Shown here: one piece after another, positions 1 through 4,776 of the stretch
Layout of the letters: the number at the start of each line of letters is the position of its first letter
How positions within the stretch are numbered: the first letter of the stretch is position 1
IMG/VR virus record: IMGVR_UViG_2603880148_000009
Source: a virus
Taxonomy: Duplodnaviria > Heunggongvirae > Uroviricota > Caudoviricetes
DNA: 4,776 nucleotides
Direction: 5' to 3' (one strand)
Notes under the pieces: model-generated
Told to the model about the DNA's origin: nothing
Database searches by the model: none
Seen by the model: the letters and a program-made list of their open reading frames with translations, nothing else
Made by a program: the position numbers and the translations under genes

Positions 1-64
1 GCAGTTCGCTGCATACCGGTCCGACCCCGTACTGCTCACGCAGCTTATCCAGCAGTGGCATCAT
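1..64 (-). CDS. IS3-family transposase OrfB, 5' fragment (continues beyond window)
   Basis: Mirror of 4723..4776; ATG overlaps orfA stop (ATGA) in the -1 frame, translation [18 protein letters not shown]...; typical orfA/orfB overlap of IS3 family. Confidence 0.6.
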
Positions 65-387
65 TTTTTCCAGAGGCGGTCGAACTCCGCCTTCGCAAAA
101 TAAGCGGAAGCCTGGCGAAGGATATCGTTACTGCGGCGCAGTTCACGATTTTCACGTTCCAGCTCTTTCAGACGCTGACGTTCAGCGCTGGTGAGCCCAC
201 CATCACCGCCCCCGGTATCCCGCTCATGCTGGCGAACCCAGACACGCAGAGTCTCCGGCGTACAGCCAATCTTTGGGGCAATGGAACAAATTGCCGCCCA
301 CTGTGAGTCATATTCATCCTGACTTTCCAGAACCATACGAATCGCCCGCTGACGGACTTCGGGGGAAAAACGAGTATTTTTAGTCAT
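61..387 (-). CDS. IS3-family transposase OrfA (HTH, leucine-zipper-like C-terminus), IS629-like
   Basis: 108-aa [26 protein letters not shown]...; ATG at 385-387 (complement); identical protein to 4400..4726; matches my recollection of IS629/IS1203 OrfA. Confidence 0.9.
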
Positions 388-412
388 CCTGTTTACCTCT
401 TTCTCAGGGAGT

Positions 413-853
413 TTAGTCTCCAGGATTTCCGGGGCGGTTCACTCCGGCATCTTTTTTATTGGTTTGGGGGAGTGGATTAATTACCCTCTCAAGGTGAGAT
501 TTATTGGTCCTGGAGTTTGGACTCGTGGATATAATCGTTCTTCGTGCGCACTCGGTATCATCTTCGACATACTTGGTTGTTTCCTGATTGTTACAGGAGT
601 CGTCAAGTTCTTCTGATGTAAAACCGCAAATGGGGCACGTAACGGGAATTTTGAAAAGCGTTTCTCCGGGTTCCAGAACAAAATTTTCTGCGGTCTGATT
701 TTGCTTCTCATATTTGTGCTCCGCGTCATTGTGAGAGCACATTCTTATTCTGAGTGCCTGTTTAAACTCACTGAAGCTGAGAGCTTCTTCGCCTTCGGCA
801 AGGCCTTCGAAGTATTCTTCGTAAGCCTTTTCCATGATTGTGTCGAAATCCAT
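413..853 (-). CDS. YdfB/YdfC-like prophage protein with CxxC motif; last ~9 codons and stop are encoded by IS sequence (3' end probably disrupted)
   Basis: ORF-track ORF 413..895; I prefer the ATG at 851-853 because it has an AGGTGA Shine-Dalgarno ~7 nt upstream and sits 1 nt after the ydfA stop, whereas the 895 ATG has no SD. Protein begins [17 protein letters not shown]..., contains TCPICG. Reading frame passes the IS junction at 441/442 with no stop. Confidence 0.5.
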
Positions 854-854
854 A

Positions 855-1010
855 TCACTCACCTGAGTTTCTTTCCAGCCAGCGACGGGCACCATTTTCG
901 GTTTTAAACGTTTTGCTTTTGGTATACGTCATCGCGGTGAACGTGCCGTCCTGATTGGGGAACACGCCACATACCAGAGATTCGCTGTTGCCAAGATCGA
1001 TAGTATCCAT
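855..1010 (-). CDS. ydfA: YdfA-like small prophage protein (51 aa)
   Basis: ATG at 1008-1010 (complement) preceded by GAGG SD; protein MDTIDLGNSESLVCGVFPNQDGTFTAMTYTKSKTFKTENGARRWLERNSGE; the 77-aa ORF-track version starts at a TTG at 1086-1088 and is less plausible. Position immediately downstream of dicA matches Qin prophage gene order (recall). Confidence 0.6.
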   Translation of the reverse strand: MDTIDLGNSESLVCGVFPNQDGTFTAMTYTKSKTFKTENGARRWLERNSGE

Positions 1011-1126
1011 GCTGACCTCATTTCCCCTTAACGCCGGGGTGGCGGAACTGTTTGCTGAGAACACCGTGCGGTGTGTTGATGTAAACAAGATTAGTCATAA
1101 CTAACATATTGGTCAAGTGATTTTGT

Positions 1127-1142
1127 ATGTTATGGCTAACAT
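1127..1142. promoter_or_regulatory. Palindrome ATGTTA-TGGC-TAACAT, candidate repressor-binding site between dicA and ydfA
   Basis: Perfect 6-bp inverted arms seen in sequence; shares GTTA...TAAC core with the two palindromes in the dicA-dicC intergenic region. Confidence 0.3.
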
Positions 1143-1151
1143 AATTGATAT

Positions 1152-1182
1152 AATAAAAGATAACTCATTGATGATGTTATCT
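1152..1182 (-). terminator. Candidate intrinsic terminator at dicA 3' end (possibly bidirectional)
   Basis: Inverted repeat AGATAAC (1158-1164) / GTTATCT (1176-1182) with 11-nt loop; T-rich runs on both sides (TTTTATTT on plus 1182-1189; AATAAAA on plus 1152-1157 = U-run on minus). Stem is AT-rich, so weak. Confidence 0.3.
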
Positions 1183-1584
1183 TTTATTTGTCCGCTGACG
1201 GGCTTTTAGTAATTCTTCAAAGAGTTTATTGAAATTTTTTACTCGAGCTCGCATTTCGGCGAGCTGGGTATCCTGTTCTGATTCTGGCAGTGCATTAAAC
1301 AGCTCAAGGAGCTCTAGTTCTTTGGGGGCTAAGGCAACCGGCTTCTCAACAGGTGGTGTTGGTTGCTTGTCTTCATCGCCAAATAGAATCCATGTTGGTG
1401 AGCATTGCAATACTTTGCTGAGGGCAAAAAGGTTCTTCCCTGTAGGTTCACTATCATCCCGTTCCCATTGTGATACAGACACATGGGAGATTTTCAGGGC
1501 TTTAGCAAGAGACCTTTGGGTGTGTTTGAGGTTTTTCCGACGATACCTAATGCGTTCGCCGATGGTTAAATTTTTTGTATCCAT
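1177..1584 (-). CDS. dicA: HTH XRE-family repressor, DicA-like (cI/C2-type prophage repressor)
   Basis: 135-aa ORF MDTKNLTIGERIRYRRKNLKHTQRSLAKALKISHVSVSQWERDDSEPTGKNLFALSKVL...; classic HTH_3 signature (Q-x-x-LA-x-x-x-x-IS-x-x-x-VS-x-WE); matches my recollection of E. coli Qin DicA almost residue for residue; divergent from a cro-like gene. Confidence 0.85.
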   Translation of the reverse strand: MDTKNLTIGERIRYRRKNLKHTQRSLAKALKISHVSVSQWERDDSEPTGKNLFALSKVLQCSPTWILFGDEDKQPTPPVEKPVALAPKELELLELFNALPESEQDTQLAEMRARVKNFNKLFEELLKARQRTNKR

Positions 1585-1586
1585 AG

Positions 1587-1600
1587 TTAGCTAATGCTAA
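1587..1600. promoter_or_regulatory. Palindrome TTAGC-TAAT-GCTAA, candidate operator adjacent to dicA start codon
   Basis: Perfect 5-bp inverted arms, 3 nt from the dicA ATG (1582-1584 complement); lies in the divergent dicA/dicC control region. Confidence 0.35.
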
Positions 1601-1604
1601 ATCG

Positions 1605-1633
1605 TATTGACTATGTTTTTGTTAACATCTATT
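1605..1633 (+). promoter_or_regulatory. Candidate sigma70 promoter for dicC (-35 TTGACT 1605-1610, 17-nt spacer, -10 TATTTT 1628-1633)
   Basis: Hexamers and spacing read directly from sequence; SD AAGGTG at 1654-1659 and ATG at 1668 follow. Confidence 0.35.
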
Positions 1634-1634
1634 T

Positions 1635-1652
1635 TGTTAGCCATGACTAACA
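1635..1652. promoter_or_regulatory. Palindrome TGTTAG-CCATGA-CTAACA, candidate operator overlapping the predicted dicC transcription start
   Basis: Perfect 6-bp inverted arms immediately downstream of the predicted -10; same GTTAG/CTAAC arms as the other two palindromes. Confidence 0.35.
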
Positions 1653-1667
1653 TCTAAGGTGTTTTAA

Positions 1668-1898
1668 ATGCTTAAAACTGACGCTCTTTTGTATTTCGGT
1701 TCAAAAACAAAACTTGCACAAGCAGCAGGTATTCGTTTGGCTTCGCTTTATAGCTGGAAAGGGGATTTAGTTCCCGAAGGTCGCGCGATGCGTCTACAGG
1801 AGGCATCTGGCGGGGAGCTTCAGTATGATCCCAAAGTTTATGACGAATATCGTAAGACGAAGCGGGCGGGGCGGTTGAACAATGAAAATCACTCCTGA
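1668..1898 (+). CDS. dicC: Cro-like regulator DicC-like
   Basis: 76-aa ORF MLKTDALLYFGSKTKLAQAAGIRLASLYSWKGD...; divergent from dicA across an 83-bp region with palindromes; matches my recollection of E. coli DicC. Confidence 0.8.
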   Translation: MLKTDALLYFGSKTKLAQAAGIRLASLYSWKGDLVPEGRAMRLQEASGGELQYDPKVYDEYRKTKRAGRLNNENHS

Positions 1899-2403
1899 AC
1901 AGGCTCGTGAGGCTCTGGATGCCTGGATATGTCGACCAGGAATGACACAGGAGCAGGCGACGATATTAATCACTGAAGCATTCTGGGCTTTGAAAGAGCG
2001 CCCGAACATCGATGTTCAGCGTGTCACATATGAAGGTGGCGCGGTTGATCAGCGAGCGCTTAGCGTTAATCGAGTGAAGATATTTGAACGCTGGAAGGCT
2101 ATCGACACCAGGGATAAGCGTGAAAAGTTCACAGCGCTAGTGCCTGCAATTATGGAGGCTATCCGGATTAGTGATTTCAGGTTGTATCGTGAAATTAGTG
2201 ACGGAAAGAGCATTACGTACATGATCGCTGGGTTAAATAAAGAATATGGCGATGTGGTGGAGTCCGGACTGCTTTTTGCAGATCCTGCCGTTGTAGATCG
2301 TGAAACTGACGAACTTATAGAAAAAGCAATTGCTTTCAAGCTTGCGTATCGACAGCAATACCAACAAAAAGCTGGATGGAATTATGAGCCTTCTTTTTGC
2401 TGA
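1882..2403 (+). CDS. YdaT-like prophage protein (putative toxic/regulatory protein downstream of cro-like gene)
   Basis: 173-aa ORF with ATG at 1882, overlapping dicC 3' end by 17 nt; the position (third gene after repressor/cro) and the general sequence character resemble YdaT-family proteins of Rac-like prophages; family assignment is from recall, not a search. Confidence 0.55.
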   Translation: MKITPEQAREALDAWICRPGMTQEQATILITEAFWALKERPNIDVQRVTYEGGAVDQRALSVNRVKIFERWKAIDTRDKREKFTALVPAIMEAIRISDFRLYREISDGKSITYMIAGLNKEYGDVVESGLLFADPAVVDRETDELIEKAIAFKLAYRQQYQQKAGWNYEPSFC

Positions 2404-3349
2404 ACGCCCACTGGTTATAAACACACAGCTTGCGATGAAGATTGGCTTAAACGAAGCCATTGTGTTGCAGCAACTGCATTACTGGTTGAGAGATACCAAT
2501 TCCGGCATGGAATGTGATGGTGTTCGCTGGATTTACAACACAACGGAACAATGGCTGGCGCAGTTCCCGTTCTGGTCAGAGTCAACGTTAAAGCGCGCGT
2601 TTGCAAGTCTGAAAACGCTGGGGCTTTTGCGTTGCGAAAAGCTCAATAAATCAAAGCGCGACATGACCAATTTCTACACGATCAACTATGGGAGCGATCT
2701 TTTAGATGGTGGCAAATTGAGCGAATCCATCAGTTCAAAATGCGTCGCTCCATCAGGTCAAAATGACATGATGGAAGAGGTCAAAATGAAACGCTCCATT
2801 GGTTCAAAACGACCCAATGTCATCGGGTCAAAATGGCCCGATGATCCTACAGAGAATACAACAGAGATTACTACAGAGAATAAAAACACTTTTCGTCCGG
2901 AAGCTTTGCAACCGGACCAGCAGACGGCTGAACAGGATTTTTTAATCCGGCACCCTGACGCAGTTGTGTTTAGTGCGAAAAAACGGCAGTGGGGTAGCAG
3001 GGAGGATTTGGCGTGTGCGCAGTGGATCTGGGGGCGGATCGTGGGTCTCTACGAACAGGCCGCCAGTGATGATGGCGAGATCATGCGACCAAAAGAGCCT
3101 AACTGGACTGCCTGGGCCAATGACGTGCGCACAATGCGGATGCTGGATGGCAGAAGCCACAGACAAATTTGCGAAATGTTTGGTCGGGTACAGCGAGATC
3201 CATTCTGGGTCAAAAACATCATGAGTCCGTCAAAGCTTCGCGAAAAATGGGATGAGCTGGTTATTCGCCTGGGGCGTTCGCCAATAAAGCGTTGTGTGAA
3301 TCATATTTCTGAACCGGATACCGAAATTCCGCCTGGTTTCAGGGGATAA
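2384..3349 (+). CDS. Phage replication initiator / replisome-organizer-like protein (N-terminal winged-helix DNA-binding domain, central linker containing the origin repeats, C-terminal domain)
   Basis: First ATG at 2384 (the ORF-track start at 2330 is a TTG that overlaps the upstream gene by 74 nt); N-terminus LVINTQLAMKIGLNEAIVLQQLHYWLR is HTH-like; the gene contains a DNA-level iteron array, as lambda O contains ori-lambda. Confidence 0.65.
   Translation: MSLLFAERPLVINTQLAMKIGLNEAIVLQQLHYWLRDTNSGMECDGVRWIYNTTEQWLAQFPFWSESTLKRAFASLKTLGLLRCEKLNKSKRDMTNFYTINYGSDLLDGGKLSESISSKCVAPSGQNDMMEEVKMKRSIGSKRPNVIGSKWPDDPTENTTEITTENKNTFRPEALQPDQQTAEQDFLIRHPDAVVFSAKKRQWGSREDLACAQWIWGRIVGLYEQAASDDGEIMRPKEPNWTAWANDVRTMRMLDGRSHRQICEMFGRVQRDPFWVKNIMSPSKLREKWDELVIRLGRSPIKRCVNHISEPDTEIPPGFRG
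2727..2835 (+). repeat. Iteron array: five direct repeats (consensus about CCATCAGGTCAAAATG) at 23-24 bp periodicity, putative replication origin inside the initiator gene
   Basis: TCAAAA cores at 2735, 2758, 2781, 2804, 2828; flanking bases also conserved (CCATCAGTTCAAAATG / CCATCAGGTCAAAATG / GAGGTCAAAATG / CCATTGGTTCAAAACG / CATCGGGTCAAAATG). Period is not a multiple of 3, so each copy is translated in a different frame, i.e. the repeat is conserved at DNA level, not protein level. Confidence 0.6.
2849..2882 (+). repeat. A-rich 12-bp tandem repeats (ACAGAGAATA / ACAGAGATTA / ACAGAGAATA) immediately downstream of iterons; candidate DNA-unwinding element of the origin
   Basis: Three copies starting at 2849, 2861, 2873, followed by AAAAAC; encodes TENTTEITTENKNT in the initiator linker. 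Confidence 0.4.
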
Positions 3350-3389
3350 GTGTTGATTTCAGGTCATGAGGTAATTTTAAGGGGGACTT

Positions 3390-3818
3390 GTGGCAAAAGT
3401 TTTTACACAAGAAGAGCGGGAAAAAATTAAAGGGCAGGTGGTGGAACTCGTGCGCCAGAGCGGTCGTGAGACGTTACGGCAACTGGAAGCCAAGACAGGT
3501 GCGACAAGATATCTGATGAGCGCTCTTGCCAGAGAGCTGGTTGCCAGTGGCGATGTATACAACTCTGGTTACGGGTTATTCCCGTCTGAACAGGCCCGTA
3601 AGGACTGGCAAAACGCCCGCAAAAAACTCTCGAGGGCAAAGGTGAAGAAACCCGCTGCGGTTGATCCAGACCTTATCTGGTCATTAGCTGACGGAGAAAT
3701 ACGTCGTTACGACAGACATCATAATATAATTTGTAGTGAGTGCCGTAAAAGCGAAGTTATGCAGCGTATATTGTCTTTTTATCAGGGAAATGTTCGATAT
3801 TTATTGAAGTATCAATAA
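3390..3818 (+). CDS. Hypothetical protein (142 aa), unknown function
   Basis: GTG start at 3390 preceded by strong SD AAGGGGG 5 nt upstream; no recognisable Walker motifs; C-terminal ~35 codons are markedly AT-rich; C-terminal HHNIICSECRK motif. Confidence 0.5.
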   Translation: MAKVFTQEEREKIKGQVVELVRQSGRETLRQLEAKTGATRYLMSALARELVASGDVYNSGYGLFPSEQARKDWQNARKKLSRAKVKKPAAVDPDLIWSLADGEIRRYDRHHNIICSECRKSEVMQRILSFYQGNVRYLLKYQ

Positions 3819-3913
3819 CCTATTTAAACATTCCTTAAACTCAGAGTAGACTGGGTTAACAATCTGTTTCAATTGCAAATTGACAATCTATAGCCAGCGC
3901 GACGGGAGTGTTC

Positions 3914-4348
3914 ATGTTTAGTCAGGTTGACATCGGTAGTTTCGGTAGTTTTACGGACCTCAGTTGGAAAAATAGCCTTAAGGATGCAGGTAACAATGTC
4001 CAGAATTTCAAGAGGCTTAACATCCTCTACGGACGGAACTACTCTGGTAAAACTACACTCTCACGAATTTTCCGCGCTTTGGAAACGGGGCGCATTCCAC
4101 ATAACTACGTGGACCCAAATTTTACTATTCGTGGTGACAAAGGTGATGTGACACAGGTAGGTCTTGCTGGTCATGGCTACGATGTTCGCGTCTACAACCG
4201 GGATTTTGTGAGCGATAACCTAAACTTCTTGGTCAATCAGACCGACGGCGAGATCAAGACGTTTGCTATCGTTGGTGAAAAGAATAAAGAAATCGAAGAT
4301 GCCATTACCGCAATTCAAACTAGGTTAGGCAGTGTTGAATCGAAGTGA
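3914..4348 (+). CDS. P-loop NTPase N-terminal fragment (Walker A GRNYSGKTT; AAA_13/ABC-ATPase-like), truncated by IS insertion; the stop codon TGA is the first three bases of the IS
   Basis: ATG at 3914 with GGGAG SD 5 nt upstream (the ORF-track GTG at 3908 overlaps the SD); Walker A at residues ~43-51; no Walker B or further ATPase motifs before the reading frame hits the IS terminus TGAACC at 4346; low GC relative to neighbours. Confidence 0.6.
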   Translation: MFSQVDIGSFGSFTDLSWKNSLKDAGNNVQNFKRLNILYGRNYSGKTTLSRIFRALETGRIPHNYVDPNFTIRGDKGDVTQVGLAGHGYDVRVYNRDFVSDNLNFLVNQTDGEIKTFAIVGEKNKEIEDAITAIQTRLGSVESK

Positions 4349-4399
4349 ACCGCCCCGGAAATCCTGGAGACTAAACTCCCTGAGAAAGAGGTAAACAGG

Positions 4400-4726
4400 A
4401 TGACTAAAAATACTCGTTTTTCCCCCGAAGTCCGTCAGCGGGCGATTCGTATGGTTCTGGAAAGTCAGGATGAATATGACTCACAGTGGGCGGCAATTTG
4501 TTCCATTGCCCCAAAGATTGGCTGTACGCCGGAGACTCTGCGTGTCTGGGTTCGCCAGCATGAGCGGGATACCGGGGGCGGTGATGGTGGGCTCACCAGC
4601 GCTGAACGTCAGCGTCTGAAAGAGCTGGAACGTGAAAATCGTGAACTGCGCCGCAGTAACGATATCCTTCGCCAGGCTTCCGCTTATTTTGCGAAGGCGG
4701 AGTTCGACCGCCTCTGGAAAAAATGA
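4400..4726 (+). CDS. IS3-family transposase OrfA, IS629-like
   Basis: 108-aa ORF identical to the protein of 61..387; run of six A immediately before the stop and orfB ATG overlapping the stop in the -1 frame. Confidence 0.9.
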
Positions 4727-4776
4727 TGCCACTGCTGGATAAGCTGCGTGAGCAGTACGGGGTCGGACCGGTATGC
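4723..4776 (+). CDS. IS3-family transposase OrfB, 5' fragment (continues beyond window)
   Basis: ATG at 4723 overlapping orfA TGA (ATGA), -1 frame relative to orfA; [18 protein letters not shown]... Confidence 0.6.

Follow-up and report, generated by a model that had tools for sequence, protein, structure and literature searches.

Separate IS1203 insertions in a Qin-type cryptic prophage very probably account for an IS-bounded immunity and replication segment in a draft Escherichia coli contig

The window analysed here is the whole 4,776-nt stretch of IMG/VR record IMGVR_UViG_2603880148_000009. It holds a lambdoid immunity and replication block lying between two inverted partial copies of the insertion sequence IS1203, which we call IS-A (left) and IS-B (right), and an interrupted prophage gene lies at each inner junction. 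Its features are listed below by coordinates and strand.

1..441, minus: IS-A, the IRL-proximal 441 nt of IS1203 (IS629-type, IS3 family), with the IRL end at 441
1-106, minus: ALIL frameshift pseudoknot of IS-A (Rfam RF01497), cut by the window end
61-387, minus: orfA of IS-A (Pfam HTH_Tnp_1)
413..895, minus: truncated long ydfB-like ORF (phrog_35040)
442..444: CTC, presumed 3-bp target duplication of IS-A; the empty-site match starts exactly at 442
855..1010, minus: ydfA (DUF1391), first gene of the dicBF operon
1085..1176, minus: dicBp region, analogous to PL/OL; operator-like sites lie at 1091-1104 and 1126-1139
1177..1584, minus: dicA, CI-like repressor, 135 aa (NF007257, 2.6e-70)
1585..1667: intergenic region between dicA and dicC, analogous to OR; operator-like sites lie at 1587-1600 and 1637-1650
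1607-1635, plus: promoter-like site in the dicA-dicC intergenic region
1668..1898, plus: dicC, Cro-like regulator (NF007282, 1.8e-47; P22_Cro)
1882..2403, plus: YdaT-family gene in the CII position (PF06254; phrog_163, 8.8e-41)
2384..3349, plus: O-like replication initiator, 321 aa (phrog_391, 4.5e-91)
2728..2885, plus: putative origin inside the O-like gene (iterons plus A-rich run)
3390..3818, plus: DUF977 gene, elsewhere annotated 'LygF' or 'Ren-like' (PF06163, 1.8e-29)
3914..4348, plus: AAA_13 ATPase gene, truncated after 144 of its 798 codons; PDC-S06, a candidate defence gene in PADLOC
4343..4345: AAG, verified 3-bp target-site duplication of IS-B
4346..4776, plus: IS-B, 431 nt of a second copy of IS1203, from its IRL end
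4400-4726, plus: orfA of IS-B (Pfam HTH_Tnp_1)
4681-4776: ALIL pseudoknot of IS-B (Rfam RF01497), cut by the window end

Both arms begin with TGAACCGCCCC (IRL) and carry a complete orfA, and the positions of these two genes on opposite strands place the orfA-proximal ends inward, as an earlier note on this DNA had described. That note's assignment of the arms to the IS3 family is likewise borne out: each orfA encodes an HTH_Tnp_1 domain, RF01497 matches the two arms at 96.5 and 86.8 bits, and the arms do not differ from the IS1203 copy annotated in E. coli E8, where the element measures 1310 bp. In contig L006 the IS-B copy runs on for 1291 nt at 100% identity to the E8 element, and orfB, which lies beyond the window, is present with its rve domain in contigs L006 and L012. 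An A6 slippery run occurs at IS position 373, and IRL and IRR agree at 22 of their first 26 positions (TGAACCGCCCCGG..., TG...CA), only the IRL lying inside the window. The element thus combines an HTH-encoding orfA, an rve-encoding orfB, a -1 frameshift signal, inverted repeats, a length and a target duplication (the last taken from IS-B) that are those of the IS3 family; the E8 copy has AAC as its target duplication. IS1203/IS629 elements in E. coli prophages share the 1310-bp length, orfA/orfB, the -1 frameshift, the ALIL pseudoknot and the 3-bp duplication, as well as the multi-copy habit and frequent insertion into lambdoid prophages; there is no real difference from insertions elsewhere except that these two sites are unseen in complete genomes. 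In E. coli E8 and ECCHD184 the same prophage has been hit independently by IS1203-type elements at other sites.

Base-by-base comparison of 11-441 with the reverse complement of 4346-4776 gives 431 nt with 0 mismatches, although the contig's IS sequence may be a consensus over all genomic copies and the identity of the two copies is sure only for the assembler output. This is the full-length alignment that the earlier note had called for; its statement that the arms are reverse complements holds exactly over these 431 nt, whereas the right-hand start it gave, 4336, has to be corrected to 4346. A repeat search returned slightly longer arms (11-446 and 4341-4776). The IS ends nevertheless lie at 441/442 and 4345/4346, because the CT and AG bases just past them fall within a 100% match to IS-free genomes; we thus rejected these bases as part of the IS, and they pair by chance before the match stops. 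A perfect inverted repeat of 431 nt is not a chance event, and it represents two copies of a high-copy IS.

The interior between the IS ends (442-4345, 3904 bp) matches, at 100% identity, the Qin-type prophage found in three complete E. coli genomes, which have no IS at either site and in which the region from dicB through the AAA ATPase gene to hokD-rem is uninterrupted; both insertion sites therefore exist empty. The repressor, cro-like gene, operators and initiator that the earlier note had placed between the arms can all be named. DicA scores 234.5 bits against an NCBIfam cut-off of 101 and DicC 159.5 bits against a cut-off of 130, and the DicA product has no S24 peptidase domain. The operator-like motif TTAGYYATRRCTAA occurs four times, against 0.11 expected, all of them in the intergenic regions on the two sides of dicA, one of which, between dicA and dicC, also contains an inverted repeat detected by the repeat search. 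Divergent CI-like and Cro-like genes with operator-like repeats in both an OR-like and an OL-like region are the features of Qin-type lambdoid immunity, and the dicA-dicBp operators have been described (PMC10448788). The O-like initiator gave no Pfam or NCBIfam match and is labelled 'phage O protein family' in the annotation of the IS-free relatives. Codons 115-154 of its gene (2728-2843) comprise five 23-bp iterons, followed at 2847-2885 by an A-rich run in which a 15-nt unit occurs three times at 12-nt intervals, the copies overlapping; this stretch is 63% AT, against 54% overall. By analogy with lambda ori, the iteron array and the A-rich run may together serve as a replication origin.

Qin (Kim) of E. 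coli K-12 resembles this prophage at several levels. Gene order is the same (dicA-dicC, dicBp-ydfABC-dicF-dicB), DicA and DicC exceed the curated cut-offs of NCBIfam, operator-like sites occupy both intergenic regions, and the three IS-free genomes share the rspB-side chromosomal neighbourhood. The two prophages differ in that the present one has a 205-aa ORF in place of K-12 ydfB and ydfC and keeps the CII-like/YdaT gene, the O-like initiator with its iterons, DUF977 and the PDC-S06 ATPase (full in the IS-free relatives), a stretch of which much has been lost from K-12 Qin. Phage PhiR42_1 carries the same module at 95.8% identity.

As the earlier note had observed, the genes at the two inner junctions, the ORF at 413-895 and the ATPase gene at 3914-4348, read into the IS. 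Both end on IS-coded stops. On the right, the stop codon TGA of the truncated ATPase gene is the first three bases of IS-B. The inner junction of IS-B reads gaatcgAAG/TGAACC and its outer junction, found in contigs L012 and L013, reads GGTTCA/AAGgcggg, while the corresponding empty site in L001 is gaatcgAAGgcggg with a single AAG. A neighbouring contig of the same assembly carries the remainder of the ATPase gene contiguously past IS-B, followed by hokD and rem'. Inspection of the outer flank, which the earlier note had proposed, thus recovered on this side both the duplication and the missing gene half. Since AAG flanks IS-B and the remainder of the ATPase gene is intact, IS-B is a simple insertion of a single IS into a resident prophage, without loss of DNA, and not the end of a transposed unit. 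A 623-aa partial ATPase (P0098) was considered as a source of the right outer junction and rejected, as its contigs start at codon 176 and carry no IS end.

On the left, the ORF at 413-895 consists of 150 native codons followed by 10 IS-coded codons and the stop, whereas the intact form, taken from the cluster representative, has 205 aa; the remaining 55 codons, beyond the IS, offer no start codon that could be used, and the genes that follow, dicB and ydfD, are too common to mark out the strain. A simple insertion predicts that the outer flank of IS-A is dicB-side Qin sequence ending ...ttgggttttttgtcCTC, with an outer junction of ...gtcCTC/TGAACCGCCCCGGGTTTCC, which can also be written ...ccattgggttttttgtcCTC/TGAACCGCCCCGGGTTTCCTGGAGAGTG. 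The predicted junction TTGGGTTTTTTGTCCTC/TGAACCGCCCCGGGTTTCCTGG had 0 matches in JGI metagenomes. We infer that IS-A is likewise a simple insertion. Of the two origins that the earlier note had offered, independent insertions accord with IS-B being bracketed alone by AAG, with the interrupted gene continuing outside it.

The surroundings of the window suggest how its symmetrical appearance arose. A third IS1203 copy (IS-C) lies inside rem, 3 kb further right, at the end of the neighbouring contig, so that this contig too is bounded by inverted IS copies. IS arm lengths in sibling contigs differ (379/1291, 328/338 and 1305/1305), which is expected of assembly breaks because the contigs break inside the repeated IS. 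The window therefore appears to be an entire contig with its breaks inside the repeat, its IS-to-IS ends being a property of the assembly. A sequence identical to the window is present in NCBI assembly GCA_000705005.1, the right junction occurs in five independent contigs (NCBI, Logan, ENA) and the left in two NCBI contigs. Megablast searches with the whole window and with 300-bp junction probes found neither inner junction in 5,426 complete E. coli genomes. Exact-pattern scans covered GTDB representatives and IMG/VR for both inner junctions, and JGI metagenomes for the left one as well; all gave 0 matches, in collections that do not contain the source. The only carriers of the junctions are sibling draft contigs, all of them within the native prophage. 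The one match of 100% coverage (H86, ECCHD184) was set aside, as it is split in two by an IS that lies elsewhere in the ATPase gene. Separately, sibling lineages show an apparent natural IS excision scar with re-insertion close by, a minor instance in nature of the IS629 excision that has been studied in the laboratory.

Two identical IS copies around a passenger segment could suggest a compound transposon, the composite unit that the earlier note had envisaged, in which the outer IRR ends would cooperate so that the repressor/cro/ori/initiator block has moved, or can move, in one piece; with 22 of the first 26 positions shared by IRL and IRR, an IRR-IRR pairing is chemically conceivable. Copy-out-paste-in elements, however, join IRL to IRR. 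A compound transposon would also have a duplication around the whole unit and be known to move or to occur in more than one context, whereas here AAG brackets IS-B alone, the ATPase gene continues right outside it, and the block sits in situ with its native neighbours, its inner junctions absent from other contexts among the complete genomes, GTDB representatives and IMG/VR. The likeness to Tn6330 (ISApl1-mcr-1-ISApl1) ends with the two identical IS copies around a passenger: the ISApl1 copies flanking Tn6330 are in direct orientation, while those in the window are inverted, with like ends (IRR) outward. Tn6330 with ISApl1 is a documented compound transposon of the copy-out-paste-in class. Movement as such a unit is accordingly a highly improbable account of the window. 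A related proposal, that the DicA-DicC-O-ori block is a mobilisable cassette resembling lambda dv and released through IRR-IRR pairing or IS-circle-type intermediates, would, if true, let a released cassette replicate in other places or bring immunity to superinfection there. The block does share with lambda dv plasmids a PR-like promoter followed by Cro-like and CII-like genes and by an O-like initiator with internal iterons. In contrast to lambda dv, no circle can be released by recombination between inverted repeats, and a P-like helicase loader is encoded neither here nor in the related phage PhiR42_1; we give this proposal almost no credence.

Recombination between the two copies bears on the remaining readings. 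Deletion of the segment by this route, which the earlier note had included, does not follow, as inverted repeats only invert; it would need a third, directly oriented copy outside the window, namely IS-C. Inversion would be the sole recombination product open to the IS-A/IS-B pair and is physically possible by a RecA-dependent route, which is established for inverted repeats such as these, perfect over 1.3 kb and 3.9 kb apart. That the 3.9-kb block acts as a regulatory switch, or is present in both orientations in the population, is nonetheless very unlikely: neither an invertase nor a site-specific recombinase turned up in the ORF and domain searches, within the segment or beside it, 1.3-kb IS copies stand where a Hin/Gin/Cin or fim-type switch would have its short recombination sites, and flipping would reconnect no promoter to a gene, both junction genes being already broken by the IS. 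The four junction sequences are moreover the same in both isomers, to whose orientation contigs are blind. The truncation of both junction genes could also reflect a rearrangement in which the insertions came with loss of neighbouring prophage DNA, and deletions next to the element are a known effect of the IS629 type; on the right, though, the exact 3-bp duplication, the uninterrupted gene remainder and the hokD and rem' that follow leave nothing missing, contrary to the earlier note's suggestion of removed flanking DNA, and we regard this account as very unlikely. Because the window ends within a repeat on both sides, a single IS copy in a fold-back or chimeric contig might produce the same picture, but the same IRL end abuts two different unique flanks and the junctions recur in independent data sets, on which grounds we rejected a fold-back misassembly; an assembly artefact of this kind has a negligible probability.

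Very probably, then, the window is a contig of a draft E. coli genome in which separate IS1203 insertions struck a Qin-type cryptic prophage, and its IS-bounded look comes from assembly breaks. The proposed course of events is that, in a draft genome of the GEMS-type isolate family whose Qin-type cryptic lambdoid prophage would adjoin rspB, IS-B inserted at codon 144/145 of the 798-aa AAA_13 (PDC-S06) ATPase gene, and that assemblers, unable to resolve a multi-copy 1.3-kb repeat, would have returned each inter-IS stretch as its own contig with IS at both ends. Breakage of contigs inside the repeated IS thus gives the look of an inverted terminal repeat, and inverted IS arms at contig ends should be read as an assembly signature and not as evidence for a transposon.

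This is ordinary prophage decay, with no new mobile cassette, and it matters little beyond adding another case of a high-copy IS that colonises and breaks up a cryptic prophage. For the prophage itself the insertions would be polar and inactivating. IS-A would cut off the toxic genes dicF, dicB and ydfD from dicBp, the promoter under DicA control, IS-C would disrupt rem, the antirepressor that induces the same toxic genes, and IS-B would knock out the ATPase encoded by the candidate anti-phage defence gene PDC-S06.

A repeat search of the window returned terminal inverted-repeat arms at 11-446 and 4341-4776, and a base-by-base comparison of 11-441 with the reverse complement of 4346-4776 gave an exact match over 431 nt with 0 mismatches; past the IS ends, two flank bases pair by chance before pairing breaks off. 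Both arms start at their inner ends with TGAACCGCCCC, both contain a complete orfA of 108 codons with an HTH_Tnp_1 domain, and each runs about 100 nt into the ALIL -1 frameshift pseudoknot (Rfam RF01497, 96.5 and 86.8 bits) before the window ends. Exact repeat, orfA and ALIL bear out the earlier note's reading of two IS3-family copies with orfA-proximal (IRL) ends inward; the identity of the arms that it proposed is confirmed, with the right-hand boundary corrected from 4336 to 4346.

A sibling contig, L006 (NCBI GCA_000705005.1, 5574 nt), equals the window over all 4714 common bases and extends 1291 nt through the right-hand IS. These 1291 nt are 100% identical to an element of E. coli E8 annotated "IS3-like element IS1203 family transposase", which is 1310 bp long and has a 3-bp duplication, AAC, on its two sides; 22 of the first 26 positions agree between its termini. 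An rve DDE domain is found in orfB on contigs outside the window, and thousands of E. coli records match the element, which by sequence is plain IS1203/IS629.

The interior (442-4345, 3904 bp) is 100% identical to three complete E. coli chromosomes, T309.Ta3, 600029 and CFE299, in which it belongs to a Qin-type lambdoid prophage adjoining rspB. Gene order there runs int, xis, exonuclease, ydfD, dicB, the segment, the remaining part of a 798-aa AAA ATPase gene, hokD, rem, ydfU, antiterminator. Both positions are free of IS in all three chromosomes, and therefore both sites exist empty.

Features of the window
1-441, minus: left IS1203 copy (IS-A), orfA at 61-387
413-895, minus: left junction ORF
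855-1010, minus: ydfA (DUF1391), domain/annotation match
1177-1584, minus: dicA (NCBIfam DicA, 234.5 bits, cut-off 101)
1668-1898, plus: dicC (159.5 bits, cut-off 130; P22_Cro)
1882-2403, plus: YdaT-family / CII-like (phrog_163, 8.8e-41)
2384-3349, plus: O-like initiator (phrog_391, 4.5e-91)
3390-3818, plus: DUF977, domain match
3914-4348: right junction ORF
4346-4776, plus: right IS1203 copy (IS-B), orfA at 4400-4726

Within the O-like gene, five 23-bp iterons (2728-2843, codons 115-154) are followed at 2847-2885 by three overlapping copies of a 15-nt A-rich unit at 12-nt spacing, which is the layout of lambda ori, and the iteron region is a putative origin. The same module is also present, at 95.8% identity, in the isolated phage PhiR42_1, where no replication gene other than the O-like one is recognisable. 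Four copies of the operator-like motif TTAGYYATRRCTAA are in the window, against 0.11 expected, all of them in the two intergenic regions flanking dicA, in agreement with the OR-like and OL-like operators described at dicCp and dicBp (PMC10448788). At the level of genes, the earlier description of repressor, cro-like gene, operators and initiator with internal origin was accurate, the function of the origin being a prediction. Both IS copies have orfA sense to prophage early transcription, which runs left from dicBp and right from dicCp (promoter regions 1085-1176 and 1585-1667), so that prophage derepression could increase expression of the transposase. Such an orientation has one chance in four and may be coincidence.

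Each IS interrupts a gene. The left junction ORF comprises codons 1-150 of a 205-aa prophage ORF (phrog_35040), whose N-terminus corresponds to ydfB, followed by 10 IS-coded codons. The intact ORF, at 11839-12454 (minus) of the IS-free reference L001, has a CxxC-type motif, belongs to a cluster of 1798 members and stands in place of K-12 ydfB and ydfC; the RefSeq annotation has no more than a 'ydfB pseudogene' fragment at this place, so a genuine gene may have been missed. At the IS-A terminus and flank (429-456), a GC-rich hairpin and the T-run after it (CCGGGGCGGTTCACTCCGG CATCTTTTTT) form a terminator-like plus-strand site, probably a fortuitous product of the insertion.

The right junction ORF comprises codons 1-144 of 798 of an AAA_13 ATPase, with the stop codon supplied by the IS. 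The full gene (L001 15473-17869) encodes an end-to-end match to the PADLOC candidate defence family PDC-S06 (1067 bits). Some sources call the ATPase a 'wobble nucleotide-excising tRNase'; its homologues in Ralstonia, Burkholderia, Xanthomonas and Tolumonas have 76-80% identity, an unusually high conservation across distant taxa that suggests recent horizontal spread. Thirteen NCBI contigs from other assemblies share one start inside this gene (623-aa partial protein P0098); position 1 of two such contigs, L010 and L011, equals L001 ~15998 (codon 176), ~93 nt downstream of the IS-B site, suggesting a further point of recurrent assembly breaks or insertion.

The 144-aa truncated ATPase is found in only five contigs, each short and each ending in IS. 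Through the C-terminal ATPase fragment P0154 we reached the neighbouring contig L012 (JNSB01000128), from the same assembly as L006, and its counterpart L013 in GCA_000700125.1. With a slash marking the junction, the outer junction of IS-B in both reads ...GGGGCGGTTCA/AAGgcgggtctcc..., the inner junction in the window ...gaatcgAAG/TGAACC..., and the empty site in L001 ...gaatcgAAGgcgggtctcc...; IS-B is thus flanked by a perfect 3-bp target duplication, AAG. Beyond it the rest of the ATPase gene follows without loss, and the next 3 kb equal L001 except for one SNP. The outer-flank check that the earlier note had suggested was therefore positive on the right side, with both the duplication and the missing gene half recovered, and IS-B is a single IS inserted into a resident prophage. 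The outer (left) junction of IS-A was not recovered; on that side the IS-free match begins exactly at the IS end. Of the two independent insertions previously suggested, that of IS-B is proven by AAG and the gene remainder, and that of IS-A we infer.

L012 is itself flanked by inverted IS1203 sequence and has at its right-hand end a third copy, IS-C, at 4354-5658 (JNSB01000128.1, minus), inserted after L001 18951 in codon 18 of rem, the DicA antirepressor gene, ~3 kb right of IS-B. The prophage therefore holds at least three copies, IS-A (minus), IS-B (plus) and IS-C (minus), and the assembly gave every inter-IS stretch as its own contig, which is why the window looks bounded by IS.

IS arms (left / right) of contigs from this prophage
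window: 441 / 431 nt
L006: 379 / 1291 nt
L013: 328 / 338 nt
L012: 1305 / 1305 nt

Arm sizes vary among sibling assemblies, as expected of assemblers breaking at a repeat. In the size bins of contigs with the 144-aa protein there is room for exactly one further contig of 2-5 kb, in keeping with the 4776-nt window being a whole contig. Neither inner junction was found by BLAST in 5,426 complete E. coli genomes; in exact-pattern scans, the left was absent from GTDB representatives, IMG/VR and JGI metagenomes, and the right from GTDB representatives and IMG/VR. In E8 an independent IS1203-type insertion in the same prophage lies within the O-like gene, and in ECCHD184 one lies elsewhere in the ATPase gene.

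The L001:17895 C>T SNP of L012 recurs in L014-L017, four contigs drawn from other data sets; L015 and L016 have the IS-C junction as well. All four are without IS at the AAG site and instead have a 1-nt deletion exactly within the triplet (gaatcgAGgcggg).

Deletion site (window 4343-4345, L001 15902-15904)
L014: ~808
L015: ~179
L016: ~68
L017: ~38

Upstream of the site there is a new IS1203 IRR end, at a distance of 41 nt in L015 and L016; in L014 the distance is ~780 nt, which places it in DUF977. With AAG on both sides of IS-B, the allele in the window cannot have arisen from the one with the deletion, so the parsimonious order is intact site, insertion, then imprecise IS loss with a new local insertion; the deletion looks like a scar of imprecise excision, with re-insertion nearby afterwards. 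IS629/IS1203v is described to undergo precise and near-precise excision, stimulated by transposase and IEE, via microhomologies (bioRxiv 10.1101/2023.06.07.543989; PMC9943667).

What the data show are ordinary IS1203 insertions, two in the window and a third outside it. For composite transposition, an idea of the earlier note, two IRR ends would have to be paired by transposase across 6.5 kb, and the end sequences are alike enough to make this chemically conceivable. However, the duplication would then enclose the unit as a whole; AAG flanks IS-B alone, an outcome the note itself had named as speaking against a composite, and no trace of a past event is seen. Neither composite transposition nor a mobilisable cassette is supported.

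Homologous recombination between inverted copies inverts only, and deletion requires direct repeats. For the IS-A/IS-B pair, which is inverted, the product would thus be inversion of the 3.9-kb block only, and the suggested deletion between the two is unsupported; IS-A and IS-C are direct repeats, so their recombination could delete all DNA in between. As to an invertible segment, no recombinase gene is present, and inversion would alter no promoter-gene link usefully, because both junction genes are already broken. As inversion keeps all four flank-IS junctions identical, the contigs cannot tell native from inverted orientation.

What the window shows is a familiar IS inside an already described cryptic prophage, viewed through a fragmented assembly. 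IS-B probably inactivates the PDC-S06 gene, and IS-A would probably block dicBp read-through into dicF/dicB/ydfD. The Rem antirepressor induces dicBp (PMC10448788), and IS-C probably removes it.

Follow-up and report, generated by a model that had tools for sequence, protein, structure and literature searches.

An IS629 insertion in a Qin-like Escherichia coli prophage, upstream of a probably retained dicF-dicB module

The stretch of DNA analysed here (the window, 4776 nt) consists of a 3904-bp prophage segment (442-4345) enclosed between two inverted IS629 ends, at 1-441 on the minus strand and 4346-4776 on the plus strand, which are 100% identical to each other; a 436-nt inverted repeat at the left end of the window pairs with 4341-4776 (Table 1). 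The closest uninterrupted relative is a Qin-like prophage adjoining rspB in E. coli 600029 (locus L001), and across 3904 nt the enclosed segment departs from it at a single position (window 3906; 99.97% identity). The gene order in L001 is hokD, an AAA ATPase (798 aa), DUF977, an O-like replication protein, a YdaT-like gene, dicC, dicA, ydfA, a partial ‘ydfB’, about 730 bp without annotation, DicF, dicB, ydfD, exonuclease, xis and int. Window positions 63-4776 (4714 nt) are also 100% identical to contig JNSB01000129.1 of the draft assembly GCA_000705005.1. As this contig is 5574 nt long, the two are not literally the same contig, and the window may derive from a sister assembly or isolate. Related proteins in the protein collection are named E. 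coli 3-105-05_S1_C1/_C3 and 3-475-03_S4_C2. Within the O-like replication gene there are five tandem 23-nt repeats (CATCNGGTCAAAATG...) at 2728-2843 (+), presumably the origin iterons of the lambdoid prophage.

Table 1. Features of the window and their coordinates.
Feature	Position	Strand	Remarks
Left IS629 (IS3 family), first 441 nt from IRL	1..441	-	tip at 441; runs off the window
Left IS629 ALIL frameshift pseudoknot	106..1	-	96.5 bits
Left IS629 orfA	387..61	-	
Chimeric truncated ORF, 146 aa	413..853	-	intact form 191 aa
Left IS629 target-site duplication (3 bp), CTC copy within the window	442..444	.	window ...ggttca/CTCcggcat
ORF106, 3' remnant (codons 50-106)	443..616	+	stop 614-616; cut by IS629 after codon 49/50
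Conserved 19-codon segment E-P-G-E-x-x-F-x-I-P-x-x-C-P-x-C-G-F-x (or E-x-G-E...)	617..673	-	CPICGF at 637..620
ydfA (DUF1391, 51 aa), leading gene of the dicBF-type operon	855..1010	-	Pfam E=8.8e-28; annotated ydfA in L001 and K-12
dicA-ydfA intergenic region, homologous to the DicA/DicC-repressed dicB-operon promoter region of K-12	1085..1160	-	96.5% identity
dicA, 135-aa repressor	1177..1584	-	
dicC, 76 aa, Cro-like	1668..1898	+	
YdaT/CII-like gene	1882-2403	+	
O-like replication initiator	2384-3349	+	
DUF977/Ren-like gene	3390-3818	+	
AAA ATPase (798 aa), first 144 codons, cut by the second IS629	3914..4348	+	IS bases TGA supply the stop
Right IS629 target-site duplication (3 bp), AAG copy within the window	4343..4345	.	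window ...atcgAAG/tgaaccgcc
Right IS629, first 431 nt from IRL	4346..4776	+	inverted relative to the left copy; runs off the window
Right IS629 orfA	4400-4726	+	
Right IS629 ALIL	4681-4776	+	86.8 bits

The divergent regulators dicC and dicA, followed by ydfA, mark the left part of the segment as the start of a Qin-type dicBF operon, and positions 753-1719 share 96.5% identity with dicC-dicA-ydfA-ydfB' of the K-12 Qin prophage. The gene order given in a preliminary description of this DNA (dicA, ydfA and then a longer ORF) is correct, as is its observation that a single nucleotide separates the ydfA stop (857..855) from the next ATG (853..851). The layout of ydfA and ydfB in K-12 is identical (ydfA ends at position 3164 and ydfB starts at 3166 of locus L002), and with this equal spacing the proposed translational coupling of ydfA to the next ORF is plausible. 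Operator-like repeats at 1124-1158 in the dicA-ydfA intergenic region are paired with 1618-1652 as an inverted repeat. The dicB-operon promoter was not flagged by a consensus promoter scan of the region and is therefore placed solely by homology to K-12, for which its location was taken from PMC5069750. In K-12, ydfA-ydfB-ydfC-dicF-dicB-ydfD form one operon with a single promoter upstream of ydfA; DicF is excised from the polycistronic transcript by RNase E, its 3' end arising via termination or RNase III, and induction of the operon is highly toxic, chiefly via DicB (PMC5069750).

The ORF next to ydfA (853..413) is a composite. Its codons 1-34 correspond to the beginning of YdfB (853..752), codons 35-137 belong to an unrelated cassette (751..442), and after these 137 native codons the IS629 sequence supplies nine codons (VNRPGNPGD) and a stop (441..413). 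The preliminary description had already assigned the last nine codons and the stop to the IS, and the junction at 441/442 bears this out. Its suggestion that the ORF is possibly an unsplit ydfB/C frame was refuted: only YdfB residues 1-34 match (100%), up to a mosaic joint at 752/753, and tblastn (E<=10) returned no YdfC match in the window or in L001. Neither the ydfB (42 aa) and ydfC (72 aa) pair of K-12 nor a YdfB-YdfC fusion was recognized here, the window ORF being devoid of similarity to YdfC. Pairwise comparison with K-12 shows collinearity (96.5%) as far as window position 753, resuming upstream of dicF; between these points K-12 has 396 bp (the 3' end of ydfB and ydfC), whereas the window lineage has an unrelated 517-bp cassette (L001 6449-6965), which carries the CPxCGF ORF and the opposite-strand ORF106 and is interrupted by IS629. 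The leader, DicF, dicB and ydfD beyond it are again collinear with K-12, at about 97%, on the neighbouring contig described below and in L001.

In other variants of the cassette, the start of the same-strand ORF aligns with the window ATG at 742..740, behind a ydfA-type leader. This ATG is likely the native start of the CPxCGF gene, and the 34 ydfB codons are thus an in-frame fusion made at the mosaic joint. The annotation of the ORF varies: PGAP gives ‘ydfB, incomplete’ in most genomes and a 191-aa hypothetical protein (WP_000344958.1) in a few. The 146-aa product from ATG 853 was not on record in an exact look-up; a 160-aa form from ATG 895 is recorded for contig JNSB01000129.1 of GCA_000705005.1. 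The ORF matches phrog_35040, a family of unassigned function, and scans of both overlapping ORFs of the cassette against Pfam, NCBIfam, PHROG and PADLOC returned only phrog_35040 and phrog_2061, both uncharacterised. In certain relatives (L018 1716-2531; P0075, P0076, P0078), the minus-strand ORF runs on, with no change of frame, into a C-terminus resembling YdfC (97% identical to that of K-12), giving products of 245-271 aa; the cassette and ydfC can therefore coexist and fuse.

The elements at both window ends were identified as IS629, a member of the IS3 family, by a 108-aa orfA at each end, terminal inverted repeats (TGAACCGCCCCGG...) and a -1 frameshift signal; both ALIL pseudoknots score above the Rfam gathering score of 50 bits. 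The two left inverted repeats (TGAACCGCC...) point toward the enclosed segment, with the IRL tips at 441 and 4346. Annotated copies elsewhere are named IS3-like element IS1203 family, and over 1291 nt the element shows no difference (100% identity) from a 1310-bp IS629 copy in E. coli O157:H7. Its full length of about 1310 bp lies beyond the window and can be followed in the matching assembly, in L006 (1291 nt from IRL) and L022 (1305 nt from IRR). IS629 is abundant in O157:H7 prophages. The copies described here resemble the IS629 (IS1203) elements of EHEC/STEC prophages in sequence, in the 1310-bp length, in possessing orfA/orfB with ALIL and in producing short target duplications, but they differ in their location: the left junction was absent from all 5426 complete E. 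coli genomes searched and was found in only a few draft assemblies. For the right junction, the single full-coverage match in complete E. coli genomes, in strain ECCHD184, proved to be an insertion elsewhere in that gene. An extension of the IS match by 14-16 nt in O157 strains was rejected as chance similarity of the flanks, as the IS begins with TGAACC there too. A five-base extension of the inverted repeat (442-446 and 4341-4345) matches at four of five positions, is explained by neither target-site duplication and was likewise treated as chance.

The preliminary description proposed that the IS had replaced the dicF/dicB cell-division inhibitor region. The absence of both genes from the window was confirmed: Rfam (E<=1) detected no DicF, and tblastn (E<=10) no DicB or YdfC. 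The expectation that they should lie directly downstream is also sound. The complete cassette was found in 795 complete E. coli genomes, with cassette, dicF and dicB contiguous in 791 of these, and in L001 DicF (7184-7235; Rfam 72.5 bits) starts 425 bp past the junction position, with dicB next. The counter-argument named in the preliminary description, namely that homologous genes normally end near position 442 and that dicF/dicB are not normally adjacent, does not apply, since intact homologues of the protein from 853..442 reach 191 aa, extending 54 codons further, and the adjacency holds in 791/795 genomes. The ORF is accordingly truncated at its C-terminus. The window ends within an IS on both sides and so cannot show what lies beyond.

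The other side of the left junction was sought among proteins. The product predicted for it comprises codons 1-49/50 of the opposite-strand ORF continuing into the IS629 right end, in six versions for duplications of 0-5 bp. In a collection of 15 billion proteins, only the product for a 3-bp duplication (62 aa, ...PLGFLSSEPPRVSWRVFYL) was found; the versions for 0, 1, 2, 4 and 5 bp were absent from it, as were products of the AAA ATPase remainder with IS-derived starts. The 62-aa product, recorded for one contig only, is encoded on JNSB01000142.1 (L022) of the same assembly, GCA_000705005.1. The module thus lies on this neighbouring contig, which carries an exonuclease fragment, ydfD, dicB (62 aa), DicF (72.5 bits) and the remainder of the cassette, ending ...ttgtcCTC/tgaaccgccccgggtttcc, the right end of IS629. 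Outside the IS, L022 matches L001 8915..6757 at 100% identity, and its overlap with the native end of the window is exactly CTC.

At the left junction (441/442), homology to the uninterrupted relatives ends at 442, and the IS end (TGAACCGCC, minus strand) begins at 441. CTC adjoins the IS on the window side, and L022 reads ...ttgtcCTC/tgaaccgcc; L001 has a single CTC (GAG on the plus strand, 6757-6759). The right IS629 has a corresponding partner in contig JNSB01000128.1 (L023), which reads ...cggttca/AAGgcgggtctc: here the IRR is followed by AAG and the remainder of the ATPase gene, matching AAG followed by IRL in the window. The flanks of both IS629 copies on the paired contigs rejoin exactly onto L001, and the target is otherwise intact. 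On these junction sequences, we read the left IS629 as a simple insertion with a 3-bp duplication that deleted nothing and moved the module 1313 bp further from ydfA, and the right IS629 likewise as a simple insertion, with the duplication AAG.

With the CTC duplication present and DicF, dicB and ydfD intact on the reciprocal contig, the claimed replacement, or an IS-mediated deletion by which the prophage lost its division inhibitors, becomes very improbable. The appearance that suggested it (no DicF or DicB in the window and an ORF running directly into the IS) has a simpler cause: dicF and dicB look absent because the contig ends inside the IS repeat, the window merely stopping 441 nt into the element, and a loss is contradicted for GCA_000705005.1 by the reciprocal junction in this 100%-matching assembly. 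As the window is not literally JNSB01000129.1, it is from the identical junction that we infer that its own genome retains dicF/dicB. Losses of this kind do occur. The Qin-like prophage of E. coli ECCHD184 (NZ_CP033250.1) has the same backbone at the rspB site; a mobile element comes after ydfA-ydfB' in it, and its copy of the AAA ATPase gene has also received an IS3-family insertion, at another position. Unlike the window lineage, which has suffered no such loss, its locus has an IS66-family element and lacks DicF, dicB, ydfD, exo and xis there. ECCHD184 is therefore a genuine case of the IS-associated module loss proposed earlier for the window.

The two IS629 copies are 100% identical and inverted, with both IRLs facing inward, and a third copy lies beyond hokD. 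Such an arrangement allows a scenario in which the simple insertions came first and the 3.9-kb immunity/replication segment was subsequently inverted by IS-IS recombination, or is mobile as a composite element, so that ydfA would no longer face dicF-dicB across the IS. Short-read contigs break in every IS629 copy, and the orientation of the segment is not readable from them; the duplications record only the original insertions. Neither junction occurs in any complete E. coli genome, so no arrangement can be read there, and with nothing positive in its favour we consider a later inversion or transposition improbable, if less so than a loss of the module. The third IS629 copy (L023 4356-5658, same prophage, same assembly) has the same orientation as the cassette copy and the opposite orientation to the ATPase-gene copy. 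By recombining with one another, the IS629 copies could bring about a deletion or an inversion of the immunity region.

A small contig with 436-nt inverted terminal repeats also has the shape that assemblers can create around repeats, and the IS-flanked structure might be an assembly chimera whose junctions exist in no real genome. The right junction, however, recurs in independent read sets and metagenomes (L007, L008, L009), the left junction is present in two contigs, and both have matching reciprocals with clean 3-bp duplications, which makes a chimera the most remote of the alternatives that we considered.

According to our analysis, the window is therefore best explained, with a probability of roughly 85%, as a short-read contig of an E. 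coli Qin-like prophage with a simple IS629 insertion upstream of a retained dicF-dicB module. The contig would be bounded on both sides by IS629 copies and hence end inside the repeat. The left IS629 would have entered the 517-bp mosaic cassette that separates ydfA/ydfB' from dicF, at a point 425 bp ahead of dicF, in an early-left, dicBF-type operon under the control of DicA and DicC. The insertion would truncate the chimeric ydfB'-CPxCGF ORF after codon 137 and also cut the opposite-strand gene for a 106-aa membrane protein after codon 49/50, while another contig would hold the remainder of the cassette, DicF, dicB and ydfD, on the far side of the IS. As an event, this IS insertion into an E. 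coli prophage is an ordinary one; our literature search found no paper on IS629 with dicF, nor on the JNSB/GCA accessions.

At the other end of the segment, the AAA ATPase gene is broken off by IS629 behind its codon 144. In PADLOC, the ATPase matches PDC-S06, a candidate defence family (1067 bits); its C-terminal region is PrrC-like, and one database source names a homologue ‘wobble nucleotide-excising tRNase’. The insertion consequently inactivates a probable anti-phage gene of the prophage.

In the cassette interrupted by the left IS629, ORF106 (intact at L001 6905..6585) encodes 106 aa with three hydrophobic segments according to hydropathy. It has the features of a family of small membrane proteins of about 100-115 aa with three such segments and the motifs DYWYKA and G-x-F-x-G-L-G-E-W-x-N-H-P, and the window remnant keeps the GLGEW motif. 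The family is uncharacterised and has no Pfam, NCBIfam or PHROG model. Homologues of the same length span 87% to 40% identity; those at 87, 83, 57 and 50% occur in other Escherichia/Yersinia prophages, always near a CI-like repressor. Distant homologues were found in several phyla, in Pseudomonas, Shewanella, Marinobacter, Desulfobacteraceae and others, with 411 clusters at E<=1e-3 in a 50%-identity library. Substitutions at the three codon positions of ORF106 (12/7/34 and 26/18/51) show a third-position excess, and in near-identical pairs all differences are synonymous for ORF106 and non-synonymous on the other strand. From these comparisons we conclude that ORF106 is, by its pattern of conservation, a real gene. 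In another E. coli lineage (P0056), an ORF106-type ORF enters an IS629-type right end after about codon 71 (...VRFIG/LNRPGFPGECF...); this small gene would then have been hit by an IS on a separate occasion.

Over its whole length, ORF106 lies antisense to the minus-strand ORF of the window (L001 6348-6923 (+)), with the codons of the two frames in exact register. The conserved 19-codon segment of the minus-strand ORF adjoins the 5' side of the antisense overlap, and its substitutions across five lineages (6/5/13, 3/5/10 and 8/7/15) fall mostly at position 3 of the minus-strand frame. Across the overlap itself, no stop interrupts this frame in any of five enterobacterial lineages, which reach down to 50% protein identity; per lineage, the probability of such an open frame is 0.06-0.10 under E. 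coli codon usage and 0.01-0.02 under local prophage usage. In distant intact homologues obtained by genome search, the same frame contains 3-17 stops in 11 of 12 cases and none in the twelfth; two metagenome homologues have 12 and 15 stops. The minus-strand frame thus also looks coding in the enterobacterial prophages.

Based on these patterns, the two strands of the cassette may use the same codons for different proteins: ORF106 and a CPxCGF protein of about 150-190 aa specific to enterobacterial prophages, which would begin with the E-x-G-E-x-x-F-x-IP-x-x-CPxCGF segment and then run antisense across all of ORF106. We rate the chances of this at somewhat less than even. Same-register antisense overlapping gene pairs have been reported in E. 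coli, for example in EHEC, and share with the cassette a long stop-free ORF fully antisense to an established gene and some codon-position signal. The cassette differs from them in that the embedded ORF106 is a member of a broad family whose genes have no antisense ORF in other settings. Whichever view of the coding holds, IS629 disrupts both reading frames of the cassette.

Between the cassette and the dicF leader there is a 37-nt motif (GGATACCACCTCGCCTGACGTGGTTAAAAGCAGGCAC; L001 6940-6976), which would lie past the IS in the interrupted prophage. It is 97-100% identical in several Escherichia phages and in PPompW/Stx2a prophages, has partial matches of 83-97% in Salmonella, Klebsiella and Cronobacter phages, and is conserved upstream of ORF106 in Yersinia. 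No Rfam family matched this motif, which lies upstream of ORF106 and is conserved in many lambdoid phages.

The tip of the left IS629 and the prophage flank together form a terminator-like hairpin (CCGGGGCGGTTCACTCCGG, then CATCTTTTTT) at 429-447 (+), with a T-run to 457. It reads outward from the IS toward the remnant of the membrane-protein gene and is a pattern match only; terminator-like sites in the region including 429-447 number four against 1.7 expected.

As for the consequences of the insertion, the 1.3-kb IS629 would stand between the promoter and the inhibitors in the same orientation as the operon and could be expected to lower the expression of dicF/dicB. Two terminator-like sites were found in IS629 against 1.4 expected, which is no more than chance, so some read-through to dicF/dicB is possible. 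We infer that IS629 lengthens the transcription needed to reach dicF/dicB and probably weakens their expression when DicA repression is lifted, without removing the inhibitors, and that the element would act as a partial safety catch instead of a deletion.

In conclusion, the insertion as such matters little, being one more IS629 insertion in an E. coli prophage. It does carry a lesson for the reading of draft genomes: where a gene appears to be absent past an IS at a contig edge, a deletion should be called only once the reciprocal junction has been checked. The interrupted cassette, possibly a conserved opposite-strand, same-register gene pair, is the only element here that would perhaps repay further work. 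The strain itself offers a natural experiment on whether the toxicity of dicF/dicB is blunted when 1.3 kb of IS sequence separates them from the DicA-controlled promoter.

Follow-up and report, generated by a model that had tools for sequence, protein, structure and literature searches.

Gene content and control sites of the window

The stretch of DNA analysed here, referred to below as the window, is 4,776 nt long and corresponds, by gene calls, annotation and profile searches, to part of a Qin-type lambdoid prophage of Escherichia coli, namely its immunity and early-right region. The features identified in it are given below by position, with the evidence for each in brackets.

1..441, minus strand: inward-facing end of an IS3-family insertion sequence (inverted arms, Rfam ALIL, orfA)
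1-106: ALIL frameshift pseudoknot of the left IS (Rfam, 96.5 bits)
61-387, minus strand: IS3-family orfA, left copy (ORF call)
855..1010, minus strand: ydfA, DUF1391 (Pfam DUF1391, 8.8e-28; annotation of the identical locus L001)
Minus strand, like dicA and ydfA: ydfB-like ORF
1091-1143: operator-like repeats in the dicB promoter region, PL analogue (repeat families D3/D6, inverted pairs I2/I13)
1177-1584, minus strand: dicA, cI/C2-like repressor (NCBIfam DicA, 234.5 bits against a cut-off of 101; Pfam HTH_3 and Phage_CI_repr; annotation)
1585-1667: divergent control region between dicA and dicC
1587-1600: palindromic operator-like site TTAGC-N4-GCTAA (repeats, read from the sequence)
1607-1635, rightward: promoter-like site TTGACT-17-TATTTT, dicCp, PR analogue (promoter scan)
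1620-1627: palindromic operator-like site TGTTAACA (repeats, read from the sequence)
1635-1652: palindromic operator-like site TGTTAG-N6-CTAACA (repeats, read from the sequence)
1668-1898, plus strand: dicC, Cro-like regulator of the P22 Cro family, 76 aa (Pfam, NCBIfam, comparison with K-12)
1875-1892: dyad box TTGAAC-AATGAA-AATCAC across the YdaT-like start codon, a candidate operator for the 173-aa product
1882-2403, plus strand: YdaT-family, CII-like gene, 173 aa, the full-length form of K-12 YdfX
2384-3349, plus strand: O-like phage replication initiator (phrog_391, 4.5e-91; annotation)
2728-2843: five 23-nt iterons within the O-like gene, candidate replication origin (direct-repeat family D1)
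3390-3818, plus strand: DUF977/Ren-like protein (Pfam DUF977, 1.8e-29; phrog_142)
3908..4348, plus strand: first ~146 codons of an AAA_13 ATPase gene, cut by the right IS (Pfam AAA_13)
4346..4776, plus strand: inward-facing end of a second, inverted IS3-family copy (inverted arms, ALIL, orfA)

A preliminary description of this DNA had placed the dicC locus on an IS-bounded segment, and this was borne out. Inverted arms of 436 nt at 11-446 and 4341-4776, detected by repeat search, are the ends of IS3-family elements; the ALIL frameshift pseudoknot is present in each arm (Rfam), and the ORF list contains a 108-aa orfA in each of the two copies. In genome comparisons the match to uninterrupted prophages begins at window position 442, and the inner 3.9 kb (442-4345) have copies of 100% identity in three complete E. 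coli genomes. In strain T309.Ta3, the one examined in detail, the inner 3.9 kb lie within an uninterrupted Qin-like prophage adjoining rspB. The IS-bounded state is therefore secondary; the exact IS-bounded layout was found in no complete E. coli genome and in no PLSDB plasmid searched. At the left edge, ydfA opens the dicB operon, which runs leftward under repression by DicA and whose dicF/dicB/ydfD part has been removed by the left IS. The AAA_13 ATPase gene at the right edge is intact in L001, where it encodes 798 aa and matches the PADLOC candidate defence family PDC-S06 with 1067 bits.

The reading frame of dicC shares 17 nt (1882-1898) with that of the 173-aa protein, exactly the overlap reported in the preliminary description, and the YdaT-like and O-like genes overlap in turn by 20 nt. 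The iterons within the O-like gene fit a lambdoid origin, as expected.

The assignment of dicC itself is firm, with 75 of 75 compared residues the same as in K-12 DicC and with scores above the cut-offs of both the NCBIfam DicC model (159.5 bits, cut-off 130) and the Pfam P22_Cro model (44.1 bits, cut-off 30.2). Upstream of the gene, the promoter-like site and the repeats of the dicA-dicC spacer fit the published PR/PL-like layout, in which there are three operators at dicBp and three at dicCp and DicA and DicC form a CI/Cro-like bistable switch (PMC10448788). The repeats of the dicB promoter region, which lies downstream of dicA, are related to those in the spacer according to the repeat search.

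The 173-aa protein and its relatives

The product of the second rightward gene had been assigned tentatively to the YdaT family, and this assignment was confirmed. The protein scored above the cut-off of the Pfam family YdaT_toxin, PF06254 (27.6 bits, cut-off 21, E 4.2e-6, residues 59-131), which was also found in all of its homologues, and the identical gene is named 'toxin YdaT family protein' in RefSeq (WP_000705359.1). BLASTP against Rac YdaT aligned 29 residues only, with 41% identity, around the recognition helix, so that profile methods were needed for the remainder; hhalign of a profile of 43 homologues against Rac YdaT gave 97.3% probability and an E-value of 2.4e-11 over residues 1-110. 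A sequence search of the PDB returned marginal matches only (3c4r, E 0.046; 8bt1, E 0.066). The NCBIfam scan of the protein identified no family at E up to 0.01, and the Pfam scan no CII family at E up to 0.1. In PHROGs the protein falls into phrog_163, 'CII-like transcriptional activator', with an E-value of 8.8e-41, in the category of transcription regulation. The link to lambda CII is thus one of position and function only.

An AF2 model built on the alignment of 43 homologues (pLDDT 85.3) is all-helical. Helices at 5-16 and 23-36 are followed by a loop of 20 residues (37-56), the putative recognition helix (57-71) and a helix at 77-97; the C-terminal region, about 30 residues longer than that of Rac YdaT, comprises three helices (99-106, 111-130 and 135-164) where YdaT has one long tetramerisation helix. 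When the model was compared with the PDB by Foldseek, 8bt1, a YdaT structure, was the only confident match (probability 1.00, TM 0.64 by target length, 30% identity), and the large overall rmsd of 8.7 A is probably due to the differing C-terminal helices. No meaningful full-length match was obtained by Foldseek in the viral structure library BFVD. As modelled, the protein has the all-alpha, POU-like helix-turn-helix (HTH) domain of the YdaT type with its long loop ahead of the recognition helix.

Residues R70 and W71 are invariant in the 43 homologues and align with R57 and W58 of Rac YdaT. In Rac YdaT the H56A/R57A double mutation abolishes DNA binding, and W58 has been credited with maintaining the fold (PMC11879457). 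The position of Rac His56 is occupied by Glu69 in the 173-aa protein and by Gln in most of the long subfamily, a substitution suggesting that the half-site preference differs, not that the protein falls outside the YdaT family. This long subfamily (160-173 aa) also occurs in Citrobacter, Salmonella, Raoultella and Enterobacter, at about 40% identity. The 173-aa protein is an HTH transcription factor of the YdaT family, located in the CII position; by analogy with the characterised YdaT proteins, we infer that it would itself bind DNA and activate transcription.

The preliminary description had further likened the dicC pair to ydaS-ydaT of Rac. This comparison survived for the layout, a divergent cI-like repressor followed by a cro-like and a YdaT-like gene, and for the second protein; it failed for the first, as DicC is not of the YdaS family. 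DicC scored 18.3 bits against the Pfam YdaS model (PF15943, 'YdaS_toxin'), below the cut-off of 30, and BLASTP gave no alignment between DicC and Rac YdaS. Because of these two results only the 173-aa gene can be regarded as homologous to a member of the Rac pair: dicC and the 173-aa gene are together analogous to ydaS-ydaT, with homology limited to the second gene.

The 522-nt gene is common. It is covered over at least 80% of its length in 2119 of 5426 complete E. coli genomes, where it adjoins dicC or another gene of the Cro/CI family. A protein of 97-98% identity is encoded between cro and O in the deposited genomes of phages HannyBb, mEp460_ev081 and PhiR42_1, in two of which it is annotated as cII or as 'CII-like transcriptional activator'. 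The gene order repressor (minus strand), cro-like, YdaT-like and O-like (all plus strand) is found in PhiR42_1 and HannyBb too. In HannyBb both the repressor and the 5′ half of cro differ from those of the window, but from window position ~1768 onward the two DNAs are identical, so the YdaT-like gene moves as a module with the 3′ half of cro, the joint lying inside cro. A mosaic boundary within cro is typical of lambdoid immunity regions. In two distant loci (L013 and L014), from Citrobacter braakii and from a metagenome, the order repressor, cro-like, YdaT-like, O-like and DnaC-like is kept, with YdaT-like proteins about 40% identical to that of the window and unrelated cro genes. The stop codon of cro lies in or beside the dyad box elsewhere as well, the overlap being 4 nt in locus L013 and 7 nt in locus L014. 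K-12 itself encodes YdfX, a protein of 96 aa with 98% identity to residues 1-93 of the 173-aa protein; from this comparison K-12 ydfX is a truncated N-terminal remnant of the 173-aa gene.

A dyad box over the start codon of the YdaT-like gene

Operators of two YdaT proteins have been described. The footprinted YdaT-box of Rac, ATGATT-CATGAA-AATCAA, lies across the ydaT start codon (PMC11879457), and the YdaT operator of CP-933P, TTGATT-N6-AATCAA, lies at the ydaS/ydaT junction (PMC9986795). The box at 1875-1892 of the window stands in exactly the same register as the Rac YdaT-box. It is a poor palindrome, with 3 of 6 symmetric positions, and has three mismatches to the published consensus. Matches to TTGATT-N6-AATCAA with up to 3 mismatches are no more frequent in the window than expected by chance (2 found, 3.6 expected), for which reason the argument for the box rests on its register and on its conservation across loci.

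Conservation was assessed on 80 viral-contig loci and two genome loci with distant homologues, which were reduced to 18 non-redundant sequences. A first scan of viral contigs gave near-identical loci only, and distant homologues were used for a second scan. The pattern nTGAAC-N6-(G/A)ATCAn occurs at the same place in all 18 non-redundant loci. Its columns are nearly invariant, while the upstream flank is essentially unconserved across the 18 loci and the downstream flank is conserved only in part. The spacing of the box is held even in a group in which the ATG lies 3 nt further to the right. The outermost positions are complementary in 13 of the 18 loci and occur in three combinations (T/A, C/G and G/C). 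A half-site matrix identified one strong site in the window, scoring 18.5 (highest score among 200 shuffles, 17.7), with the window's own box included among the 18 training sites of the matrix.

These observations provide good in-silico evidence for 1875-1892 as the predicted operator of the 173-aa protein. Part of the conservation could stem from constraints on translation initiation or on an M-x-I N-terminus. A perfect 14-bp palindrome at 2004-2017, examined as a possible further operator, was rejected; it has a low score with the box matrix, and about 0.3 such palindromes per window are estimated to occur by chance.

Regulatory role and the toxin label

The window most probably represents an early-right immunity region of the Qin type, in which the DicA/DicC switch is joined by a CII-like factor of 173 aa that would bind the box at the start of its own gene. 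DicA, as the cI analogue, would act on the operators of the 1585-1667 spacer and keep the rightward promoter off. Loss of DicA would give rise to a single transcript covering dicC, the 173-aa gene and the genes for the O-like replication initiator and the Ren-like protein. DicC, being Cro-like, would repress dicA, and such repression by DicC has been described (PMC10448788). The 173-aa protein, as an oligomer, may bind the dyad box over its own start codon and stimulate leftward transcription towards dicA, by analogy with CP-933P and Rac, where the repressor gene has a leftward promoter that YdaT activates (PMC9986795, PMC8630535, PMC11879457); it might damp its own expression as well. The 17-nt overlap reflects ordinary translational coupling of the two regulators, and any harm to over-expressing cells would arise, as a side effect, from a strong transcription factor acting at host promoters rather than from a dedicated toxin activity. 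When the minus strand of 1000-2600 was scanned by consensus for a leftward PRE-like promoter, no site emerged. Several -10 hexamers picked by eye (e.g. TACGAT, 1854 to 1849) were dropped as candidates, since their distance to the box varies across the other loci.

According to the preliminary description, dicC and the 173-aa gene would instead constitute a toxic module guarded by a repressor. On such a reading, one or both products would serve mainly to harm the host upon loss of DicA, making dicA addictive. The Rac precedent on which that proposal drew is indeed on record, as silencing of racR kills Rac-bearing K-12 via ydaS and ydaT (PMC5700377); expression of Rac YdaT leads to filamentation and death (PMC11879457), and the window has the same layout as Rac. 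Excess DicC also impairs growth, and does so in a Qin-free strain too (PMC11430063), so harm by over-expressed DicC is plausible. Such toxicity has, however, been ascribed to transcription-factor action on host promoters and DNA. The DicC growth defect, which is independent of Qin, was attributed to widespread binding of host DNA (PMC11430063), and Rac YdaT, toxic on expression, also activates host rcsA (PMC11879457), while CP-933P YdaT showed no toxicity (PMC8630535). The position of the genes likewise speaks against the proposal. They fill the cro-cII slot as the first two genes of an operon that runs into the O-like gene and continues into replication genes; copies 97-98% identical occupy the cro and cII positions of deposited phage genomes, and the second gene is CII-like by annotation in phages and in PHROGs. 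The known cause of dicA essentiality in Qin is the dicB operon, on the opposite side of dicA (PMC10448788), and in the window this classical lethal operon is separated from the dicA locus by the left IS. Neither protein matched a PADLOC model. The proposal of a guarded toxic module was therefore not upheld, and we consider it unlikely.

Read as a type II toxin-antitoxin system, the pair would consist of a YdaT-like toxin and its antitoxin, DicC, which would agree with the Pfam names 'YdaT_toxin' and 'YdaS_toxin' and with the presence of two small overlapping genes, the first of which encodes a DNA-binding protein. These names derive from a 2007 prediction that was not confirmed by later experiments (PMC5917428, PMC9986795, PMC8630535), and YdaS and YdaT are now described as analogues of Cro and CII, not as a toxin-antitoxin pair (PMC8630535, PMC5917428, PMC9986795). 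Furthermore, deletion of either ydaS or ydaT alone is viable (PMC5700377), published work on the homologues speaks against neutralisation of a toxin through direct binding by an antitoxin (PMC8630535), the 173-aa protein models as an HTH DNA-binding fold with no recognised toxin fold, and DicC falls below the YdaS cut-off. The genes do not form a self-contained two-gene operon either, as they have a separate repressor, DicA, and their operon extends to the O-like and DUF977 genes; this reading is so improbable that it can be set aside in practice. If, on the other hand, both genes were inert relics of a decayed prophage, the box could be merely a signal for translation initiation or coupling, as is suggested by the IS disruption on either side of the window, by the 96-aa stump, YdfX, that is all K-12 retains, and by the location of TGAACAATG between a Shine-Dalgarno-like sequence and the ATG. 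Against this, the ORF is intact, 100% identical in complete prophages and 97-98% identical in deposited phage genomes. The spacing of the box stays constant when the ATG shifts by 3 nt, its outer positions co-vary as in a dyad, and it shares position and format with two footprinted YdaT operators (PMC9986795, PMC11879457). Decay of this kind is very unlikely, and we retain the reading of the pair as components of a lambdoid switch.

Existing annotation and published discussion already cover the architecture, the gene and its likely role, and the gene occurs very widely. The label 'toxin' was inherited from databases and stands on what are ordinary Cro-like and CII-like switch regulators. Correcting it matters because the name 'toxin YdaT family protein', carried by thousands of E. 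coli genomes, invites toxin-antitoxin readings, while the evidence assigns the 173-aa gene to the place of cII in a lambdoid switch. What is new is limited to the dyad box specific to the subfamily, which lies over the start codon and modestly extends the published work on the YdaT-box; being conserved, the box offers a ready target when binding and reporter activity are studied for a prophage regulator that about 40% of complete E. coli genomes encode. A further-reaching proposal, which we put forward as tentative, is that the long YdaT subfamily (160-173 aa) uses its own box, nTGAAC-N6-(G/A)ATCAn, set exactly on the start codon, so that one binding event would switch repressor synthesis on and the protein's own translation or transcription off, and that the 173-aa protein, like Rac YdaT at rcsA, may reach host promoters and be conditionally toxic in the ~40% of E. 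coli strains with an intact copy.

Among known systems, Qin of K-12 (dicA-dicC-ydfX) is the same type of locus, as judged from the 75 of 75 identical DicC residues, the passing DicA model and the 98% identity of YdfX over residues 1-93, and the operators and promoters of the window are laid out as in the described DicA/DicC switch (PMC10448788). In K-12, ydfX is truncated to 96 aa, without the C-terminal helices, and the O-like and DUF977 genes have been lost; the window retains the full-length gene, but its IS3-family copies cut off dicF/dicB and truncate the AAA ATPase gene.

Rac of K-12 (racR-ydaS-ydaT) likewise has a divergent repressor, a cro-like gene and a YdaT-family gene ahead of replication genes. 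The YdaT DNA-binding domains are homologous, and a dyad box lies over the YdaT start in the same register (PMC11879457). The first gene of the Rac pair encodes YdaS, whereas DicC of the window belongs to the P22-Cro family, and ydaS and ydaT are separated by 22 nt whereas the window genes overlap. Rac YdaT has 140 aa, the protein of the window 173 aa with a different C-terminal region and with Glu in place of the recognition-helix His; the half-sites are TGAAC/ATCA in the subfamily of the window and TGATT/AATCA in Rac. Toxicity and rcsA control have been shown for Rac YdaT only.

The best structural match to the 173-aa model comes from CP-933P (paaR2-ydaS-ydaT of E. coli O157:H7; 8bt1), with 30% identity over the aligned columns. 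The YdaT of CP-933P, a tetrameric HTH factor, recognises an inverted repeat of the form 6-N6-6 where ydaS meets ydaT, and it activates a PRE-like promoter (PMC9986795, PMC8630535). In contrast to the CP-933P locus, the repressor of the window has no toxin-antitoxin cassette attached to it. With the cI-cro-cII-O region of lambda the window shares the gene order, the divergent repressor, a regulator directly before O, iterons inside O and a mosaic boundary in cro. Lambda CII has no sequence relationship to the 173-aa protein detectable with Pfam and is an analogue, not a family member; it binds direct TTGC repeats, whereas the YdaT family uses a dyad.

IS3-family copies and the genes at their edges

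A 3.9-kb piece of prophage is enclosed in the window between two IS3-family copies, which are inverted relative to each other, with orfA facing inward in both, and near-identical over 436 nt. This IS-bracketed layout was absent from all complete E. coli genomes and PLSDB plasmids searched. The left copy cuts dicF, dicB and ydfD off from dicA-dicC, and the right copy interrupts an AAA_13 ATPase gene.

1-446, left IS3-family copy
413-895 (-), ydfB-like ORF
3908-4348, AAA_13 ATPase gene, 5′ part
4341-4776, right IS3-family copy

The intact AAA_13 ATPase, a protein of 798 aa, is encoded at 14815-17211 of L001, the identical locus in the uninterrupted Qin-like prophage of E. coli T309.Ta3. This protein matched PDC-S06, a PADLOC family of candidate anti-phage defence proteins, at 1067 bits and contained, in addition, a weaker PrrC-like stretch. 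The gene appears to have a defence function and to be carried by the prophage, with the copy in the window inactivated by IS insertion.

At the left copy, the ydfB-like ORF is lengthened to 146-160 aa, its reading frame continuing into the end of the IS. The extended ORF contains a CPICG motif; a family search with its product returned no match, the best being a sub-threshold rubredoxin-like one. Only a partial ydfB is annotated at the corresponding position in T309.Ta3.

Repeats in the O-like gene and the gene that follows it

Two sets of repeats lie in close succession, the five iterons within the O-like replication gene having a consensus of about CATCnGGTCAAAATGnnnCGxTC.

2728-2843, five tandem 23-nt iterons
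2847-2885, three 12-nt repeats

The array at 2728-2843 is probably the prophage replication origin; the ori of phage lambda likewise lies inside O. In the distant loci from Citrobacter (L013) and a metagenome (L014), the O-like protein ends in the motif PPGF(K/R)G, as does that of the window. In L013 and L014 (region 3528-5147) the O-like gene is followed by a DnaC/IstB-like ATPase gene, whereas the Qin-type locus carries the DUF977/Ren-like gene at this position and has no helicase-loader gene.

Mosaicism in dicC and a palindrome in the YdaT-like gene

Comparison with phage HannyBb (L005) placed a sharp mosaic breakpoint at ~1768, midway through dicC, the cro-like gene. The repressor and the 5′ half of cro differ between HannyBb and the window, and the DNA is identical from ~1768 through the CII-like gene.

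At 2004-2017 the YdaT-like gene contains a perfect 14-bp palindrome, GAACATCGATGTTC. The palindrome includes the GAAC half-site core and lies downstream of the dyad that covers the start codon, at a distance of 120 bp. About 0.3 such palindromes per window are estimated to occur by chance, and the homologues differ in protein sequence where the palindrome falls.

Follow-up and report, generated by a model that had tools for sequence, protein, structure and literature searches.

Genes and repeats at the locus

The window is the whole stretch of viral DNA that was analysed (4776 nt). It contains dicA on the minus strand, followed on the plus strand by dicC/cro, a YdaT/cII-like gene, an O-like initiator gene, and a DUF977/LygF/Ren-like gene (Table 1). 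The dicA, dicC, and YdaT-like genes upstream support the assignment to a Qin-type module that was made in a preliminary description of this DNA. The copy analysed sits in a defective, IS-bounded prophage fragment. Perfectly inverted IS3-family copies lie on both sides of it, and a neighbouring gene is truncated by one of them. The only Rfam matches in the window are IS3 frameshift pseudoknots at its ends, and the candidate origin described below has none. DnaA boxes with at most one mismatch are absent from the window, which gives no indication of a DnaA-dependent origin. Transcription of the rightward operon is expected to run through the candidate origin.

Table 1. Position of genes, protein domains, and repeats in the window
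Feature	Position	Strand	Evidence
Immunity/early region: dicA 1177-1584 (-), dicC/cro 1668-1898 (+), YdaT/cII-like gene 1882-2403 (+)	1177..2403		Pfam, PHROG, RefSeq annotation of identical DNA
Initiator gene, O-like, 321 aa, candidate origin inside	2384..3349	+	ORF list; PHROG 391
N-terminal winged-helix-like domain, aa 1-105, motif GLNEAIVLQQ, putatively iteron-binding	2384..2700	+	AF2, Foldseek, codon conservation
Degenerate sixth iteron (GGCAAATTG), 23 bp upstream of iteron 1	~2705..2727	+	Repeat search family
Iteron 1, core GTTCAAAATG, weak dyad	2728..2750	+	Repeat search, core scan
Iteron 2, core GGTCAAAATG, palindrome TCCATCAGGTCA/TGACATGATGGA 11/13	2751..2773	+	Repeat search, core scan
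Iteron 3, core GGTCAAAATG, weak dyad	2774..2796	+	Repeat search, core scan
Iteron 4, core GTTCAAAACG, palindrome 8/13	2797..2819	+	Repeat search, core scan
Iteron 5, core GGTCAAAATG, palindrome TCATCGGGTCA/TGGCCCGATGA 10/13	2821..2843	+	Repeat search, core scan
Three 12-nt A-rich repeats (ACAGAGAWTACW), putative DNA unwinding element	2847..2885	+	Repeat search, TRF, duplex stability
Helical C-terminal domain, homologous to the lambda O C-domain	2930..3273	+	BLASTP; AF2 helices 183-296
Disordered C-terminal tail IKRCVNHISEPDTEIPPGFRG, matches DnaT tail	3284..3346	+	phmmer, NCBIfam, BLASTP, hhalign, AF2
DUF977/LygF/Ren-like gene, not a helicase loader	3390..3818	+	Pfam DUF977 1.8e-29; PHROG 142 'Ren-like exclusion protein'

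The initiator gene contains a 23-nt unit repeated five times at 2728-2843, with spacings of 23, 23, 23, and 24 nt. The iteron core G[GT]TCAAAA[CT]G has exactly five matches in the 4776-nt window, all on the plus strand and within 2733-2835; the scan found it neither elsewhere in the window nor on the minus strand. When one mismatch is allowed, five copies of the 10-mer fall within 120 nt, compared with at most two in 300 dinucleotide-preserving shuffles of the initiator gene and a maximum of two in the other genes of the window, which has no second repeat array. The five iterons and the spacing given in the preliminary description are thereby confirmed. The equivalent of the degenerate sixth iteron is a good copy (GAGGTCAAAGTGACC) in four relatives (L013, L014, L016, and L019). 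Imperfect palindromes with AAA at their centre are seen in units 2, 4, and 5, and the dyad symmetry of units 1 and 3 is poor. With five units and a degenerate sixth, the array has the lambda-type form of at least four iterons with dyad symmetry at about two helical turns. The 23-nt period places successive iterons in three different reading frames, and each copy encodes a different peptide (SISSKC, PSGQND, EEVKMK, SIGSKRP, and VIGSKWP), in agreement with the earlier remark that one DNA motif is translated in three frames.

The three 12-nt repeats that had been noted after the iterons are also recovered, both by the repeat search and by TRF (2849-2882, period 12, 2.8 copies). The block lies directly beside the last iteron, in the position of the A-rich block adjoining the lambda iterons, and its A+T content is 67%, above the window average of 53% and below the 78% of the lambda block. 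No 40-mer of the initiator gene is less stable (z=2.2), although lower stability is found in several intergenic segments of the window. The 12-nt DNA repeat is also present in distant relatives from Pantoea (L024) and Serratia (L074). This block is likely to be the unwinding site.

The initiator protein and its C-terminal tail

The initiator matches PHROG 391 'replication initiation O-like' (E 4.5e-91) as well as PHROG 9773 and 277, and in some identical genomes PGAP labels it 'phage O protein family' or 'phage replication protein O'. No Pfam family matches it at E<=0.01, so a Phage_rep_O N-domain is not found. Apart from a 21-residue DnaT match, NCBIfam gives nothing, and a sequence search of the PDB returns only the DnaT tail and a chance match to YteR. 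The AF2 model was built on a shallow 12-sequence alignment and is of low confidence (mean pLDDT 54). It places helices and strands at residues 14-103 (pLDDT about 65-75). The best Foldseek matches in the PDB are winged-helix domains, including the plasmid RepA initiators 4pql, 4pt7, and 5kbj, and they are non-significant (E 0.08-0.14, TM 0.47-0.53, with the low-confidence model as query). Because of the low-confidence model and the absence of a significant Foldseek match, we do not claim membership of a fold family. Residues 108-175, encoded by the candidate origin, are predicted to be disordered and lie between the folded domains at 14-103 and 183-296. The repeats occupy codons 108-168; as in lambda, the array is found inside the initiator gene between the N- and C-domains.

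The C-terminal half tells a different story from the preliminary description, in which the initiator was said not to look like lambda O. BLASTP pairs residues 147-294 with lambda O 135-270 (34% identity over 148 residues, E 1e-27), which is clear homology. The alignment begins at the last iteron, and the N-terminal part has no BLASTP similarity to lambda O. The protein therefore has the C-domain of the lambda O family but not its Phage_rep_O-type N-domain.

The protein ends in a tail that resembles the end of E. coli DnaT. The last 20 residues are 75% identical to DnaT (15/20 by BLASTP, KRxVNxxSEPDxxIPPGFRG), and in a phmmer search against the PDB the tail matches 2ru8 and 9zbt_D. The NCBIfam DnaT profile PRK02854 scores 16.9 bits against a cut-off of 201 and covers profile positions 159-179 only, so that full-length similarity to DnaT is not seen. 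Also, hhalign of the initiator with DnaT aligns 21 tail columns and nothing beyond the tail. The idea that the C-domain of this initiator is the DnaT C-terminal domain was dropped because the profile similarity is confined to the tail; the whole DnaT C-domain is present in some other viral initiators. Since the DnaT match spans the tail only, the RAST-style label 'Primosomal protein I' in the mEp460 and Evi records reflects the tail alone. The tail has an AF2 pLDDT below 50. For DnaT residues 154-179, the sole reported role is a contribution to cooperative ssDNA binding (PMC4132743), and cryo-EM suggests that the DnaT N-terminal domain, rather than the tail, may recruit DnaB/DnaC (PMC13377028). 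Our literature search found neither a defined function of DnaT residues 154-179 nor a description of a Qin-type origin.

Conservation of the repeats and neighbours of the tail

In alignments of relatives, the N-domain shows the usual protein-coding pattern, with conservation of 0.90/0.96/0.68 at codon positions 1/2/3. On the other hand, third positions in the iteron block are conserved at 0.87, on par with the other positions, and the 12-nt block gives 0.98/0.82/0.94. The unrelaxed third positions bear out the suggestion that conservation acts on the DNA rather than on the protein. More than 30 relatives carry three to six repeats at 22-24 bp, or multiples of this distance, at about codons 105-130 of the homologous gene. 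They range from Escherichia to Pantoea, Xenorhabdus, Photobacterium, Pseudomonas, Acinetobacter, Staphylococcus, and Limosilactobacillus, and the distant relatives keep the DNA periodicity while the encoded peptides differ. Variation in the array is repeat-mediated, with natural variants that differ by whole units, either by a 93-bp loss of four iterons or by the gain of one 12-nt unit.

The repeat type can be compared between genes that share only one of the two domains. In relatives L013-L019 the N-domain is shared and the C-domain unrelated, and the repeat is still GGTCAAAATG; L186 shares the C-domain (92% identity) but has a different N-domain and a different repeat, GACCCGTCAAAT. Therefore, the iteron type tracks the N-domain and not the C-domain. 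This comparative evidence points to an iteron specificity matched to the N-domain, as in lambda-type origins. The alignment of homologues that had been suggested as a check thus gives repeats at the same position of the gene, conserved third positions, and a repeat type that follows the N-domain.

The same module is found in the isolated phages HannyBb, PhiR42_1, and mEp460, with all cores intact and an origin block 96.5-97.5% identical. The block is present in 1871 of the 5426 complete E. coli genomes, where most annotations of the overlying gene read 'hypothetical protein'.

No P, DnaC, or DnaB homologue was found in the window, nor within 4.5 kb in intact relatives. The earlier statement that no helicase loader is recognisable downstream, only a 142-aa ORF, holds, and this ORF is the DUF977/LygF/Ren-like gene. 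It occupies the place directly downstream where a lambda O-P module has its P-type loader. The locus instead has the composition of an 'O-only' module, an O homologue without a helicase or loader gene in the replication module.

The type of tail has been compared with the neighbouring gene across related loci. In about 25 loci of the N-domain family that have a DnaT-like tail, there is no P, DnaC, or DnaB downstream. Initiators with a W..ENTL tail have a P homologue next door, and those with a DCNW tail have DnaC-like and DnaB-like genes. Among 114 IMG/VR ORFs ending in exactly IPPGFRG, a set with at least ten N-domain kinds that is dominated by mutually related enterobacterial prophages, a DnaC-like gene is adjacent in 55 cases and missing in 59, and P or DnaB is adjacent in no case. 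A prediction set beforehand held in L291 (P0035), an 80% identical, collinear Qin-type module with a lambda-like tail and a Pfam Phage_lambda_P gene, and P0034 and P0057, relatives with an IPxGFRG tail, have no loader. The similarity between the window and L291 stops exactly at 3273, the junction of domain and tail, and tail and loader gene have been swapped as a pair. No feature other than the tail is common to all loader-less initiators across at least ten N-domain types. Judged from these gene neighbourhoods, the tail type is a predictor of the neighbouring gene: a lambda-like tail goes with P, and a DnaT-like tail goes with a DnaC-like gene or none. DopC has a DnaT_C motif and a P-like partner (PMC5509034), which weakens the rule that a DnaT-like end never occurs with P.

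Proposed origin and its relation to known systems

Based on these observations, 2705-2885 is very probably the replication origin of a Qin/mEp460-type lambdoid phage or prophage, located inside its own initiator gene. Homology and comparison between relatives are the basis for assigning an origin function to it. The lambda arrangement that the preliminary description had recognised, an origin inside the initiator gene, is upheld by positional homology, by the relatives, and by the constraint at the DNA level. In the proposed mechanism, dimers of the N-terminal winged-helix domain would bind the iterons to form an 'O-some', the adjacent 12-nt block would melt, and the C-terminal part of the initiator would then attract DnaB, the helicase of the host. 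The final ~20 residues, which closely copy the DnaT tail, may recruit the host machinery directly, without a phage loader. The likeliest partner of the tail would be DnaC in the DnaB-DnaC complex; alternatively, it may be PriA and the restart primosome. We infer the binding, the unwinding, the firing of the origin, and the tail partner from the comparisons above.

A broader proposal, which we put forward tentatively as a serious possibility, is that the DnaT-like tail is a portable helicase-delivery motif. 'O-only' initiators would then recruit host DnaB by DnaT mimicry through DnaC or PriA, and the extreme C-terminus would specify the loader and be exchanged with the loader gene as a cassette. 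If this is true, the restart preprimosome would use DnaT's own tail as its contact when handing over to DnaB-DnaC, and the phage initiator-loader gene pairs would be relatives of the host dnaT-dnaC operon.

Several other explanations have been considered. The origin architecture may be real and this copy a dead relic, an IS-bounded and DicA-repressed fragment that never fires. The inverted IS3-family flanks, with the truncated neighbour gene, are in line with this, and the natural variants that have lost four iterons show that decay occurs. However, the initiator ORF is intact, the five cores are identical to those of the isolated phages, whose origin blocks are nearly identical, and the block is retained in 1871 E. 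coli genomes. Also, cryptic prophage origins can stay active, as in the cryptic Rac prophage, which keeps a functional origin, oriJ. We consider a dead copy unlikely, though a possibility to be kept in mind.

The helicase could also be delivered by DUF977/LygF as a non-homologous loader, or initiation could depend on recombination or an R-loop, without contact between initiator and helicase. DUF977 always follows the initiator in modules of the window type, and Chi-rich lambdoid phages depend on recombination for growth (PMC12315714). Against a hidden loader, DUF977 is also found behind modules that encode P (L291) or a protein resembling DnaC (Rac and POCJ13), and it is missing from other solo modules: those of Pantoea, Citrobacter, Salmonella, and SPN1S carry genes of the PerC-like, methylase, or DUF1064 kind in its stead. 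On these grounds DUF977 was rejected as a loader. The tail, on the other hand, is shared by all loader-less initiators and swapped with the loader gene, which makes delivery by DUF977 or a route without initiator-helicase contact improbable.

The repeats could be protein-binding sites with a role in autoregulation, incompatibility or handcuffing, or partition, with replication starting elsewhere. Plasmid iterons also serve copy control, and several relatives have a ParB-like gene two genes downstream. But the ParB-like gene is absent from the window type, the window has no other repeat array, the repeats track the N-domain encoded by the same gene, and the array has the ori-lambda position relative to the homologous C-domain with the same easily melted A-rich neighbour. 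This makes a purely non-origin role very improbable. A peptide repeat, in which selection acts on an amino-acid motif and the DNA likeness is a by-product, is scarcely credible: the linker peptide is fairly well conserved in relatives of 68-97% identity, but this reading was rejected on the three reading frames with their differing peptides and on the third codon positions (0.87 in the block against 0.68 in the N-domain), and the segment is predicted to be disordered and changes its peptides in distant relatives that keep the DNA periodicity.

The preferred reading, an origin within the initiator gene, can be compared with several known systems. As far as sequence comparison goes, it is an origin of the lambda type in which the DNA-binding domain and, with it, the iterons are different, and the origin design itself is ordinary for lambdoid phages. 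It shares several traits with ori-lambda and with the origins of other lambdoid phages, Stx phages among them: it lies in the initiator gene where the N- and C-domains meet; it has four to six iterons, partly palindromic and spaced about 20-24 bp apart, and an A-rich unwinding block comes after them on the same side; the iteron specificity goes with the N-domain, next to a homologous C-domain; and cro and a cII-like gene precede the initiator gene in the rightward early operon (lambda facts from PMC7466680 and PMC12661323). The annotated lambda iterons have spacings of 20, 24, and 23, and the A-rich block comes next. The two systems differ in the iterons, which are of the GGTCAAAATGACC type in the window and ATCCCTCAAAACGAGGGA in lambda. 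The window has five to six of them with a strict 23-bp period, and its unwinding block is a 12-nt tandem repeat that is less A+T-rich. It also has no P gene, and it has the DnaT-like tail where lambda O ends in ...DWIYGVDL.

'O-only' modules, which share with the window an O homologue without a helicase or loader gene, have been reported in 34 of 314 Enterobacteriales lambdoid phages, including phage LLS (Genome Res 2025, PMC12315714). In that work 'O-only' replication is called not yet understood, the origin and the C-terminal tail are not described, and mEp460_4F5 is the closest relative of the LLS repressor and Cro. We find that mEp460_4F5 matches the initiator region of the window at 79% identity. 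The window type and L291 are natural, near-isogenic modules that differ only in the tail and the P gene.

The same DnaT-like tail is found in the initiators of Rac (YdaU-YdaV), Gifsy-2, and POCJ13. In these, a DnaC-like loader of their own directly follows the tailed gene, unlike the window type, and the N-domains differ; Rac and POCJ13 share the DUF977/LygF gene downstream. The host dnaT-dnaC operon can be grouped with these initiator-DnaC-like pairs. E. coli DnaT (primosomal protein I) shares only the tail with the window initiator and has no sequence-specific DNA-binding domain. It acts with PriA and PriB at abandoned forks and not at an origin (PMC13377028). The preprimosome structures of 2026 leave open how DnaT recruits DnaB-DnaC, and the tail-neighbour rule derived here makes one short peptide directly testable against DnaC, DnaB, and PriA. 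The origin is also worth annotating in its own right: about one-third of complete E. coli genomes carry the block, and over-replication of the adjoining chromosome can follow when a cryptic origin is derepressed.

A comparable layout exists outside the lambdoid phages. RepA_N plasmid initiators and the 'replisome organizer' genes of Gram-positive phages have the origin inside the rep gene, with a winged-helix N-domain that binds mid-gene iterons and a C-domain for host-specific recruitment. The structural match of the window N-domain to the RepA initiators is non-significant (E about 0.08-0.1), and the Gram-positive relatives of this N-domain (L052 and L061) have the same layout as these genes.

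Repeat array and gene context

The window corresponds to the early-right region of an Escherichia coli prophage of the Qin lambdoid type, and several E. coli chromosomes are 100% identical to positions 443-4345. The genes of this identical DNA have been annotated as ydfA, dicA, dicC, 'toxin YdaT family', 'phage O protein family', 'DUF977 family' and 'AAA family ATPase', and Pfam and PHROG concur. Two partial IS3-family copies, forming a perfect 436-nt inverted repeat, delimit the segment. As a result, it is either a prophage segment bracketed by insertion sequences or a contig assembled up to a repeated insertion sequence.

Features of the window and the evidence for their assignment
Feature	Position	Strand	Evidence
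Inverted repeat, partial IS3-family copies	11-446; 4341-4776		
IS3-family orfA copies	61-387; 4400-4726	minus; plus	
ALIL frameshift pseudoknot	one per window end		Rfam
ORF, 146-160 aa	413-895	minus	
cI-like repressor	1177-1584	minus	Pfam, PHROG
P22-Cro-like gene	1668-1898		Pfam, PHROG
YdaT/cII-like gene	1882-2403		Pfam, PHROG
Gene overlap, 20 nt	2384-2403		
Initiator, 321 aa	2384-3349	plus	PHROG 391 'replication initiation O-like', 4.5e-91
23-nt units (iterons)	2728-2843		repeat search
12-nt units	2847-2885		repeat search, TRF
DUF977/'Ren-like' gene	3390-3818		Pfam, PHROG
AAA_13 ATPase, truncated	3908-4348		

The preliminary description had placed five iterons and three 12-bp repeats inside the initiator gene, and both observations are confirmed. 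The five 23-nt units are spaced by 23, 23, 23 and 24 nt and are followed by three 12-nt units. In the whole window, the core G[GT]TCAAAA[CT]G is confined to the iteron stretch and the plus strand, where it has five copies. By comparison, no 10-mer exceeds two copies per 120 nt in 300 dinucleotide shuffles of the initiator gene, and the maximum in the remaining window genes is likewise two. The 23-nt period, not being divisible by three, does place the copies in three reading frames, as had been noted. Units 2, 4 and 5 are each imperfectly palindromic around a central AAA, and one step upstream of the array there is a degenerate sixth unit. Neither a DnaA box nor an Rfam family has been found in the origin region.

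Several other features of the segment have been observed. The initiator gene begins 20 nt before the YdaT/cII-like gene ends, in a different reading frame. Annotations of the isolated phages PhiR42_1 and HannyBb show this overlap too, suggesting that translation of the two genes is coupled. The right IS copy cuts the AAA_13 gene, which follows DUF977, at codon 146. The intact 798-aa protein (L003, 11473-13869) matches the PADLOC candidate defence system PDC-S06 (E=0, 1067 bits) and, more weakly, PrrC; the gene has the appearance of a moron-position defence gene whose window copy is inactivated. The minus-strand ORF near the left end has a CxxC-containing segment and no Pfam match, and its 3' end enters the left IS copy. 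Two loci from MAGs labelled 'Bacillota bacterium' (L005) and 'Veillonella parvula' (L009) carry the E. coli prophage module with 95-96% identity at the protein level and are most likely mis-binned enterobacterial contigs.

Conservation of the repeats in related initiators

Homologues of the initiator were gathered at 28-97% identity, and the window and eight relatives with the same N-domain were aligned by codon. In the N-domain, conservation at codon positions 1/2/3 is 0.90/0.96/0.68, which is the usual signature of protein-level selection. The iteron block has 0.89/0.92/0.87 and the 12-nt block 0.98/0.82/0.94. Since third positions are not relaxed in either block, the constraint acts on nucleotides, and the earlier proposal that conservation concerns the DNA is borne out. 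In an AF2 model of low overall confidence (pLDDT 54), residues 108-175, which the repeats encode, are disordered and link a winged-helix-like N-domain (14-103) to a helical C-domain (183-296).

Arrays of 3-6 repeats, spaced by 22-24 bp or simple multiples of this, are present in more than 30 relatives and invariably lie at about codons 105-130 of the homologous gene; the relatives belong to Enterobacterales, Xenorhabdus, Photobacterium, Pseudomonas, Acinetobacter, Staphylococcus caprae and Limosilactobacillus. Groups differ in their palindromic core (GGTCAAAATGACC, GGGCAAATTGCCC, GGACAATTTGTCC, GATCAAAATGATCC). Loci (L013-L019) that combine the window's N-domain with an unrelated C-domain retain GGTCAAAATG, and one locus (L186) with a C-domain 92% identical to that of the window and another N-domain has a different repeat, GACCCGTCAAAT. 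These exchanges indicate that iteron specificity would belong to the N-terminal domain, the classic lambdoid pattern.

Natural initiator variants differ by whole repeat units. The 290-aa E. coli alleles P0017-P0023 lack exactly 31 codons (four units, 93 bp = 23+23+23+24) relative to window positions 2728-2820, leaving a single iteron, and are probably origin-dead prophages that arose by recombination between repeats. The loss recalls the ori-minus deletions of lambda, which are located between iterons. The ACAGAGAWTAC unit of the 12-nt block is present in 3, 4 or more copies (P0111; L024 from Pantoea, gene nt 442-490; L008 from Trabulsiella), and one allele has a single extra unit. Because this DNA repeat is kept in distant relatives with different loaders, it is a conserved origin feature rather than a trait of one phage lineage. 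The isolated phages HannyBb, PhiR42_1 and mEp460 have the same module with all cores and the entire 12-nt block unchanged. The origin block has been found in 1871 of 5426 complete E. coli genomes, where the gene is mostly labelled 'hypothetical protein'.

The missing loader and the DnaT-like tail

The absence of a loader gene that had been reported for the window holds more widely: no homologue of lambda P, DnaC or DnaB follows the initiator in the window, in intact relatives or in phages. An O homologue alone has been described in 34 of 314 lambdoid phages (PMC12315714, Genome Research 2025). DUF977 is ruled out as a loader, as it is found together with P and with DnaC-like genes, and other modules with an initiator only lack it.

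A search of solved structures matched the final 21 residues of the initiator, IKRCVNHISEPDTEIPPGFRG, to the extreme C-terminus of E. coli DnaT, with 15 of 20 residues identical by BLASTP. Profile comparison restricts the DnaT similarity to this tail, which accounts for the 'Primosomal protein I' labels that some phage records carry. The tail type predicts the neighbouring gene. At about 25 loci of the N-domain family with a DnaT-like tail ([IV]PxGF[RK]G), P, DnaC and DnaB are absent within 4.5 kb. DnaT-tailed initiators are followed by PerC-like, ParB-like, RusA, methylase, antirepressor and DUF968 genes; two relatives with an IPxGFRG tail also lack a loader gene. W..ENTL-tailed loci of the same family, whose tails can be compared with the lambda O C-terminus (...DWIYGVDL), have an adjoining lambda P homologue, and loci ending in ...DCNW have DnaC-like and DnaB-like genes. 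Among annotated phages, the DnaT-like tail is always at the end of a replication protein (49 records). What comes after it is either a DnaC-like gene, for example in Rac (YdaU-YdaV), Gifsy-2 and POCJ13, or no loader, for example in SPN1S. Scanning IMG/VR for ORFs with a C-terminal IPPGFRG returned 114, with at least ten kinds of N-domain; a DnaC-like gene is directly adjacent in 55 and absent in 59, and neither P nor DnaB was found beside any of them.

The initiator P0035 (74% identical, encoded at L291) ends in ...DGWEDVL; P was predicted beforehand and is present (Pfam Phage_lambda_P); the Qin-type module is otherwise collinear. L291 4001-6122 and window 1101-3273 are near-isogenic (80% identical), with collinearity extending to initiator codon ~297, and the similarity stops at window 3273, the exact C-domain/tail junction. 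Beyond it lie a lambda-O-like tail (...DWNSADGWEDVL), the Phage_lambda_P gene and then DUF977. Tail and loader appear to move as one cassette.

For DnaT residues 154-179, the literature searched reports only a contribution to cooperative ssDNA binding (PMC4132743). Our tentative working hypothesis, held with slightly less than even confidence, is that DnaC bound to DnaB would be the partner recruited by the tail, with the DnaC supplied by either the phage or the host. Tailed initiators paired with DnaC-like genes have a parallel in the host dnaT-dnaC operon. The main alternative is that the tail docks on PriA. In the 2026 preprimosome structures (PMC13377028), the DnaT C-domain is docked on PriA; that study left DnaB-DnaC recruitment unexplained and suggested the DnaT N-domain as a candidate. 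Recent DnaB-P cryo-EM maps offer no view of the lambda O C-domain (PMC12661323). The domesticated DopC protein, an O-like HTH fused to the DnaT C-terminal motif (PMC5509034), is a partial precedent for a link between O-like proteins and DnaT. Also, initiators on four IMG/VR contigs (L218, L227, L264, L174) match E. coli DnaT over its entire C-terminal domain and tail (E 1e-28 to 1e-42), suggesting that the C-termini of phage initiators and host DnaT are evolutionarily linked. The interest of the system lies in the loader-less design combined with this tail, which turns an acknowledged open question into simple experiments.

Comparison with lambda O and ori-lambda

The preliminary description had found the initiator unlike lambda O. 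This applies to the N-domain only; residues 147-294 are 34% identical to lambda O 135-270 (E 1e-27), so the C-terminal half is lambda-O-like. With this correction, its interpretation of a lambda arrangement is supported. The GenBank record of lambda has four annotated iterons, spaced by 20, 24 and 23 nt and followed by an A-rich block, and the window has both elements in the same order and orientation, with the lambda O alignment starting at the last iteron. The 12-nt block is the least stable 40-mer of the initiator gene and of all window coding sequences (z=2.2). The origin is of the lambda type but has another DNA-binding domain, with iterons to match, and initiator binding, unwinding and firing would take place there; the window copy may be silent within its defective IS-bounded fragment. 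The 12-nt block is 67% A+T, compared with 53% for the window, and is weaker than the A-rich block of lambda (78% A+T). Overall, the origin is ordinary for lambdoid phages, of a type that is undescribed yet very common.

Follow-up and report, generated by a model that had tools for sequence, protein, structure and literature searches.

Here we report that the short ATPase gene near the end of a 4,776-nucleotide stretch of Caudoviricetes DNA (IMG/VR virus record IMGVR_UViG_2603880148_000009; the whole stretch is referred to below as the window) is very probably a pseudogene, namely the 5′ 432 bp of a single-gene, prophage-borne RloC-type anticodon nuclease that was severed after codon 144 by an IS629/IS1203 element. 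Both the gene family and this mode of inactivation are well known. A sequence-only reading of the same DNA, made without database searches, had proposed the remnant of a candidate anti-phage ATPase cut off by an insertion sequence (IS), and that interpretation has proved essentially right. The features of the window are collected in Table 1.

Table 1. Positions, strands and supporting evidence for features of the window.
Feature	Position	Strand	Evidence or remark
Second IS629/IS1203 left end, inverted	1..441	-	Reverse complement of 4346-4776; between dicF and ydfB
Replication initiation O-like gene	2384..3349	+	PHROG 391, 4.5e-91; RefSeq 'phage O protein family'
DUF977 / Ren-like exclusion protein gene	3390..3818	+	PHROG 142, 1.5e-45; Pfam DUF977
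Leader of truncated gene, intergenic	3819..3913	+	Carries Shine-Dalgarno GGGAG, 3904-3908
rloC′	3914..4345	+	Codons 1-144 of a 798-codon RloC-family (AAA_13 / PDC-S06) gene
TGA stop	4346..4348	+	First three bases of the IS left inverted repeat; the intact gene has GCG (Ala145)
IS629/IS1203 (IS3 family) left end	4346..4776	+	IRL TGAACCGCCCCGG...; orfA 4400-4726, frameshift pseudoknot start

The truncated gene and its intact allele

By sequence inspection, the open reading frame begins with the ATG at 3914, which follows the GGGAG of the leader at a spacing of 5 nt and thus has the good ribosome-binding site that the sequence-only reading ascribed to it; a GTG at 3908 is an alternative start that would add two residues. 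The frame comprises 144 sense codons, the last of them AAG (K144) at 4343-4345, before the TGA. The Walker A motif GRNYSGKT spans residues 40-47 (nt 4031-4054, + strand) with its lysine at K46, and both this motif and the strings NILYGRNYSGKTTLSRIF and RVYNRDFV, which had been thought reminiscent of defence-associated ATPases, are present as originally quoted. A promoter and terminator scan of positions 3700-4400 returned neither a consensus sigma-70 promoter nor a terminator on the + strand. The 144-aa product is represented in RefSeq by WP_032246507.1.

In genomes without the IS, the identical gene reaches 798 aa, which bears out the earlier claim that it had been interrupted. The intact version that was to be sought in related prophages lacking the IS was found in E. 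coli T309.Ta3 (locus L001, 9096-11492; 2397 nt / 798 aa, WP_032280029.1). The fragment is 100% identical in DNA sequence to the 5′ end of this allele, the leader is identical to the intact-gene leader in the same strain, and positions 442-4345 of the window align with L001 5624-9527 at 99.97% identity, with one mismatch in 3904.

The low GC content that had been remarked upon holds in relation to E. coli as a whole, but it is not distinctive within the prophage. The fragment has 44.4% GC and the full gene 43.2%, compared with 45.9% for the neighbouring prophage DNA (442-3818), 45.0% for the 18.5-kb locus and an E. coli average of about 51%; on these figures the gene is AT-richer than the species average, yet barely set apart from the prophage around it.

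Prophage neighbourhood

The gene is carried by a Qin-like lambdoid prophage of E. coli, which in complete genomes lies beside rspB. The gene order in L001, likewise beside rspB, is integrase-xis-exo...dicB-DicF-ydfB-ydfA-dicA-dicC-ydaT-O-like-DUF977-'AAA family ATPase'-hokD-rem-ydfU-Q. DicF occupies L001 5148-5199, and the IS-free similarity to the prophage begins at position 442 of the window, equivalent to L001 5624.

In three intact or differently damaged loci, rloC stands alone between the DUF977 gene and hokD. The sequence-only reading had envisaged partner genes beyond the IS, but these loci hold none: the 660-bp gap before hokD contains no plausible ORF, only the hok/sok leader (Rfam sok), and no restriction-modification (R-M) partner genes lie beside rloC, with hsd genes absent within 9 kb. 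RloC is usually unlinked to R-M genes, unlike PrrC (PMC2610378). In the Qin prophage of K-12, the slot between the dicC-side genes and hokD is filled by flxA, ydfV and the toxin-antitoxin pair relBE, and the place of rloC, between the O-like and DUF977 genes and hokD, therefore fits the moron or defence hotspot of lambdoid prophages that had been suggested. A survey of HEPN proteins has also found a related subgroup of the PrrC/RloC clade (APECO1_4465) in prophages (PMC3710099).

Family assignment

Profile searches placed the fragment in the AAA_13/PrrC-RloC-like family to which the sequence-only reading had pointed. The Pfam AAA_13 profile (PF13166), for which the gathering threshold is 36 bits, matched the fragment with 101.2 bits (E = 8.6e-29, profile positions 6-111 of 713) and the intact protein with 509 bits (3.3e-152, profile positions 6-712). 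Among the PADLOC models, PDLC04887 of the candidate system PDC-S06 covered the fragment with 5.5e-60 (profile positions 1-144 of 790) and the intact protein with E = 0 (1-786 of 790). The PADLOC PrrC model gave a weak match to the fragment and one of 4.6e-15 to residues 498-629 of the intact protein, which form the C-terminal ATPase lobe, and the LmuB HMMs of PADLOC matched the fragment marginally (E about 1e-3). NCBIfam yielded nothing above noise for the fragment, and no match to DnaC/IstB or another housekeeping or replication ATPase was obtained from Pfam or NCBIfam, where only sub-threshold ABC-type matches appeared; assignment to such a housekeeping family had been named at the outset as an outcome that would speak against a defence ATPase. 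JGI/IMG labels the homologs, among them one from the 90% cluster that contains the fragment itself, 'wobble nucleotide-excising tRNase' (RloC), and RefSeq names the 144-aa product and the intact protein only 'AAA family ATPase'.

An exhaustive search of cluster representatives returned 3,901 clusters at E≤1e-3 and 1,067 at E≤1e-30, and about 140 of the best 150 representatives are proteins of 760-835 aa that match from end to end. A search with the fragment as query had returned homologs of 83-249 aa, in a list that seems confined to short candidates, most of them on 1-5 kb contigs or labelled partial. We rejected the reading that the homologs are short because proteins of about 800 aa are matched end to end both with the full-length query and in the exhaustive search of representatives, so that intact homologs are not the proteins of ~150 aa that would have argued for a naturally small gene. 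The pile-up of alignment ends at residues 140-150 was likewise discarded as a truncation hotspot, as it corresponds to a drop in conservation at the boundary between head and coiled coil.

Close full-length homologs, with 76-95% identity, occur in Enterobacterales, Burkholderiales, Xanthomonas and a Geomesophilobacter, a range of taxa that points to horizontal spread. A sequence search of the PDB found no solved RloC relative, and tblastn against phage genomes found distant relatives only (about 24% identity), none of them in sequenced coliphages.

Comparison of the intact allele with RloC and related systems

As defined by Davidov and Kaufmann (PMC2610378), RloC proteins have 658-897 aa, the motifs of ABC-ATPases, a CX2C zinc hook in the middle of a helical insert and a C-proximal Arg-X3-Glu-X36-52-His triad in which Ser often precedes the His. 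The intact allele encodes 798 aa with the ATPase motifs LSEGE (542-546), LIIYIDD (569-575), SSLD (578-581) and STHN (617-620), a predicted hook C293-A-F-C296 within a helical insert, and R700-x3-E704-x43-S747-H748; from the fragment in the window the hook, the triad and everything else past residue 144 are missing. In an alignment of the intact protein with 139 full-length representatives (32-72% identity), K46, C293, C296, S543/G545/E546, D574/D575, D581, H619, R700 and S747 are invariant in all 140 sequences, as are G40, N42 and G45 of Walker A, and conservation of E704 and H748 is 90% or more. K46 is the counterpart of Lys44 in the RloC of G. kaustophilus (PMC3458546), and residues K44, D572, R692, E696 and H737 of that enzyme lie within 2-11 positions of their equivalents in the intact allele.

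An AlphaFold2 (AF2) model of the intact protein built on this alignment (pLDDT 90.6) comprises a beta-rich N-lobe (residues 1-~140), a second half of the head (515-657) and an all-alpha C-domain (660-790), with long helices at 146-184, where the coiled coil starts, 314-386 and 401-492 that flank the CxxC loop. The best matches of the model in the PDB are the heads of Rad50, SMC and Lamassu LmuB, a predicted likeness that corresponds to the 'Rad50-like' character described for RloC. On the grounds of motif definitions, residue positions and database names we assign the intact allele to RloC. It shares with RloC its size, the ABC-ATPase motifs, the coiled-coil CxxC insert, an Arg-x3-Glu...Ser-His arrangement with near-matching numbering and a location away from R-M loci; it differs in sitting in a slot of a Qin-like lambdoid prophage next to hokD and in being placed in the family by sequence criteria, while the window departs from RloC in holding codons 1-144 alone, without zinc hook, Walker B or nuclease.

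A rather improbable alternative is that the intact gene encodes an AAA_13/PDC-S06 defence ATPase with the architecture of RloC and some other action, for example the cutting of mRNA or rRNA or a response to a trigger other than DNA breaks, in which case the feature in the window would all the same be the IS-truncated remnant of that gene. Its basis is that the RloC definition was applied to the sequence only, that PADLOC keeps the uncharacterised candidate label 'PDC-S06' and RefSeq just 'AAA family ATPase', and that the substrate varies among HEPN RNases (PMC3710099). However, every motif of the published RloC definition is there and conserved, the catalytic and ATPase residues lie 2-11 positions from those of the tested G. 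kaustophilus enzyme, and the IMG product name is that of RloC.

[quoted passage not shown] PDC-S06 is, like the present gene, a single-gene system and is the best PADLOC model for both the fragment and the intact protein, but it is a computational candidate label only, and by the criteria applied here the subgroup corresponds to RloC. Rad50/SbcC and SMC-like defence ATPases such as Lamassu LmuB resemble the AF2 model in head fold and coiled coil, and share the CxxC zinc hook of the Rad50 type, but have no HEPN RNase fused to the C terminus and act together with nuclease partners that are separate proteins; the present locus has no such partners.

The 144-aa remnant

Judged from the model of the intact protein, the fragment is only the N-terminal Walker A lobe of the ABC-ATPase head, and it ends two residues ahead of the first coiled-coil helix. 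The Q-loop-to-signature region, Walker B, D-loop, His switch, zinc hook and nuclease are all missing from it. Having lost these ATPase motifs as well as the nuclease, the remnant would be expected neither to hydrolyse ATP as an ABC dimer nor to cut RNA, and it is very probably inactive.

It is very unlikely that the 144-aa product has been retained for a function of its own, whether as a stand-alone P-loop protein or as a decoy or dominant-negative factor against RloC-type nucleases. The ORF does keep its ribosome-binding site and a clean end, and its product has a RefSeq record; moreover, Rouxiella silvae and an Oceanospirillales MAG encode stand-alone N-terminal fragments (142-189 aa) that are followed directly by unrelated genes. 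However, the DNA of the remnant differs nowhere from that of the intact allele (100% identity) and thus gives no sign of independent evolution, and the end point is set by the IS, while the fragments of other taxa stop at scattered residues from 83 to 233. The product also amounts to half of a split ABC head without signature motif and Walker B, and the list of short proteins reflects contig ends, pseudogenes and search bias, with full-length searches leading back to proteins of about 800 aa.

The junction with IS629/IS1203

Likeness to the intact allele breaks off exactly between 4345 and 4346. The intact DNA reads ...GAATCGAAG followed by GCGGGTCTCC, and the window reads ...GAATCGAAG followed by TGAACCGCCCCGG. 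From this point to the end of the window (4346-4776) the sequence agrees at 431/431 bases with an IS1203/IS629 left end from E. coli O157:H7, in a copy that is 1310 bp long and annotated in RefSeq as 'IS3-like element IS1203 family transposase', and the TGA therefore comes from the IS terminus, as the sequence-only reading had deduced. IS629/IS1203 elements are marked by their terminal inverted repeat (TGAACCGCCCCGG...), an orfA/orfB pair with programmed frameshift and a length of about 1310 bp, and the IS end in the window conforms to this family. Both copies in the window carry orfA, which matches HTH_Tnp_1, and the start of the pseudoknot (Rfam ALIL, 4681-4776 in the copy that interrupts the gene), and the rve domain of orfB is seen in a longer contig (L004). 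IS629 is a 1310-bp IS3-family element known to cause gene inactivation and deletions in EHEC (PMC9943667), and among cases of gene inactivation by IS629/IS1203 in E. coli the present one shows nothing unusual.

A megablast search of positions 3819-4348 against 5,426 complete E. coli genomes gave matches in 18 genomes, and in 16 of these the match ends at position 4345 (query 1-527), with 99.8-100% identity in 14 and 92.6% in two; in the remaining two it ends at 4319. The junction is absent from all complete E. coli genomes searched. It does recur in GCA_000705005.1 (JNSB01000129.1), in Logan SRR1186650 and in two ENA metagenome contigs; the contigs concerned (L004, L005, L006 and L007) cross it by 25 to >1200 nt of IS, and the window is identical to the JNSB01000129.1 contig over 4714 nt. 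Because it is identical in four independent assemblies, we do not regard the junction as an assembly artefact. That it is nevertheless a mis-assembly, a chimeric contig end within a repeat with the real gene intact, has next to no probability: the same repeat does lie, inverted, at both ends of the window, as is typical of short-read contigs, but contigs from four independent data sets span the junction and the breakpoint is the exact IS terminus TGAACC.

In some other genomes BLAST extended the alignment beyond the IS end by 12-34 nt, and these extensions were considered as a possible target-site motif; on inspection they showed only chance-level similarity.

Fate of the 3′ part

Target duplications are unreadable since the window shows the left ends alone of two inverted copies, both of them facing inward. 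Recombination between these inverted copies could invert the 3.9-kb segment and leave the window unaltered, and as such an inversion would be invisible, the window cannot tell whether the remainder of the gene adjoins the IS. If the insertion were a simple one, the right side of the IS would read GGGGCGGTTCA, then a duplicate of 3-4 bp (AAG/GAAG), then GCGGGTCTCC. The right inverted repeat followed by 0-6 nt and codon 145 onward had no match in the JGI metagenome contigs scanned, and the longest of the contigs that contain the junction, L004, breaks off 19 nt before the right end of the IS if the element is taken to span 1310 bp from there. A C-terminal product of 623 aa (P0218) was considered as the missing half and rejected: its contigs begin at codon 176, not 145, and thus represent another break.

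Distribution and decay of the gene

The gene is rare, being present in 19 of 5,426 complete E. coli genomes (0.35%), on the chromosome every time. Fifteen of the 19 copies look intact and four are damaged; ECCHD184 has an IS3-family insertion near codon 329, STEC1589 and STEC1590 have a common deletion of about 400 bp, and the copy of strain A23 is without its first 706 nt. The disruption in about one fifth of carriers agrees with the idea that a self-toxic tRNase imposes a fitness cost. Among draft genomes, 13 contigs start at codon 176, and one allele (P0042) diverges past residue 83. Beyond the IS insertion in the window and the 1-nt deletion described next, rloC has at least four independent lesions.

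Other E. coli isolates, known from draft genomes (SRR1186707, JNMX01), have no IS in the gene but a 1-nt deletion at codon 144 (GAATCGAAGGCG to GAATCGAGGCG), 1-2 nt from the insertion point in the window, together with new IS629 copies 0.8 kb upstream and 3 kb downstream. The deletion may be the footprint of an imprecise excision of IS629 accompanied by local hopping; excision of IS629 promoted by IEE, with microhomology-mediated end joining, has been documented (PMC9943667). No SNP common to the window and the frameshift allele, which would link the two lineages, was found.

The isolates with the 1-nt deletion appear to come from the same sequencing series as the carrier of the IS allele (SRR1186650, JNSB01), having adjacent run and assembly accession numbers.

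Discussion

For RloC of G. kaustophilus and A. baylyi, excision of the wobble nucleotide and activation as a DNA-dependent ATPase or by DNA breaks have been established (PMC2610378, PMC3458546, PMC3874168). By analogy with these enzymes, the intact allele would have a Rad50-like ABC-ATPase head interrupted by a coiled coil that bears a CxxC zinc hook at its tip, and this head would sense DNA ends or breaks and hydrolyse ATP. The zinc-hook/coiled-coil ATPase may thus serve as an internal switch that is activated by DNA and ATP hydrolysis and turns on the C-terminal HEPN-type RNase (R700, E704, H748), the HEPN assignment of the nuclease domain being that of PMC3710099. Loss of the wobble nucleotide would be a tRNA lesion hard to undo for phage tRNA-repair enzymes, and the resulting halt in translation may lead to abortive infection or growth arrest.

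An anti-phage role of the intact allele would be in keeping with this mechanism; the RloC papers cited here propose direct protection against phages without demonstrating it, and two recent surveys of defence systems list RloC as known but 'not tested'. A preprint has treated an E. coli PDC-S06 protein, antiphage according to PADLOC, as lying outside the known systems covered by DefenseFinder, and tool-level 'RloC' calls may accordingly differ.

It is also conceivable, though we consider it doubtful, that a prophage defence gene as costly and self-toxic as this one is switched on and off repeatedly, with the IS629 insertion as one of its states and no dead end. If that were true, the excision footprint at codon 144 and the further lesions would reflect repeated selection for silencing of prophage-borne RloC.

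On a practical level, WP_032246507.1 can be named as an IS-truncated pseudogene and the intact 798-aa protein as an RloC-family anticodon nuclease, and in a census of defence systems the locus in the window should not be counted as functional. For the biology of these prophages, the Qin-like slot that extends from the replication and Ren-like genes to hokD is a place of alternative toxin-type cargo, with relBE in K-12 and rloC here.

Damage to the rloC-like gene and its prophage setting

The rloC-like gene is damaged independently in other E. coli, with a broken copy in 4 of the 19 complete genomes that carry it (Table). An allele without the IS was found in draft contigs of E. coli 3-475-03_S4_C2 (JNMX01000113.1) and Logan SRR1186707, both of which have a 1-nt deletion at codon 144 and read GAATCGAGGCG in place of GAATCGAAGGCG. 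This deletion lies 1-2 nt or less from the IS629 insertion point of the window, a proximity that would arise by coincidence with a probability of roughly 5/2397. On the IS-free coordinates of the intact E. coli T309.Ta3 locus (L001), strain 3-475-03_S4_C2 instead carries an IS629 right end within the DUF977 gene (8743|8744) and another 3′ of hokD (12574|12575). The deletion could be the footprint of an imprecise excision, with re-insertion nearby.

Each end of the window itself is formed by an IS629/IS1203 copy; the two are inverted relative to each other, their left (orfA) ends pointing inward. The 3.9-kb segment between them, which carries the immunity and replication genes of the prophage, is composite-transposon-like or invertible. 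The insertion site of the left copy lies between DicF and ydfB (L001 5623|5624), and the tail of an ORF that begins as YdfB and continues into this IS end is, in this window, a by-product of the insertion; in related genomes RefSeq annotates ydfB as a pseudogene and marks it incomplete. The slot from the replication-side genes to hokD holds cargo that varies among Qin-like prophages, as seen when L001 is set against K-12 Qin.

Features of the window and of related loci
Feature	Source	Coordinates	Strand
IS629/IS1203 copies	window	1-441; 4346-4776	
160-aa ORF beginning as YdfB	window	413-895	minus
1-nt-deletion site	window; contigs of the deletion allele (L010, L011)	4343-4346; L010 1610-1620; L011 ~805	
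~400-bp deletion in rloC-like gene	STEC1589/1590 (L002)	6096-8095	
IS3-family insertion near codon 329	ECCHD184 (L003)	6769-10478	
5′ truncation at nt 707	strain A23 (match H75)		
Contig start at codon 176 of rloC-like gene	each of 13 draft contigs (L008/L009)	base 1	
Slot cargo: O-like, DUF977/Ren-like, rloC	L001	8572-12306	
Slot cargo: ydfW/ydfX remnants, flxA, ydfV, relBE toxin-antitoxin pair	K-12 Qin (L012)	5120-7637	
N-terminal RloC fragment, 189 aa, 85% identical to that of the window	Rouxiella silvae (L014)	1058-1627	
N-terminal RloC fragment, 142 aa, 64% identical to that of the window	Oceanospirillales MAG (L015)	5001-5429	

Short RloC homologs

With the 144-aa fragment as query, every protein listed by the homolog search was ≤250 aa long, and the same database contains 798-aa proteins that are 100% identical across the query. 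The word-based candidate step of the search seems to favour proteins near the query in length, and such a listing could mislead users into taking the RloC family as short. The stand-alone fragments of Rouxiella silvae and the Oceanospirillales MAG lie in long chromosomal contigs and are directly followed by unrelated genes, and therefore the 3′ part of RloC has been deleted there too. Across taxa, the end points of N-terminal fragments are scattered between residues 83 and 233; for this reason the stand-alone RloC fragments are read as debris and not as a short family.
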